This document shows positions 1 to 64,000 of a stretch of DNA of 64,000 nt, one piece after another (within the stretch, counting starts at the first letter, position 1; the number at the start of each line of letters is the position of its first letter). Made by a program: the position numbers and the translations under genes. Origin of the DNA: a virus. Taxonomy: Duplodnaviria; Caudoviricetes. The stretch is taken from the IMG/VR virus record IMGVR_UViG_3300046804_003398. One strand, written 5' to 3'. The notes under the pieces are model-generated. The model had not been told where the DNA came from and made no database searches. It worked only from the letters and a program-made list of their open reading frames with translations.

Positions 1-1757
1 CCCCAGTTGTCAATATTGAAAAATGCTTGAACAGATGCAATACATTCATTCAACACATCACGTTTGTTGAAACCAGCAAAGACTGTGATCTTGAATTCAA
101 CGCCGATATTGATAATGTATCCGTCAATCACATTGAATCTATCAGTCAAAATCTTGTATTGACTCAAGTAGTTCTTCAAATTCAAAAGTGTTGCTTCGTT
201 ACATGGAGTGAGTTTCTTATCACTGTTGTATCCTAGAATATACAAGTTGTTTGTGAATGGATTGTTTGACTCCAAAAACTTTCTACGATCAAGTGGATTC
301 AATGGGTTCAAATTCAACAACTCATTTTGAGCAGCTGAACCTGTGATAACACCACTAATCAATCCAGTATATGCAATTTGTCTAGTAGCATTTGATTGAA
401 CGAACGCTTTAGCTATACTACCAAATTGTGGACTCATTGCGTATACACGAAGAAGTATGTCCTCCTCAGTTACGATACGATTTTGAGATGAAAAATTTGC
501 AATAGCATTTTGACGTATTTCTTCGTCGGTTTCTGGACCATCTCCACCAGTTGCTGCAAGTGGGTTGTTTACTCTCAAAGAGTTCTTGATATTATTGAAC
601 AATGTAACTTGACTATCTGTTAATCCAGTAATATCGTTCATCAACCCAACCGCACTAATTGTATTGATTTCTCCAGAGTTGACGTTAGAATTTACGCCGC
701 CACCAACAATATAAGTGATGGTCAATATTGTGTTCGATGGAGATACACCATATGAATTGCTCTTCAACACGTTTGTTCCGTCCAAACTGATGTTAAGATT
801 ATCTAAATTAGACAAACCCACACCCACGTTTGAAGGATTTGGTATGATCACAGTGTTATCGAAGTTTTCAGTGTTTGCACCAAACTGAATGTATGTTGAA
901 TTGTTTTCATCAATCGTGGTGATAAAACGATTCTCGGTTCTCAAATACTTCAACAACTTAGGCGTTTCACCTCTATACTTCGACAAGGTTTGATTTGTTA
1001 ATGGAACGTTGTCAACAGAAATTGGTATTGTTTCTTGTGCTAGATATTGAACTTCATAGTAATTGTTATTGTTACTATCAACTATACTTGCTACTTTCAA
1101 TACATCAGTAGCGTCCAATTTAATTTCTAAAAATGGTGTTGCGGTTCCTACACTTACTTGTTTGACTACAAGTTTACCTGCATATGCTTTTGCAGTCTTT
1201 TTGATCAAGTAAAATAGTGGTGCTCCAGTTTCATCACGGTTATACACAGACACTTCTCTTGGTGAAAATACCGTGTCTTGACTAAAGTCTACACTTTCTT
1301 CAATCAAGAATGGAACTCCAGAAACACTGGACAATTCTGTGAATGGTTTCAATATCAAACAATAGGTGTCATCTGGAACATATTCACCGTCTATCTCCCC
1401 CACTCTTTTGGCTGGAACTAGTTGAAACAGTTCAAGATCAGTTGCAGCTGCTGATGTGACCTTTGGTTTGTATCCCAAATATCTAGCTTGGTTGATCAAG
1501 TTTCTTCTATCTGTGGCAAACTGAATAAAACTTTCCTTGAACTGTTGATCGGTATAATATGACAATATGTCACCAACATATGCGGCTTGTTCAATGAAAA
1601 TTTGACCAGGCGAACTCTCACTAAAATCTCTATAACTTTGTGGGTAGTATTGTTTAGTGAAATCGATCAATTGTTGCTTCAAAGATGCAAAATCTCTATT
1701 AACGTAATTTACGTCTTTAGTATTTGCTCTAAAAGTCTTGTTAATTATTTGTGCCAT
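1..1757 (-). CDS. Baseplate wedge subunit, T4 gp6-like (partial, runs off window start)
   Basis: Not in the ORF track. ATG at 1757 overlaps the upstream stop (TAATG). Manual translation MAQIINKTFRANTKDVNYVNRDFASLKQQLIDFTKQYYPQSYRDFSESSPGQIFIEQAAYVGDILSYYTDQQFKES...ARYLGYKP matches the gp6-type N-terminus; lies directly after a gp25-like gene. Confidence 0.85.
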   Translation of the reverse strand, partial: MAQIINKTFRANTKDVNYVNRDFASLKQQLIDFTKQYYPQSYRDFSESSPGQIFIEQAAYVGDILSYYTDQQFKESFIQFATDRRNLINQARYLGYKPKVTSAAATDLELFQLVPAKRVGEIDGEYVPDDTYCLILKPFTELSSVSGVPFLIEESVDFSQDTVFSPREVSVYNRDETGAPLFYLIKKTAKAYAGKLVVKQVSVGTATPFLEIKLDATDVLKVASIVDSNNNNYYEVQYLAQETIPISVDNVPLTNQTLSKYRGETPKLLKYLRTENRFITTIDENNSTYIQFGANTENFDNTVIIPNPSNVGVGLSNLDNLNISLDGTNVLKSNSYGVSPSNTILTITYIVGGGVNSNVNSGEINTISAVGLMNDITGLTDSQVTLFNNIKNSLRVNNPLAATGGDGPETDEEIRQNAIANFSSQNRIVTEEDILLRVYAMSPQFGSIAKAFVQSNATRQIAYTGLISGVITGSAAQNELLNLNPLNPLDRRKFLESNNPFTNNLYILGYNSDKKLTPCNEATLLNLKNYLSQYKILTDRFNVIDGYIINIGVEFKITVFAGFNKRDVLNECIASVQAFFNIDNW

Positions 1758-2158
1758 TAGATTCTGTTATTAGTAAGTTCCACCTCAGTAGTAGAGGTAA
1801 TCTTGTTATAAGTGAACACCACACTTATAAATATCGTATTTGCATCAGTATTTTCGTTTTGAGTGGATGCTATTTTTACCTTCACATCATTAACGATCAC
1901 ACCATTCAAAAATTTGTTGATATCACGTTGGACTACATCGACAATAATGCCTGGATTGACTTCCAATTCATTTTGTTGAAATAATAGGTAATACAATCCA
2001 GATCCAAACTCATTGTTGAATCGTCTTTCGCCTGGTTTGGTCAACAACAAGTTTCTTATGTTTGAAGATACTTGATCAATAGTAGCAGTATTGGTTTCAA
2101 AATATCCATCTTGACCCAATCTCAACGGTAACTTAAGCCCAAGTATCTGTTTAGCCAT
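1757..2158 (-). CDS. Baseplate wedge protein, gp25/GPW-like
   Basis: G(L/I)xLPL...QVSSNIRNLLLTKPGERRFNNEFGSGL motif typical of the gp25/GPW family. Confidence 0.9.
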   Translation of the reverse strand: MAKQILGLKLPLRLGQDGYFETNTATIDQVSSNIRNLLLTKPGERRFNNEFGSGLYYLLFQQNELEVNPGIIVDVVQRDINKFLNGVIVNDVKVKIASTQNENTDANTIFISVVFTYNKITSTTEVELTNNRI

Positions 2159-2164
2159 ATGTTG

Positions 2165-2602
2165 TTATTTCTTTTCTCCACGCTTTTTATCAACAGCTTT
2201 CAGTAGTGATCTATAATCTCTGGTAACTGCTTGAGCAACCGCTTTTACTGGTTCTGGAGCATGTTCAGTCACAGATTCAGTCAACTTGTCAACAACACTT
2301 GGTTCGCCACTACCCATGATACTTGCCAACCCACCTTCTTGAGGCACACCACCAGTTGTTTCATTCAATATTTGATTCAATACTGGATTGCTAGTGTATT
2401 TGACAAACTTCTTTTTGTTTTGTGATTGTTCTACAGGCTGTTCCGTCACTGATTCACTCACCAAAGATGAAAATGATGGTGACGAATCTGATCTTGAAAT
2501 TGATTCTTTAGAAAATGCTTCCAACAAGCAGTTTTTTACTTCTTCTCTGACAGCATTTCTTACTTCTTGACGAATGTATTCTTTAAGAGTATCTAGTTTC
2601 AT
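2165..2602 (-). CDS. Hypothetical phage protein
   Basis: 145 aa ORF tightly packed in the minus-strand operon. Confidence 0.8.
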   Translation of the reverse strand: MKLDTLKEYIRQEVRNAVREEVKNCLLEAFSKESISRSDSSPSFSSLVSESVTEQPVEQSQNKKKFVKYTSNPVLNQILNETTGGVPQEGGLASIMGSGEPSVVDKLTESVTEHAPEPVKAVAQAVTRDYRSLLKAVDKKRGEKK

Positions 2603-2611
2603 ATTATATAA

Positions 2612-4501
2612 TTATTGTCCAAGTTTAGATTTTTGTAAATTTAATAGGTCTTCTGCTCCCTTTGTATTGGAAGGAGCCTTTATTTTGACCTTTTTGATAC
2701 GTGGTGCAGACGGTGGTTTTGGTATTTTTGGCTTAGGCATACCTTTTTTGACTAAAGCTAGTTTAGCAGCCGCAGCACCAAGTGCTCCACCTGCAGCAGC
2801 TCCAATCAAAGCACCTTTACCACCTCCAGCCAAAGCACCTATTCCGCCTCCTAAACCAGCTCCTGCGAGTGTTCCACCACCCACACCACCCAAAGCTATA
2901 CCACCACCTAAAGCAGCCCCAGATAGTCCTCCAATCAACGCACCTTGACCTCCACCAGCCAATGCACCAACTCCAGCACCAAGACCGCCACCAACCAATC
3001 CTCCAGTTGCCGCTTTAACCAGTGTGTTTGGAGGAGTTATGACGTTGTTTGGACTCAAAGATCCAACATTACCATTTGATAAGTTGGTAAGTGCCGCATC
3101 AGCATTGGTTATGTTTGTAGGAACTGGATTAGCTGGTAAATCTGGTAGGTTTGGTTTAGGAACATCTGGTATTGCACTCTTTAGTTTATCTACAGCAGCA
3201 ATCTTCTCAGTTGAACCAATATTACCCGTAGCTGGATCAACAAACTTAGTGTTACCAGCGATAGTTTCAGGTCTGTATTTATCTGGACTCCAATTCTCTC
3301 CGAGACCATCTTTGACAAACTTTGGTTTTTCTACAGTTGGAACTTTTGGGGTCTCTACTTTTATCTTACTATCAACGTTCAACTTAGATACGACATCAGT
3401 TCCAGTTGGAGTCTTGACTTGACTAACTGTAGATGATATTGAATCTGTGGTGGTAGTTACAGAATCTTTGCCTGGTATCTTAAACTCACTTTGACCGGCA
3501 CCATTTGGAAGAGCATCCAACTCAGCCGATGTCATTCTGGATCTAGGATCGTCTGATGCAAAACTTGTTCTTACAGTCACACCACCACCAGTCACAGTTT
3601 CCTTGGATGTAACTGTGTTGGTAGAAGTAACAGTGCTGGTAGTTACAGCATTAGGATCTGATATTGAAGATGTTGGAGTTTCATTGGCAGAATCCGACAT
3701 CATTTTGTCAAGGTCGGCACTGTTCTTGTCCAACATTTTGTCTATGTCATCCTCTTTTTTATCCACCTCGGTCAAAGCCTTTGATGGGTCCAATTGTTTT
3801 GGTGTGGATGACGGCAACTTTATGTTGGGATTATCAACACTAGGTGCTTTATTTATTGTTCCGTAGATGGTTTGAGATGGAGGACCAACCAAGGCTGGAT
3901 CTGGGTCTGGAAGGAAACATGCTGGTATTTTATTTTTTGACCACGTTCCATCTTTAGTATTGTCTTGAACCTCTTGATTGAGAGAATTCAAATCTTCAAT
4001 ATATTGTTTTTCACTAGACTTCGCGGCATCAATCTTTCCTTGCAACAAACTAGTTTCATATCTACGAACATTTTCAGAAACATCAAATACATACTCCAAT
4101 AGTTTTGATGTCTGTAAATCTTTCAAACATGGCCACTTTGAATAGTATACTTTTCTAAAGACTGGACGTTGGTTTATGTTAACGATGATGTTTTGTTTAT
4201 TTGAATTTGGTCCAGCATAACCAACGATTACTGGAGGTAGATTGTCTTTATTTGGAACATCTGGCAAAAGTTTACGGTCATTCAAATACTTGTATAATTC
4301 AGCATATGTTTTTGGACCCGTGTTTTGAATGTTTGCTGTTCCAGTGGATGCGTCGAAGTATGAAAAAGATTGAAGAGGTGCGGTGGTGTCTTCAAAAGCA
4401 TACATGATTCTTGCATTACCATCCAAGAAAATACCAGCACTCCAGTTGTTACCAGAGTCGGGTTGTAAGAATCCTAAAATGTCTACTAGTTTCTCTTCCA
4501 T
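2612..4501 (-). CDS. Putative baseplate-associated protein with Gly-rich (glycine-zipper-like) C-terminal segment
   Basis: 629 aa; Thr/Ser-rich middle, GGLVGGGLGAGVGALAGGG-type repeats, Lys/Pro-rich tail; lies between gp5-like and gp25-like genes. Confidence 0.6.
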   Translation of the reverse strand: MEEKLVDILGFLQPDSGNNWSAGIFLDGNARIMYAFEDTTAPLQSFSYFDASTGTANIQNTGPKTYAELYKYLNDRKLLPDVPNKDNLPPVIVGYAGPNSNKQNIIVNINQRPVFRKVYYSKWPCLKDLQTSKLLEYVFDVSENVRRYETSLLQGKIDAAKSSEKQYIEDLNSLNQEVQDNTKDGTWSKNKIPACFLPDPDPALVGPPSQTIYGTINKAPSVDNPNIKLPSSTPKQLDPSKALTEVDKKEDDIDKMLDKNSADLDKMMSDSANETPTSSISDPNAVTTSTVTSTNTVTSKETVTGGGVTVRTSFASDDPRSRMTSAELDALPNGAGQSEFKIPGKDSVTTTTDSISSTVSQVKTPTGTDVVSKLNVDSKIKVETPKVPTVEKPKFVKDGLGENWSPDKYRPETIAGNTKFVDPATGNIGSTEKIAAVDKLKSAIPDVPKPNLPDLPANPVPTNITNADAALTNLSNGNVGSLSPNNVITPPNTLVKAATGGLVGGGLGAGVGALAGGGQGALIGGLSGAALGGGIALGGVGGGTLAGAGLGGGIGALAGGGKGALIGAAAGGALGAAAAKLALVKKGMPKPKIPKPPSAPRIKKVKIKAPSNTKGAEDLLNLQKSKLGQ

Positions 4502-4507
4502 AATATC

Positions 4508-6223
4508 TTAATTTGTGAATTCAAACTCAATCTGAACTGGACCTTCTCTACGATTTCTACCCTTAAAGTCTCCTATAGCACCCTCACCAGTCACAGTATT
4601 GATTACTACTGGAGGAGCACATTCTGCACCGCTTCCCACTGGTTTCACACCGTTTGATCCAGGTGCATATCCACCACCAGTCAAATAAACACGACGACTC
4701 AAAGTCTTGTGTAGATTATCACGCAACAATTTTAGTGTTATCTGTTGAACGGGGATTTGTGTTTGGTCGGGATTAGCATCGTTGGTATTTTCTTGAGTAA
4801 TCTGACCAGCGTCATCATGACCGTGAGGATGAGGATGAACGTGATGATACCAATGAACGTGATCAAGTAACCAATTACAAAGATCATAAAGCCAATCAAC
4901 AGTAGTTTGTCCGAGTAGTGCAGGTTCGTTTGTTTCTCCATATTGTCCTAAAAAGATCTGTGGAGCGTTTACACAAGCTACTCTGTTTGTGGTCAAAACA
5001 ATTTGATCATTTGCATCAACGGTATAATCCGAATCTGTAGCAATGCCATAACGCTTTTTACTAAAATGTAGTGTTTCAGCAAATCGACTACTAAGAACAA
5101 TTCTGTCAGTGTTCAATATTAGTTGATCGCCATTTAATGTTGGAAACTCAAAGTTTGAAGAGCCTGGCGGATTAAACTTAACTTGTTCTTCAGTTGGTTT
5201 TCTATCGTTTCTGGTAACTCCAAACATGCTTTTATAAACAGTAGTTTTCCAATCACTTATTGGCGATCCACTGTTTATCTCAATTGTAGTTCCATCGTTG
5301 TTGATATCCTCTTCAATTTGTCCACCATAGTTTTTCTCACGTTCTGTTATGGGTGGAATTGGAGGCAACTTTGGATGTAGTTGTTGTGGTTTATCCAACG
5401 CAATATTTCTCTGACGGTTTCTTAGAATTATGCGAGGATTACCGTAACCACCGGCAACAGATTCTCTGAATAGATTAGAATTAATTGCATACGATGGATA
5501 TTTTGATTTATCATTGCTTCTAATGTCGTCATAGGCTGTGAATCTTATTGATTGTCCGAATCTACTTTCAACAACAGTATCACCCTCAAACTTTCTTACA
5601 CTACGAATAAATGGGTTCAATATAAAATAGTCACCCAAATATCCCACCTTCGTTATTGCTTTGAAGAATGGGTGTGAAATATAACTCTTTCTGAGAGTAT
5701 CAGCATTTGCTGGAGTAGCACTGGTATTATCATTACTCAAACCAGACTCAGTAACAAAGTCTACATTTGTTCCTACAAAATTGAAACGATTAAAAGGCTT
5801 TGTGTAGTAGAAATTACCACCAACTTTTATGACCATAACTTGTTCGTTCAATAACGGAAACTGTGTTATGGTATTATCCAATGGTATAGCCCATGGTAAT
5901 TTTTCAATTGGTGTTTTCTTTTCCAATTCTAAAATTCTTACCTTAGCACGACCAATAAAACTATAGTCCACATCATTACTGTTTGGAACATCATTCTTAT
6001 AGTTTACAGGTATCTGTTGTGGATTTATCGTGATTGCTGGTCTTGAACTTGGATCGTCTGGACTCTTACTAAAGAATGGATGTTGGTCGTTAAGAATAAC
6101 ATCGACCACCACAGCCAATTGAAAATTTGGATTGTCGCCAATTCTATTTGAAGGGTCTATGTTTCTACCAGACGGATTCTGATTGGTCACGTATCTGGAA
6201 ATATCTGTTGATGAGTCTGCCAT
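4508..6223 (-). CDS. Baseplate hub/central spike protein, gp5/VgrG-like
   Basis: N-terminal OB-fold-like pattern (VVDVILND...IGRAKVRIL...WAIPL...FPLLNEQV), EGDTVVESRFGQSIRF, beta-helix-like ILNTDRIVLSSR, His-rich HxH tip segment; synteny with gp25/gp6. Confidence 0.7.
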   Translation of the reverse strand: MADSSTDISRYVTNQNPSGRNIDPSNRIGDNPNFQLAVVVDVILNDQHPFFSKSPDDPSSRPAITINPQQIPVNYKNDVPNSNDVDYSFIGRAKVRILELEKKTPIEKLPWAIPLDNTITQFPLLNEQVMVIKVGGNFYYTKPFNRFNFVGTNVDFVTESGLSNDNTSATPANADTLRKSYISHPFFKAITKVGYLGDYFILNPFIRSVRKFEGDTVVESRFGQSIRFTAYDDIRSNDKSKYPSYAINSNLFRESVAGGYGNPRIILRNRQRNIALDKPQQLHPKLPPIPPITEREKNYGGQIEEDINNDGTTIEINSGSPISDWKTTVYKSMFGVTRNDRKPTEEQVKFNPPGSSNFEFPTLNGDQLILNTDRIVLSSRFAETLHFSKKRYGIATDSDYTVDANDQIVLTTNRVACVNAPQIFLGQYGETNEPALLGQTTVDWLYDLCNWLLDHVHWYHHVHPHPHGHDDAGQITQENTNDANPDQTQIPVQQITLKLLRDNLHKTLSRRVYLTGGGYAPGSNGVKPVGSGAECAPPVVINTVTGEGAIGDFKGRNRREGPVQIEFEFTN

Positions 6224-6225
6224 AA

Positions 6226-6576
6226 TTAATCTTGTTTTGTGACCTTGGCAATTGACACCACATCCTCCATCAACTGTCTTCTTTCATCGTCGGATAGTAT
6301 CATTGAATTTCCTTCACCACTAGCTTCACCTTTAGCAACCAACTTCTGAACGATAGAAGCCAATTTAACCAATTGTTCATCGTTCTTGACTCCAACGTCA
6401 TAATAGTCTTTGATTAGAGGAACGATAATAACCGCATCATTTACAGTCTTAATCAAAGAACGTAGTTCAGAAATAAGAATGTCAATTTGATCCTTCTTAC
6501 TTTCTGAGTTTTTCACTATGTCCTTACATAGACCAGAGAAGTTCTTTCCCTTGTATATCTCAAAGTTAGTATCCAT
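6226..6576 (-). CDS. Hypothetical phage protein
   Basis: Track start is TTG 6582; ATG 6576 preferred because it lies 5 nt after the TATTTAT motif. Confidence 0.75.
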   Translation of the reverse strand: MDTNFEIYKGKNFSGLCKDIVKNSESKKDQIDILISELRSLIKTVNDAVIIVPLIKDYYDVGVKNDEQLVKLASIVQKLVAKGEASGEGNSMILSDDERRQLMEDVVSIAKVTKQD

Positions 6577-6645
6577 ACTCAATAAATAGAAAAAACCAAT
6601 CGTTTTGTCGATTGGTTTTGTTTTTATACTATTTATTCTATCGAA

Positions 6646-7647
6646 TCAGACTGTTCCACGATTCATATAATTCTTCATGACCGCAGTTTGATAACTCTTC
6701 ATCTTATTCAATACCTTGGTAATTTGTTGAGTCTTACAATTGCTAATTTCACGAATATACAAATACAATGTCTTCTTGTTGAAACTTTCAATTCGATCAC
6801 AGTTACGGAACAATTCAATCACCGCATAAGCAATGTTTAGATCCTTAGATTTACTAAAGATCTTGGTAATGTTCTTTTCCCAGTAATCAATCAACAAGTG
6901 CATCAACTCTTGAGTCTGAACATCTTTATGATGAGCATCCTCTGTTTGTAGACACACAGTATCTTCTGACGGAGTTTCACTGATATCAACGTGTTGGTTA
7001 AAACGCTTGTAGTTGTTATTGTTGTGGAAAATCAAATAGTTCTTAGCAACAATACTGAAATAACTGAATGCTTTTCCTTTACCAGCTTGGAACTTATGTA
7101 TGTTGGCTACAAGATGTGCGACCGTTTCTTTTTGAACCTCAAGTGGACCATTGTCAAAATAAGTAAACTTGAATGTATTATAAATGTTTTCTACCAACTT
7201 TTCAAAACTAAACTTGATACGTTCATTATAGATGGTATTTCTAATATCAAAGTTTTCCTCTGCGTTATACTCAATAATGGCTTCTTCTGTAGCCTTGCTA
7301 AAATAGATCTTCTCTTTCTTGTTTCTACCACGGCGTCTGACCTTCTTTGGTTCATCATCAAGTGTGACAGTATCATCGTCTACATCAATATCGGTCTCGG
7401 CCTTTGGGATAATATCAACATCACTGTCTCGTTTTACTTCAATCTCTATACGAGACTCTATGGGTTTATCATCCGATTTGATTTTGGTCTTTTTCTTGGC
7501 AACAGACTTTGGCTTCTTGATTTTTACATCATAAATAACCTTGAGTTTCTGTTTCTTCGTTTTTTTGGAAAGAACAGAATTGCTTTTCTTCTTAGAAGAT
7601 AAGGTTTTACTTTTTGTTTTGTTCTTCATTACTGAGATTGTCGTCAT
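6646..7647 (-). CDS. Putative sigma-factor-like transcription protein with basic N-terminal extension
   Basis: YFSKATEEAIIEYN...FEKLVENIYNTFKF...GKAFSYFSIVAKNYLI resembles sigma region 2 of phage late-sigma-like proteins; helical C-terminus. Confidence 0.55.
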   Translation of the reverse strand: MTTISVMKNKTKSKTLSSKKKSNSVLSKKTKKQKLKVIYDVKIKKPKSVAKKKTKIKSDDKPIESRIEIEVKRDSDVDIIPKAETDIDVDDDTVTLDDEPKKVRRRGRNKKEKIYFSKATEEAIIEYNAEENFDIRNTIYNERIKFSFEKLVENIYNTFKFTYFDNGPLEVQKETVAHLVANIHKFQAGKGKAFSYFSIVAKNYLIFHNNNNYKRFNQHVDISETPSEDTVCLQTEDAHHKDVQTQELMHLLIDYWEKNITKIFSKSKDLNIAYAVIELFRNCDRIESFNKKTLYLYIREISNCKTQQITKVLNKMKSYQTAVMKNYMNRGTV

Positions 7648-7951
7648 TATCTGTTATCCTTTTATTACATTCTTCGACAATAGTTACCATTTCTTGGAAA
7701 AGAAAGCCAACATCGTCGTCTTTTTCAAAGATACCACGCTCATCAACACTTTTCAACTTTTTGTATACATTAGAGACAAGTTTTCTAAAATCAACGACCC
7801 ATTGGCCAAGTTCTGTATTCAGCTTTTCAATGGTATCCAACTCAGATTCTAATACATCAATTCGTTCCAATGCCTTTTTGAGAGAAATGTAAAAAAAGAC
7901 GGCAACGCCGATGGACAATATAAGGAGTGTAACTAATATAGTTGTGATCAT
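7607..7951 (-). CDS. Hypothetical membrane-anchored coiled-coil protein
   Basis: N-terminal hydrophobic helix followed by coiled coil. Confidence 0.7.
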   Translation of the reverse strand: MITTILVTLLILSIGVAVFFYISLKKALERIDVLESELDTIEKLNTELGQWVVDFRKLVSNVYKKLKSVDERGIFEKDDDVGFLFQEMVTIVEECNKRITDNDDNLSNEEQNKK

Positions 7952-8085
7952 AGTTCGTCGGTATCATCATCGAAATCTACAAACTCATTAATAAAGTCAA
8001 TTGCTTCTTCTACAGCAGACCAATCATTATTTTCGTTTGCATCAAGAAGAATTCGACGCAGTTCTAAAAGCTCTTCGTTATTCAT
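7948..8085 (-). CDS. Small acidic hypothetical protein (45 aa)
   Basis: Manual translation MNNEELLELRRILLDANENNDWSAVEEAIDFINEFVDFDDDTDEL; stop overlaps the next start (ATGA). Confidence 0.65.
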   Translation of the reverse strand: MNNEELLELRRILLDANENNDWSAVEEAIDFINEFVDFDDDTDEL

Positions 8086-8132
8086 AGTTAACAGTAATAT
8101 ATAGTTAGACGTATGAAAAACGAATTTTTATT

Positions 8133-9260
8133 TTAGAAGCTGAACATTCTTCTCAATCCACCAACATTTACTTTCTTCACTTTTTCCACAATTGTTTCAA
8201 CAGGCTTTTCAACTTCTTTGATTACTTCAGTTGGTTTTTCCACAATTTTTTCAACCTCAACTTGTTTTTCAACCTCTTTAATAACTTCCACTGGTTTTTC
8301 AACCTCAACAATTTTCTCAACAATTGTTTCAACAGGCTTTTCAACCTCAACAATTTTTTCAATCACTGTTGGCTTGACTTCTTGAACTGGTTCTTGAACT
8401 GGTTCTGGTTGGTCATACACTGATTTTTTCTTTTCTTCCTTATCTTTCTTCTTGTAAAGTTCGTATTCCTTGTCAGACTCTACTTCACGATAATTCTCAG
8501 ACATGTTGTATGCCAACAATAAAACCACAGCAAGAGGATCAAATACAGTAATCAATACTATGATAAACCACTTCACAACGGTGTTAATATCAGAATTAAA
8601 CTCCTTTGCAACAAACTTGAATGTAGTAATATCCTTCTTCTGACTATTGTCAATCTTCAACTTAAAAATTTCATCATCAATCTTAGTAGATTTTGCGGCA
8701 GCAGTCTTCAACTTTTCATTCTCATTTTCAATCTGCTTATTCAATCCCTCAATTTGTTCGTTGATTTGGTTTTGAAGCATTTGTAGTTGAACTGGGTTTC
8801 TAGCAATAAGAGCATTGGTCATACTTTCACCCAATCTTGACTCTTGACTACTTCTTAGTGCCAACAATTTGTCAATGGTTGATCTTACGTTGTCTAACTT
8901 TTTGGTCTCCTCTAATTTTTGAGCTTCCAAAGTTGTAATTTTTGTGTTTGCCAATTCGGTCTCCAACGAAGACTTTTGATAAGCAGCGGTCAAATATCCA
9001 AAGATACCCAACGAAGTAATACACATCAATACCACAACGGCAATAACCATATAAACCTTCATCAACTTGTTGGCAATATTCCAATATCTAAATAACCATG
9101 ATGTAGTTACAAGCTTACCTAACTCCAATGAACTAGCCATGATCATAGCAGCAACAACTGCACCAGAAAATAATAGTCCGATACCATACACACTGAAGAA
9201 CGCAGCACAACCTGCGATCAACATGGATGTGAACATTACTAGATGTTTAAATTTTATCAT
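8133..9260 (-). CDS. Multi-pass membrane protein with coiled coil and EKIVEV repeats
   Basis: Three N-terminal TM helices, long coiled coil, a further TM, then repeats; ATG 9260 preferred over 9323 (TATTTAT 4 nt upstream). Confidence 0.75.
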   Translation of the reverse strand: MIKFKHLVMFTSMLIAGCAAFFSVYGIGLLFSGAVVAAMIMASSLELGKLVTTSWLFRYWNIANKLMKVYMVIAVVVLMCITSLGIFGYLTAAYQKSSLETELANTKITTLEAQKLEETKKLDNVRSTIDKLLALRSSQESRLGESMTNALIARNPVQLQMLQNQINEQIEGLNKQIENENEKLKTAAAKSTKIDDEIFKLKIDNSQKKDITTFKFVAKEFNSDINTVVKWFIIVLITVFDPLAVVLLLAYNMSENYREVESDKEYELYKKKDKEEKKKSVYDQPEPVQEPVQEVKPTVIEKIVEVEKPVETIVEKIVEVEKPVEVIKEVEKQVEVEKIVEKPTEVIKEVEKPVETIVEKVKKVNVGGLRRMFSF

Positions 9261-9335
9261 ATATATAAATATCAATACAAATAAAAAACCCTCCACTTTA
9301 AATGGAGGGCGGAACATAACCAATTTACTGTATAA

Positions 9336-9818
9336 TTATGTGATTTTGACCTTTTTACTGGTAGGAGGTGTAGGTTTAACCTTCTTTACAGTGACCGTCA
9401 ACAATCCATTTTCAAACTTAGCAGACGGTGTGTCTTTATCAAACACATCACTCAACACAAAAGCACGCTTGAAACTACTGTGCTTCAATTCTTTACGAAT
9501 GTAGGTGCGTTTGGTGTCACTGTCATCAATAGTCTTAGTCTTCTGACCACTGATAATCAACAGATTCTCCTCAATTTCAACACCAACCTCGTCACGATCA
9601 AGACCAGGAATCTCAGCTACAACCTCAATTCGGTCTGAATAATCAATTACGTCTACACGGGGATAACTTTGCTTTTCGAAGAAACCCACACCAAAATCCT
9701 TTGTAAGTTCTGGGAAGGTATTTGCAAAAACCTCATCGAACAACTTGTCGAATGGGGTTACGAAATCGTCCTTAGAAGTAGGACGCAATGCAGGCACTTT
9801 ATATCTAACAATACTCAT
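9336..9818 (-). CDS. Small heat shock protein, Hsp20/alpha-crystallin family
   Basis: YPRVDVIDYSDRIEVVAEIPGL...F.R.F.L...SAKFENGLLTVTVKK. Confidence 0.95.
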   Translation of the reverse strand: MSIVRYKVPALRPTSKDDFVTPFDKLFDEVFANTFPELTKDFGVGFFEKQSYPRVDVIDYSDRIEVVAEIPGLDRDEVGVEIEENLLIISGQKTKTIDDSDTKRTYIRKELKHSSFKRAFVLSDVFDKDTPSAKFENGLLTVTVKKVKPTPPTSKKVKIT

Positions 9819-9936
9819 ATATTTCCTTTCTTTGTTATAATAATTCTATTGAACTTATTATCATAGCAACCTCACTCGAGCGTTGCCGTGACGGTAATTT
9901 ACCATCAAGAATATATATTTGTCAAGATACGAAAAA

Positions 9937-11841
9937 TCAATTTTTTACGATAGGAACCTTGAGTGGGAAATTGTGACCTATGACATTAGTTCCCATGACA
10001 AATCTCTGGTTTTCACAATTCAAGTGCATGTATTCTTCTTCTCCAAACAACAAGATATTGTCATCTACAGTCAATACTTCACCCTCGGTGCCTTCAAGTT
10101 TGTCACCCTTCTTAACTTCAGTCACAACCTTCCATACATCGTTACCAACATACCATTGATGACTGTCGTCTACATCAAAATCATTACCATTGATCGTGGT
10201 TCTGTAGATTGGTGCCTTGGCGATGTAAGCTACTGTGACCTTGTTCCACAAACCATCTTGTATGTCACGTAGATGCATACCAACTTGGATTTCTCTAGCA
10301 GGTATAAATCCACGTTCAAGAGTTTCCATCAATTGCCAAGCAGCTGGACATCCACCAGCGCCACCACTTGGAGGAGGAGCAGCTACATAACATACTGATT
10401 TGTCCAAAGTAGCTGTAATTTCGCCTCGTTTGAGTGTAGCACTTGGAGTAGTTGCAAATGATGCGGTAAATGATGCCTTTGCTGAAAAACTTGAACTTTG
10501 ATATGATTGATTGTAATATGGTAAACCAAATCCATATTGAACAATTTGTGTCGCACCAGGTGCTAAAGTAAACGTAGATGGACTGAATGTTGGCAACAAT
10601 TGTGCAATACCAGCTGGTGCGGCATACAAAGATTGATTGTTTGCCAAATTTATCCAATCAGCATTTAGTGTGTATGTAGCGTTATAAGCATTTGTAGAAG
10701 GATTTGTGAAAATCGCACTACCACTGAACCTCACTTGTGATGGGGTAGTCGGATTGTTTGTTACTTGTGCTGGTGTGCCACATCTTTGAGTAACTGATGT
10801 ATTTGAAATAGTAATTGATGGAGCTGATCCACAAGAAGACGCACTTGGATCTGAAATAGTAGAAATCGCAAGACTAGCATTTCCAGTGGTTGTCGTAGCA
10901 TCAGAAATAGCATATGAATATGGTAGTGTTCCCGTTCCTCCAGAAGCAGAAACATATCCGGCAAAATATCTTCCTCCATTTACAACATTTGCTATGAATC
11001 CTTCTACTGTAAAAGTTCTGGTGCCACCAGATGGCCACGATGTAGATATTATTCTTGAAAATCCACTGAGTGTATATGTCTCAGGAGTGTTGATCAATGT
11101 TGATAAAAAATTACATACAAAATTCAAATCTTGACGTTGAAGACTTGATATAGCACTACTAGCATTGATTGATGCTTTGGTCGAATCAATTGCTGTTTGA
11201 AAGTTTGTTGTATTGTTGGATTGAAACAATGTTGTTGGACTTGTTGTAGATGTTGATGCACAAGTTCCAGTGAATATACTAGATGTAAATGCGTTAGAAA
11301 CTACATCTTTCAATACAATTTTATAGATGTTGTTACTGGTGAGATTTGTAATATATTCATCCGAATCATTTGGTCTTACATATGAATATTGTAGTCTAAA
11401 ATCTGACCCTGGAGAAGCTGTTGGTTTTGAATAAACAGCATATCTGTATACTCTACTAGACGTTTCTCTAGTTAAGAAATTTGCGTTTGGCACCACACTA
11501 TCTGGATAAAAATTTGTATACCAAACTCCTTGATTAACGCCATATTGTTTTATAGAAGCACTTAAAAAATTGCCCCCATAAAACTCACTCATTCTAGCAT
11601 CGGCCAAATCATTGAGGGTTACCAATCCTATACCAATTCCCAAAGCATTTTGAGTGTCTGTTACTGGATCACCCGTGTTTCTCATCAACAAACCCAGCGA
11701 CGAAGACAAAGAAATATTTTGAGTCGGAGGTGTTCCAACAACATTGTCTATCAAATTGTTAATAGAACCATATGGTGTTCCCGTTGTGAGTTGGGAAAAT
11801 GCAATTGGACCTGATCTATTTAGTCTTGTTATAGCAGACAT
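9937..11841 (-). CDS. Putative virion structural protein with C-terminal Hint (intein-like) domain
   Basis: Ser/Thr-rich beta-type body; GGAGG-C-PAAW...IQVGMHL...H...VIGHN near the C-terminus. Confidence 0.75.
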   Translation of the reverse strand: MSAITRLNRSGPIAFSQLTTGTPYGSINNLIDNVVGTPPTQNISLSSSLGLLMRNTGDPVTDTQNALGIGIGLVTLNDLADARMSEFYGGNFLSASIKQYGVNQGVWYTNFYPDSVVPNANFLTRETSSRVYRYAVYSKPTASPGSDFRLQYSYVRPNDSDEYITNLTSNNIYKIVLKDVVSNAFTSSIFTGTCASTSTTSPTTLFQSNNTTNFQTAIDSTKASINASSAISSLQRQDLNFVCNFLSTLINTPETYTLSGFSRIISTSWPSGGTRTFTVEGFIANVVNGGRYFAGYVSASGGTGTLPYSYAISDATTTTGNASLAISTISDPSASSCGSAPSITISNTSVTQRCGTPAQVTNNPTTPSQVRFSGSAIFTNPSTNAYNATYTLNADWINLANNQSLYAAPAGIAQLLPTFSPSTFTLAPGATQIVQYGFGLPYYNQSYQSSSFSAKASFTASFATTPSATLKRGEITATLDKSVCYVAAPPPSGGAGGCPAAWQLMETLERGFIPAREIQVGMHLRDIQDGLWNKVTVAYIAKAPIYRTTINGNDFDVDDSHQWYVGNDVWKVVTEVKKGDKLEGTEGEVLTVDDNILLFGEEEYMHLNCENQRFVMGTNVIGHNFPLKVPIVKN

Positions 11842-11844
11842 AAA

Positions 11845-13140
11845 TTATTTGTCTTCCAAGGCAGATACACGCTCTTGTAGATCTTCTATCAATGCTTGTT
11901 GTTCTTGAACAGTTTTGATCAACAATGATACAAACGAGTTGTATTTCACTGCTTTAAATCCGTTCATGTCTTCTTTGACAAACTCTGGGAACACATCTTC
12001 AACTTCTTGAGCAATCAAACCAAAATCTGATTGTTCAGTGTTGTTCCAAACAAATGAAACTGGATTCAAAGATGACAATTTTCCAATTGCGTCTTCGATT
12101 GGTTCAATATCATCCTTCAATCGTGCATCGGATGAAGCAAACGTTGAATATGCTACGATATCACCACGAACATCAAGTTGACCACTGCCGCTAACTCTCA
12201 TCAACTTTGTGTAAGAACTACCAGATGTGACCAAGAATACGCTACGGTGTGGAATGTAAGTATTAAATTGACTTACATTGTCAGCGTAATATGAAGGCCA
12301 ACCAAAAGAACTACTCAAATGAACGTGTAATTGAGCCTGAACATTGTTGGTTTGTGGGAAGTGTCCAACACCTACAAGACGACCACGAACACCAAACGAT
12401 GTCCATCCATATATACCTTTCTTAGCAGCAGTATTTGGATTCCAGTATCCGTCTTTTTCACTTGGAGAAGCAAAACTAGTGTTTCCATCAAACGAACCAG
12501 AATAATATATTGCAAAATTTGCACCAGTTCTTATGTAATTGGAACCTGGTTGTAATCCAATATCATAAGAATACTGTATTCCAGCAGAAGATGCTGAGAA
12601 CTGAATAAACTGTTGACCAACATAGTTATTTACTGCTAGTGGTCTATACAAAGTTACCCTTCCAGTAGCAGCTGGATATCCACCGGCAAGACCAAATCCA
12701 GCAACAGTTCCAGAGGTATTACGGCGTAACCAATCAGAACCGGCTACTTCAGCTGAATTTTTCCAATATGCGTAGTAATCTGTAGTGCCTGAACCAGATG
12801 CGTAACCCTCAACATATGAAGCAGTCTCGGTAGTTACGGCATTTGTAGCCCAACTTGATGTTCCAGTTACATTACCTTTGAGGTTACCAAGAAAACTTCC
12901 TGTGAGTCTACCAGACGTAAATTCACCCTTGAAGCTTCCAGTAAAACTACCGGTGTAACTACCGTCGAGGTCACTTATATATGACACCAAATCACCAATT
13001 GTTGTTTTTCGAGAATAGTAGTTTGGTGAATCATTCTGAATCAACAACAAATAATCATTTGATTGAATCGCTCTGGATGGAGATGCTAAAGAGCTTATCT
13101 TGATTGTCTGGACGTTTAAGCTGTTACATGGACTTGACAT
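11845..13140 (-). CDS. Tail fibre/spike with C-terminal intramolecular chaperone (peptidase S74)
   Basis: SSDARLKDDIEPIEDAIGKLSSLNPVSFVW...GLIAQEVEDVFPE...YNSFVSLLIKTVQE. Confidence 0.9.
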   Translation of the reverse strand: MSSPCNSLNVQTIKISSLASPSRAIQSNDYLLLIQNDSPNYYSRKTTIGDLVSYISDLDGSYTGSFTGSFKGEFTSGRLTGSFLGNLKGNVTGTSSWATNAVTTETASYVEGYASGSGTTDYYAYWKNSAEVAGSDWLRRNTSGTVAGFGLAGGYPAATGRVTLYRPLAVNNYVGQQFIQFSASSAGIQYSYDIGLQPGSNYIRTGANFAIYYSGSFDGNTSFASPSEKDGYWNPNTAAKKGIYGWTSFGVRGRLVGVGHFPQTNNVQAQLHVHLSSSFGWPSYYADNVSQFNTYIPHRSVFLVTSGSSYTKLMRVSGSGQLDVRGDIVAYSTFASSDARLKDDIEPIEDAIGKLSSLNPVSFVWNNTEQSDFGLIAQEVEDVFPEFVKEDMNGFKAVKYNSFVSLLIKTVQEQQALIEDLQERVSALEDK

Positions 13141-13180
13141 ATGTTAATAAATATCGTATTGTTTCTTTTATACTTTAAAT

Positions 13181-15685
13181 TTAGCTACCGTAGTATGGCG
13201 ATTTACCCACAATACCCGTCAACGAAGAGTTATTAACACGATTCCACGACCAGAACAATTCTTGACCAGTTGTAGTATCATATTCCAAACTGTATGTTTC
13301 CCAGTTAGAATCAGTCCAGTAATTAGAACCTTGTTGTGGGATCGTAATTGTCTTTTCGTAGGTTAATTGAGCTGATCTACCACTTTCAGCTGTTGCCCAC
13401 CATGCACCAATGTCGTTACTGCTATACAAATTCAAGTTGTATACATCACACATACCACTATTATTATTTATACAGTATAATCTACGTTTAATTGGATTAT
13501 ATATGTTGGTTATGGTGTTGTAGTTTGTCAAACCATTAATACCTTGAAGTGTCGAATAGTTAATTATGTTGTTATTGTTTAACAAATTCAACGCACTTCC
13601 AACTGTGGCATAAGTGTATGCCGATCCATTCCAATATACCTTATACATGGTAAGATTATTGGCATTGTTGACAGATCCAGCTTGAAGCGAATCTGGCAAC
13701 AAATAGAACGTAGGATGTAAGTTATCGGATGCATCCACAAATACACATCTATATCTAAAAAAGTTAGTTCCAGATGAATATTGTTGATGTGTTGGTGATC
13801 CCGTGGTCAATCCACCAATCACGTTAATGTAATTGTTTGTGTCTGTGAATACGATACAATCTTCTGTGACACCTTGATTGTTAAATTTGTGTAGTGACAT
13901 GTGACCGCCATTAAACGATCTACCCAAAGTGCCTCCATCGAATAGTTTAGTTACAGCATTTGTGTTTTGATTTAGTCTGAACAAATATCCGTTGTTGGTG
14001 AAGTTAACTTGATTATAGAAAATGTAATCTTGATAAGTTATAGCTCCAATTGGATATCTGACTGCAAATGCATTTGGAGTTTGTGGTCCATAACCAAACG
14101 TTCCATTGATATTGCCGTCAACGGTAAGATCACCAGCAATGTATGTATCTCCAGCATTTGAACCAGAAGCACCCACACTGAAAATTGGAGCGTAACTACT
14201 AGAACCATAGTCTACATAAATTGCATACTCAGGCAACTTCACAGTTCCAGTCAAAGCTTGTCCTGTGACTTTACCAACGTGTGCTTTGCTTGAACTAAAA
14301 CATCTGATACTAAACTTACCAAGCAACGTAGGATTGGTATCAGCTGATGTAGGTGGTTGGAAACCAATACCAATAGATCCTTCTCTTGATGGAGTGTTTG
14401 ATGCTAGATATGGCCAGAAATAATATCCAGATCTTCTACTTACAAGACCGTAAGTTTCTGTAGCGCTTCCAACTGCAGTTCTGGTTGAAGAAGAAAATTC
14501 TGCACTACCAAGTGGAGCAATAAATGTCAAACTTCCACTATTGATCGATCCAATCGTATATCCAGAAATGTTTGGATAGTTGATTAGATTCTTTGCATTA
14601 TTTAAATTATAGAACGAGATCAATGATTGATTTTGTCCATTATATCCTCTGGATGCTACTCTCAATCCGTTCAAATATCTTGATGAAGATATCTCCAACA
14701 ATTGATAATTACCAAGGCCTGTGCCATTTGTAATTCGTTTCATTCCCACATTTGACGCAACCACAGACTGTGAGAAAAATGCAATATTGAAACTGCCACT
14801 ACCATTTCCAAGACCAACTCCGTCAACTTCATCTGTAGCAGCTGATTTTAAAGCATAACTTGCACTGACAGCTGTTGTAGGAGTATTGATTACGTTTAAT
14901 GCACTTCCAGCAAAAACCGCATATGATGCCGAACCATTATTTATGCTGTATTCTAAATATGATGCGGTTTTCGCCACTTGTGTTTGACTAGCACTAAGAG
15001 CATATGAAGCGGACGTAGCGGTATCAGCAAAAACAACATTTGTAGAACATGTAAATGCATTTGTAGCTACATGTGCATATGATGCAGATTTTGTCCTTGA
15101 TGCATAACTAGAAGTTCCGGTAAATTGCGCATCTTTTGCTGGACCAGCACCATTCTCCAATACTTTATTACCAGTTGCAGAATATACATCTCCATACAAC
15201 CCACCAAAAAAGTTGCCTGTAACTGTAGCTACTAAGTTGGTAATTCTTCCATATGAAGCGGTAAGAGGGTTGTTGAACTCAGTATTACCATTAATCAACA
15301 CCGAACTACCTTCCAAGAAAAGTGTGTTGGTTACAGTAATACTACCTTCATTACTGACTGCATCAAATATGTTGGTTCTTATATAGACTTGATTGCCGAG
15401 AGCTCCGTCATAGTATGTATTTATTGAAGGTAAACCACTTGGTCCCACACCCAATTTTGTCAAACCATAAGAAGTTAAAGTATATGCAGATGGAACATAA
15501 AAAGACCCAGTAAATTCAACTGTGCTTGGTGGTGCCGAAAATATAGAGTTGACCAAGTTACTGAACGTTATCTTTTTGGTCACATCACTAGTTACGTCCT
15601 GAATTATCAGAAAATCACCAGCCCTACTACCTGTTGTTTCTGGTAGGGCTGGGATTGGTCTCGCTTTATTTGTTAATACTGCCAT
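13181..15685 (-). CDS. Putative tail fibre / receptor-binding protein
   Basis: 834 aa; repeated (S/T)ASYA motifs, Gly/Ser/Asn-rich beta segments; adjacent to the S74 fibre gene. Confidence 0.65.
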   Translation of the reverse strand: MAVLTNKARPIPALPETTGSRAGDFLIIQDVTSDVTKKITFSNLVNSIFSAPPSTVEFTGSFYVPSAYTLTSYGLTKLGVGPSGLPSINTYYDGALGNQVYIRTNIFDAVSNEGSITVTNTLFLEGSSVLINGNTEFNNPLTASYGRITNLVATVTGNFFGGLYGDVYSATGNKVLENGAGPAKDAQFTGTSSYASRTKSASYAHVATNAFTCSTNVVFADTATSASYALSASQTQVAKTASYLEYSINNGSASYAVFAGSALNVINTPTTAVSASYALKSAATDEVDGVGLGNGSGSFNIAFFSQSVVASNVGMKRITNGTGLGNYQLLEISSSRYLNGLRVASRGYNGQNQSLISFYNLNNAKNLINYPNISGYTIGSINSGSLTFIAPLGSAEFSSSTRTAVGSATETYGLVSRRSGYYFWPYLASNTPSREGSIGIGFQPPTSADTNPTLLGKFSIRCFSSSKAHVGKVTGQALTGTVKLPEYAIYVDYGSSSYAPIFSVGASGSNAGDTYIAGDLTVDGNINGTFGYGPQTPNAFAVRYPIGAITYQDYIFYNQVNFTNNGYLFRLNQNTNAVTKLFDGGTLGRSFNGGHMSLHKFNNQGVTEDCIVFTDTNNYINVIGGLTTGSPTHQQYSSGTNFFRYRCVFVDASDNLHPTFYLLPDSLQAGSVNNANNLTMYKVYWNGSAYTYATVGSALNLLNNNNIINYSTLQGINGLTNYNTITNIYNPIKRRLYCINNNSGMCDVYNLNLYSSNDIGAWWATAESGRSAQLTYEKTITIPQQGSNYWTDSNWETYSLEYDTTTGQELFWSWNRVNNSSLTGIVGKSPYYGS

Positions 15686-15707
15686 ATGTTATAAATATAA
15701 TTATCAA

Positions 15708-16418
15708 TCAGGTAAACTTTTTGAGTTTTTTTAATATAAATTTGACCAGACCACTTCTCACTACATCGTCTTCATCAAATCTGAATATATGAATGCCATT
15801 CTCACGACTTTCTGCGTCGTCGAACACATTCATAATGGCAGTCAAACCACTTTTACCATTAATATCACTTTGATCTGGATCACCACAAACATACAACTTA
15901 CTGAATTCACCTACTCTTGTAACCAAAGTGATTAGTTCTTTCTTGGTCATATTTTGAGCTTCATCAGCCACAATACATTTAGCATTCCAGTTTAGACCAC
16001 GAAGAAAGTTAACTGGTGCTCCATGAATACGTTCTTCTTTTTTAAGCTTTTCGATATCATGTTTAGGCAACATTTCTTCAAGCTTATCAACGAGTGGTTG
16101 TATATATGGACTCATCTTATCATCCATTTCACCAGGCAAAAATCCCAACTTGCTGTCACTGCTTTCAACAGCTGTTCTGATGTAAATCAGTTCGCTTACA
16201 CGTTTATCATTAATAAGATGTAAACCGGCAAGAATTGCAGTGTATGTTTTTGATGTTCCGGCTGGACCGGCTACAAATACTAGTTTTGTGTTTTTGTCTC
16301 GTAATACTTCTATGAGCTGTTTTTGTTTTTCAGTTAAGTCTACACTTTTAATTTGGATTGAGTCCCTTATTTTTGGATTTTGGGGAACTTTTGGACTTGT
16401 GTCTTTTTTCTTGCTCAT
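15708..16418 (-). CDS. phoH: PhoH-like ATPase
   Basis: Walker A GPAGTSKT, RTAVES, LGFLPG, PYIQP, FLRGLNW, DEAQN, GDPDQSD, VVRSGLV. Confidence 0.95.
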   Translation of the reverse strand: MSKKKDTSPKVPQNPKIRDSIQIKSVDLTEKQKQLIEVLRDKNTKLVFVAGPAGTSKTYTAILAGLHLINDKRVSELIYIRTAVESSDSKLGFLPGEMDDKMSPYIQPLVDKLEEMLPKHDIEKLKKEERIHGAPVNFLRGLNWNAKCIVADEAQNMTKKELITLVTRVGEFSKLYVCGDPDQSDINGKSGLTAIMNVFDDAESRENGIHIFRFDEDDVVRSGLVKFILKKLKKFT

Positions 16419-16722
16419 TAGGTTTTTCTTGGTTAATTATCTTTTGAAGGTTCAAAACACGTTCACAGAATTCATATTGTTCCGTGTTAATATAGTAGTT
16501 GTAAATGTTGTCCAAGTTCTCTTTGAACGTAGATATATTCAAAACCACTATAAAATCAGTTTTACTGAAATTGAAAACCTCAACATTTGATAAATTGTTT
16601 TTTAATGCAAATTCTATGGCGGTGACAACTTGTTCTGTCAACTCCGATTTATGCTTTATAACAAACTCCTCCATCGACTTAAACTCCGATGGTATCATTT
16701 TTGGTTGAAACCTCTTTGCCAT
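16348..16722 (-). CDS. Hypothetical phage protein
   Basis: 124 aa ORF preceded by TATTTAT. Confidence 0.7.
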   Translation of the reverse strand: MAKRFQPKMIPSEFKSMEEFVIKHKSELTEQVVTAIEFALKNNLSNVEVFNFSKTDFIVVLNISTFKENLDNIYNYYINTEQYEFCERVLNLQKIINQEKPNEQEKRHKSKSSPKSKNKGLNPN

Positions 16723-16806
16723 GTTAATAAATATCTACCGCAAAAATAATAAGGGCGCCATAATTTTGGCGCCCTCATCATTTAACCAAGTTGTATCTAC
16801 TATTTA

Positions 16807-17037
16807 TTAGACAGCTTTCTTCTTGCCTGTCTTGCCTTTGACCTTCTTCGTCTCACTAGACTTCTCTGGTGTTTGTGCTGTATCTCCGCTAGTTAATTGA
16901 GCAAGTCTAAACTTTGCCGTGGATCTCCAAGACTGTTTGGTTCGTTCTGATGCAAACTCAAAATTTCTGCCCTTTGACAACAAGGTCGAAACTTCTGATT
17001 CAGAATTTGCGGTCTTAATTTGTTCACGTAGTCCCAT
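16807..17037 (-). CDS. Small basic hypothetical protein
   Basis: 76 aa, packed in operon. Confidence 0.7.
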   Translation of the reverse strand: MGLREQIKTANSESEVSTLLSKGRNFEFASERTKQSWRSTAKFRLAQLTSGDTAQTPEKSSETKKVKGKTGKKKAV

Positions 17038-17039
17038 AA

Positions 17040-17246
17040 TTATCTACCTTTCTTTGAGAGGTTAACGATTTCCAACTTACTACCATCTGGCCAACGAGTA
17101 ATAACTTTGTTCCAGTGATCAAATTCTGGTTGTGCCTCACTACGGTTCGTATATTCCTCATCAGAAACACGAGCGCCATTTCGCAACACAACAAAACGAT
17201 CAACTGACTCATTAATATTTTCGTTTTTCTTAATCTTAGTTTGCAT
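17040..17246 (-). CDS. Hypothetical protein
   Basis: 68 aa, packed in operon. Confidence 0.7.
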   Translation of the reverse strand: MQTKIKKNENINESVDRFVVLRNGARVSDEEYTNRSEAQPEFDHWNKVITRWPDGSKLEIVNLSKKGR

Positions 17247-17350
17247 GTATTCTTATATGTGTTATTATGTTATAGCATTGATATAATTAGTTACTGTGGG
17301 GATTATCAGTCCCTACAGGGTCGTTACAATATCACTTAGATGAATGTGTG

Positions 17351-17743
17351 TCAATCGATTTCCATTGATTTATTGTAATACTCAACGTCTTTGTGTTTAA
17401 CCACAGCATCTGGATAAACACACCTTTGTTCACCCAATGTTTTATTGTAAATCTTTACTCCGCCATGCGGATATGTTGGTTCACCCGGTCGATGATACTG
17501 AACCAAATAAATTTCATGACTGTCTGGATATATGGACGACAATATCTTACGTCCCTTTTCAGTCATATGATCTACCGCCAATTCGGTTGGAATATTCTTG
17601 TAGATTTTGAATGGATTGCCGTTAGCACTATATGTTTTGTTAACAACTTCCAAACCTTTTGTCAACTTAGATATCTCACGGTCAACAACAATATCTTTCT
17701 TTATACGTTTCTTACGTTTGACTTTTTCTTTGATCTTTGTCAT
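17351..17743 (-). CDS. Hypothetical protein
   Basis: 130 aa ORF with ATG start. Confidence 0.65.
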   Translation of the reverse strand: MTKIKEKVKRKKRIKKDIVVDREISKLTKGLEVVNKTYSANGNPFKIYKNIPTELAVDHMTEKGRKILSSIYPDSHEIYLVQYHRPGEPTYPHGGVKIYNKTLGEQRCVYPDAVVKHKDVEYYNKSMEID

Positions 17744-17866
17744 GATACTTAATTATATGAAGAAAAAATTAAATGTCAAGACGGAAGAGTTTATAAATAG
17801 CATCCGATTGACAACTGATAAGAATCGTAAACCCAAAAAGAAACGTGTTAAAAAACAAAAATGATA

Positions 17867-18046
17867 TTACGGAGTTGTAGCCGTAGATTCTTCTACAACA
17901 GCCTTGATTTCGTTTTCAATTTCCTTGATCTTTTCCTTGTATCCGGCTGCTACATCCTTAAAGTCCTTCTTTACGAAGAGAAGCTTCTCGGTTAGTTCGT
18001 ATACTTTCTTTTGTGCGTCTGCTTTGTTTAATTTGAGTTGGCTCAT
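17867..18046 (-). CDS. Small coiled-coil hypothetical protein (59 aa)
   Basis: Manual translation MSQLKLNKADAQKKVYELTEKLLFVKKDFKDVAAGYKEKIKEIENEIKAVVEESTATTP; overlaps the upstream stop. Confidence 0.7.
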   Translation of the reverse strand: MSQLKLNKADAQKKVYELTEKLLFVKKDFKDVAAGYKEKIKEIENEIKAVVEESTATTP

Positions 18047-18456
18047 AACTTTGATAAATCTATAATTTGTTTTACTGCTTCTAACGGTATATAACTAGTA
18101 ACAAAGTTGCCTGGATCAACACTTTTTAAATCGGGTAACTTATTTTTATCTACAACGATTATGACTCCCTCTTTCTTATCACGATAGTTTACCAAAGCAA
18201 ATCTAGCACTCAATTTGAAATCGCTAGCTAGATAACTACCATAGATGTTACGTGTGTTACCTTTACCCTTCGAAGTTACTCTGCCATGCTTTTGTAATAG
18301 ATCCAACTCCTTCTTGGACATGCCTCTGAACAAATCGTCTGACGAAAAGTTATTGTATGTATCAAGTGTGTCAGCAATATGCTTGAGTTTGCCTTGAGGC
18401 TCCCAAATCAAATAGTCATATATGCTAGCTTCGTATAGCAAACTGTAGGATTTCAT
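18043..18456 (-). CDS. Putative ADP-ribosyltransferase-fold protein
   Basis: LFRGMS (ART strand-1 Arg) and YLASDFKLSARFA followed by a beta strand, an ART-like arrangement. Confidence 0.45.
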   Translation of the reverse strand: MKSYSLLYEASIYDYLIWEPQGKLKHIADTLDTYNNFSSDDLFRGMSKKELDLLQKHGRVTSKGKGNTRNIYGSYLASDFKLSARFALVNYRDKKEGVIIVVDKNKLPDLKSVDPGNFVTSYIPLEAVKQIIDLSKL

Positions 18457-18479
18457 TGAATATAAATATACTTATAGTT

Positions 18480-18698
18480 ATGGACTCTGTTAATTTTCAT
18501 GACATCGAAATCAACAATCACAAAATAACCATATGGGATGACCGTTTTGTTGTATTAAGACATCCAGAAAAATGTGATTTGTATGAAGATGAACATTGTA
18601 GAGAACACATGGTGAAGTATCTAACAGATGAAGGTTATATAGATCCTACCAACAAAAACTGTCTAATATTTGATAGTTACATTGACTTCGAACCATAA
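18480..18698 (+). CDS. Hypothetical protein
   Basis: Divergent ORF; ATG 18480 follows TACTTAT; ends at a terminator hairpin. Confidence 0.6.
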   Translation: MDSVNFHDIEINNHKITIWDDRFVVLRHPEKCDLYEDEHCREHMVKYLTDEGYIDPTNKNCLIFDSYIDFEP

Positions 18699-18724
18699 AA
18701 AAACCCCGAGCATAGCCCGGGGTT
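18698..18724. terminator. Intrinsic terminator hairpin
   Basis: aaaaaaccccg-agcatagcc-cggggtt. Confidence 0.7.
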
Positions 18725-18735
18725 ATAAGTTAAAA

Positions 18736-19120
18736 TGGTGGACGCGGCGAGAATCGAACTCGCGTCTTTAAGAAGTGATCCATACCAGACTACACGCTTG
18801 TATGATTTGAATTTGATAGGAAACAGAATCTAAATCATCAAAAATCCGTTTCTTAAGATTTACAGAACGGTAGATTGGATGAGCAAATCAATCATTCCAA
18901 TTATAGTTCGATGATAACACCCAACCAACTATCGAACAGTCATTAGTCAAGTGTGCAACCTTTAATTAGGCTGCGAGTGCTGCAACTTCTCCATAAGAGA
19001 AGTCATAGCTAACCACGTTTTCTTCAGCAGTTATGTTTTGATAGACGTTTAAAGAGGCCAACTATCATCCTCTACGTGCCTAGCATGAACGCATCCTTAA
19101 ATCGAAACCTGAACGCGCCC
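18736..19120 (-). ncRNA. ssrA: tmRNA, tag (A)AEENVVSYDFSYGEVAALAA*
   Basis: 5' GGGCGCG pairs with 3' CGCGUCC-ACCA including G3.U70; T-arm GAGUUCGAUUCUC; tag ORF 19028-18966 follows AUAACU and ends ALAA-stop. Confidence 0.95.
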
Positions 19121-19142
19121 ATTAAATTTTAAAGAACAAAAA

Positions 19143-19214
19143 TGGTAGCTGGTATGGGTGCTGCCCCCACTTAACAAACCTTATGAGGATTCGTCGTTTG
19201 CTGAAACCCCAGCC
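19143..19214 (-). tRNA. tRNA-Met/Ile2 (CAT), non-canonical elbow
   Basis: Loop CUCAUAA, T-loop GGCAGCA, CCA end. Confidence 0.7.
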
Positions 19215-19221
19215 GTTAAAA

Positions 19222-19320
19222 TTACTTCTTCTTACGTTTTTTTACACTACAACTTTTAACATTGCAGTAACCCTTCTTGGTTTTACGTAAGTGTTGTCGT
19301 CTCATGCCTTTAGTTGCCAT
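19222..19320 (-). CDS. Lys/Arg-rich micro-protein (32 aa)
   Basis: Manual translation MATKGMRRQHLRKTKKGYCNVKSCSVKKRKKK. Confidence 0.4.
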   Translation of the reverse strand: MATKGMRRQHLRKTKKGYCNVKSCSVKKRKKK

Positions 19321-19333
19321 AATATTTAAAAAG

Positions 19334-19407
19334 TGGAGCGGGTAGTGAGAATCGAACTCACTCATAGGCTTTGGAAGAGCTTCAGGCTACCGTTACATCA
19401 TACCCGC
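19334..19407 (-). tRNA. tRNA-Gly (TCC)
   Basis: Canonical cloverleaf, loop CUUCCAA, CCA. Confidence 0.9.
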
Positions 19408-19420
19408 ACTTTAATAAATA

Positions 19421-19648
19421 TTATTCGGTCAACACAAGAACTTCATATTCATAATTGTGATTTTCCTTAAACATATCACAATACTTCTTTGCTGACTTCT
19501 CGGTCAAAAAAACCTTATGAATTGATCGTTCACTGTCACCATTACGGACAACATATACCGTAATTGGCAAGATCTTTTCTTCCTTGATAATTTCACTTGC
19601 AACCAAAATGTTGCCAATCAAAATCAACGATATCAATAGTTTCTTCAT
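19421..19648 (-). CDS. Hypothetical protein with signal peptide-like N-terminus
   Basis: MKKLLISLILIG... Confidence 0.6.
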   Translation of the reverse strand: MKKLLISLILIGNILVASEIIKEEKILPITVYVVRNGDSERSIHKVFLTEKSAKKYCDMFKENHNYEYEVLVLTE

Positions 19649-19692
19649 GTCTAAAGTCTACCACAGATTGTTGTTGTGTCAACTGTTAAAAT

Positions 19693-19816
19693 TGGATGAC
19701 CGTGACTTGCGAATATACGAGGATTTCACTGGGCGTTCCAAATGTCTATCTCGTCAACTTCAGTCTCCTATACCCTCCTATGGGTATCGTGCTATAATTC
19801 TATACACCAACAATCA
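19693..19816 (-). ncRNA. tRNA-like RNA with elongated T-arm region
   Basis: 7-bp UGAUUGU/ACGGUCA stem plus U-CCA end, D-arm GUGU/GCAC, AUACCC/GGGUAU hairpin, long rod in place of the T-arm. Confidence 0.5.
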
Positions 19817-19917
19817 AATTTAAATTCAACCCTATCCTATCTGGAACAGATTCGTCCGGGTCAGACATACAGGGGTGTATCGTGTCCCTCACGCCATGGC
19901 TAAACCACCACAAGATC

Positions 19918-20327
19918 TTTGACACAGCCGTAGCCGCTGTTCTGTTTTATCCCTACATTTATCTCAGACACCTTGGCGGTTTTATGGGCATATTTAACCC
20001 ACAGATTATTAGCCGAACACAGCCGTTGGTTATTGTTTCGGACCTAGCCAAGTTCAAACCTCTACCATTGTCTGGTTGTCCGTTAAAGACAACTGCTCCA
20101 ACCTATCCCTTCAAACGTGCAGCACTACACTCGGGTTATTTAGGATTACTGCTAATATGTGGTGTTTTCGAATTAAGGTTAACCGGACTGCTCCTTGCTT
20201 CCACGGAATTGCAGTCGTTTAATCATTGTGGGCAATATGAAGTTAACTTACATTCTCCCAATCATCTGCTGTGCAGCATCGAACTTCCTCTAGGATATTA
20301 TCCCAGCGTAGGATCGCTTGTGTCAAA
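19918..20327 (-). ncRNA. rnpB: RNase P RNA
   Basis: P1 UUUGACACA/UGUGUCAAA; P2 UCCUAC/GUAGGG; P3 hairpin; CR-I GAGGAAGUUCG; L15-like AAUGGUAG; CR-IV AGAUAAAUG; CR-V AAACAGAACAGCGGCUA; P4 AGUUCG/CGGCU with bulged U. Confidence 0.85.
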
Positions 20328-20330
20328 AAA

Positions 20331-20405
20331 TGGCAGGGGATACCGGTTACGCTCCGATTCTCTCAGATTCAAAGTCTGATTTGCTACTATTACAATCAAT
20401 CCCCA
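20331..20405 (-). tRNA. tRNA-Gln (TTG), non-canonical elbow
   Basis: Loop CUUUGAA; D-loop AAUAGUA; T-loop AGCGUAA. Confidence 0.85.
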
Positions 20406-20414
20406 GTTATAAAA

Positions 20415-20490
20415 TGGTCGGGATGGAGAATTTTGCAATCTCAACCTCCTGTCTCCAAAACAGGCCGTCTACTTTTGACATTACATCCCG
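20415..20490 (-). tRNA. tRNA-Pro (TGG), non-canonical elbow
   Basis: Loop UUUGGAG; D-loop AAAAGUA; T-loop UGCAAAA. Confidence 0.8.
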
Positions 20491-20497
20491 ATAAAAT

Positions 20498-20571
20498 TGG
20501 CAGGGGATAAGGGAATCGAACCCCTACAAGAAGATTCAAAGTCTTCCGCACTACCATTATGCAAATCCCCA
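20498..20571 (-). tRNA. tRNA-Gln (TTG)
   Basis: Canonical GG/UUC elbow, loop CUUUGAA. Confidence 0.9.
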
Positions 20572-20581
20572 GTTCTGAAAT

Positions 20582-20655
20582 TGGAGCGGGTGGAGGGAAT
20601 CGAACCCTCTCATCGTCCTTGGCAAGGATGTAGGCTACCGTTACATCACACCCGC
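20582..20655 (-). tRNA. tRNA-Gly (GCC)
   Basis: Canonical cloverleaf, CCA. Confidence 0.9.
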
Positions 20656-20664
20656 GTTATAAAT

Positions 20665-20740
<76 letters not shown>

Positions 20741-20746
20741 GTAAAG

Positions 20747-20840
20747 TGGCGGAAGGTGAGGGTGCTGCCCCCTCAGTGGTTTTTTAGGCCACGGCAGTTT
20801 AGCAAACTGCTACGACTAACTAACTATTCGTCTACCTTCC
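20747..20840 (-). tRNA. tRNA-Ser (GCT), non-canonical elbow
   Basis: Long variable arm; T-loop GGCAGCA; D-loop contains AAUAG. Confidence 0.85.
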
Positions 20841-20847
20841 ATAAAAA

Positions 20848-20935
20848 TGGCGGAAGCAGTAGGAATCGAACCTACGAGGGTTTTTAGGCCCCAGGCGTTT
20901 TCAAGACGCTTTCCTCGACCTGCCGGACTACTTCC
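20848..20935 (-). tRNA. tRNA-Ser (TGA)
   Basis: Long variable arm, canonical T-loop. Confidence 0.9.
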
Positions 20936-20942
20936 GTAAAAT

Positions 20943-21020
20943 TGGTGGACCAGGTGAGAATCGAACTCACATCAGATTGATTGCAAATCAGTCTCGCTTA
21001 GCCTTAGAACATGCCAGCCC
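20943..21020 (-). tRNA. tRNA-Ala (TGC)
   Basis: G3.U70, loop UUUGCAA. Confidence 0.85.
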
Positions 21021-21027
21021 ATAAAAT

Positions 21028-21112
21028 TGGTAGGTGTAGTAGGATTCGAACCTACAAAGGATATGATATTTTAAGTATCACGGTTGTTCCAGTTTCCCTC
21101 ATCCATACACCC
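21028..21112 (-). tRNA. tRNA-Leu (TAA)
   Basis: Loop CUUAAAA, canonical T-arm. Confidence 0.88.
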
Positions 21113-21119
21113 GTTAAAT

Positions 21120-21197
21120 TGGTAGCTACGACTGGATTCGAACCAGCACTATTCTATTTTTGAGATAGACGACTCCTTCCAGTTGGTCTACGTAGCC
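21120..21197 (-). tRNA. tRNA-Leu (CAA), short variable loop
   Basis: Loop CUCAAAA. Confidence 0.85.
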
Positions 21198-21207
21198 ATT
21201 ATAAATT

Positions 21208-21291
21208 TGGTCGGCATGATAGGACTTGCACCTACACCCCTTTCGGGACGAGCTTCTAAGACTCGCATGGCTTCTATTACATCACATGCCG
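21208..21291 (-). tRNA. tRNA-Leu (TAG), non-canonical elbow
   Basis: Loop CUUAGAA; T-loop UGCAAGU; D-loop AAUAGAA. Confidence 0.85.
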
Positions 21292-21294
21292 AAG

Positions 21295-21372
21295 TGGTGG
21301 TGATAACAGGATTCGAACCTGCACTATTTACTATCTCAAAGTAACGACTCCTTCCAGTTGGTCTATATCACC
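21295..21372 (-). tRNA. tRNA-Leu (GAG), short variable loop
   Basis: Loop UUGAGAU. Confidence 0.85.
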
Positions 21373-21378
21373 GTAAAA

Positions 21379-21456
21379 TGGTCGGAATGACAGGATTTGA
21401 ACCTGCAACTTCTTGCTCCCAAAGCAAGCGCTCTAGCCAAGTTGAGCTACATTCCG
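21379..21456 (-). tRNA. tRNA-Pro (TGG)
   Basis: Canonical, loop UUUGGGA. Confidence 0.9.
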
Positions 21457-21463
21457 ATAAAAG

Positions 21464-21538
21464 TGGTGGACGATGAGGGATTTGAACCCCCGACATTCTC
21501 CGTGTAAAGGAGGTGCTCTTCCACTGAGCTAATCGTCC
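21464..21538 (-). tRNA. tRNA-Val (TAC)
   Basis: Canonical, loop UUUACAC. Confidence 0.9.
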
Positions 21539-21721
21539 ATAAATTGTTTTCTTTTATCCAATTATCGCCAGTCAGGTTCTGCACTAAGCATATCACCCTC
21601 AGACCGATCAAGTGTTTTAACTTTCGTTGGGGACACCAGATAGAGTTTCAACCCCGAACATGTAACTACTTTACCACCATCCTTGAAATTGTCAATGGGC
21701 TTTTTGCGAAATCTTTTAAAA

Positions 21722-21755
21722 CAAAAAACCGTTGATCTTTTCAGACCAACGGTTA
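21722..21755 (-). terminator. Intrinsic terminator upstream of tRNA array A
   Basis: Minus strand AACCGUUGGUC-UGAAAA-GAUCAACGGUU-UUUU. Confidence 0.7.
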
Positions 21756-21957
21756 CTTGAGTTTTCGCAAATAGCAACCATCGGTCTCAGGTCAAACTAG
21801 GTTGACCCGCTACGGACAATGATGGTTGTAGACTGTTACGCATACAACAATATATATCATCGAAATTTGAAAAAGTGAAGAAAAATTGCATATCAACGCA
21901 TAAAAAAACCAATGGGGTTGCCATTGGCTTTTGATTTATTAGTTTGGCTTATTTAGC

Positions 21958-22662
21958 TTAGAAGCTCAACTTGATACCAGCGGTATAAACAACGTCGTTG
22001 TCAAAACGTCCCAAAGCAAATGCCTTAGCAGTAGTGTCAAATACATTGTTGTGATACCAACCAACTTCAGCATAAGGAGAAACAGTTCCCCAAGCAAAAG
22101 TGAATGGACGAGTCAAAGAACCCTTGGCATTAATTGCCTCATAAGAGGTTGACTTACCCCACTCAACGGATGGAGTCAAGACAAAACCAAGTGGGAGCTT
22201 CTGAGCACGTTCAGCACCAACAAAGTATGCATTCTGATGCAACTCAAAGTTGAATGAACCACGAACATATGGAGTCACCCATGGATTTTGTAGAGCGAGC
22301 TTAGTTCCAAGTTCCGTAGAATTATCAATTCCAACAGTTGAAGTTTGGTGACGAAGTGCAGTGCCGTCCAAACGGAGAGCAAAATCCTTATTAAGACTCA
22401 AGCTCTTACCTGCACCAACAAACCAGTGAGACTGCTCATTGTTACTATCAGCAGTGAAAAGACCGCCAGCGTATACATCAGCATACTTGAGGGACTTAAC
22501 AGCACCAATACCTGCGTATGGAGTGTCCTTTGCGTAAGCAACGCCGTTAACAACATAATAGTTGTTGTAACCAGCGTCAACATTAAAGTTTGCGATATCA
22601 GCGGCACGAGCGACTGACAAAGCAGCAAACACTGACAATACCATCAATACTAGTTTCTTCAT
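21958..22662 (-). CDS. Outer-membrane beta-barrel protein
   Basis: Signal peptide (MKKLVLMVLSVFAALSVARA-A), alternating amphipathic strands, C-terminal YTAGIKLSF (BAM-type signal with terminal Phe). Confidence 0.8.
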   Translation of the reverse strand: MKKLVLMVLSVFAALSVARAADIANFNVDAGYNNYYVVNGVAYAKDTPYAGIGAVKSLKYADVYAGGLFTADSNNEQSHWFVGAGKSLSLNKDFALRLDGTALRHQTSTVGIDNSTELGTKLALQNPWVTPYVRGSFNFELHQNAYFVGAERAQKLPLGFVLTPSVEWGKSTSYEAINAKGSLTRPFTFAWGTVSPYAEVGWYHNNVFDTTAKAFALGRFDNDVVYTAGIKLSF

Positions 22663-22899
22663 ATTTATCTATTTTCCTTTTATTTGTGTTTTGTTTACTT
22701 CGAACTGGCATATGACTTCTGAGAAGTAACATATGACTTTTGTAACTCATTAGTCAGTTCGCCTTTATTTGGAAGCTTACAGCACCCACTGTTTGTTCCA
22801 AAAACTTTACTAAAAATTCTACGAATAATTCCAATCATATAAAATCCTTTCACATTATCTTGGTTAGAATAAATATCGTAGAATATGTCTAAAAATCGA

Positions 22900-23223
22900 T
22901 TAATTTTTGTCTCTACGAATTCTACGGTTTAGTGCCTTATCTTTTTCAGGCATATACACATAAAATGCAGACTGTGACTTTTTGTCTTCTGAAATTATAC
23001 TAAAAGTTTCGGTTGGCAATCCACTGACCTTGACCATTGCACCACGGATGAAATCAAAACTATCACTTCCAGATATTTCGATTCCCATACCATAGGTCAT
23101 CAAACGATAGTTTACCGTTTTGACTCCATAATGGTTCTTCAATGTATTTTCAACATTAGACTTCAACTCCTCGTTAAAGACCAACGTTGCTAATTCTTGT
23201 TTATTTATATTACTGTTATTCAT
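22900..23223 (-). CDS. Hypothetical protein
   Basis: 107 aa ORF. Confidence 0.7.
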   Translation of the reverse strand: MNNSNINKQELATLVFNEELKSNVENTLKNHYGVKTVNYRLMTYGMGIEISGSDSFDFIRGAMVKVSGLPTETFSIISEDKKSQSAFYVYMPEKDKALNRRIRRDKN

Positions 23224-23323
23224 AATACTCCTTTAGTTTACCACTTTTGCTAACAATGTCAAGAAACAAAAAATACATCCGCCCGAAAGCAGATGTATTT
23301 TCGTTAATTATATTGTTAATTTG

Positions 23324-26300
23324 TTAGATAAAGAACTTCTTATAATCGGTTAGATCATATAGTCCTTCTTTAATTTGATTACCTAGATCATAACTAATAC
23401 CTTTGCTCTTATCATTTTTGTTAGTCTTGATCAATTGAATTGCTTTGTCATAGTCATTTCTACCATCCTTAGCAATCGCATTTAACTTGGTAATCTTATT
23501 AGCAGCACCTTTGACATCAAGTGGTTGTAATCCACTCTTTGTCACAAGATTCCATTTATCACCAAAATATTGATAAACAGCTTTTGGTGTCAATGGTGCT
23601 TCTTCAGGTCCAGCTATGACCAAAGTCTTTTCCTTTGGTTTGAATCCACCTTGTTGTGCTTGTGGAGCAGCTGCACCACCTGGGCCAAGAAGATCCAAAC
23701 CTTGAAGTGCTGCATCAACAGCTTTATTGGTCTTCTTACTACCCTTCTTGTATACCAACACATCGCCAATATCCAAGAACGAGATAATCAATTGTTTCAA
23801 AGACGCTTTATCAAGACTGTCTGGGTTAATTCTTTGAAGAATTGGGCCCAAGTCAATCAACTTAGCAAACATTGCTCTAGCATTTGCAATGTCTGGTCCA
23901 GTCAAGTTACCGGTAGCACCAGAGTTTGGAACAACAGCCTTACCACGGGTTTCCAAATCTTCTGATACTGTGGACCCAATTACTGGAGGAACTGCACCGG
24001 CAGCTGCTCTTTGCATACCGTATACATTGTTTGGGTTCTTTCTATTAAATGCTTGACGAAGTTCAAAAGCAGCTCCAACCAAGTTTGGTATAGAAGCATT
24101 GAACTCACCCAAAAATGTTTGTCTATCTTTGTTTCGTGCCAATAGATCAGCAGCTGCTTCAGCCAATGATGTAAATTGAGGATCTTTTGTTATTTCAGCA
24201 CGAACTGCATTTGGATCTCCAACCTTTTGACGATATTGAACAGAAGCATCACTAATTGCTTTGCTGAAATTGATCAAGAATGTCTTGAGTGTAGCCATAG
24301 CTGCTTTTGCTTCTGGACTATTTGGATTGTCAGAAGCCTTCAACATATTGACCACACGTTGTTGTAGATTTCCAGTAAACAACGGACTTGCTTTCAAAGC
24401 AGTCAAATACTTTGACAAGTTTTTATTTGAATATACTCCACCAACAGTTGGGGTTGGAGTATCACCTTGTTTTGGTGGATCTTTTGGAATAGTCTTAGGA
24501 TCAGTAGGATTTGTTGGGCCTGGATTTGGATTTGTTGGTGTTGGAACTTCGCCTGGTGGAACAACTACTGGATCAGGAGTTGCAGCATTGGACTCTGGTG
24601 TAGCACCATACAACCAATCACGGACTTTCTTTACATAATCATAAACGCCTGGGAATGTCTTATCATACTTCTTCAATGTATCAAGAATATCTTTCTCACT
24701 CTTGAGACCCAAAGAACTTTCCATGTTATTCAAGAACTTCAAATAGTCACTTTCAACTTGTTTGTAGTCCAAACGAGAATTTTTACCACCAACTTCTGGA
24801 CCACCAAACATGAAGTTCTTAGCAGTTGTAAGTGGATTTGCTTCGGTCAATGCAATAGCACCACCCATCAACTCAGCTTTCAACAAATCAAGTTCACTTT
24901 CTTGTAGACCAAACTTCTTCTTCAATAATCCCAAAGCACCCTTACGTGCCAATTGATTTGCTACATTAGGATCTGCCAACATTGTTTGAGCTTCTGGTTG
25001 ACTAATACCAGCTACCCAGTTTTGAACAGCTTGTCTTGCGGCTGGAGCAGTAGCACCTCTTACGTCAGTTGTGCTTGCCAATCTAGCTAAAGAGTCAAGT
25101 TTTGGACGTAGATCTGTCAAAGTTGGTTGAATATCGACACCTGTTACTGGAGGAGCTTCTGGAGGCAAAGTTCCACCTGGTGGAATTGCGTCACCGCCGG
25201 TTGGTGCTGGAGCCACAGCAGGAGGAGGATTTGATACAGAATTATAATTCATCTCTGTATCTGGACCAAATCCCCTATTATTCATGTCTTCAGGAGCTAT
25301 ATATCCAGATTGCCATTGACCTTGAACTGGCGAAGATACAGATCCACCACCATACATACCTTGGTTTGGATCATTTGCGCTGCCTGGAATAATTTTACTA
25401 GTATCAAAACCAGGTTGTTCTGGAGCTGTAGGGACGGGAACAGGTTTTGTTGGAACTGGAAGTGCTGATCCATCACTTGGTCCACTTAACCAGCCTGCCA
25501 ACTTATCATAAAACAATCCTAACAACTTACCAATTGCGATACCAGCACCTGACACCGCAGCTGCTTTTGTTGCTGCTTGTGTTGCTTTTTCACCTTTCAA
25601 CACACCAACCAAAGTTCTTAGAGCTGTGCCGACCAAAAACTTACCTAGAAGTGGAATTCCAAACAAACCTCCACCGGTAGAAAGTGTCAATACGGCGACC
25701 AAACCTCCGACAATCATGTTGGTCAATGTAGGATGTTGACGAGCAAAAATACCAATTTCATCCAATACATTATCTGCACCCTTGACCAAACCCGTTGAAC
25801 GCAATTTATCAATCAATTGTTGAATACGACCCATACCAGCTTGTTGTTCTGCTGGTGTAGCTGGAGCATTTAACTTTGGATTGTTTTGAAGAGCAGCAAA
25901 TCTTTTACCAATCAATGCACCGATTTGGCCAATCTGTGTAGGACTGTTTTTAACATCTTCAGCGGATGGAGCAAATGGACTTGGACCCGCATTAACAATT
26001 TTGTCAGTGTTCTTCTTGAGAGCTGCAAACAAGTTCTGGATTACTTGTGTGTCTTTACCTTGGGTGAACCCTTTACCAAGTGGTGTAGTTAACCATGCTT
26101 TTGTCTTGGCTAAACCACGTTGGAAAATATCTTCCTTTAGAACTGGATGTTCATTGAGATATTCACTCAAAATATCTGCTTCAATCTGTTTAGCAGTTTG
26201 CTCACCCAATTGAATTGCATAATAAAGATTGGACTTTGTATCCAATCCTTCATTCAAGACGGTAAGCTGTGATTTATGTTGGGAATTTACAAACTCGGTG

Positions 26301-26350
26301 ATGAGTTTATGATAAAATTGCTCTTTTGCGATGTTTTTGAATTTGGCCAT
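23324..26350 (-). CDS. Large hypothetical protein, putative virion-internal protein
   Basis: 1008 aa; Pro-rich linkers, a hydrophobic hairpin, many L/I-x-E motifs; TATTTAT upstream. Confidence 0.7.
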   Translation of the reverse strand: MAKFKNIAKEQFYHKLITEFVNSQHKSQLTVLNEGLDTKSNLYYAIQLGEQTAKQIEADILSEYLNEHPVLKEDIFQRGLAKTKAWLTTPLGKGFTQGKDTQVIQNLFAALKKNTDKIVNAGPSPFAPSAEDVKNSPTQIGQIGALIGKRFAALQNNPKLNAPATPAEQQAGMGRIQQLIDKLRSTGLVKGADNVLDEIGIFARQHPTLTNMIVGGLVAVLTLSTGGGLFGIPLLGKFLVGTALRTLVGVLKGEKATQAATKAAAVSGAGIAIGKLLGLFYDKLAGWLSGPSDGSALPVPTKPVPVPTAPEQPGFDTSKIIPGSANDPNQGMYGGGSVSSPVQGQWQSGYIAPEDMNNRGFGPDTEMNYNSVSNPPPAVAPAPTGGDAIPPGGTLPPEAPPVTGVDIQPTLTDLRPKLDSLARLASTTDVRGATAPAARQAVQNWVAGISQPEAQTMLADPNVANQLARKGALGLLKKKFGLQESELDLLKAELMGGAIALTEANPLTTAKNFMFGGPEVGGKNSRLDYKQVESDYLKFLNNMESSLGLKSEKDILDTLKKYDKTFPGVYDYVKKVRDWLYGATPESNAATPDPVVVPPGEVPTPTNPNPGPTNPTDPKTIPKDPPKQGDTPTPTVGGVYSNKNLSKYLTALKASPLFTGNLQQRVVNMLKASDNPNSPEAKAAMATLKTFLINFSKAISDASVQYRQKVGDPNAVRAEITKDPQFTSLAEAAADLLARNKDRQTFLGEFNASIPNLVGAAFELRQAFNRKNPNNVYGMQRAAAGAVPPVIGSTVSEDLETRGKAVVPNSGATGNLTGPDIANARAMFAKLIDLGPILQRINPDSLDKASLKQLIISFLDIGDVLVYKKGSKKTNKAVDAALQGLDLLGPGGAAAPQAQQGGFKPKEKTLVIAGPEEAPLTPKAVYQYFGDKWNLVTKSGLQPLDVKGAANKITKLNAIAKDGRNDYDKAIQLIKTNKNDKSKGISYDLGNQIKEGLYDLTDYKKFFI

Positions 26351-26469
26351 AATCTCATATAAATATAAATGAGATTATGATTATATCCATGAATTTTTTA
26401 TAAGAGTATTGTTGGATTTCACATTAATGTTCCATATAAAGTCTATCAACAAATATCTTATTAAGTGTT

Positions 26470-27335
26470 TGGCGTGAGATTACCGCCTTCACTGTTGACC
26501 TTCGGTTAGATTATACCCATCTTGCGGACAGGCTTCCTAACTTATCCACGATCACGACTTGCGCCTATAATCGTATCCAACATGACTGCCTTTTTAGGGT
26601 TGTGGCTTATCAACCTTAACCTAGAACTATTCAACCTTCATCCATCCGTCTGCCTTCGACAGCAGTTAAGTCTTGCGGACACCGTTCAGACTCCGATTAA
26701 CAACTAGTGTCTTGCGGACATTTCGTTGTCTGTGTTATCTTTCGACCACAGAGTTAAGTCACTTTCATCCTAGACAAACAACGACTTTGCGTTTTTGTAT
26801 ATATGAACTGGATTTGAACCAGCAACACATAGCTTTACATAGCTATTACTCTACCATTGAGTTATCATGCACCTAACAATGACGTGCGTTGTTTGTCGTT
26901 TCATATCCTTTTGGGATACAATATGCGACACGCCATTTGTGTTTCTCTTGCGGATACTTCACCGATTTTCAAGATCAAGTCCCTTGGTTGGCCTTTGGTC
27001 CTCTTTCTATCAATCTACATACGAGCATTTGATTGCGGTCTCACACCCGTATCTTTGGCTTAAATCTTACTCTTGGATGTTTTGCTGTGAGCAGTGGTCG
27101 GCGGCACCGTTACCGAACATATGCCAGTGTTACCCACACATGTTCTTTTTCTCACCATCGTCGGATATACTTCCACCTTTTGGATGAAAGTCACAGACTT
27201 TGCCATTTGTTTGAGTGTCCTAGTTGCCCAGGCGAGGGTCCGTTAGGGGACTACCTCTTTCATGAGTATTACTACTCACTATCTTATATGGAGGTCAAAC
27301 CCCCCAAAATCTTTTTACTTCAAAGAACTTACTGT
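26470..27335 (-). ncRNA. Large structured ncRNA candidate (GOLLD-like) with embedded tRNA-like element; ends approximate
   Basis: Promoter TTGACA-16-TAAGAT at 27369-27342; no coherent ORF; helices 26761-26770/27182-27191 and 26773-26783/26887-26897; four UCCGCAAG motifs; tRNA-like module 26801-26870. Confidence 0.65.
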
Positions 27336-27470
27336 CCAATCATCTTATCACCGTTTTTCGGTTTGTCAACAACTTTTCGATTGTTTCAGTTCGTTGTTGA
27401 ATGACGAACTTAAGTATGTATTCACTATACACTACAAATCCGATTCGTCAAGCCCCAAAACAAAACTTTT

Positions 27471-28691
27471 TTACTGAATGTTTCGCATCACCACATTTTG
27501 AATCTTTGCTATGTTTTCCTTGGACAAAAAGTCAGACAAATTTGGCAACGTATAAACGTGGTCATAGTATCGTTGCATGGTCGAACGTATTTCACCTGTA
27601 TCAATGTGGTCATGATCCCAACAGTCCAATCCCAACTTGATCAAAACCAACAACTTATAATTTTCATAATTTTTTAAAAGCATGTCTAGTCTATCCAATT
27701 CCTCACATATTTGCTCAAAAGGTATTTTGTAACAAAAATTGAACTGACGATAGTTTCCAGAAATGTGATAGCATACTGGATTAGTTTTTATCAACGCATC
27801 AACTTGTTCATCAAGATTCATATGTTGATGTATGTAAAGTTGCGACATCATTTCGGGTTTTGTTGACAACACAAACTCTTTGTCTCTACCACAATGTTCA
27901 CGGGTCATTTTTGAAAATAACCAATAGACTTCATCTGTAGCAAGATAATCAGTTACATAGTTTATGAAGTTAAAATTTATGCCTGGAACATATTGTATGC
28001 TGCCAAATATGTTTCCATATTGATGAATATATGCCTTGAACATATTAATGTTAAGATATACCCAATCCATATTATTTTTTAGTTTTGGATTTGAGTCATA
28101 TTCTCCAGAAATTAAACTTGCTTGTAGATATGATATATCAATATTTGAAAAGTATTCATTCATTGATGATTCATATTGTTCAATTAAATAACGTGTGACA
28201 TTCAAATCACAAAAAGAAAACCAACCAAGTGTATGAGATTTTTCTCCAAATGATGGTCTGGGTGTAACTTGACCGCCATACAAATATTCTCCAGACTCTA
28301 TCTTCTTGAAACAATCGTCAATATAATTTTTGTCCAAAATGAAAAGATCATCGTCTACATAAAATAACGTGGCATCTTTGTGATGCATACAAGCATATTT
28401 GGTTCCGTTAAACAACAAATGTGCGTGTGTTGACAAAGTATGTCGGTCGCTCGAGTCGTTTGCGTAGATAAAATGTAACTTGTTGCTGTTGGTTTTTTTG
28501 TTATAATGATCACACAATTTGGTGTTTGCTTCGATCAATTTATCTTGAAGATCTAGTAATTCTCCTCCAGCAACAATGTATACCTTATCAACAATATCCA
28601 TCCAATACTTCTCATAATACTTGATCCAAACATTAATAGCTAATGGATTGCCATAACTTGATACAATTACTACTCTATCTTTGTTTTTCAT
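27471..28691 (-). CDS. Glycosyltransferase-like protein (GT-A, DxD)
   Basis: TLFYVDDDLFI motif; similar layout to the genes at 37551 and 39728; ATG 28691 preferred. Confidence 0.6.
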   Translation of the reverse strand: MKNKDRVVIVSSYGNPLAINVWIKYYEKYWMDIVDKVYIVAGGELLDLQDKLIEANTKLCDHYNKKTNSNKLHFIYANDSSDRHTLSTHAHLLFNGTKYACMHHKDATLFYVDDDLFILDKNYIDDCFKKIESGEYLYGGQVTPRPSFGEKSHTLGWFSFCDLNVTRYLIEQYESSMNEYFSNIDISYLQASLISGEYDSNPKLKNNMDWVYLNINMFKAYIHQYGNIFGSIQYVPGINFNFINYVTDYLATDEVYWLFSKMTREHCGRDKEFVLSTKPEMMSQLYIHQHMNLDEQVDALIKTNPVCYHISGNYRQFNFCYKIPFEQICEELDRLDMLLKNYENYKLLVLIKLGLDCWDHDHIDTGEIRSTMQRYYDHVYTLPNLSDFLSKENIAKIQNVVMRNIQ

Positions 28692-28863
28692 CGTGCGTTG
28701 TATTATAACTATTAACCCAGCCAACTCTGTGTTTACCAATCCAATCTACCAATGCTTTTTCAAAACCAATATCGTGGTGATTTTTTTCACTTTCAAACCA
28801 TTTATGACGGTCTATTTCTTTCTTCATATCAATAAACATACTATATAATGATTTTTTTTCCAT
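28675..28863 (-). CDS. Small DUF4032-like protein
   Basis: EIDRHKWFESEKNHHDIGFEKALVDWIGKHR; ATG 28863 preferred over the longer track ORF. Confidence 0.65.
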   Translation of the reverse strand: MEKKSLYSMFIDMKKEIDRHKWFESEKNHHDIGFEKALVDWIGKHRVGWVNSYNTTHDEKQR

Positions 28864-28867
28864 TATA

Positions 28868-35517: not shown

Positions 35518-37524
35518 TTAGTGAATCAACAAATATGTGCCTTTCACATCTTTTCTGTTTGCGCTTTCATCACCATCACCTGGTCTTACAATGACGTTGT
35601 ATTTACCAACTTCATTGGATACTGGTGTAGCCAACATTTCCTCATAGCTCAATATACTAGATGCAGGAACATTGTATTTAGCTGCCAACTTTTGTTTCAA
35701 ACGATTCAAGTTGTCAGGTGTAAATTGAATTCTGTCTTGATCATCTCTGACTGCCACACCCTTAGCATCCTTGGTGATAAGATCATCAAACATTTGCTTT
35801 GGAACAACAGTGCTGTGTTTGGTCTTGCTGAAATCAACATCACGTTCTTGTGGTTTTGTTGCACCAGCACTGAAATTGATGAGGAAGTTAGAAGGCTTCT
35901 CTCCTTGTGCTACAGATGCCATCTTGGTGTAAGCATAAAAGTCTACATTTGGAAACTTTCTAGCAACATCATACGCAAGATTTAAATAATCAGCTGAGAA
36001 CATATCTCCAGCATCATGCCATCTTACGACTACCTTGGCATTTTTCTTACCAGCAGATTTTACTGCAGCTGCAATTTCACGTTCCAACATAGACTTGAAA
36101 CCCGATGGATCATTGACCAAGAAATTCAACATTCTGGTTGCGGATATTGGAGCATTTTCATATTGAATATATCCACCCTTCTTGGCATAACAATAAACCT
36201 TACAAGCACCAGCACCTGGACATGTATCAATTACTACCAACTTGTTTGTCTTTTCGTTGACCGCCAAACCTTTTAGTGCTGGAAGACCAATGTTGTAATA
36301 AATCGATACACCACCACCGCTATGTTGAATCTTTTCGTTTTGCTTGAGAATCTTGGTTGGACGTTCCTTGATGGTGTTCTTCAATTGTTCCAAGTTAAAC
36401 TCTTTGCCTGACGCATCCACAATCTTCACAGCTGTGCTAGCGTGAATATATGGATACTTGTATTTGTCTATCTTGATCTGTCTTTGGAACTCTGGATCTT
36501 TTGCCAACTGCTTCTTCAAATCTTTATCAGTTGTAGCTTGACGCTTGAGATATTGTCTTCTGAGATATGCCATCAATTCTTCATCTGACAATTCTCTAAA
36601 TGTAGAACCCAACATGTCTCTATACTTGTCCAAATCAACTTCTTCTCTGACATCAAGTAAAGATTCAGCAACTACATCGTCCATTTCGTCTTGATAAAAA
36701 TCTTCAAGACTTTGAATTTTGATTGATTCTACAATTTTTTTTTCATCCATCACTTCACGGATCGATTCGTAAATGATGTTGGTAAACTCACTGACTGAAA
36801 TCTTGGACTCATCCATTCCGTATCCAAATGGTTCTGGTTCATCACTACGAACACGATATTCTGGTCCCATACCTGGTTCTTCGCCCTTCAAACGAGCAAT
36901 CTTTTGACGCAACATCTTCTTGTAGTTGTCAATGGTGCCATAGTCTTTTGCTCTGGTAGGATCTGGATTTGCCAACAATGCTTCCAAATCCTTGATGTCA
37001 TCCGCAACAGAATCTTCACTCAAATGAGCTGTTAGTTCGTCACTCTCAACTTCAGCAGCGTCATCTGGAGAACCCTTAAACTCTTCTGCTATCATTTGTT
37101 TGATCATTCTAACTAGTTTTTCTTGTTTGTTCATATGTGAGTTCTCCGACAAATCTTGAGTATCGTTACGTGATGTTTTGTATTTGTCCAAAATAGATGG
37201 TGGGATGTTGGTTGTTGTGACTGGGTTCTTACTAAGCAATTCCGAAATTTCGTCTTGTGTCAATAACTTCAACACTTCTACAGCTTCACGGTCGGTAGTA
37301 ATCAAGTTACTTGGATCTGTATTCAACATTGTTACCAACTGTTTAAATGGTGTTGTAGTTGAAACATATGCGTCAGATCCCACCTCTTTGTCGAAGTTTT
37401 CCATCTTCCACATCAATATCTTGGTTCCTCTATCGATAGTGGAAACCATAACTTTGACTGGTGGATTATTCACACTTTCTTTGAGTGTTTGAATGACGAG
37501 TTTTTCAAGCTTGCTTATGCCCAT
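35518..37524 (-). CDS. GP88-like (radical-SAM-like) domain protein with long N-terminal extension
   Basis: C-terminal IGLPA...TCPGAGACKVYCYAKKGGY...RWHDAGD...FYAYTK. Confidence 0.7.
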   Translation of the reverse strand: MGISKLEKLVIQTLKESVNNPPVKVMVSTIDRGTKILMWKMENFDKEVGSDAYVSTTTPFKQLVTMLNTDPSNLITTDREAVEVLKLLTQDEISELLSKNPVTTTNIPPSILDKYKTSRNDTQDLSENSHMNKQEKLVRMIKQMIAEEFKGSPDDAAEVESDELTAHLSEDSVADDIKDLEALLANPDPTRAKDYGTIDNYKKMLRQKIARLKGEEPGMGPEYRVRSDEPEPFGYGMDESKISVSEFTNIIYESIREVMDEKKIVESIKIQSLEDFYQDEMDDVVAESLLDVREEVDLDKYRDMLGSTFRELSDEELMAYLRRQYLKRQATTDKDLKKQLAKDPEFQRQIKIDKYKYPYIHASTAVKIVDASGKEFNLEQLKNTIKERPTKILKQNEKIQHSGGGVSIYYNIGLPALKGLAVNEKTNKLVVIDTCPGAGACKVYCYAKKGGYIQYENAPISATRMLNFLVNDPSGFKSMLEREIAAAVKSAGKKNAKVVVRWHDAGDMFSADYLNLAYDVARKFPNVDFYAYTKMASVAQGEKPSNFLINFSAGATKPQERDVDFSKTKHSTVVPKQMFDDLITKDAKGVAVRDDQDRIQFTPDNLNRLKQKLAAKYNVPASSILSYEEMLATPVSNEVGKYNVIVRPGDGDESANRKDVKGTYLLIH

Positions 37525-37550
37525 AATGATATAAATATAATAGCGCTACA

Positions 37551-38735
37551 TTAAATACCCACAATTTGTTTAAATGCGTGGGTGTATAGTTCGGATGGAA
37601 CAAAACGTGTTTGAATCGATTCCATCAAACCATTAATATTGATATCTCTGAAGAACTTGTCTGCTATGTTGAAGTTATGAAGATATCTGTCACGAAACAC
37701 TTTGAGTTCCGCATCGTCCTTGACCGCTTCAAATATTGCTTTGTATACCAAATATCTTCTATAAATTTGCGCCACGGTGGATATTTCACGCGTATCAATG
37801 CGTTGCATTATTTCTACAAACATCTCTTCTTGTAACAAATCATCCTCAACAACAACGTGAAACCTGTTTAAACAGGAAGCAGATCCAATGTGATATATGT
37901 AGTAATCTTCTATCTTCTTATAAACATCATCATTAAAAGTAACATATGGTTTTTGTTCTATCATACCCATATGAAAAAAGTATGCAGTCTGACTATCAGA
38001 ATTGTCCAACTTACAATCATACAAATCAAACTGGTAACCTTTGTTGATTCTGCTCATCATGTCAATACTGAACTTGACAAATGTATCGGAGTGACATTCT
38101 TCTTCTAATGTTATGAATCTACCACGATAAAATATTGTTTCACCCGCTTCAAAACAATGTGCTCTGAAAATATCATCTTTCTTGACAAACTTCTTCTTGA
38201 TTAAAAAATGCGTAGGCCAGTAATGTCCAAACTGATATGCACACGGACTATCATGATCATACAATACTTTATCTTCTTTCATGTATTGAACTTCACGATC
38301 TACCAATTTAAAGTTACTAACGCAACCTCTAGGATCACCAACAAAATCATAAATCCCTTCATTCAGGGCGCAAATGTGACTTTTAAGCAATCTGGAATTG
38401 ATAATAAAATCATCATCTTCCATCAGCAATATATTATCTCCACATCTGTCATAAAAATTCTGAAACAAATGTGCAATCATCATTCCATGATTCTGCGTAT
38501 CCATCAACGGATATATAAAATCAATGGACTTATCATCACCACGAAGTTCATGAAAGAAGTTGACAATTTCAGCTACTTCAGCAGGCTCTCTACGTTTGGA
38601 ACCAAAAGCAACTCCAATAAACAAATTGTTAAAAATATCACTAAGTATGCGTTTGTGATTTTTAATTCTAATATGCATCAACAGTGGATCAGCCGCTGAT
38701 ACCAACAATTGTGTGGAGTTTTTAACGTCGTTCAT
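37551..38735 (-). CDS. Glycosyltransferase-like protein (GT-A, DxD)
   Basis: ILLMEDDDFII; YDFVGDPRGC; HYWPTHFLIKKKFV shared with the gene at 39728; ATG 38735 overlaps the epimerase stop. Confidence 0.6.
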   Translation of the reverse strand: MNDVKNSTQLLVSAADPLLMHIRIKNHKRILSDIFNNLFIGVAFGSKRREPAEVAEIVNFFHELRGDDKSIDFIYPLMDTQNHGMMIAHLFQNFYDRCGDNILLMEDDDFIINSRLLKSHICALNEGIYDFVGDPRGCVSNFKLVDREVQYMKEDKVLYDHDSPCAYQFGHYWPTHFLIKKKFVKKDDIFRAHCFEAGETIFYRGRFITLEEECHSDTFVKFSIDMMSRINKGYQFDLYDCKLDNSDSQTAYFFHMGMIEQKPYVTFNDDVYKKIEDYYIYHIGSASCLNRFHVVVEDDLLQEEMFVEIMQRIDTREISTVAQIYRRYLVYKAIFEAVKDDAELKVFRDRYLHNFNIADKFFRDININGLMESIQTRFVPSELYTHAFKQIVGI

Positions 38736-39724
38736 TTGACCTTCCAAAAGTCATAAATACCTTTTTCAACTTCATATTTAGGCCAAACAAATCTGTTTCT
38801 CATTGGTTGTTGTTTTGCCCAAGCCCACATATCAGTCAAACCATCTTTCAGATTGGTCTTGTGTTGAAACCCAAGAAGATCCACAGACTTTTGATGTGTA
38901 GAATAAGCATGCTTTACTTCGTGTCTTTGTTGAAGATATACTTTCTGACCACCACCCATCACCTCAATCAATGTATCACAAGCATCATTTATCGAAGTTT
39001 CAACAATACCACCCAAGTTTATTATCTGTTTTGAAGCCTTAGCAGACAAGGCAGCATTCAAGAATGGTTCAAGACTATCATCGATATATGAAAACGCTCT
39101 AGTTTGTTGTCCATCTCCGTAGATAGTAAGAGGTTGGTTGTTCAAATGCTGATACATCCAGATACCCAACACATTACGGTATTTATCCCATATATTCTGT
39201 TTCTTACCATATACATTGTGTGGACGAATTATACACCAATCCAAACCATGCTGTTGCCCAGCCACAATAATGTCCATTTCACAAGCATACTTAGCAACTC
39301 CATATGGATCTATAGGATTTGGAACAAATGACTCGTCAAACGGAGTCTTATTCTGACCATATACAGCCATCGTAGAAGTGAAAACCAACCTCTTTACGTC
39401 GTTATTTATACAAGCGTTAACGATATTGGTAGTCGAGATTAGATTATTGTTATAATTGTAGTTTCTAATAAAAGGACTCAATCCCTCAGCAGCATATGCT
39501 GCTAAATGATAAACATAATCAATCTTTTGTGACTCAAATATAGCATTTACGTCTTCGATATCAGTAACTAGATTGAGATTGTGTAGTTCTACATCTTCGT
39601 TAACGTTTTCGATGTAACCACCACTAAAGTCGTCAATACCAATAACTCTGATACCTTTAGAAATCAAATAGTCTGCGATATTTGAACCAAGCAAACCAGC
39701 TACGCCTGTAATTAATATTGTCAT
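38732..39724 (-). CDS. NAD-dependent nucleotide-sugar epimerase/dehydratase (extended SDR)
   Basis: ILITGVAGLLGS, HLAAY, TSTMAVYG, YGVAKYACE (YxxxK), RPHNVYG, GDGQQTRAF. Confidence 0.93.
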   Translation of the reverse strand: MTILITGVAGLLGSNIADYLISKGIRVIGIDDFSGGYIENVNEDVELHNLNLVTDIEDVNAIFESQKIDYVYHLAAYAAEGLSPFIRNYNYNNNLISTTNIVNACINNDVKRLVFTSTMAVYGQNKTPFDESFVPNPIDPYGVAKYACEMDIIVAGQQHGLDWCIIRPHNVYGKKQNIWDKYRNVLGIWMYQHLNNQPLTIYGDGQQTRAFSYIDDSLEPFLNAALSAKASKQIINLGGIVETSINDACDTLIEVMGGGQKVYLQQRHEVKHAYSTHQKSVDLLGFQHKTNLKDGLTDMWAWAKQQPMRNRFVWPKYEVEKGIYDFWKVK

Positions 39725-39727
39725 AAA

Positions 39728-40996
39728 TTATTTACCAACAATGTGTTTGAAAGTTTCTACATACACACTACGTGGAATCAACCAGTTACCAACTTCCTTC
39801 ATACGTTCTTCAACTTTAGCCTCAGCAAAAACTTGTTCCAACTGAGCAAAGTTATTTATACAACGTTCACGGAAGATAGCAAACTCTGGATCATCTTGAA
39901 CTGCCTCAAATCCGGCACGATACAAACTATAACGTCTGTATAGTTCAAACAATTGATAGTTGTCGTTCTTCTCGGCAAACTCTTGAATTTGTCTGAAAAG
40001 ACTTTGTATTCTGATGTCGTTCTTAATTATTGGGAACATCTGTAGTGATGAACCAGATCCAGTGTGTAGAGAAAACTGTTTCAAAGAAATCTCAACCATA
40101 TTGTCTGGAACTTTAAACAACGGTGTGTTAACCAAACCACGATTGAGGAAGTATAATATCTCAGCATCTGGTAAATGTTGTGCTGCATATGGAAACGGTT
40201 GAAATTCATAACCTTTATTAACTCTACTCATCATGTCAATACTGAACTTGACAAACGTATCTCCACATGTATTTTCGACGTAAAACTTTCTGCCTCTATA
40301 GTTTATCTCGGTGTTGTTGATGGTCTTGCCAAGTTCATCACCATTTGCACCAAACGCTTCAAATCGATCATTCTTGTTGACAAACTTTTTCTTGATCAAA
40401 AAGTGTGTAGGCCAGTAGTGAGTAAATTCTCCAAATATACCTGGAGTTTCACCATCATTTACCAAAACTTTATCTTCCTTCACAACCTTTCGTTCAAACT
40501 CTATCAACTGTTGATTGTTTGTGCAACCTCTTGGTTCGCCAACAAAGTCATAATCACCACGGTTCATCCTATCAACGTGATTCTCCAACATGTCAGCATT
40601 CACAAAGAAATCATCAGTCTCGGTGATCAACAAATTAGACTTACAGTCATCATACACTTCTTTGATCAATGCATTCAACATCGTTCCATGTTGAGTAGTA
40701 TAATCGTGGTGAGGATAAACAAACTTGATATCTGGATCGTCCTTGATGAGGTTGTTAAAGAAAGCAGTCAACTCAACCATTTCATCATTTGTAGGATTTT
40801 GTGGATGTGGTGCCCAGTAATGAGCTGTGTGAATACCTACAAAAAAGTTGTCAACAAATTTTCGTAGTCTGTTTTTATAACATTTCACCGCAATGTAAAT
40901 TGCAAGTGGGTCTGCGGATATCATCAACTGTGTAGCGTCTTTTTTATTCATATCTGTAACGAATGGTCTGTCTGTAAATATATATGGCGAACACAC
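39728..40996 (-). CDS. Glycosyltransferase-like protein (GT-A, DxD)
   Basis: LLITETDDFFV; YDFVGEPRGC; HYWPTHFLIKKKFV; start may be ATG 40951. Confidence 0.6.
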   Translation of the reverse strand: MCSPYIFTDRPFVTDMNKKDATQLMISADPLAIYIAVKCYKNRLRKFVDNFFVGIHTAHYWAPHPQNPTNDEMVELTAFFNNLIKDDPDIKFVYPHHDYTTQHGTMLNALIKEVYDDCKSNLLITETDDFFVNADMLENHVDRMNRGDYDFVGEPRGCTNNQQLIEFERKVVKEDKVLVNDGETPGIFGEFTHYWPTHFLIKKKFVNKNDRFEAFGANGDELGKTINNTEINYRGRKFYVENTCGDTFVKFSIDMMSRVNKGYEFQPFPYAAQHLPDAEILYFLNRGLVNTPLFKVPDNMVEISLKQFSLHTGSGSSLQMFPIIKNDIRIQSLFRQIQEFAEKNDNYQLFELYRRYSLYRAGFEAVQDDPEFAIFRERCINNFAQLEQVFAEAKVEERMKEVGNWLIPRSVYVETFKHIVGK

Positions 40997-41011
40997 AAAT
41001 CAAGATACGTT

Positions 41012-41818
41012 ATGAGTAAAAAAAAGATTGCCATTTGTATTAGTGGCATACCAAAGTTTTGGCAACATTCTATAAAAAGCATTCAAAAGTATTTTCCAGA
41101 TGCAGACATTTTTGTTCATATGTGGCATTTGGACGAAAACACAATAACAAGTATAAAAACAAATGGTGGAGGATTTGCAGCTATAGACCACGGTGATTAT
41201 AATAAACAAACTAGCTATAAATCATACACCCAATTAAGCGAAGAAACACTGGTAAAAACATTTGCTCCAAAGAAATATACAATCGAAAACTTAAATGACT
41301 ACAAAAGTAAGTTTGAAGTAATTAGACAAAAACTAATATCTGAATCTTGGTCATTGTCACACGCTGCAAAAAACGTAGGAATGGTTAGTATGTTTTATGG
41401 TATTGAACAAGTGACATTATTGAAGAACCAGTGTGAACTTGAAAATAACATCAAATACGACATCGTGGTTCGTATGAGATTTGATAGCAACATACACGAC
41501 ATTCAAAACTTCTCAGATGATTCAATTCGACCCAAATCGCTATTTACTAATGATATCAAAATTTATAATAAATATTGGTGGTTAGAATTTGACAACGATA
41601 CATTAGTTATACCTGAAGGAAATGATTATGGCGGAATATGTGATCAATTTTGGTTTGCGTCAAGTGAATTATTTGATCAAGTTTCAAAAGCATACAGTAA
41701 CTTGGAAAACATAGTCAAGTCATGCAAAAGATATCATCCAGAAACCGTATTTAAATTTCACTTGAAAAACATAAAGATAAAAAGAATACCAATATTTGTA
41801 GGAATAAACAACGTATGA
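41012..41818 (+). CDS. Putative glycosyltransferase-associated protein
   Basis: KIAICISG...DIFVHMW...SMFYG...YDIVVRMRFD...ICDQFWF...HPE pattern seen in glycan-modifying loci. Confidence 0.6.
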   Translation: MSKKKIAICISGIPKFWQHSIKSIQKYFPDADIFVHMWHLDENTITSIKTNGGGFAAIDHGDYNKQTSYKSYTQLSEETLVKTFAPKKYTIENLNDYKSKFEVIRQKLISESWSLSHAAKNVGMVSMFYGIEQVTLLKNQCELENNIKYDIVVRMRFDSNIHDIQNFSDDSIRPKSLFTNDIKIYNKYWWLEFDNDTLVIPEGNDYGGICDQFWFASSELFDQVSKAYSNLENIVKSCKRYHPETVFKFHLKNIKIKRIPIFVGINNV

Positions 41819-42639
41819 AACGTAACAAGTCAATATTCACAATAGTAAAAAACGAACGTTATTTTCTCAAGAAGTGGTTGGAATACTACCGACAACACTT
41901 TGATGACTGTGACATATATGTTTTTGATAACCAAACCACCGACGGAAGCACCAACGATCTTCCAGTCAAAACATTCAAACTGTTCAACGAAAATGCTTAC
42001 GACCCATATTGGTTGTGGACAAACATCGGTCACATCTGGAACCAATTATTGAAAGACTACAAATATGCAATGTATACAGACGTAGACGAATTCATCATCA
42101 CTAAAAATGGAGACACTCTAAAACAAGAGTTTGACAAACAAATCGAAAACAACACACCATGTATCATCTGTCAAGGTTACAACATGGTTCACTGGAAACA
42201 TAAAGAACCAGAAGCATTTGATGCTGGTAGACCATTGCTGAATCAAAGAAATTATGTGATGTATTCAAAAGAATATTCCAAGGTTGTAATGGGTAACTAT
42301 GACATGCGTTTCAATATTGGTGCTCACACCGCAAACAACGAAGTGTGGTATTCAGAAACTCAACGTGAAATTCCAAACCTAATGTTGATTCACGCAAAGT
42401 TATATGATCAAGATCTAACCGTCGAACGTTACAAACACAGATATAACCAATCCACAAAAAACTGTGACGAAGCTTGTGATCAGTTTTTGATACTAAATAA
42501 CGAGGTAGACAAGTTCATGAAACATCACTATCCAGATCCAAGCTACGATACCGATACAGTTTATGGTATTGAACCCAGATTCATAAACCTTAAACACCTT
42601 AATCAGTATATAAACTACGACTACAAAAACCTGTTCTAA
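41815..42639 (+). CDS. Glycosyltransferase family 2-like (GT2/GT92-type)
   Basis: TIVKNERYFLKKWLEYY...YVFDNQTTDGS...YTDVDEFI. Confidence 0.85.
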   Translation: MKRNKSIFTIVKNERYFLKKWLEYYRQHFDDCDIYVFDNQTTDGSTNDLPVKTFKLFNENAYDPYWLWTNIGHIWNQLLKDYKYAMYTDVDEFIITKNGDTLKQEFDKQIENNTPCIICQGYNMVHWKHKEPEAFDAGRPLLNQRNYVMYSKEYSKVVMGNYDMRFNIGAHTANNEVWYSETQREIPNLMLIHAKLYDQDLTVERYKHRYNQSTKNCDEACDQFLILNNEVDKFMKHHYPDPSYDTDTVYGIEPRFINLKHLNQYINYDYKNLF

Positions 42640-42642
42640 ATG

Positions 42643-42680
42643 CACGAAAAACCCGGCTTTTACACCGGGTTTTTTTGTTT
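42643..42680. terminator. Bidirectional terminator between convergent genes
   Basis: aaaacccgg-cttttaca-ccgggtttttt. Confidence 0.75.
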
Positions 42681-42691
42681 ATATACCTAGA

Positions 42692-43957
42692 TTACACCTT
42701 GGCAAGCTTACGGCCTGGAGTTCCATTATATTCATGTGACTCAATAACCGTAGCACTCTTGGAGGCAATCTTTTTCTCCAGCTTACTCAAAAGAACCTTG
42801 TAACGCTTACGGGTCTTGAGATAATCATGTCCCCTCAACATCGACTTGTATGTAAACGAACGTTCGCCAATCTTGTGAAGAGTCTTACGATCATTACACA
42901 GTGTATCAACCAAAGTGCAATATGTCTCAACAAACTCATTCACATCCTTGATGGTCTTGATATGAGAATAATCAGTTGCCTTCAAAATATACAAGTCCAA
43001 CAAAGCATTAACAGAAGGACGATTGCCAAACAACGAAGCATTAGGCTCAACCCACTTGTCAAAAAACTCGGACACAGACAACTCAAACTTCTGATGATCA
43101 AGATCCATCGTAGATCCAGACTGATAAGCATCATCAAACAAAACAGAATTCCACCTCTGAGTCATACCATTCTGTCGAATAAAAGCACAATGCGTAAACC
43201 AAGCATCAACCTCACGACGATTATACTTGATCTCACTCTTCTTAAACGCCTTGAGAAGCACATTAGAAGCAGTTTCCTCATTGTTGTAATACTTCACACC
43301 CATCTCACGACACACTCGGGAAATATCACTAATAATAGCATTACGCTTTTCAGCCTGATTCAACGGAGTGCCACTGTTGACAGCCAAGAACAAATCACTC
43401 AACTGTGCCCGAGTTGACTTGGTAAACAATTCAACACAAATCTCCCTACTCAGAATAAATCGCTTGACATCCTCATCCAATTCATCCCAAGTCTTATCAG
43501 CACCAATCACAACCTCATTGTAATCATTGTTGACAGCCTCACCAGGAGTAGATCCATTCACACGACGAATATAATAACGACCCGGAGACAAAGTAAGCTG
43601 ATTACTAAAAAATGCCTTGATCGTGGTAAGACGATTGTTACCGTCAACATTCAAATACTTGACATTCTTCTTGGCCCAACCAGAGTAATACTCAATGTCA
43701 AGCTTAAACTTGCTGCTCTTGGTATTCGTCAAACACGCATCAACATCCGCAAACAAAAACTTACTGGGAGCAAGACCATGAAACAAATTGTTCAAATACT
43801 CTCGCATCTGATTGGTCTTCCACCGAGCAGGACTTTGAAAGTGCCGGTCAATCTCAACAGTGTTCATCAACTTGGAAACTGTCTCCAATGACCACATATA
43901 ATTCTGAGACTCAGTGTTGCTAATGTAGTTGTTATCAACAATAACGGTATTCTTCAT
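42692..43957 (-). CDS. DUF262 (GmrS/ParB-like) domain protein
   Basis: FQSPARW, VDGNNRLTTI, LFLAVNSGTPLNQAEKRNA. Confidence 0.85.
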   Translation of the reverse strand: MKNTVIVDNNYISNTESQNYMWSLETVSKLMNTVEIDRHFQSPARWKTNQMREYLNNLFHGLAPSKFLFADVDACLTNTKSSKFKLDIEYYSGWAKKNVKYLNVDGNNRLTTIKAFFSNQLTLSPGRYYIRRVNGSTPGEAVNNDYNEVVIGADKTWDELDEDVKRFILSREICVELFTKSTRAQLSDLFLAVNSGTPLNQAEKRNAIISDISRVCREMGVKYYNNEETASNVLLKAFKKSEIKYNRREVDAWFTHCAFIRQNGMTQRWNSVLFDDAYQSGSTMDLDHQKFELSVSEFFDKWVEPNASLFGNRPSVNALLDLYILKATDYSHIKTIKDVNEFVETYCTLVDTLCNDRKTLHKIGERSFTYKSMLRGHDYLKTRKRYKVLLSKLEKKIASKSATVIESHEYNGTPGRKLAKV

Positions 43958-44019
43958 GTTTTATTTTTTGTTTTTTATTTTTAGTCGAACCAATTAGAAC
44001 TCGGTATGAAAATATACTA

Positions 44020-44559
44020 TCACGCAGTCACACCTTCGTCAACAGAAATATTAAAACCCCCAAAACGAGTTTTTAACCTTGACACCGAAATATTGTTGCC
44101 AGTCTTGATTCGGGACTGCAACAACAACTTAGCAGGCAAATAATAAATTGACAATCCACTGGGTTGCAAATGAACTGCAAGATACCCACCATTGTTCAAC
44201 GTCTCAGCCTTCTTTTGCCAATCATGATCAGACAAATTACCACTGGTATGACCCAAATTGATGGTAAAATCCTTGCTTATACGCCGAATATCAACACGAA
44301 CAGTTTTGTCGTTCTTCAACTCAAGATCCCAAGCATCAGCTTTATCACGACGCTTGAGATTTTTATATCGATCATTTTTGGTAAAAATCATCCACACAAT
44401 TGCTTCAACCAATTCACCATGACCACCATTCAACATCTCAGGCCAAAGCACACTGGTTGTATATCCATTCTTAACCAACACATCATACGACATGCTACGA
44501 ATCAATCCAATTCGATTTTTTAATTTCAATGTTTTCATAAAAATAAGGGAGATATTCAA
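44020..44559 (-). CDS. Hypothetical protein, possible nuclease
   Basis: 179 aa (start may be ATG 44538); weak D...(D/E)xR pattern. Confidence 0.55.
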   Translation of the reverse strand: MNISLIFMKTLKLKNRIGLIRSMSYDVLVKNGYTTSVLWPEMLNGGHGELVEAIVWMIFTKNDRYKNLKRRDKADAWDLELKNDKTVRVDIRRISKDFTINLGHTSGNLSDHDWQKKAETLNNGGYLAVHLQPSGLSIYYLPAKLLLQSRIKTGNNISVSRLKTRFGGFNISVDEGVTA

Positions 44560-44597
44560 AATACCTCCCTTTTGTTATCAATACTATTTTTGTTCCG

Positions 44598-45617
44598 TTA
44601 TTCTTTGCTTCCAAGAAGATAAGTGTTGCTAATAGCCTTGAAACTAAACTCACGCTCAAGTCCACGAACAACAACACCCTCACGATCAACTTCCATGTTC
44701 AACACACTCTTGCCTTCAGCATACTTCAACATGTAGTCAACAATATTGGTTTCATTCGGAATCACAAATCCATACTTCTCAAGCACGGGAACCATTTGCA
44801 AATCCAAACCAAACAACACCCACTCAAGTTCATCGAAGAACATACGACGACCCTTATCAATGTCATAACCAGTAAAGAAAAACAACTTGTGGTCAGTCAA
44901 TCCATACAAATTACCATTGATACCAGCACCAATCAGTTCTCCCTGCAAAGCAATGTTCTTGCCAAGCTTAGTCATCTTGTCCTTCAACTCAAGCATCTTG
45001 GCCATACGCCACAACGAATTGTCATCGGTTTCAGACAACTCCCAGTTACGTCCACAAACACCAAATACACCATTGTTGAAGTAACAAGTGAAACTGGTTC
45101 CATCCAACTTTTCAGTTACATAAGCACGTTCACCAGCAGGATTAAATCCAACTTCACTCTCAAAGTTCTGAATACGAATTTCGTCAGTCTTTGGAATAAA
45201 ACTAGGAAAGGTTCCCTTGATCTTGCCAGCCAACTGAGCAGGAATAGGAGGTTCATACTTGACAACATCAAGCGCCTCGGTCAAATCATCACCCTCCTTT
45301 GGATTACTAATACCCTCTGGAATCGGAGTCAACAAACCTTGACTAATTTGTCCACGGAGCTTAATGGTCTTGAGACGAAATCCCTCACTGGAACCCATGC
45401 GCTTGTAACTGCTCTTACGCAAAAATTCAAATTGAGGACGAATAGGCAAAAAGCTGTCAATTTCAAAGTAAACAGCCAAATCACCCACATTGAATTCGTT
45501 CTTCTTTACCACAACCTTCCAACCACGCACAGTAGCAACAACAATAGCGTCAGCTCCAGCAATGGGTTGAATATCAGCAATTTTAACAACACTAGCCAAC
45601 TTACGTTCAGTAGTCAT
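44598..45617 (-). CDS. ATP-dependent RNA ligase, DRB0094/Rnl5 family
   Basis: N-terminal OB-like RKLASVVKIADIQPIAGADAI; motif I TEKLDGTS; LQGELIG; REGVVVR; SFKAISNTYL. Confidence 0.92.
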   Translation of the reverse strand: MTTERKLASVVKIADIQPIAGADAIVVATVRGWKVVVKKNEFNVGDLAVYFEIDSFLPIRPQFEFLRKSSYKRMGSSEGFRLKTIKLRGQISQGLLTPIPEGISNPKEGDDLTEALDVVKYEPPIPAQLAGKIKGTFPSFIPKTDEIRIQNFESEVGFNPAGERAYVTEKLDGTSFTCYFNNGVFGVCGRNWELSETDDNSLWRMAKMLELKDKMTKLGKNIALQGELIGAGINGNLYGLTDHKLFFFTGYDIDKGRRMFFDELEWVLFGLDLQMVPVLEKYGFVIPNETNIVDYMLKYAEGKSVLNMEVDREGVVVRGLEREFSFKAISNTYLLGSKE

Positions 45618-45622
45618 ATTAG

Positions 45623-45925
45623 TTACTTTCTAACAATTTTTCCGTCAACAACACTCACATACTTGATGTTGTTCATCATTTTCTTTTTGCTATACAATCG
45701 AACAGCATTAGTAAATATTACCACAAATGCAATGATCACGTTGAACAAAGCATTCAGATACTTTCCCTCATTAAGACGAAGTTCTATGGGAATCAACATC
45801 AAAAATCCAAGAAATATACACAATTTTTGATACCAATCAGTGTTGATAATATTTACAATCACGTTCATAATTACGTTATAAATCATATGCGACAATTTGT
45901 GTGAAGTCAACAACTTTTTAAACAA
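45623..45925 (-). CDS. Hypothetical membrane protein
   Basis: Hydrophobic segments. Confidence 0.6.
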   Translation of the reverse strand: MFKKLLTSHKLSHMIYNVIMNVIVNIINTDWYQKLCIFLGFLMLIPIELRLNEGKYLNALFNVIIAFVVIFTNAVRLYSKKKMMNNIKYVSVVDGKIVRK

Positions 45926-45935
45926 AGCTGTTTTT

Positions 45936-46127
45936 TCAATCCTCGTTGGTTCGATAAATCACCTTTTCAACAATAATTCCCTTTTTGCTAGACTTGGGTC
46001 CATACAAAGCGCCATATTGATTTTTGCTGGTAATATACGCAATCAAATCATTCTTGATGTTGTCAGCATCCGCTTCATCAAAATTCGGCGGTAAATTAAT
46101 AGTTAAATAATATTTTGGTTTGCTCAT
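45936..46127 (-). CDS. Hypothetical protein
   Basis: 63 aa ORF in operon. Confidence 0.6.
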   Translation of the reverse strand: MSKPKYYLTINLPPNFDEADADNIKNDLIAYITSKNQYGALYGPKSSKKGIIVEKVIYRTNED

Positions 46128-46134
46128 AAATTTT

Positions 46135-46338
46135 TTACCAGTGATGTATAATGTTCGCTATAATAAACGCACACGTAATGAAGTTTACCACCACAATAAT
46201 AAACCTCAAGAAAAAACTAGCCAAAGCATACTTCACAGGCAACACCGGAACATCCGGCTTACACTCATCGGTATGCCCAACACGATGATCAATAGTTCGT
46301 GCCAATATCAAAAAAAACTTGTTGGTCAATATGCTCAT
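46135..46338 (-). CDS. Hypothetical membrane protein
   Basis: TATTTAT upstream; hydrophobic C-terminus. Confidence 0.55.
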   Translation of the reverse strand: MSILTNKFFLILARTIDHRVGHTDECKPDVPVLPVKYALASFFLRFIIVVVNFITCAFIIANIIHHW

Positions 46339-46408
46339 TCAGTATAAATAAAATAATACCACAACGCAATAAAATATATCAATAATCCAATTGTTATCAA
46401 TAACCCAT

Positions 46409-46831
46409 TCATCCCCACAAATCACCATAATACAAACCCAATAACCTACAACCACGCTTGTATCGGTCCACATCAGACCTAAACTTATTCATATACTCAC
46501 TAATATACTGCTGCTCACCATGACTAGGTATGCTGCCAATCATATCACGACCAATACCACAATCATACTTCAAAGCATATATAATGTCATCCAATATCAT
46601 TCCCCACTCACTCACATCCATCGTTCCAACCTCCTCACCCACTTCATTCAATCGCAACGGTATTCGCGTCAATTCATTCAAATTCATACGCATAAACTCT
46701 AACCTGGGTAACATATACTCACTAAATATCACATTGCACCGCATCAACCCACCACGATCAATACCATACCTACGCCGCAACCGATAATCAATAACCCAAT
46801 TCTTAATACGATCAATAATCATAATATTCAT
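46409..46831 (-). CDS. Hypothetical phage protein
   Basis: W..ILDDIIYAL...G..LLGLYYGDLW pattern. Confidence 0.65.
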   Translation of the reverse strand: MNIMIIDRIKNWVIDYRLRRRYGIDRGGLMRCNVIFSEYMLPRLEFMRMNLNELTRIPLRLNEVGEEVGTMDVSEWGMILDDIIYALKYDCGIGRDMIGSIPSHGEQQYISEYMNKFRSDVDRYKRGCRLLGLYYGDLWG

Positions 46832-46837
46832 ATAAAT

Positions 46838-47125
46838 TCAACGCTTGTTTCGATACACATATATACACACCACCATCAACATATTCAATATTAATCCAAT
46901 AATACTGTTAACATAATTAAAGACTCCATGCACATTCAAATTATAATAATAACTCAATACACACATTTGACCAAATACACCACACAACCATAACCAATAA
47001 CTGTTGTTGTAACTGCTTTTGTTCTTAACAATAGTATACAACTGAAAAAATGGAGCCACATTAAACAATAACGTAAACCCCACCCCAAATACATCCGCCA
47101 TCTGCTGATTGTTATTCATACCCAC
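46838..47125 (-). CDS. PQ-loop / SemiSWEET-like membrane protein
   Basis: Three TM helices; APFFQLYTIVKNKSS resembles the PQ-loop motif. Confidence 0.6.
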   Translation of the reverse strand: MGMNNNQQMADVFGVGFTLLFNVAPFFQLYTIVKNKSSYNNSYWLWLCGVFGQMCVLSYYYNLNVHGVFNYVNSIIGLILNMLMVVCIYVYRNKR

Positions 47126-47293
47126 CCACTATAACACAACACACCACACTTGTAAAGCACCATCCAATATCAATAATACAATAACAAGCATATGTGATTT
47201 TCCATATGAATTTTTTGACCACCTGCTAAACACACATATTTTATAAAAAAGTCAAAACAATACCCATTAAAAACGCTGCATCAAACACCCCAA

Positions 47294-47346
47294 TAAGCAT
47301 ATGTTGATTTCAAGCCCCCCACTAAGCATATGTTGTTTTCAAGCCC
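47294..47346. repeat. Two 24-bp direct repeats (one mismatch)
   Basis: taagcatatgttg(a/t)tttcaagccc at 47294-47317 and 47323-47346; partial copy near 47187. Confidence 0.85.
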
Positions 47347-47586
47347 TAAAATATACCATGTGTGTCAGGAAGCTCTCCACGCAGGGGTGCGCACGCACCG
47401 CCCCATATTCAGAACCCACTTGACAGGGGACCTGCCACCCCCTCCCCCGGTTGTTCTATATAAAAGGAGGGGCATATGCCACCCCATGCCGTCAATGTTT
47501 ATTTATGACCATACCCTGACGCACCCACCCCCCTGTGCGCATAAAAAAGACCTACCGGCTGTTGTGCCAGGTAGGTTGTGTGGATA

Positions 47587-48117
47587 TCAAGCCCACTCGG
47601 TGAACATGTTGGTCTGACCACTCCAAGGATAAGCCCAGCTGTAGCTGGTCATCTTGAGACTCACACTGGAACCACATCGGTTGATGCGTTTGGTGATGAG
47701 TTTGTCACCGATCTTGGTGATATCGGGAGTGCACTCACCTTGCATGTGACCAGTGTAAGTGCGGTTCTGACCCAGAGGACTGACGATGACCGATGCGTTC
47801 TTGACCTTGCGGACGACGTAGTAGTCGATGTTGGTTTGGTCATAGCCCCAACTACACACAAAGATGTCACCCACATTGACCTTGGGCATGGGTAGTTCCA
47901 CCTTGGTGACATCGGTTGCGTATGCATTGACGGTGTAGTAGGAATAGGGCAGACCACGGTCAACTGCGTTACAGAATAGGACACCACGACGAGTAGCCTT
48001 CCACACACGGAGTTGAGTGCCAGCGGGAACAACCACGGGGTTGGAGGATGAACCGACACGGATGTCCTTGTTGGTGGTAACGATGTCGTTCTTGCGGATC
48101 TTAGAGTTAGCGTTCAT
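47587..48117 (-). CDS. Hypothetical phage protein
   Basis: GDIFVCSWGYDQTNIDYYVV; own promoter. Confidence 0.8.
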   Translation of the reverse strand: MNANSKIRKNDIVTTNKDIRVGSSSNPVVVPAGTQLRVWKATRRGVLFCNAVDRGLPYSYYTVNAYATDVTKVELPMPKVNVGDIFVCSWGYDQTNIDYYVVRKVKNASVIVSPLGQNRTYTGHMQGECTPDITKIGDKLITKRINRCGSSVSLKMTSYSWAYPWSGQTNMFTEWA

Positions 48118-48164
48118 TGTTTAGATACTTTACCAGATTATTTTTAAGAAGTCAACACCTTTTT

Positions 48165-48353
48165 TTAATCGTTTGCAATCTCGACCACACCGATTCGATT
48201 GCCGTTGCTGTCAGTGAGAGGACGACGAATACCCGTGGTGTTCTCACTGTCGATGAGTGCGCCCTTGGCTCGAGCAAGAACTCGGGTGACTTCCATGAGG
48301 AAACTGTCTTCGAAGGCGGCGTTGTCGGTGTGAAACTCAATCTTGACGTTCAT
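48165..48353 (-). CDS. Hypothetical phage protein
   Basis: TDNAAF...DSNGNRIG; own promoter. Confidence 0.8.
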   Translation of the reverse strand: MNVKIEFHTDNAAFEDSFLMEVTRVLARAKGALIDSENTTGIRRPLTDSNGNRIGVVEIAND

Positions 48354-48544
48354 TGTGCAGCTACTTTACCAGACCCAGCCCAGACCACAAGCACTTTTTA
48401 TCAAAATTCATGTCAAGCAGAAAATGTTCTATGTGGAACAATTTGTATTTGACGTTTTAAGGGTGGTTTGATACCCTGGCCGACTCGACACACCCTTTAG
48501 CGAAAAAAACGGTTTGTAGACCCCTTTGCGCTACACTGTGACGA

Positions 48545-48925
48545 TTAGGCGACCACAATGTTCTGTCGTTCCCACATCACATCCATCAGAGCGAACCAGG
48601 CACCCTCTTCCCGACTAGGATGGTTCTCAACCGCCTTCTCCAATTCGTTGACGTATTCGGCGGTGACCTCATTCCAACCGAAACTAGCACATTGCCAGTA
48701 GCGACCGTTGACGCACACGATGTCGTTGACACACAGAGACCGCTTCTTGGAGTTGACAAACAGTTCCGATTCACATCCACTGCCGTGATTCCATTGAGCG
48801 AAGACCATTTCGAGCACATCGTGGGGATCGACCTCACCATCAGTCTTGATGATGAAGCCGGCGGTGAATTCGTCAGGATAGATGACATGGACGAGGTTGT
48901 TGGTCATAACGGAGGTAGCATTCAT
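48545..48925 (-). CDS. Hypothetical phage protein
   Basis: RSLCVNDIV motif; own promoter. Confidence 0.8.
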   Translation of the reverse strand: MNATSVMTNNLVHVIYPDEFTAGFIIKTDGEVDPHDVLEMVFAQWNHGSGCESELFVNSKKRSLCVNDIVCVNGRYWQCASFGWNEVTAEYVNELEKAVENHPSREEGAWFALMDVMWERQNIVVA

Positions 48926-48950
48926 TGTAGCAGCAGTGTATCAGCTTTTT

Positions 48951-49094
48951 TTAAGCAGTCAAGCACCAAAGCAGACCTGTGACGATGATCCAGCCCCAGC
49001 TGATCTTCTTTTCCCAGGCTAATTTAGCGATGAGCAGCATGGTGAAGGTGAAGCCAATCAGAAAGTTGGTGTCGAGGTGAAGGGTGATGTTCAT
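48951..49094 (-). CDS. Small membrane protein (47 aa)
   Basis: Manual translation MNITLHLDTNFLIGFTFTMLLIAKLAWEKKISWGWIIVTGLLWCLTA. Confidence 0.6.
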   Translation of the reverse strand: MNITLHLDTNFLIGFTFTMLLIAKLAWEKKISWGWIIVTGLLWCLTA

Positions 49095-49097
49095 GGT

Positions 49098-49334
49098 TTA
49101 GTGGATGGTAGCGACGGCGGACGGAGCGTTCTTGATGTGGACGAAGTAGCACTCGTTTTTATCGGAATTCCATCCACTGTGAACAAAGTCACGACCTTCG
49201 TAAGTGAGCACCTTGTTGACCAGCTTCTTGACATCATCCCAGCCGTTGGGAACACTGAAGGTGAGAAACTCACGGTTTTCGAAAGCGGTGTGGGTGACGG
49301 CGATCTTGTTGGTGGCGATAGAAGCAGCGTTCAT
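49098..49334 (-). CDS. Hypothetical phage protein
   Basis: Own promoter. Confidence 0.8.
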   Translation of the reverse strand: MNAASIATNKIAVTHTAFENREFLTFSVPNGWDDVKKLVNKVLTYEGRDFVHSGWNSDKNECYFVHIKNAPSAVATIH

Positions 49335-49368
49335 TGTGCAGCTAGGTTACCTTGGATTTTGAAAAAAG

Positions 49369-49545
49369 TCAAGCGGTTTTCTTCAAAAAACGCTCGTATT
49401 CGGTCCAGTAGTTGGCAAAGGTATTCTTGAGCTTTTGAAAGTTGGTTTCATCTGCTAGACGGCACAACAGAGCAAGTTGCTTGACAAAGCTGCCACCGTA
49501 GGTTTGCATTGCTTCAAGGATTTGATAATCGTGATCGGTTTTCAT
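49369..49545 (-). CDS. Hypothetical phage protein (58 aa)
   Basis: Manual translation MKTDHDYQILEAMQTYGGSFVKQLALLCRLADETNFQKLKNTFANYWTEYERFLKKTA; own promoter. Confidence 0.8.
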   Translation of the reverse strand: MKTDHDYQILEAMQTYGGSFVKQLALLCRLADETNFQKLKNTFANYWTEYERFLKKTA

Positions 49546-50567
49546 TGTGGAAATAGATTACCCTAGAGGATTTGGAAAGTCAACAACAAGTTTCACGATT
49601 TCACCCACGCTCCTTGACGGATGGCGGTATGTTCCCTGCGAGCTTACCACGAATTGAACGTGGACCCCCGGGTATACCGGTGTGCGTCTCCTTTTACAAC
49701 CAACAAGCTCGGCGTCTATGTGTTATCTTGTTATCTGAATATTAGTAGAGGGACTTGAACCCACCGTTTCTCATATCGTGATCAGCGACAATCGTAACGT
49801 CAGCCTGATACCTTTACTCAAAAAACTTGTTGGTAGTTAATTCTACTAGATTAGTTTGCTTTTACAAGCCTTTACTTCATCCGCCTCCCCGTAAAAGGAG
49901 ATTCAACAAAAAACATTTGGTTGATGGCAGAGTCCCAAATTTCTCTGCTTTATAGATGTTGGATTGGCCTAGAACCTCATCAACCAATTTGATTTTTACT
50001 GTTGTGTAGATTGGTTACTACATCTCTCCGATTTTACGGGGCTCTAGGTTTAAGCTAACAACAGATATTCAATCAAATTATAAAATTGGTTTGTTAGCTT
50101 CAATGTCCGCATATAACTGCCTGTATTATACCCCTACTGTTCGATTACCGACAATCGTGTCGGCATCATTCTCCGTCTACTCATATAATACCATCTATAA
50201 CTAACAAATTTAGTTTCTGGGTTGCTAGTCGTATTCCTTCCGGTCCCATCAACTGAAAATATCTTATCAGATTTCTCTGACTTGTAAAGAACTTTTTCTA
50301 AAAATCGTCCGGTTTTGATTGTTTGGTCAGCAGGTCCGGTTCCCATTTCCCCAGCGGCATTACCAGTCGCCCCATGCTCGGCACCCGAAGGTTCATAGAC
50401 TGGCACTCTCTAGGTTAGCTGTGAGTTAACTCGGTTGCATCACACCTAATTTATTCTGCAATGCTTTGGGACAGGCTTTCCGTCTTCCACCCACTAGGCT
50501 ATGGGTTCTTCCGAATCAACTCTGAAAATATCTTACCACCACCCCACCCGAAAGTCAACCACTTTTT

Positions 50568-50750
50568 TTACTTTTCTTCAACCCGATAATGAAACTTGAT
50601 CGCTTCGTTAACCAGGCAGTCATAACAACGAGTTGCAGCCCAGTTTGGGATGTAGTGGCATTGAACATTCGTGTCACCACATTGGGGACATTCCTCTTGC
50701 CAACTATCTTCCACTTCAACCTCGGCGTTATCAGCATCAATCAGTTTCAT
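50568..50750 (-). CDS. Small zinc-finger-like protein
   Basis: CPQC...CYDC; own promoter. Confidence 0.7.
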   Translation of the reverse strand: MKLIDADNAEVEVEDSWQEECPQCGDTNVQCHYIPNWAATRCYDCLVNEAIKFHYRVEEK

Positions 50751-50827
50751 CGTGGAAATATCCTACCAGCTTTTTTTAAGAAGTCAAGGGGTTTTCCAGG
50801 CTGACCCCCAACCTTTTTTAGTGTTAA

Positions 50828-51472
50828 TTACTCCTCCTCAACACACATTCCCACACCCTCACGAACAATGATACCTTCATCACTGTCCCACTCATAATCA
50901 TTATCCTCAATGATCTCACCATCCTGAATAAGCTGACTACCAACAAACCCACCACCCTCATCAGCAAACTCATGAAAAAACTCAAGGGTAGGATAGTTCT
51001 TACTAATACGTTCCCAAGCATTAGTCACAGGACTCCAAGCAGTCATGTAAAAGATACCAGCACTACTAAGACCATCATCCTCAACCTCAGTGATATCCCA
51101 CTCAGTCTCATCATACACACCCCACTTGCTACCATAGTTACTAATAGCCCAGTCATACCAGTTGTCAACACCATACTTAGCCTTGTAACTGTCACTCTGT
51201 TCCCTAGTAATACCCAAACCAAAAGGCTTGTCTTTATCAAACGAACTGACATTACCAGCCTCCTTAGCAACCTTCCAGTCAGCCCACTGCTTATCAATCT
51301 CGGCCTGGGTCATGATCTTCACAGGCGATGACACCATACGAAGCTCACTAGGCATAGGCAACAGACTATCCAAATTCAGCACACTATCATTACCAGCAGC
51401 ATCCTTGATAAACCGCTTAACTTCAGCGGTAGGGCCGGTGATACGAAAATTAGTAGAAACGTGATTAGGCAT
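50828..51472 (-). CDS. DUF1281 / ferredoxin-like domain protein
   Basis: MPNHVSTNFRITG...WYDWAISNYGSKWG...TAWSP. Confidence 0.8.
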   Translation of the reverse strand: MPNHVSTNFRITGPTAEVKRFIKDAAGNDSVLNLDSLLPMPSELRMVSSPVKIMTQAEIDKQWADWKVAKEAGNVSSFDKDKPFGLGITREQSDSYKAKYGVDNWYDWAISNYGSKWGVYDETEWDITEVEDDGLSSAGIFYMTAWSPVTNAWERISKNYPTLEFFHEFADEGGGFVGSQLIQDGEIIEDNDYEWDSDEGIIVREGVGMCVEEE

Positions 51473-51491
51473 ATTATGTTAATTCTGTTAT

Positions 51492-51614
51492 TTAGATATT
51501 CGTGATAGCAACAACCAACTTGGTTCGACGAAAGACAAACTCAGCATATCGCTTGGCTTCATCCAACGTGTGAAACTTAGCACCCTTCTTACCAAACCAA
51601 ACCTTGTATTTCAT
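51492..51614 (-). CDS. Small hypothetical protein (40 aa)
   Basis: Manual translation MKYKVWFGKKGAKFHTLDEAKRYAEFVFRRTKLVVAITNI; own promoter. Confidence 0.65.
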   Translation of the reverse strand: MKYKVWFGKKGAKFHTLDEAKRYAEFVFRRTKLVVAITNI

Positions 51615-51661
51615 TGTGGAAGCAGTCTACACCAACCAACACCCAAAGTCAACACCTTTTT

Positions 51662-51913
51662 TTAACCAACCACAGCGACCGTGGCATTGCTCATCTCAAC
51701 CGCCCACCAAACATGGTTCATCGCCTCCTTCTTAGAAACAGCATGACCAAGGAAGCGAGCCTCAGCACCCACACCAAAATACATGCGCCAGAAGTTCTTA
51801 CTGCACCGAGTGTCAACAGGTTTGTCAATCATGCCAACAGGCTCACCCGCCTCGTTGAAAGCCACGTGAAGGTTGGGGACGGTGCTCTTGATCTTGTTCC
51901 AAGTGATATTCAT
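51662..51913 (-). CDS. Hypothetical phage protein
   Basis: Own promoter. Confidence 0.75.
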   Translation of the reverse strand: MNITWNKIKSTVPNLHVAFNEAGEPVGMIDKPVDTRCSKNFWRMYFGVGAEARFLGHAVSKKEAMNHVWWAVEMSNATVAVVG

Positions 51914-51959
51914 TGTGCAGCTAGTCTACAGGTTTACACGAAGAAGTCAACACCTTTTT

Positions 51960-52142
51960 TTAAGCTTCCTCAACCTCATCCACGATGCCTGCTTCATCCA
52001 CCTCAAAGCTACTTTCCAGATACTCACCGTCGGAAGGAAGCGGTGCATCATACGCCATATTGATTGCGCCAACCAATGATTCGGCCTGAACCTCAACATG
52101 ACCGATCATCTGCCAAACCACGGGAATTCGATAGGTTTTCAT
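51960..52142 (-). CDS. Hypothetical acidic protein
   Basis: 60 aa, ATG start. Confidence 0.7.
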   Translation of the reverse strand: MKTYRIPVVWQMIGHVEVQAESLVGAINMAYDAPLPSDGEYLESSFEVDEAGIVDEVEEA

Positions 52143-52172
52143 TATTTAATAATTTGTCAGAGTTTAAACTAA

Positions 52173-52517
52173 TCAACGGGTATAAATGTAAGTAGTCACA
52201 ATATCAGGATGAGGATGACTGTATCCATGAACAACAGCAACAGTATCAATACCATTAGCACGATTCTGTTTCACATAGTTAATGATAGCAACCATCTCAT
52301 TCTGCCACGCAACCAATCCCTCAAACCGTTTATTGTATGATTGACGACAACCAAACCGTTTACCACTATTGACATACCCATTCTTAATTGCACTACGATA
52401 AGTCATAGTAACACCCTTCAAACGAGGATTCAAATAGTCAAGGTTAAACTGAATAGTGTCCCTGCGAGGATAAGTGTAAGGAGGAGTAACAGTAACAGTC
52501 ATAGTCTCAGTATTCAT
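52173..52517 (-). CDS. Hypothetical phage protein
   Basis: Own promoter. Confidence 0.75.
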   Translation of the reverse strand: MNTETMTVTVTPPYTYPRRDTIQFNLDYLNPRLKGVTMTYRSAIKNGYVNSGKRFGCRQSYNKRFEGLVAWQNEMVAIINYVKQNRANGIDTVAVVHGYSHPHPDIVTTYIYTR

Positions 52518-52550
52518 TGTGCAGCCAGTCTACCAGCTTTTTATCGAATG

Positions 52551-52769
52551 TCAAGCACTACACCTGCCGAATTTCGAGATTTCTTCCAGCACCCGCATCG
52601 CCTCACCCAGAGTGAAGACCTGGAAAAACAACTCATGATCCCCACGATACAACAACCACCGAGTCGAATTCGGCCGGGACGTATCCTCAACCACATACCC
52701 CATCAGCACATCACGGTCAACCAAAGCGGTAGCCATCGTGCCTCGAATTTCAGTTTTGGTCCATCTCAT
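52551..52769 (-). CDS. Hypothetical phage protein
   Basis: Own promoter. Confidence 0.7.
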   Translation of the reverse strand: MRWTKTEIRGTMATALVDRDVLMGYVVEDTSRPNSTRWLLYRGDHELFFQVFTLGEAMRVLEEISKFGRCSA

Positions 52770-52803
52770 TGTGGAAATATCCTATCAGACTTTTTTTAAT
52801 CTG

Positions 52804-53109
52804 TCAAGCCATAATCAGGCTGTCCATCCGACAATATTCAGCACCCTCCTTGGGTTCCCAGTAGAGATCCCGTTCGATCCTCATCCCAAACGGTCCACGG
52901 ATAGCCTCCAGACCCTCCACAGAGTCAATGCCACCCCACTCGACACATCCCATGCCCAGGTCAGCAAAGCCATAGAGGATACCATCTTCCATGCCAGTGA
53001 TCAACCAAGTAGCCCGTCCCCACGGAGTGAACAACTTGCAGATCGGCTTCATGTTGGCGTAGCCAGCCTTGGTCAACTTCTTCTTGAGTTCAGCAGTCAG
53101 TAGCTTCAT
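52804..53109 (-). CDS. DUF2958 domain protein
   Basis: KLFTPWGRATWLIT...YGFADLGMGCVEWG...IRGPFGMRIERDLYW. Confidence 0.85.
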   Translation of the reverse strand: MKLLTAELKKKLTKAGYANMKPICKLFTPWGRATWLITGMEDGILYGFADLGMGCVEWGGIDSVEGLEAIRGPFGMRIERDLYWEPKEGAEYCRMDSLIMA

Positions 53110-53212
53110 CGTTCAAATAGAATACCACACCCCAGTCAAAATACAAGCACTTTTTTTAAAAATCTTTTGCCTTGACAAACCCCCAGCCGCATCGTAGCGG
53201 CCGGAGGCCGGT

Positions 53213-53416
53213 TCAATCTTCGTCCCTCATGTCCTCGGTGAAGATTTCATCTTGACAAGTCTGGCAGAGGCCAGAGATGCCATACTCCTTGCGACTCAAC
53301 TGATCCCGAAACTCGGTCGCAGCCTTGCCACAAGACACACACTGAGCACCAGCCTTAGCCAGAGTGAAGCTACGGCCAAAGAACTCCATCGCCATTTGAT
53401 CCTTGAAAGTTTCCAT
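53213..53416 (-). CDS. Small zinc-finger-like protein
   Basis: CVSC...CQTCQD. Confidence 0.75.
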   Translation of the reverse strand: METFKDQMAMEFFGRSFTLAKAGAQCVSCGKAATEFRDQLSRKEYGISGLCQTCQDEIFTEDMRDED

Positions 53417-53439
53417 GTTGTTGATTGATTGGTTGTTGG

Positions 53440-53637
53440 TTAATAGTCCATGCCACGTTCCACAGCATCAGCACAGCTGTTGCAGATGGCATACTGAGGT
53501 TGAATCCGAACAGTGCGTTCACACCGCTTGCAAACCTTGGTCACGTTGGTCTTCTGACACTGATGGTAAAACGACACCATTTCAGAGTCGTCCATGTTGT
53601 CCCAGGTTCCGAAGTTGTCGTCGTAGTAGGTCTTCAT
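53440..53637 (-). CDS. Small zinc-finger-like protein
   Basis: CKRC...CNSC; own promoter. Confidence 0.75.
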   Translation of the reverse strand: MKTYYDDNFGTWDNMDDSEMVSFYHQCQKTNVTKVCKRCERTVRIQPQYAICNSCADAVERGMDY

Positions 53638-53685
53638 TGTCCAGCTAGGTTACACGAATAAGTTGAAGAAGTCAAGCACCTTTTT

Positions 53686-53988
53686 TTAGATGGCGACCAG
53701 ATTTCCGATGGTGAAAGTGACCGGGGTGAAGTAGGTCCGTTTCTTCTCGACCCAAGCCCGTTGTTGAGCACGACGTAGACCACGGGCGATGCGGTTACGG
53801 ATAGCCTCCTCCTTGCGGTAGGTGACCACCTGAGCCGACAACTCACGACCCCACTGGTCCAACTGGTTGTAGGTCAGTTCAGACCAGTTGGGACGAGGGC
53901 GAAACCCGTTGATCTCCTTGTGGGTGTCACTGATGAAGCCGATGAGGTCATCACGGGTAGGGACGAAAGGGACAGAATCAGTGTTCAT
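53686..53988 (-). CDS. Hypothetical phage protein
   Basis: ISDTHKEINGFRPR; own promoter. Confidence 0.8.
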   Translation of the reverse strand: MNTDSVPFVPTRDDLIGFISDTHKEINGFRPRPNWSELTYNQLDQWGRELSAQVVTYRKEEAIRNRIARGLRRAQQRAWVEKKRTYFTPVTFTIGNLVAI

Positions 53989-54035
53989 TGTGCAGTTAGA
54001 TTACAGGAATAAGTTGAAGAAGTCAACGATTTTTT

Positions 54036-54278
54036 TCAATAATCGTCGTCCTTGGGAAGATGCTCCAGATACGGAGCCTGATAGGTCGCACCACTCACTT
54101 GTGCCTTGGGATAGGCAGCCTTCGCCTCATCCAAAGTTTCAAAGTCGTCCATCCACACACGACGACGTTGACCAGCCAGCACACTGGACCGAGGATAGGT
54201 GCTGTGTTCGTAGACGGTCCACTTGTTGTTGCGGTAGGTGGCTCCGTTACCCTTTTCGATGGTCTGATAGACTTTCAT
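54036..54278 (-). CDS. Hypothetical phage protein
   Basis: Own promoter. Confidence 0.75.
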   Translation of the reverse strand: MKVYQTIEKGNGATYRNNKWTVYEHSTYPRSSVLAGQRRRVWMDDFETLDEAKAAYPKAQVSGATYQAPYLEHLPKDDDY

Positions 54279-54392
54279 TGTGCAGCTACTTTACCACACC
54301 CCATTCAAAACACAAGCACTTTTTATCGAAAATCGCACCCGGCCGCAGGGGCAAAATACCCGGCTAAAACCAGGTATTTGCCTTGACTTGGA

Positions 54393-54929
54393 TCAAACGG
54401 TCTGATACACAACCATTGCCTTACCCCGTCCACCCTCCGGCTTAACTCGACCCACCTCCTTGACCTTGTTCTCCTTGATCAGCTTCTGAAGGCGAACATA
54501 CAGCACCGGCTGAGTCAACCCAGTCTCGGCAATCAGCATCTTCATCGTGAAGTCACCCTTGGGAAGCACCAGGCTCACCTTCTTGGACTTGCGACCACGA
54601 CGCTTTGGCTGTCCCGACTCACTCTTGACCATATCGACCAGCTCATCGAACTTGGCTTCGGCAGTGTCCAGATCCTTGGGACTCCAGGCAGTTTTGCCCC
54701 AGACATGAGCACCGGGGTAGCGCTCGTAGTCTTCCTCTACCACCTTGCCACCAGGCAGCTTCTTGCCTGCCTTGACGGTCTTGATGACAAACACCTCGTA
54801 GCCGAAGTGGCTGTTGTCTGGGCGGATTCGCTCATACAGAGCAACACCGTTTTCCTTACGTAGCTGACGAAAGGTATGGTTACCAGTGCTGTCAGCGTTC
54901 ATCACAAACTCCTTCTCAAGTGTCTTCAT
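54393..54929 (-). CDS. Two-domain protein with C-terminal winged helix
   Basis: KRRGRK...FTMKML...GGRGKAMVVY. Confidence 0.7.
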   Translation of the reverse strand: MKTLEKEFVMNADSTGNHTFRQLRKENGVALYERIRPDNSHFGYEVFVIKTVKAGKKLPGGKVVEEDYERYPGAHVWGKTAWSPKDLDTAEAKFDELVDMVKSESGQPKRRGRKSKKVSLVLPKGDFTMKMLIAETGLTQPVLYVRLQKLIKENKVKEVGRVKPEGGRGKAMVVYQTV

Positions 54930-54985
54930 CGTCTGAATACTCTACCAGGTTATGGAGCAAAGTCAACGGTTAGTTCAAGCTTTTT

Positions 54986-55366
54986 TTATCGGCTTGACAT
55001 GGAATATTCGTTGACATACTTGCCGGAGTTTGCGAGCTTGATCTCGTCAGTCTCGTCGGCAACCACTACGTCCTGAAACACGCCAACCTCCTTGTTGATG
55101 GAGTGAAGAAACTCAATCTTGGCGTTGTAGAGGGCAATAGCCTCTGGAGTAGGAGTAGGAAGCTCGTTCACCACGGCATCCAGCTCTTCGTCGGTCAGTT
55201 CAGGAAACGGATTGTAATCAGCGTCGATGTTGTTCATGTTGGGAATACGGTTAGGGTTGAGGTTTTGATCTTGAGTCCAGTTTCTCCAGTTGTTACACAC
55301 CTTGAGAACGTCAATGTGCGTGTCAACACCAGGAGCTGTCTGCCAAGAGACTACACCAATTTTCAT
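54986..55366 (-). CDS. Hypothetical protein
   Basis: 126 aa ORF. Confidence 0.7.
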   Translation of the reverse strand: MKIGVVSWQTAPGVDTHIDVLKVCNNWRNWTQDQNLNPNRIPNMNNIDADYNPFPELTDEELDAVVNELPTPTPEAIALYNAKIEFLHSINKEVGVFQDVVVADETDEIKLANSGKYVNEYSMSSR

Positions 55367-55383
55367 TGTGGGTCCAGCTTATT

Positions 55384-55590
55384 TTAGTTCTTGGTGTCAG
55401 CCTCGGCTTCGACAGCTTCGTCACGCTTGGGGAACTTGACGTTGTTCATACCGTCGAGACTGAACAGCCCCAACAGCAGATACAGTGTGGACACCTCGGT
55501 GTTGCTGAAGTTCAGAATTGAAGCAGTGAAACACAGAAACGGACAGGCGATGGTGGCGATTGTAGCGATCCAGCTAATGTAATACTTCAT
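55384..55590 (-). CDS. Small membrane protein
   Basis: Two hydrophobic helices. Confidence 0.65.
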   Translation of the reverse strand: MKYYISWIATIATIACPFLCFTASILNFSNTEVSTLYLLLGLFSLDGMNNVKFPKRDEAVEAEADTKN

Positions 55591-55615
55591 GATGTTTTTG
55601 GGTTAGTTGTTGTGG

Positions 55616-55729
55616 TTAGTCCTCGAAACGATTACCCCACTTGTTTTTGCGGGAGTAGTGTTTTTGAGAGTTTTTGATCTTGGTGACCGGCTTGAGATCA
55701 CCCCAAGTTTTGCGAACCTTGATCTTCAT
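55616..55729 (-). CDS. Small basic protein (37 aa)
   Basis: Manual translation MKIKVRKTWGDLKPVTKIKNSQKHYSRKNKWGNRFED; own promoter. Confidence 0.65.
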   Translation of the reverse strand: MKIKVRKTWGDLKPVTKIKNSQKHYSRKNKWGNRFED

Positions 55730-55802
55730 CGTGAGAACAGAATACCACAGGGAGTTGATTCTGTCAAGCCCCCTTGGTCAGATTTCGTAGCAATCGCTCA
55801 GC

Positions 55803-55934
55803 TTACCACTGTTCCTCGAAAGACTCGGTTTCCTTGGGTTTGCCACCCTTGGACTTCTTATCTTTGCGGATCTTCTTGGCACGCTTATCGAACTTGTCCC
55901 ACTTGCCACGACCTTCTTTCCAGCTCTTTCCCAT
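55803..55934 (-). CDS. Small Lys-rich protein (43 aa)
   Basis: Manual translation MGKSWKEGRGKWDKFDKRAKKIRKDKKSKGGKPKETESFEEQW. Confidence 0.55.
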   Translation of the reverse strand: MGKSWKEGRGKWDKFDKRAKKIRKDKKSKGGKPKETESFEEQW

Positions 55935-56023
55935 ACTCTATCTATCTGTTTTTGTTATTATTTGCTTGACATCTTCCAGTGAAGCAGTCTTTCAGCTCCA
56001 CTGGAAGTTGAGTTTCTCAGATC

Positions 56024-56347
56024 TTAAGCCTTGACACGATACACGTTGGCAGGCTTGCCACGACCACCACTCTTTCGGGTCGCAACCACCTCATAACGTC
56101 CACTAGCCACGTTTCGAGCCACAAAAGCACGAATGGTGGGACTCTTGACGTTGGCATTAGCCTTCTCAAGGTCTGCGATGGTGAACTCGTCATTGGTGAT
56201 CTCAGCCACAGCAGTAGGCTTGCGACCCAACTTGCCGGGAACCTTGGTCGCCTTGGTCTTGACAGACTTGACTGCCTTGACTGCCTTGACCTCGGTGACT
56301 GCCACGGTGTTGGTATTGACGTTTGAACTAACAGTATTGGTTTCCAT
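56024..56347 (-). CDS. Winged-helix DNA-binding protein
   Basis: GRKP...FTIADL...SGGRGKPANVY. Confidence 0.7.
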   Translation of the reverse strand: METNTVSSNVNTNTVAVTEVKAVKAVKSVKTKATKVPGKLGRKPTAVAEITNDEFTIADLEKANANVKSPTIRAFVARNVASGRYEVVATRKSGGRGKPANVYRVKA

Positions 56348-56432
56348 ATTTATGTTTTTTATGTTTTGTTGTTTAACTTACGAAATACAGTTTATCTGAA
56401 TAATGCCTTATTGTCAACTTCTTTGAATATTT

Positions 56433-56633
56433 TTATTTTCTACCCAGTTGACCCACCACAGTGTTTCCGAAGCTTTGTCGGGTGCCATTGGCATTATAAG
56501 TTTGGTCAGCACTCTTATTATAAGTGCCTACAGGTTTACCATTTTGGTCATAAGCACGAATATTGACACTATCTTCACGAATTGATCCAAGATACTGTCC
56601 TTTATTACCATATAACCTTTTTACGTCACTCAT
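56433..56633 (-). CDS. Hypothetical phage protein
   Basis: 66 aa with YDQNGK/YNANG beta repeats. Confidence 0.7.
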   Translation of the reverse strand: MSDVKRLYGNKGQYLGSIREDSVNIRAYDQNGKPVGTYNKSADQTYNANGTRQSFGNTVVGQLGRK

Positions 56634-56890
56634 ATTTTATTTATTGGTTGTTTATCACTTACAATGTTTGAAAATTTCTTGCGAACAGTCTTTCGTTCAA
56701 TATCAGCTAATTCTTCACGTTCAGCTGCTTCTATGACCAAACGAACAAAGTCAGTAAGCAACCCACTGTTCTTTTTTGCTGTTACATCTTCTTTTACAGC
56801 ATTTTGTCGCCACAGTGGCAACGAGTTTAGAACTTGATCATAACATCGTTTGTATCTGTCAGATGACTCTTTTAGTTGCTTTTTGGTCAC
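56630..56890 (-). CDS. Hypothetical protein
   Basis: GTG start after TATTTAT. Confidence 0.65.
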   Translation of the reverse strand: MTKKQLKESSDRYKRCYDQVLNSLPLWRQNAVKEDVTAKKNSGLLTDFVRLVIEAAEREELADIERKTVRKKFSNIVSDKQPINKI

Positions 56891-56964
56891 GCCTAATAAA
56901 TAGTATTTGTTATAACGAAAACAATGGGGCTTTTTAACCTAACCCCAAGGTCTATTCAACTAAC

Positions 56965-57258
56965 TTAGGCAGCAACCTGTCGAGCAGCCTTCTCAGCCAA
57001 ACGAGCCTCAGCCCGCTTCTGAAGCGCCTTGGTCGAAACAAACAAAGCAGCAGGCTTGCCACGACCACCAGTCTTGGCAGTCTTGTTGAGCCGGGTCAAC
57101 ACACCAGACTCAACCAACTGATTCACACGCTTACGCACCGTCAACGTAGCAGTGTCGGGATTGAGAGCGAAAGCGTCCTTCAACGAAAAGATGTCGGTGC
57201 TGTTCAGCTCAACGAACTTGGCAGGACGACCAGGACCACGATTAGACTTGGAACTCAT
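56965..57258 (-). CDS. Winged-helix DNA-binding protein
   Basis: Likely start ATG 57258 (MSSKSNRGPGRPAK...FSLKD...KTGGRGKPAALF). Confidence 0.7.
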   Translation of the reverse strand: MSSKSNRGPGRPAKFVELNSTDIFSLKDAFALNPDTATLTVRKRVNQLVESGVLTRLNKTAKTGGRGKPAALFVSTKALQKRAEARLAEKAARQVAA

Positions 57259-57522
57259 ACGATTTGTAACTTTCTTTTTCTTGTTGTTGTTGGCACCGTC
57301 AGTGGCGCCGTTGACGTTTATAAGAATACCAGAAAAGTCGCTGGGGTCAACAGATTTTCTGCATCTTTGCCCACTTTTTTTACCCACAATGCCCTTGACA
57401 ACTGCGGCCGGAACCTGGTAAACTGCCAGGTTAGCCACTGGTCTGGGGCGGCCGGATTACTTGCAAAAATCGTGAGAATACCTGTTGACAATCCCCAATC
57501 CCCGTGATACAGTAGCTTCACA

Positions 57523-57843
57523 ATGAACGCTGTGATTAAGGACTACATCAAGAGCCAACTCGCTACCAACCCCGCTTGGGCTATTCGGGCGTTGGTCAAG
57601 ATCTACGAACGCCAGACGTTGGACGAACAGTCCTCTGGCATCACCAAGGAAGACAATGGTGTGGGGTTCAGTGGCGTGGACGCTAACATCCTCTCCAGTT
57701 TCGCCACCCAGGTCAACAATGGTCGCAACCTGAGTCCCAAACAGATGGCTATCGTCTACAAGAAGATGCCTCGCTATTGGAAACAGGTGGCGAGTCTGAT
57801 TCCGGCGGACAAGCTGGATGCCATGGTGGCTAAGGTTGGTTGA
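57523..57843 (+). CDS. Hypothetical phage protein
   Basis: WAIRAL...NGVGFSGVD...LSPKQ; own promoter. Confidence 0.85.
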   Translation: MNAVIKDYIKSQLATNPAWAIRALVKIYERQTLDEQSSGITKEDNGVGFSGVDANILSSFATQVNNGRNLSPKQMAIVYKKMPRYWKQVASLIPADKLDAMVAKVG

Positions 57844-58088
57844 TCTTTTTATTGACAATGATGCCCATTTGGCTTAGCATTTTCTTCAAGATGAACCTTC
57901 TGGATTTTTACAAGCACATCACCGAGACCATTCCCAACTACCTGATGTTTGTGACGTTCATGGTGGTCGTTTACATGCTGTTTTGCATGTGCGTGACCTT
58001 TGTGACCGATCAGCTCATCAAGGTGATTCTGGCGATGCGTGCTCCGTTGGTTGCTCCCACAATCAAGACCACTGTTGAAAGCGAATAA
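57840..58088 (+). CDS. Small membrane protein
   Basis: Overlaps the upstream stop; hydrophobic. Confidence 0.65.
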   Translation: MIFLLTMMPIWLSIFFKMNLLDFYKHITETIPNYLMFVTFMVVVYMLFCMCVTFVTDQLIKVILAMRAPLVAPTIKTTVESE

Positions 58089-58137
58089 TAAAAAGGTGCT
58101 TGACATTGGTGTGAACTTGGTGTAAAGTATACGAACA

Positions 58138-59505
58138 ATGAATTTGAACGTTTCTAATCTTTTGGAACCTCAGCGTCCCCACGCTCAACGGATTCTCGAC
58201 AGTCTGTTTCTGAATGGTGTGGCTGCTGACCTCTCCGAGACTGGCTGTGGCAAGACCTACGTGGCTGCCTGGGTCGCCAAGAACCTCAACGTTCCCATCG
58301 TCGTGGTTTGCCCCAAGGTCGTCCGTCGTGGTTGGAATACTGTGCTTGAAGCTTTCGGCATCAAGGCTGTGACCGTGATCAACTACGAGAAGCTGATGCG
58401 TGGCAACACTCCCTACCTCACCTTCAAGAATGATCGTGACGACAATGCCACCTTCTATCAATTGCACTTTCCTAAGCACGCTCTGGTGATTCTGGATGAA
58501 GTGCACAAGTGCAAGGGTTGGAATTCCAAGAACAGCGACTTCCTCATTGCGCTTCGCTTTCAGAATTATAAGACTCTGATGCTGAGTGCTACGGCGGCTA
58601 CCAATCCTCTGGAGATGAAGAGCTTTGGGTTTGCTACTCTGCTTCATGGCTTGACCAACTTCAAGGACTTTCTGCTTCAGAGTGGTGCCTACCGAACTGG
58701 TCGCTTTGGTGCCTATGGCATCGATCTGACTGACAGTCGAACTCAAGGGGCGATGCGGACGATGCATACCCAATTGTTCAACGTCACCAAGATTGCTAGT
58801 CGCATGACTCGCACTCAGTTTGGTCAGATCTTCCCCGACAACCGTGTTTACGCCGAGTGCTTTGACATGGGGTCCAACACCGACAAGATCAATCGGGTCT
58901 ATGAGATGATGGAGCGGGAGCTGGCGGATCTGGAAGAGTCGAGTGCCGAGTATAGTCAACACCAGTTTGCTATCATGACCAAGGCTCGTCGTTTGGCTGA
59001 GTTGCTCAAGGTGCCTACCATGGTTGACTGGATCGAAGACATGCACGCCGAGGGTGTGAGTCCCGTGTGCTTTGTTAACTATACCGACACCGTGACTGCC
59101 ATTCGTAAGAAGCTGGACAAGAATGCGAAGCTCAAGAACCAGATTGCGATGATCGTTGGTGGTCAAAGCGAGAAGGTTCGAAATGCCGACATCGATGCCT
59201 TCCAGAACAACACCAAGCGAGTCATGATTGCGAATCTGGCTGCTGGTAATGCTGGTATTAATCTTCATGATCTGATTGGTGGTGCTCCTCGTATGTCGTT
59301 GATCAGTCCCAGTTTCAGTGCCATCAATCTGGTTCAGGCGCTGGGTCGAATTCACCGTGCTGAGGGCAAGACTCCGTGTGTTCAGAAGGTGATGTTCGCT
59401 GCTGATACCATTGAGGAACATGCTTGTCGTCGAGTTCAGTCCAAGATCAACAACATCGACAATCTGAACGATGGCGATCTGACCAGTGGCATCAACCTGA
59501 TTTAA
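58138..59505 (+). CDS. Superfamily 2 (SNF2-like) helicase
   Basis: ETGCGKT (motif I), LDEVHKCK (II), LSATA (III), AGNAGINL (V), QALGRIHR (VI). Confidence 0.93.
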   Translation: MNLNVSNLLEPQRPHAQRILDSLFLNGVAADLSETGCGKTYVAAWVAKNLNVPIVVVCPKVVRRGWNTVLEAFGIKAVTVINYEKLMRGNTPYLTFKNDRDDNATFYQLHFPKHALVILDEVHKCKGWNSKNSDFLIALRFQNYKTLMLSATAATNPLEMKSFGFATLLHGLTNFKDFLLQSGAYRTGRFGAYGIDLTDSRTQGAMRTMHTQLFNVTKIASRMTRTQFGQIFPDNRVYAECFDMGSNTDKINRVYEMMERELADLEESSAEYSQHQFAIMTKARRLAELLKVPTMVDWIEDMHAEGVSPVCFVNYTDTVTAIRKKLDKNAKLKNQIAMIVGGQSEKVRNADIDAFQNNTKRVMIANLAAGNAGINLHDLIGGAPRMSLISPSFSAINLVQALGRIHRAEGKTPCVQKVMFAADTIEEHACRRVQSKINNIDNLNDGDLTSGINLI

Positions 59506-59527
59506 ACCTTTAACTGCTAATATTCGA

Positions 59528-59776
59528 ATGACTAAGATCTGTGCTATTTGGTATATGACCCCGGGACAGTCCGGCCGCCATGAGGTGGTCGATGTTTCGG
59601 ATGATCAAGACATCAAGCCGGTGTTTGGCAAACTGCTGTTTGAGCGACATGCCAACAATCTGCTGGTGGCTTATAAAAACAATTTGTATGTGATTGAGCC
59701 TGTTGATCGTGAGGATGTGACCTACATTCGCCGACAGGTTCAATATCATCCACTTTCTCATCTGGTCGCCAGTTGA
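59528..59776 (+). CDS. Hypothetical protein
   Basis: 82 aa, follows the helicase. Confidence 0.65.
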   Translation: MTKICAIWYMTPGQSGRHEVVDVSDDQDIKPVFGKLLFERHANNLLVAYKNNLYVIEPVDREDVTYIRRQVQYHPLSHLVAS

Positions 59777-59917
59777 GAACTTCTGAGGGTGTTTTAGAGC
59801 TACATCCTCCTCTACAAGAAACAAAAGGCTGAGTCGGTGTGAGTTCATTGTCGTTTCTGTCCGTCTAACGTAAAAAGACGGTCTTTTTGCTGCGCACATT
59901 TCTACTTATGAGCAGTT

Positions 59918-60160
59918 ATGCCAACTTATACCAATCTGCCATCCAGTAGCTTCAACCCAGTTTATTTGCAAGAAAAGCTGGCCGCCTACGTCGAGGTTCG
60001 TTCCCAGATCAGTGACCGTAGCCTTCCATTGCTGCAATCTCTGGTTGAGCAAATCATCAAGGATCTGACCACAACCAACAACCTGATCAACAGCAGCAGT
60101 GCCGTGATCAACCAACACACCCACCAAACCGTCCCACCAGCCCACACCTTCACACCATGA
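59918..60160 (+). CDS. Hypothetical protein
   Basis: 80 aa; overlaps the next start. Confidence 0.6.
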   Translation: MPTYTNLPSSSFNPVYLQEKLAAYVEVRSQISDRSLPLLQSLVEQIIKDLTTTNNLINSSSAVINQHTHQTVPPAHTFTP

Positions 60161-60831
60161 GCAGACAAATCGTTTTGACCCGTTGCAACGAACCAGAAAG
60201 CATGTTTGAATGGCTGAAAGATTTCGTTGACAAACCAGAGGTGGTAATTTATAATAAGGGAAACAGTTCATTTGGCCTTCCGGCCCAGGCCAGACCCAAT
60301 GTTGGCAGAGACCTTGAAACCCAGCTTTGGCACATTCTGACCAATTATGACAATTTAGCAGATGAATTGCTAATGTTGCAACCCAGATTTGATGATCATA
60401 TGGATTGGCCTCGCTGGGCACCTGGTGTGAATGATCTTAGCAAGATACCGCAGTCAATATTGAATCATGAGTATGACGGTAGCAAATTACAGTATATAAA
60501 TGTTTATCATACTGAATGCTACAATCCCCATGGAATATCAATACCAGGCACTATTACTGTGGATTATTGGGAAATGCTTACACCCATTCGACAAGAGTAT
60601 TTGGATGGATTAAACAGCCTGGTCAAAACCAATTACACTGTTGATGATGTTATTTGCTGGACATTTAGCCCAGGCATAGCATACAGTGTTCCCAAATCAA
60701 TGATACTCAACAAATCAAAAGCATGGTGGCAAAGATGCTATGATTTTTATATGACCGCCCCACCTCCACATTGCCACGCTTACTTCTACGAACGATGCTA
60801 CCCACTACTGTGGAACTATAGTGAATATTGA
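60157..60831 (+). CDS. DUF3431-like protein
   Basis: VLTRCNE...IYNKG...PNVGRD.ET.LWHILTNYDNLADELLMLQ. Confidence 0.75.
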   Translation: MSRQIVLTRCNEPESMFEWLKDFVDKPEVVIYNKGNSSFGLPAQARPNVGRDLETQLWHILTNYDNLADELLMLQPRFDDHMDWPRWAPGVNDLSKIPQSILNHEYDGSKLQYINVYHTECYNPHGISIPGTITVDYWEMLTPIRQEYLDGLNSLVKTNYTVDDVICWTFSPGIAYSVPKSMILNKSKAWWQRCYDFYMTAPPPHCHAYFYERCYPLLWNYSEY

Positions 60832-60838
60832 TATAAAG

Positions 60839-60913
60839 TGGTGCTCCCATTAGGATTCGAACCTAAACAAAGGCTTTAGAAGAACCTGGTGCTATCCATT
60901 ACACTATGAGAGC
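60839..60913 (-). tRNA. tRNA-Arg (TCT), isolated
   Basis: Canonical cloverleaf, loop CUUCUAA, CCA. Confidence 0.9.
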
Positions 60914-60927
60914 ATTATAAAATTGTA

Positions 60928-61254
60928 TTACTTCTTTTTCTTTGGTTTCTTGACTTTATCGTTTAGACCATACAATGGTTCACCTTCTTCATTGTATCCC
61001 ACGATATTGACAGTTCCGTCATCAACCAAGTCATTGAGTTCTTTTTGAATACATTGACCCATTGCTTCTTTGACCATCTTGTCAGCTTCTACTGTATCAA
61101 CATCAAACATATCCATAATCTGTTTGATTAGCTTATCATATTCAATGTTGGCATCAAGCTCATCAACATCAATAGTCATTGTGTTGGCAAGCAGTTGGTC
61201 AATGGTTCCGGTGAAAACAGAAATACCGTGGGAAGACTTCATACGATTTGTCAT
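60928..61254 (-). CDS. Hypothetical protein
   Basis: 108 aa ORF. Confidence 0.65.
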   Translation of the reverse strand: MTNRMKSSHGISVFTGTIDQLLANTMTIDVDELDANIEYDKLIKQIMDMFDVDTVEADKMVKEAMGQCIQKELNDLVDDGTVNIVGYNEEGEPLYGLNDKVKKPKKKK

Positions 61255-61275
61255 GGTTTACAGTCTACAACACAA

Positions 61276-61728
61276 TCACTTAACTGTCAAGTCGAAGAAT
61301 TGTGCTTTCTTGGTTTTGCTAATTTTGCAGTTGGGATATTGTTTGATCAAAGATTTACCATCAACAAATCGAACCCGTATAACAGGAAACTCGGTGATGT
61401 CGGTAATAATATAAGTCAACTTGGTATTATTGATATGTTCATTAACAATACCCTCATCAATCTTACGTCCAGAGCCTACCATGTTGGAAGGTGCAAATAT
61501 GCAACCACCCTTGGTGAAACTCTTGTGTTCATACTTACGATCACCCGCCACATGATCATATCCACTTTCATCAACATATTTCAGCTCGGGAAACCATATG
61601 GGAAGCTGTTGTTGTATAAAAGGAGCACAAGTCCTACCATCTCGAAACAATGCCACCAACACACTCTGAGGCAAATCACCCCAAACAAAGTTGGTCACAT
61701 TGTATGTATAAGTCCTATTCAATATCAT
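61276..61728 (-). CDS. Putative PD-(D/E)xK nuclease
   Basis: GYDHV...KYEHKSF resembles the D...ExK catalytic motif. Confidence 0.5.
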   Translation of the reverse strand: MILNRTYTYNVTNFVWGDLPQSVLVALFRDGRTCAPFIQQQLPIWFPELKYVDESGYDHVAGDRKYEHKSFTKGGCIFAPSNMVGSGRKIDEGIVNEHINNTKLTYIITDITEFPVIRVRFVDGKSLIKQYPNCKISKTKKAQFFDLTVK

Positions 61729-62021
61729 AGACTATTCAAATATTCATCAAAATCATCCACATTGATGTTGGTAATGTTAACACTATACCCCTTGTCAATC
61801 ATCGCCTTGTAAAAGGTATACATGTCACAATCCTCCTCCAAATAAAACTTATGTCGCTTCAAAGGCGAATAAGGAGTGATCTGATCCCACACACCAGCCG
61901 CATCTCGGACATCCTTAGCAGGCACCTCCAACCAACTATGCCCAGGATCATGAATTCGGACATAGTTGCGAATCTTGTTGTCGTTACTATACCTCTCAGT
62001 GAGAGTCATGTTGTCGTTCAT
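61725..62021 (-). CDS. Hypothetical phage protein
   Basis: DPGHSWLEVP...YLEEDCD; own promoter. Confidence 0.8.
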   Translation of the reverse strand: MNDNMTLTERYSNDNKIRNYVRIHDPGHSWLEVPAKDVRDAAGVWDQITPYSPLKRHKFYLEEDCDMYTFYKAMIDKGYSVNITNINVDDFDEYLNSL

Positions 62022-62081
62022 TGTGCAGCTAGATTACCCCAGACCATAAAAAAAGTCAAGGGCTTTCTTTCAAAAAAATCA

Positions 62082-62303
62082 TCACTCCTTGGACTTGTGC
62101 TGGTAGGTGCTACCCTTGACCAGCAAGCCAAACAACACGTTCAGCGCCCAGGCATGAAGAAAGTCCAGCTCCTTGAGCCCAAACTGGTGTGGCATCACAT
62201 AGTTCCACAACCACATCACAGGCAGAGCAAACAAAGCGCTCAACCCAATCACCAACGCAACCACACCCACAACAGCACCCACCGCAATCAATAAAGTCTT
62301 CAT
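62082..62303 (-). CDS. Small membrane protein
   Basis: Likely start ATG 62303 (MKTLLIAVG...MWLWNYVMP). Confidence 0.7.
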   Translation of the reverse strand: MKTLLIAVGAVVGVVALVIGLSALFALPVMWLWNYVMPHQFGLKELDFLHAWALNVLFGLLVKGSTYQHKSKE

Positions 62304-62362
62304 AGTTTTTTTAAGTTTCAAAGGGGCTTTTTGACCTGACCCCAAGGTTTTTTCCCCAACAG

Positions 62363-62701
62363 TTAGTCCACAATGCCGAAACCCTTCTCGCCCAGGTCTC
62401 GGTCAGTTCGTTCCATAGTCCACTCACTGGCACGTGCCTTGCGGTTCACCAGGTCATACACAATCGTGTCGCCATAGTCGATACCCTCACCAGCACCCGA
62501 ATAAGAGTAGGCATCCCAAGCCCATGACTCAACCTCACTCACAAGCTTGCGAGCCTCCTCGTCAGAATAGTCCAGGTCCGAGTCCAGATCAACGTCCAGA
62601 TAGCCCTCGTCAGACCCACCACTGAAGTTGAGCGTCACCTCACGCACACCCAACTTGGTCAGCTTCTCAAACAACTCTTTGCTAATCGGTTCAATGTTCA
62701 T
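62363..62701 (-). CDS. DUF6878-like protein
   Basis: GVREVTLNFSGGSDEG. Confidence 0.6.
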   Translation of the reverse strand: MNIEPISKELFEKLTKLGVREVTLNFSGGSDEGYLDVDLDSDLDYSDEEARKLVSEVESWAWDAYSYSGAGEGIDYGDTIVYDLVNRKARASEWTMERTDRDLGEKGFGIVD

Positions 62702-62765
62702 TTTGTTTTATTATCTATTGTTCTAACAGTTTACCAGCTTTTTCTAAAATGTCAAGCACCTTTTT

Positions 62766-63125
62766 TCAACCAATCACCATCGCCTGTTCCACAGTCCGGC
62801 GACCCACCTTGAGCATCCACGGTTGAGGATTCGCACCCAGCACCTTCAAATAGTCCGCCGGCGTAGGAATAAACCCACAGTCTTCCTCAACGTGCTGTTC
62901 CGCAATCATCTTGACCGGAATCGTCTGACCCTTGCTGTTCACCACAGCATGACCAAACCGTTCAATCGCCCACTGAATACCAGCACTGTGATGACGAAGA
63001 GCACGATGGGTCCAATCACCCGTGAAGGCTTTGGTTTCGTCGAACCAATCGTGAATATGAACGTAATCAGCGGGAGTGCCACCCCACTTGCGAGCAGTAG
63101 ATTCAGCGTGCTTCCAAGGAGTCAT
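62766..63125 (-). CDS. DUF6915-like His-rich protein
   Basis: PWKHAESTARKWGG...IHDWFDETK...HRALRHH...AEQHVEEDCG. Confidence 0.75.
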   Translation of the reverse strand: MTPWKHAESTARKWGGTPADYVHIHDWFDETKAFTGDWTHRALRHHSAGIQWAIERFGHAVVNSKGQTIPVKMIAEQHVEEDCGFIPTPADYLKVLGANPQPWMLKVGRRTVEQAMVIG

Positions 63126-63158
63126 TGTTCTAAGAGTCTATCAGCTTTTTATCAAATG

Positions 63159-63377
63159 TCAAGCCCCAATCATCTCGACTGCGGCCAACTTGCCGTCAAC
63201 CATCTGGTAGTTGACCTCATCCTGGGACTCAGTAGCCCGAACGTCCTCGACCACCCACCAACGCATCCGAGTCTGCATAGCACTCTCAAACGCCTCGGCC
63301 TGGGTAGCAAACCGCAACCCGTTCGTAGCCCAACTACCATCAACCAGCACCTCCGGCTTCCATGACTTGTTATTCAT
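63159..63377 (-). CDS. Hypothetical phage protein
   Basis: WKPEV...WATNGLRFATQAEA; own promoter. Confidence 0.8.
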   Translation of the reverse strand: MNNKSWKPEVLVDGSWATNGLRFATQAEAFESAMQTRMRWWVVEDVRATESQDEVNYQMVDGKLAAVEMIGA

Positions 63378-63410
63378 TGTGCAGCTAGATTATCAGGTTT
63401 TTATCAAATG

Positions 63411-63605
63411 TCAAGCCCCAACCACACACATCATGTCGAACGTGGACCAGTCAGGCTGACCCGAAAGGTCCACGGCCACATACCCGTCCAAGGTCACGCC
63501 ACACTTGAGCTTGACCGTCACAGCACACTCCACATACGGGTCCAGGTTGATTTCAGAGTCGGCCTGAAGCACCTCGTAACTCTCAATCGGTAAGCAATCA
63601 ATCAT
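63411..63605 (-). CDS. Hypothetical protein
   Basis: Own promoter. Confidence 0.65.
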   Translation of the reverse strand: MIDCLPIESYEVLQADSEINLDPYVECAVTVKLKCGVTLDGYVAVDLSGQPDWSTFDMMCVVGA

Positions 63606-63774
63606 TGTTCAGACACTTTACCACAACCCAAACCAAAGTCAACACCATTCTTGAAAATATTCACCCGGGTCCAAAGGGTCGGCCAGGATGCCACAAAGTC
63701 ACCCAATGTCAAGAACAAAAAAACTAAAAAAAGTGGCTTGACCTTTTGAAAAACTCTGGTAATCTATTTACACA

Positions 63775-64000
63775 ATGAATACTGCGTTTCCCACTCTGAA
63801 AGAGATCCAAGACGTTCGTGTGTCCCGTGCTCCTCTCACCGTTGATCAAATGGTCAAACGAATTGGTGACACAGTTCGTCTCAATTACAAAAACCCCGAA
63901 CTTTATTCGGTCACTGTGAATTTTCCTGAGTTTGGTCATAATAGCACCAACGGTCATCATTTTACAGATATGTTCAATGACGTTATTCGTAAGATTCCCA
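63775..64000 (+). CDS. Hypothetical protein (partial, runs off window end)
   Basis: TTGACC...TAATCT-9 nt-ATG; manual translation MNTAFPTLKEIQDVRVSRAPLTVDQMVKRIGD... stays open to the edge. Confidence 0.7.
   Translation, partial: MNTAFPTLKEIQDVRVSRAPLTVDQMVKRIGDTVRLNYKNPELYSVTVNFPEFGHNSTNGHHFTDMFNDVIRKIP

Follow-up and report, generated by a model that had tools for sequence, protein, structure and literature searches.

Genomic context of the RNA gene

The window, which comprises the whole 64,000-nucleotide stretch of DNA that was analysed (IMG/VR record IMGVR_UViG_3300046804_003398), was clearly of phage origin, as it encodes a gp25-like baseplate protein, a tail fibre with an S74 chaperone domain, PhoH and GP88; judging by relatives assessed with CheckV, the genome would be ~300 kb long. 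Inside the tRNA gene array of this large freshwater phage, an RNase P-like RNA of ~411-413 nt was found at window 20329-19917 on the minus strand (Table 1). The RNA was numbered with position 1 at window 20327, such that a window coordinate equals 20328 minus the RNA position. ARAGORN identified 30 tRNAs, and two low-scoring tRNAs with odd elbows brought the number to 32, all of which encode CCA and are separated by A/U-rich spacers of 7-10 nt. It was noted that a U precedes the tRNA 5' end in most cases. The two odd tRNA-like genes, which encode CCA and were missed by ARAGORN, scored 34 and 38 bits and possess D-loops without GG and unusual T-loops; the second of them was encountered at 96-100% identity in nine related contigs.

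Several other genes were observed in the surrounding region. A tmRNA (119.8 bits; tag AEENVVSYDFSYGEVAALAA; CCA encoded) appeared at stable-RNA depth in RNA runs, and a tmRNA lies in the same neighbourhood in L012, L013, L015, L016 and L026. The GOLLD RNA (206 bits) contains an internal tRNA-like element. Directly 3' of the RNase P-like RNA, a non-coding stretch without any Rfam match was conserved at 84-95% identity in L001, L011 and L010, being relocated in L010; it was co-assembled with the RNA in some RNA runs, where one contig end (19719) abuts an Illumina adapter, and it may represent either the tail of a precursor or an independent small RNA. A small ORF (75 aa) with a hydrophobic N-terminus lies between the RNA cluster and a tRNA-Gly gene, and a plus-strand ORF overlaps the RNA. 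Farther away, the window encodes an Rnl-type RNA ligase of the tRNA-repair type (PHA02142 OB fold and RNA_ligase domains), adjoining a protein with a weak, sub-threshold match to GmrSD_N.

Table 1. Coordinates of the phage RNA, its structural elements and neighbouring genes in the window
Feature	Coordinates	Strand	Basis or remark
Whole RNase P-like RNA	19917..20329	-	covariance-model matches R1 and R2; head-to-tail junction contigs, 20329 to 19919 (X29) or 19917 (X30)
P1 5' strand UUUUUGACACA	20319..20329	-	starts 2 nt after the CCA of the upstream tRNA (20333-20331)
P1 3' strand UGUGUCAAAG	19917..19926	-	P1 pairing; junction contigs
P2 5' strand UCCUAC	20308..20313	-	pairs with 19956-19951
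P3 hairpin	20290..20306	-	compensatory changes even inside the window's own clade
CR-I / J3-4 and P4 5' strand, GAGGAAGUUCG-AUG	20277..20290	-	gapless against E. coli rnpB
P5 5' strand CUGC	20273..20276	-	pairs with 20152-20149
P6 pseudoknot 5' strand CAGCA (J5/7)	20267..20271	-	pairs with UGCUG in the P17 loop, 20124-20120
Remodelled S-domain	20153..20266	-	not alignable to the E. coli S-domain
Short P7-position stem	20261-20258 / 20162-20158	-	S-domain
Further S-domain elements	hairpin 20254-20234	-	also GAGA, two more hairpins and an A-rich strand before CCAC
J5/15 and P15-P16-P17 arm	20097..20148	-	pairing and covariation
J5/15 AA	20147-20146	-	invariant, 47/47 members
P15	20145-20143 / 20099-20097	-	
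P16	20136-20133 / 20109-20105	-	
P17	20130-20128 / 20119-20117	-	
GGU in J16/15	20101..20103	-	E. coli G292-G293-U294 position, R1 alignment
Extra conserved hairpin, P15 to P18 position, GUUGUC-UUUAACG-GACAAC	20075..20093	-	compensatory changes among close relatives
Branched expansion at P18 position on CAGACA/UGUCUG stem	19966..20073	-	holds the GGU mis-assigned in the original prediction
CR-IV / J18-2 AGAUAAAUG (E. coli AGAUGAAUG)	19956..19964	-	rnpB comparison and R1
J2/4 with ACAGAA (CR-V)	19940..19950	-	directly 5' of the P4 3' strand
P4 3' strand CAGCGGCU	19932..19939	-	pairs with the P4 5' strand
tRNA genes	19334-21538, 29896-34999, 60839-60913	-	
Odd tRNA-like genes	20334-20404, 20418-20490	-	
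tmRNA	18736-19120	-	
Small ORF	19421-19648	-	
Non-coding stretch 3' of the RNA	~19700-19917	-	
Overlapping ORF, 165 aa	19882-20379	+	
GOLLD RNA	26471-26938	-	tRNA-like element 26797-26872
Rnl-type RNA ligase	44598-45617	-	
GmrSD_N-like neighbour	42692-43957	-	

Conserved elements of the catalytic domain

The elements of the catalytic core agreed well with the original prediction and, judged from sequence, occur far beyond what chance would be expected to produce. The prediction had recognized P1 as UUUGACACA/UGUGUCAAA (20327-20319 / 19926-19918), P2 as UCCUAC/GUAGGG, the P3 hairpin, CR-I as GAGGAAGUUCG (20290-20280), CR-IV as AGAUAAAUG, CR-V as AAACAGAACAGCGGCUA (19947-19931) and a P4 with a bulged U; all of these were recovered at the predicted positions on the minus strand, and P1-P5 were found to covary over 26-47 relatives. 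The class-A framework helices P1, P2, P3 and P5 were present, as was the CR-IV motif of J18/2 (AGAUNAAUG), and the class-A hallmarks P6, P16 and P17 were detected in the window RNA and across the family. P1 closes nearly all family members with unrelated sequences, and five of the six P2 pairs displayed changes on both sides in 8-14 sequences.

The bulged U of P4 is position 20282, in the register of E. coli U69. In the window copy P4 contains one A.G mismatch (A 20279 opposite G 19937), leaving its variable triplet paired at two of three positions. The same site is a C-G pair in L001 and an A-U pair in both L015 and the expressed variant, and a C>A change at 19937 (read as U in the RNA) was recorded in the expressed river variant and in part of the DNA run. 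The mismatch looks like an intermediate of a compensatory switch, and it could weaken the window copy.

One element had been misplaced. The original prediction had located the CCA-binding GGU at 20066-20064, within an L15-like segment (AAUGGUAG); because this segment sits in a clade-specific insert, the P18-position expansion, it is not the conserved CCA-binding motif. The conserved GGU was instead found in J16/15, directly 5' of the P15 3' strand as in E. coli, and it is the putative partner of the tRNA 3' CCA. This GGU and the two J5/15 adenines were invariant in all 47 members, and no search pattern contained either.

Relationship to bacterial RNase P RNA

Rfam 15 detected the GOLLD RNA, the tmRNA and ~30 tRNAs in the window. 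None of the Rfam RNase P families matched at gathering thresholds or at E <= 10 (1.1 kb searched), with the window RNA failing to reach the gathering threshold of RF00010 (100 bits). No match was obtained to class B (RF00011), and P6, P16 and P17 were present instead of P5.1, P10.1 and P15.1. Twelve mid-sized relatives likewise had no RNase P match at Rfam gathering thresholds, and Rfam missed 12 of the 13 mid-sized and large members tested. L086, a family member with the family-specific P4 signature in a complete 168-kb phage genome, scored 191 bits on RF00010 (RNaseP_bact_a; cut-off 100).

Two half-models were constructed, R1 from the 3' halves of 26 phage RNAs only and R2 from the 5' half plus the S-domain. 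When derived from the sequences of other phages, R1 matched the window at 59.8 bits (E 1e-12) and R2 at 53.3 bits (E 4e-10). In the 4.64-Mb E. coli chromosome, the top match of R1 was rnpB, aligned end to end and in register at 21.5 bits; the E-value was weak genome-wide (0.26) and 0.0037 within 65,201 bases comprising the rnpB locus (L157) and the window. By simple proportion, a random top match would land on the ~120-nt rnpB target and strand with a probability of ~1e-5. Homology was therefore established through two independent links, L086 on RF00010 and R1 on rnpB, and for this reason the Rfam miss is not decisive. The original prediction had proposed a covariance-model search as a check, and although no significant match was literally returned, these two links identify that outcome as a false negative.

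Using the E. coli rnpB sequence from the annotated RefSeq record, we obtained gapless alignments of the 5' block (GAGGAAAGUCCGGG versus GAGGAAGUUCGNNN) and the 3' block (ACAGAA-CCCGGCUU-A versus ACAGAA-NNNCGGCU-A), which yield an 8-bp P4 and place the bulged U of the family exactly at U69. Relative to E. coli, three P4 pairs were changed compensatorily (A67-U359 to G-C, G68-C358 to U.G and C71-G356 to G-C), and these changes are lineage-specific. Elsewhere, E. coli AGAUGAAUG corresponds to AGAUAAAUG, and E. coli C290-GGGU-A295 (C-GGGU-AGG) corresponds to the phage C-GGGU-UGAGG immediately 5' of the P15 3' strand. The E. coli order of GGAGCAA, P15, purine-rich strand and P16 corresponds to the GCAA-CUCAA-ACAG arrangement of the family.

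Distribution of the RNA family

IMG/VR was scanned with exact patterns for two conserved blocks, and a later scan was carried out without the requirement for the 5' block. In the loci, GAGGAAGUUCG precedes ACAGAA-NNN-CGGCU by 136-345 nt, with both blocks on one strand, and ~60 loci from the scan without the 5' block nonetheless carry that block exactly. After the removal of duplicates, at least 47 distinct RNAs of 195-414 nt were found in viral contigs. Six of the 11 loci from the first 17-mer scan (L004-L009) were dropped as chance or coding matches. L001, L010 and L011 are 81-89% identical to the window RNA and miss ~100 nt of it, and L015 is collinear with it. Densely packed tRNA genes surround nearly all members, a tmRNA or GOLLD is a frequent neighbour, and several carriers are phage genomes of 166-306 kb that are complete and have terminal repeats.

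Among prokaryotes (one genome each of 185,579 species, searched with a 22-base two-block pattern), only four copies were encountered, all on MAG contigs. As at least 47 copies were recovered from IMG/VR, some of them in genomes with terminal repeats, compared to four MAG contigs in 185,579 species, the RNA family is viral. The region had no blastn match among 50,697 GenBank phages, and the nearest virus record (G001) contains no copy of the RNA.

It was noted that L160, a 216-kb scaffold binned in a Solirubrobacterales MAG, carries a compact phage-type RNA. The same MAG contains a canonical rnpB (253 bits) and rnpA on other contigs (C21 and C10 of G015), which makes the compact copy an extra one, and this copy is probably located on a mis-binned phage or a prophage. 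In L154, L062, L057, L123, L146, L055 and L082, a AGTTCTTTGA motif recurs 10-20 nt upstream of P1; the members with this motif do not directly follow a tRNA, and the motif may be a promoter or processing signal.

Covariation across the family

We assessed structural conservation across the family from covariation. RNAalifold, applied to a structure-blind MAFFT alignment of 26 compact members, predicted P2, P3, P5 and the three-helix arm, with compensatory double changes in 20 of 22 pairs. The triplet following GUUCG pairs with the NNN of ACAGAA-NNN-CGGCU at all three positions in 43 of the 47 members, through more than 12 triplet types, and at two of three in the other four; this variable triplet and the fixed pairs together form an 8-bp P4 with a bulged U. 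P4 was 98.6% paired, and its covariation of 0.383 (0.090 when shuffled) was reached by none of 500 shuffles, with slid controls at or below 0.06.

The P6 pairing emerged unsought from an all-against-all column scan, which connected the segment 3' of P5 to the innermost-hairpin loop of the arm. Its topology is that of the P6 pseudoknot, and its covariation was 0.689 compared to 0.216 after shuffling (0/500), exceeding every slid control as well. For P15-P17, a model-based alignment of the 47 distinct members gave 92.1% pairing against 58.6% when shuffled and a covariation of 0.907 against 0.232 (0/500; slid controls 0.05-0.16). The P7-position stem also covaried (0.312 versus 0.129 shuffled; 0/500). 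The minimum free energy fold of the whole RNA was unremarkable (z -1.5).

Remodelled specificity domain and P18-position expansion

The S-domain of bacterial RNase P RNA recognizes the tRNA elbow. No P7-P12 S-domain with CR-II and CR-III was found in the phage RNA, and R2, which includes the 5' half and the S-domain, failed to retrieve E. coli rnpB; the S-domain is accordingly not homologisable with the elbow-recognising domain of bacteria. The original prediction likewise could not match the region to the CR-II/III consensus. In most members, the region enclosed by P5 consists of a short P7-position stem around GAG, one hairpin and an A-rich 3' strand, and across the family only the stem and one hairpin are common. 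The module is enlarged in the clade of the window by unrelated hairpins that differ between close relatives. L086, unlike most members, possesses P8, P9 and P10-P12.

A further proposal, that the divergent S-domain is tuned to tRNAs with A18/G55 elbows, was unsupported, since the domain is reduced or remodelled family-wide and mostly beside ordinary tRNAs. One of the two odd tRNAs is found alongside clade members that differ in RNA length (274-414 nt) and in their S-domain inserts, and ordinary tRNAs surround over 30 further members in which the S-domain is minimal. Because remodelling is shared by members beside ordinary tRNAs, it is a family trait and provides no evidence of tuning to odd tRNAs.

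In the R1 alignment, E. coli P18 is inserted where the window RNA carries its P18-position expansion. This expansion was observed in the window, in L015 and, by spacing, in L029 and L033, and was absent from L001, L010, L011, L013, L047, L012 and all compact members. An element at this position was lacking in 15 compact members, comprised 21-70 nt in most and reached 129 nt only in the window and L015. A GNRA-capped P18 hairpin was present in L001, L013, L047 and L012; in the window and L015 it was missing, and a 96-nt branched insert was found instead. On the former stem base, the expansion forms a branched fold (z -2.4 versus shuffles).

Expression and a head-to-tail junction

Parts of the RNA gene were found in 14 RNA runs. 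In three river metatranscriptomes, contigs of neighbouring ORFs had depths of ~1-7, compared to 51-61 for the RNA in two of the runs and pieces of 13.6 to more than 100 in the third. In the same three runs, the tmRNA was at 60-225, and GOLLD, which exceeded every other RNA of the region by a wide margin, at ~1000-1800. The best DNA run showed a flat depth of 23-26. Two further river runs recorded RNA depths of 77 and 95 versus ~1-5 over ORFs, and a 2023 freshwater study contributed short, low-depth pieces of the RNA. As the assembled contigs stem from a variant with ~97% identity, they document expression in a close relative, and their depths are crude and semi-quantitative. Contigs of the expressed variant run through 19968-20071, which is the insert at the P18 position.

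In runs X29 and X30, the contig was circularly permuted, extending from 20178 to 20329 and then continuing at 19919 (unit of 411 nt) or 19917 (413 nt), with no letters shared at the joint. This arrangement indicates reads that join the P1 3' end to the P1 5' end, and the RNA ends read in the original prediction fall within 1-2 nt of the ends given by this junction. In the other RNA runs, linear contigs ran into the flanks; a few junction reads suffice to close a unitig. The junction sequence was absent from IMG/VR. Tandem duplication of the DNA was considered as its source and was unsupported, as the 28 metagenome-contig matches were all unrelated hairpins. The junction may represent a true circular RNA, or mature ends may have been joined by ligation or template switching while the library was made; under either reading, it maps the RNA termini to P1.

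Circular forms of RNase P RNA are on record for Sulfolobus (PMC3326292) and, from a preprint, for E. coli M1 RNA. As in those reports, head-to-tail junction reads at or near the RNA ends were encountered in the phage relative, whereas the phage junction is known solely from assembled metatranscriptome contigs of an uncultured relative. The junction contigs suggest a link between circularisation of RNase P RNA and phage RNA ligases.

Comparison with known RNase P RNAs

RNase P RNA is considered a hallmark of cellular organisms. In full-text literature searches, we found no paper on a virus-encoded RNase P RNA, and in megaphages Rfam has found only tRNAs and a tmRNA (PMC8172020). The phage RNA resembles class A (RF00010; E. 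coli M1 RNA, rnpB) in P1-P5, the register of the bulged U in P4, P6, P15-P16-P17, the J16/15 GGU, the J5/15 AA, CR-I, CR-IV, CR-V and its CCA-encoding substrates. It differs from class A in being phage-encoded, in that the window copy is undetected by RF00010, in an unalignable S-domain with no recognisable P8, P9, P13, P14 or CR-II/III, in the extra hairpin after P15 and in a ~108-nt branched domain that replaces P18.

The archaeal type T RNase P RNA of Thermoproteaceae (RF02357) combines a full catalytic domain with a minimal specificity domain. The compact relatives (195-220 nt) exhibit the same combination; however, the phage RNAs belong to the bacterial class-A lineage, with P6, P16, P17 and GGU and no Rfam type-T match, and the window copy is ~411 nt long. 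P12 is also missing in type T (PMC8172020). The diverged RNase P RNAs of CPR bacteria mostly lose P13, P14, P16 and P17, and often the CCA-binding GGU (Lui et al. 2021, PMC8172020). Like the phage RNAs, these CPR forms derive from class A, go undetected at default Rfam thresholds and have to be refolded by hand, but the pattern is the opposite one, as the phage family keeps P15-P17, P6 and GGU with a shrunken or remodelled S-domain. Assignment to the CPR type was consequently rejected, since those forms lose P16/P17 and GGU.

Proposed function and alternative explanations

The data directly support homology, conservation of structure, a viral distribution, accumulation of the RNA and ends located at P1. 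Window 20329-19917 genuinely encodes a phage homolog of class-A RNase P RNA that is both conserved and expressed; its catalytic domain is canonical, and its specificity domain is not. The central claim of the original prediction, a phage-encoded RNase P RNA inside the tRNA array, has thus held: the catalytic domain looks intact, the tRNA genes of the array encode CCA, and the RNA was found to accumulate. We consider it likely that this RNA is a phage version of the class-A ribozyme that is transcribed with the array, trimmed at P1 and acts by a bacterial-type mechanism, which we infer for catalysis, for the GGU-CCA pairing and for the use of host RnpA. Under this model, the RNA would be transcribed together with the tRNA array, trimmed to its P1 ends and folded into the canonical catalytic domain (P1-P5, the P4 and P6 pseudoknots, P15-P17, J18/2 and J2/4). 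Each phage pre-tRNA would be bound through its encoded 3' CCA, by pairing with the J16/15 GGU, and the short A/U-rich spacer at the tRNA 5' end would be cut away by the P4 core, which would probably act at the phage tmRNA as well. No RnpA (PF00825) was detected by a Pfam scan of the ~60 window ORFs, in agreement with the original observation that no rnpA was visible, nor in 13 viral records carrying the RNA, five of which are 98-100% complete; control genomes and the bacterial MAG did match. Host RnpA would most likely serve as the cofactor, since the phage encodes none.

The missing RnpA could also be taken to mean that the RNA is a true homolog without a role in tRNA processing, serving, for example, as a decoy that titrates host RnpA or pre-tRNAs and so biases the RNA processing of the host, or as a ribozyme retargeted to substrates other than tRNA, such as GOLLD or tmRNA precursors. 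The remodelled S-domain that cannot be aligned to the bacterial one, the P4 mismatch in the window copy and the GOLLD and tmRNA neighbours in the window phage and its relatives would suit such a role. However, selection has kept the elements of catalysis and CCA-acceptor binding (bulged U, ACAGAA, P4, GGU and J5/15 AA), a protein sponge needs no P6, P15-P17 or GGU, and the gene lies among CCA-encoding tRNA genes, which makes a non-processing role unlikely. The P4 mismatch also bears on whether the window copy is a decaying pseudogene, disabled by the A.G opposition and by loss of the P18 tetraloop. Its nearest relatives have C-G or A-U at this site, the variant in the RNA runs carries a paired U, and a 96-nt insert takes the place of the GNRA hairpin. 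Yet the window copy is undamaged in every other conserved position and helix, L015 and the expressed variant also have the insert, which folds better than shuffles (z -2.4), and a lone internal mismatch is what a switch from C-G to A-U would be expected to pass through, with two of three pairs recorded in 4/47 members. Decay of the window copy therefore appears distinctly improbable.

Hardly tenable is the reading that the locus holds no functional RNA gene but chance motifs or plus-strand coding sequence (ORF 19882-20379, 165 aa). The missing Rfam match, an MFE z of only -1.5 and the overlapping ORF would be compatible with it, but they are opposed by model E-values of 1e-12 and 4e-10, by pervasive covariation that includes two pseudoknots, by indels among relatives that break the reading frame and by an RNA depth well above the ORF level.

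Assuming the class-A processing ribozyme, the family constitutes a natural deletion series in which the catalytic domain is under strong selection, while the specificity domain and P18 have been shrunk, swapped or expanded freely; the series shows the minimal needs of a bacterial-type RNase P ribozyme. A further implication is that tRNA 5' maturation can limit large phages with at least 30 tRNA genes, or can be contested during infection. Rfam-based annotation misses most such genes, and a dedicated model would change the annotation of large-phage genomes. More speculatively, large phages might maintain their own RNase P lineage, evolved from a full class-A form down to miniatures of ~195 nt, whose RNAs may mature into closed circles at P1, possibly through a phage RNA ligase, and in exonuclease-resistant form process the tRNA array without the host RNA subunit; we regard this extended scenario as doubtful, although conceivable. 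To our knowledge, the shortest bacterial RNase P RNA is the 276-nt molecule of Mycoplasma fermentans, and the ~195-nt phage miniatures are smaller.

Follow-up and report, generated by a model that had tools for sequence, protein, structure and literature searches.

GOLLD RNAs are among the largest and most elaborate RNAs of bacteria and phages, and the cage into which they assemble has been solved. The family itself, its placement in phage tRNA arrays, its cage structure and the tRNAs or pseudo-tRNAs embedded in it have all been published already. As cited in two reports, the 833 nt GOLLD env-38 forms a 14-mer cage (PDB 9MEE) and the 700 nt GOLLD of Streptococcus agalactiae a 12-mer (PDB 9L0R) (PMC12286853, PMC12990946). 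The linker faces the inside of these cages and sometimes contains a tRNA (PMC12286853). In print, the family is described as combining a conserved 3′ domain with a divergent 5′ one (PMC12286853; PMC12990946). The less conserved 5′ domain is structured and has about 400 nt, with published helices P1-P13. Within the GOLLD of M. aubagnense a pseudo-tRNA is predicted, of which no separate expression was detected (PMC6582537), and a Mycolicibacterium GOLLD carries a tRNA-Phe in J13/15, for which there is the published idea of ‘inhibited storage’ (PMC12990946). ROOL (RF03087), also a large phage-associated RNA found near tRNA islands, builds a cage purely of RNA that has its linker inside (PMC12286853).

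The window analysed here, a stretch of 64,000 nucleotides from a virus of the Caudoviricetes (IMG/VR record IMGVR_UViG_3300046804_003398), carries a further GOLLD-family giant phage RNA, which is a well-supported yet ordinary example of the family. Membership, proposed in a preliminary description of the locus made from its sequence, is directly observed in the Rfam covariance-model scan, where positions 1-416 of the 416 in model RF02032 are matched at 26938-26471 on the minus strand with 206 bits, against a gathering score of 150 (E 9.7e-57). Among the four families suggested for comparison (GOLLD, ROOL, OLE and HEARO) GOLLD alone was matched. ROOL, OLE, HEARO and all other large-RNA families went unmatched, both in the window as a whole at the gathering score and within 26000-27800 at the looser threshold of E up to 1, and none of the membership tests that were run came out against GOLLD. 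The setting is likewise the one known for GOLLD, the RNA being located in a phage, between two tRNA arrays, and having a tRNA-like element in its variable linker. The coordinates of its features are collected in the table.

Features of the GOLLD locus in the window, in order of position along the minus strand
Feature	Position	Strand	Basis or remark
Upstream promoter-like site P1, TTGACG-16-TATAGT	27424..27451	-	consensus scan, 10/12; predicted start near 27417
Putative promoter P2 of the preliminary description, TTGACA-16-TG-n-TAAGAT	27342..27369	-	consensus scan; predicted start near 27335
GOLLD 5′ domain, variable, of clade-specific type	26939..27335	-	fold and HMM; 397 nt
5′-domain hairpin with GNRA loop (GAGUA-GUAA-UACUC)	27262..27279	-	covariation
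5′-domain composite hairpin with conserved GU.UGAG...CAAGGGC motif	27017..27054	-	covariation
Conserved GOLLD 3′ domain, RF02032 model 1-416	26471..26938	-	Rfam scan
Linker-closing helix, 5′ arm	26887..26897	-	complementarity and comparison
tRNA-shaped module in the GOLLD linker	26797..26872	-	Rfam tRNA, ARAGORN
Linker-closing helix, 3′ arm	26773..26783	-	last 4 nt overlap the Rfam pseudoknot arm
Rfam long-range pseudoknot, 5′ arm UGUCUAGGAU, then universal GAAAG	26767..26776	-	cmscan alignment
Rfam pseudoknot, 3′ arm GUUCUAGGUU	26618..26627	-	cmscan alignment
3′ tail past the Rfam model	26410..26470	-	RNA-library contigs

On the same strand as the GOLLD gene, Rfam and ARAGORN place 30 ordinary tRNA genes and a tmRNA, in arrays at 19334-21538 and 29896-34999, and one further tRNA-like match that falls inside the GOLLD match. 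The phage-encoded tmRNA (18736-19120, minus strand; Rfam 119.8 bits; tag peptide AEENVVSYDFSYGEVAALAA) is situated at the edge of a tRNA array. The ORFs that flank the RNA, 23324-26350 (1008 aa) and 27471-28739 (422 aa), both on the minus strand, belong to no Pfam or PHROG family, and phage tail-fibre-like proteins are encoded elsewhere in the window. At 26356-26391 on the minus strand an AT-rich inverted repeat, ATAATCTCAT ... ATGAGATTAT, overlaps the start of the 1008-aa ORF, both at its ribosome-binding region and at its start codon. The sequence is present in river metagenome and metatranscriptome runs. The nearest record (G001), a viral contig of IMG/VR, is near-identical to it in the GOLLD, with three substitutions and one 14-nt indel between the two, and so yields no covariation. 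A blastn search with the locus gave no match in the GenBank phage collection and, against the collected GOLLD loci, only near-identical copies; the more distant GOLLD relatives were reached by nhmmer. In all seven relatives that were scanned with Rfam, the GOLLD adjoins tRNA genes.

Two perfect helices had been pointed out in the RNA, and these fare differently on comparison. The first, of 11 bp, stands: GACAAACAACG (26897-26887) complements CGUUGUUUGUC (26783-26773) at every position, far beyond what chance would give. When 50 distinct GOLLD loci taken from viral contigs were compared, the equivalent arms formed at least six contiguous pairs in 48, using 28 different arm sequences (e.g. GAGGAAG/CUUCCUC, GGCAAAC/GUUUGCC and CUCGAAG/CUUCGAG), and the 11-bp helix is therefore the family-wide linker-closing helix, its conservation being a matter of direct observation. 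It extends over 11 bp in the window against the usual 7-8, and its last four pairs compete with the long-range pseudoknot of the Rfam model (26776-26767 / 26627-26618), which forms 9 of its 10 pairs in the cmscan alignment. For the second helix, of 10 bp, the exact complementarity of ACUUUCAUCC (27191-27182) and GGAUGAAAGU (26770-26761) holds but its conservation and significance are unsupported, since 6% of shuffles reach it and no counterpart better than chance is found in seven relatives. This helix is probably a coincidence rather than a conserved feature. Its 5′ arm can instead enter a local hairpin (27191-27183 / 27177-27169), which occurs in one relative (L070) as well; for this hairpin, and for most helices of the minimum free energy (MFE) fold of the 5′ domain, an HMM alignment of 28 sequences favours neither verdict. 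The MFE fold of the whole RNA, a single-sequence prediction, draws both the 11-bp and the 10-bp helix.

Four copies of TCCGCAAG had also been reported, at 26521, 26672, 26711 and 26947, and all are present. The whole window contains six copies against 0.93 expected; the remaining two, at 47806 and 48091, both lie inside a coding ORF and are unrelated. The description of these elements as GCAA tetraloops has to be amended, as for two of the four Rfam draws a 4-bp stem capped by a loop of 5 nt, CGCAA. In the Rfam alignment these two belong to family-conserved hairpins, and a third copy lies in an insertion near the 3′ end.

The tRNA-like element enclosed by the closing helix is recovered by the Rfam tRNA model RF00005 with 50.5 bits (against 29) at 26871-26799, and its D-loop (AAUGGUA), T-loop (UUCAAAU), anticodon loop of 8 nt and absent CCA are all as first described. 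It folds as a cloverleaf with a canonical elbow, the nucleotides of the D- and T-loops being canonical in the Rfam alignment. Its non-canonical features are seen directly: the anticodon loop UAUGUAAA has 8 nt, or 6 if the flanking U and A extend the stem by a sixth pair; ARAGORN returns the module as tRNA-??? with a 2-base anticodon; the acceptor stem has a C3.A70 mismatch, the discriminator is U, and CCA, which is encoded by 30 of the 30 free tRNAs of the window, is lacking. A working decoder would be expected to have a loop of seven nucleotides, with U33 and an anticodon of three bases, and the module does not.

The linkers of other GOLLD loci provide the comparison. At the same site, relatives carry tRNAs of Ser-GCU, Gln-UUG, Cys-GCA, Lys-CUU and Thr-UGU-like type. 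Several have flawed acceptor stems, and one (L072) has none at all. When sequences were scanned for the pattern of a T-loop with the conserved AACGCAAAG after it, 119 matches resulted, of which a GOLLD HMM filter kept 47 as further loci; many of the matches outside the 47 probably arose by chance (T-loop plus 9-mer). Among 52 distinct linker modules, 10 are unrecognised by ARAGORN and three have an abnormal loop size. A pyrimidine occupies position 37 in 5 of 39, one has a ‘stop’ anticodon, and at least 16 anticodons are represented, most of them with U36. CCA is encoded by only 4 of 42 linker modules, compared with 500 of 554 free tRNAs at the same loci (Fisher p = 5e-30). Together with the anticodon anomalies, this contrast sets the linker modules apart as a class from the ordinary tRNA genes of these phages, and the rarity of CCA in the one and its near constancy in the other argues that the insert is a built-in part of the RNA rather than a passenger gene. 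The hypotheses as to what the cage encloses are narrowed accordingly by the CCA contrast. Four relatives whose linker tRNAs do encode CCA (L070, L074, L075 and L087; three are drawn as ordinary cloverleaves) indicate that release of a working tRNA may be an ancestral or a parallel use. The module of the window is one of the more aberrant.

The anticodon loops of the linker modules (52, from loci L069-L194) also follow a pattern. All have U33, and about three quarters retain U36-A37-A38, whereas there is free variation at 34 and 35, so that most of the ‘anticodons’ (Lys, Asn, Thr, Arg-UCU, Ile, Ser-GCU) are one change apart. On these sequences, a single ancestral module seems to have given rise to the linker modules, selection at 34-35 being relaxed or diversifying. 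At GOLLD loci without a linker tRNA (L004, L019, L052, L054 and others), a tRNA-Met gene is very often located directly upstream, and a tRNA-Met gene upstream of GOLLD has likewise been reported for env-38.

Its defects and the CCA contrast make it most likely that the module of the window remains tethered, as a tRNA mimic within the GOLLD chain that does not decode, and is no precursor of a working tRNA, although a fraction of the molecules could be cut at the module and the host CCA-adding enzyme could supply it with CCA. The main alternative is that the linker element is a genuine tRNA gene whose precursor is the GOLLD transcript. The tRNA would then be excised by RNase P together with a 3′ nuclease, the host would add CCA, and decoding would proceed by a Tyr-like GUA anticodon or, by way of the expanded loop, through four-base reading or frameshifting; the closing helix, at 11 bp longer than usual, would hold the two halves of the GOLLD together after excision. 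The score of the module does lie within the 34-73 bits spanned by the tRNAs of the window, its elbow is that of a tRNA, relatives have CCA-encoding tRNAs at the same site that are mostly ordinary cloverleaves, and tRNA-Tyr is missing from the window’s 30 tRNAs (ARAGORN). Against this, decoding tRNAs nearly universally have an anticodon loop of 7 nt, and neither form of the loop here complies: the 8-nt reading puts A at the second position, the usual place of U33, and with U33 in place one extra U is left on the 5′ side. The short variable arm and U73 are out of keeping with a bacterial tRNA-Tyr. The acceptor mismatch also speaks against a working tRNA, as does the missing CCA amid free tRNAs that all encode it, a pattern that recurs across loci, and contigs from RNA libraries pass through the module unbroken. 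Northern blots of a mycobacterial GOLLD revealed no separate pseudo-tRNA (PMC6582537). The tRNA-gene alternative is thus unlikely, and is left with some weight because the linker tRNAs of some relatives look proper and bear CCA.

The module is part of an RNA that occurs in river RNA libraries as one unbroken stretch. The stretch is present in seven river metatranscriptome runs, and in four of these it is covered by single RNA contigs of 946-1522 nt with 0-1 differences, which span 26410-26428 to 27368-27400 and have no break or joint at the tRNA module; this unbroken presence in RNA libraries is likewise directly observed. Contig depth, a rough hint, is 492-1412 on the GOLLD and 3-4.4 on contigs of the flanking ORFs in the same runs. 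The ends of the contigs agree to within about 20 nt. Such contigs cannot prove the ends, strand, level or partial processing of an RNA, so that depth and ends are weak evidence, and the fact that they left 27420-28025 and parts of the downstream ORF uncovered is no sign of silence there. Since the whole RNA occurs as single, unbroken contigs of high depth in river libraries, natural material for end-mapping exists.

For the 5′ end, a promoter had been proposed at 27369-27342 (TTGACA-16-TAAGAT), and the consensus scan bears this out, adding a TG before the -10 (P2). The scan finds a second site further upstream (P1) to be as good a consensus match, the promoter function of both being putative. 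In two relatives (L074 and L075), a TTGACA directly upstream of their GOLLD aligns with the -35 of P2, and this comparison supports P2. Two of the contigs stop at 27368-27373, where a 14-nt indel distinguishes strains and probably broke the assembly, and the other two extend to 27389 and 27400 before running into Illumina adapter. As these positions are upstream of the start predicted for P2, some RNA would begin upstream of P2, and the contigs suggest an abundant RNA of ~1 kb with such a start, consistent with P1. At the other side, the contigs end at 26410, 26417 and 26428, with Illumina adapter joined at 26410 in one run (X7), a weak hint. The limits of 27335 and 26470 originally given for the RNA are therefore probably too narrow on both sides, with contigs reaching 27389-27400 and 26410-26428. 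For three relatives (L069, L071 and L072), the cleavage site of a hammerhead-like core falls near 27318 in the alignment, which places the functional 5′ end probably close to 27335-27318, whatever the primary start.

Two features of this upstream region merit description in their own right. The indel, at 27372 and just upstream of the P2 -35, resembles a tandem duplication (TCGAAAAGAAAGTT) and differs between strains: the 14-nt insert TCGAAAAGAAAGTT is found in G001 and in two river RNA-library contigs and is absent from the window. The second is a type I hammerhead-like core (CUGAUGA ... GAAAC ... GUC or GUA) located immediately 5′ of the GOLLD at L069:1059-1112, with equivalents in L071 and L072, for which Rfam Hammerhead_1 gives 26 bits, below its gathering score of 34 (E 1.6e-4 for a search of 221 nt). 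By cleaving itself, this core would fix the GOLLD 5′ end in those relatives; the motif is absent from the window. Among the papers searched, those that mention both hammerhead and GOLLD appear to draw no link between the two.

The lack of a coherent ORF, another of the original observations, holds among eight homologues, in which no frame is conserved and the stop-to-stop frames differ in place and length. Could the structured region serve chiefly as a long 5′ leader for control of the 1008-aa gene downstream (23324-26350)? A scan found no intrinsic terminator after the GOLLD, between 26471 and the start codon at 26350, and one contig, from a variant strain in run X3, runs on into the ORF. However, the three other contigs stop at 26410-26428, one of them joined to adapter, relatives have tRNA genes in place of the 1008-aa ORF after the RNA, and the GOLLD family is known as a stand-alone RNA. 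A leader function of this kind is highly improbable.

The Rfam model covers the GOLLD 3′ domain only, and the 5′ domain was therefore characterised by its fold and by an HMM. As a single sequence it folds with -113 kcal/mol (z = -3.1). An HMM built from eight homologues matches 22 of 37 independent linker-tRNA GOLLD loci at the expected distance; neither it nor two clade motifs match in ~45 GOLLD loci that lack a linker tRNA. Collection of homologues, as had been recommended, brought out covariation in two 5′-domain hairpins as well as in the linker-closing helix. In 28 sequences, the hairpin at 27279-27262 has 87% standard pairs, with all seven of its pairs covarying (34% for shifted partners), and that at 27054-27017 has 75%, with nine covarying (42% for shifted partners); these conserved helices, too, are direct observations. 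RNAalifold drew only 10 pairs on a MAFFT alignment of the eight 5′ domains, a low yield attributed to a sequence-based alignment that is too poor in this domain. The other option of the preliminary description, a new giant non-coding RNA class that merely resembles GOLLD, could appeal to this 5′ half, which has no Rfam model and a sequence type absent from the ~45 other loci, but is refuted by a 3′ half that fits RF02032 over its entire length, well above the curated cut-off, and by the variability of the 5′ domain that has been described for GOLLD itself (PMC12286853; PMC12990946), so that it is almost certainly wrong.

Taken as a whole, the locus is very probably the GOLLD gene of an uncultured, tRNA-rich river or freshwater phage, whose RNA would be caged and would hold a tethered, non-decoding module. 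The RNA consists of three parts: a clade-specific 5′ domain (27335-26939), a universal 3′ domain (26938-26471) and a variable linker. The linker separates the core of the 3′ domain from its first hairpin, is closed by 26897-26887/26783-26773, and is filled in the present lineage by the tRNA-shaped module (26872-26797). Transcription of the minus strand would start at one or both of the sigma-70-like promoters (near 27417 and 27335) and end at ~26410-26470, to give an RNA of ~0.87-1.0 kb. By homology to the two solved GOLLDs, 12 to 14 copies of this RNA may assemble by themselves into a closed cage, their linkers pointing to the inside, an analogy limited by the 5′ domain, which provides the cap and stoichiometry in the solved structures and is of a different sequence type here. 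The interior of such a cage would hold 12-14 tRNA-shaped modules.

As to its role, we speculate that the RNA may handle or bait tRNA-binding, tRNA-recognising or translation factors during lytic growth. A more specific and rather doubtful proposal is that, in the clade sharing this 5′ domain, the linker module is a deliberately non-maturable tRNA mimic, acting as a caged bait or sink for host enzymes that recognise the tRNA shape or the anticodon loop. The traits that would suit such a mimic are that the elbow, U33 and mostly U36-A37 are kept, CCA is lost, 34-35 drift and the rules for decoders are often broken; the 12-14 caged copies might then bait, for example, the anticodon nucleases of anti-phage defence. 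If true, this would give GOLLD a function. As one more member of the family, the locus alone leaves the picture unchanged. What it contributes is the CCA contrast and the river RNA-library evidence, which are useful additions and no new kind of thing.

Compared with the described systems, the RNA of the window is similar to ROOL in being a large phage RNA near tRNAs, but it belongs to a different family, the window having no sequence or structure match to ROOL. It is closest to the solved GOLLDs, with which it shares a full-model 3′ domain with pseudoknot and linker-closing helix, a comparable size (~0.87-1.0 kb here), a phage-borne location beside tRNA arrays and, some 62-77 nt into the 3′ domain, a variable linker in the same place. 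It differs from these in its linker, where a tRNA-shaped module takes the place of a short disordered stretch, and in having an extra CGCAA-containing hairpin inserted near the 3′ end; moreover, cage oligomers have been seen for the solved GOLLDs, whereas the RNA of the window is known from its sequence and from library contigs. From the ~45 GOLLDs without a linker tRNA it is distinguished by a 5′ domain of another sequence type. In common with the mycobacterial GOLLDs, it has a tRNA-shaped element in the linker and lies inside a large tRNA gene cluster, although its carrier is an uncultured river phage and the flaws of its module are different ones, namely the size of the anticodon loop, expanded or contracted, and the absence of CCA. 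That linker modules stand apart from ordinary tRNAs, the one of the window being among the more aberrant, agrees with the pseudo-tRNA of M. aubagnense (PMC6582537) and with the idea of ‘inhibited storage’ (PMC12990946).
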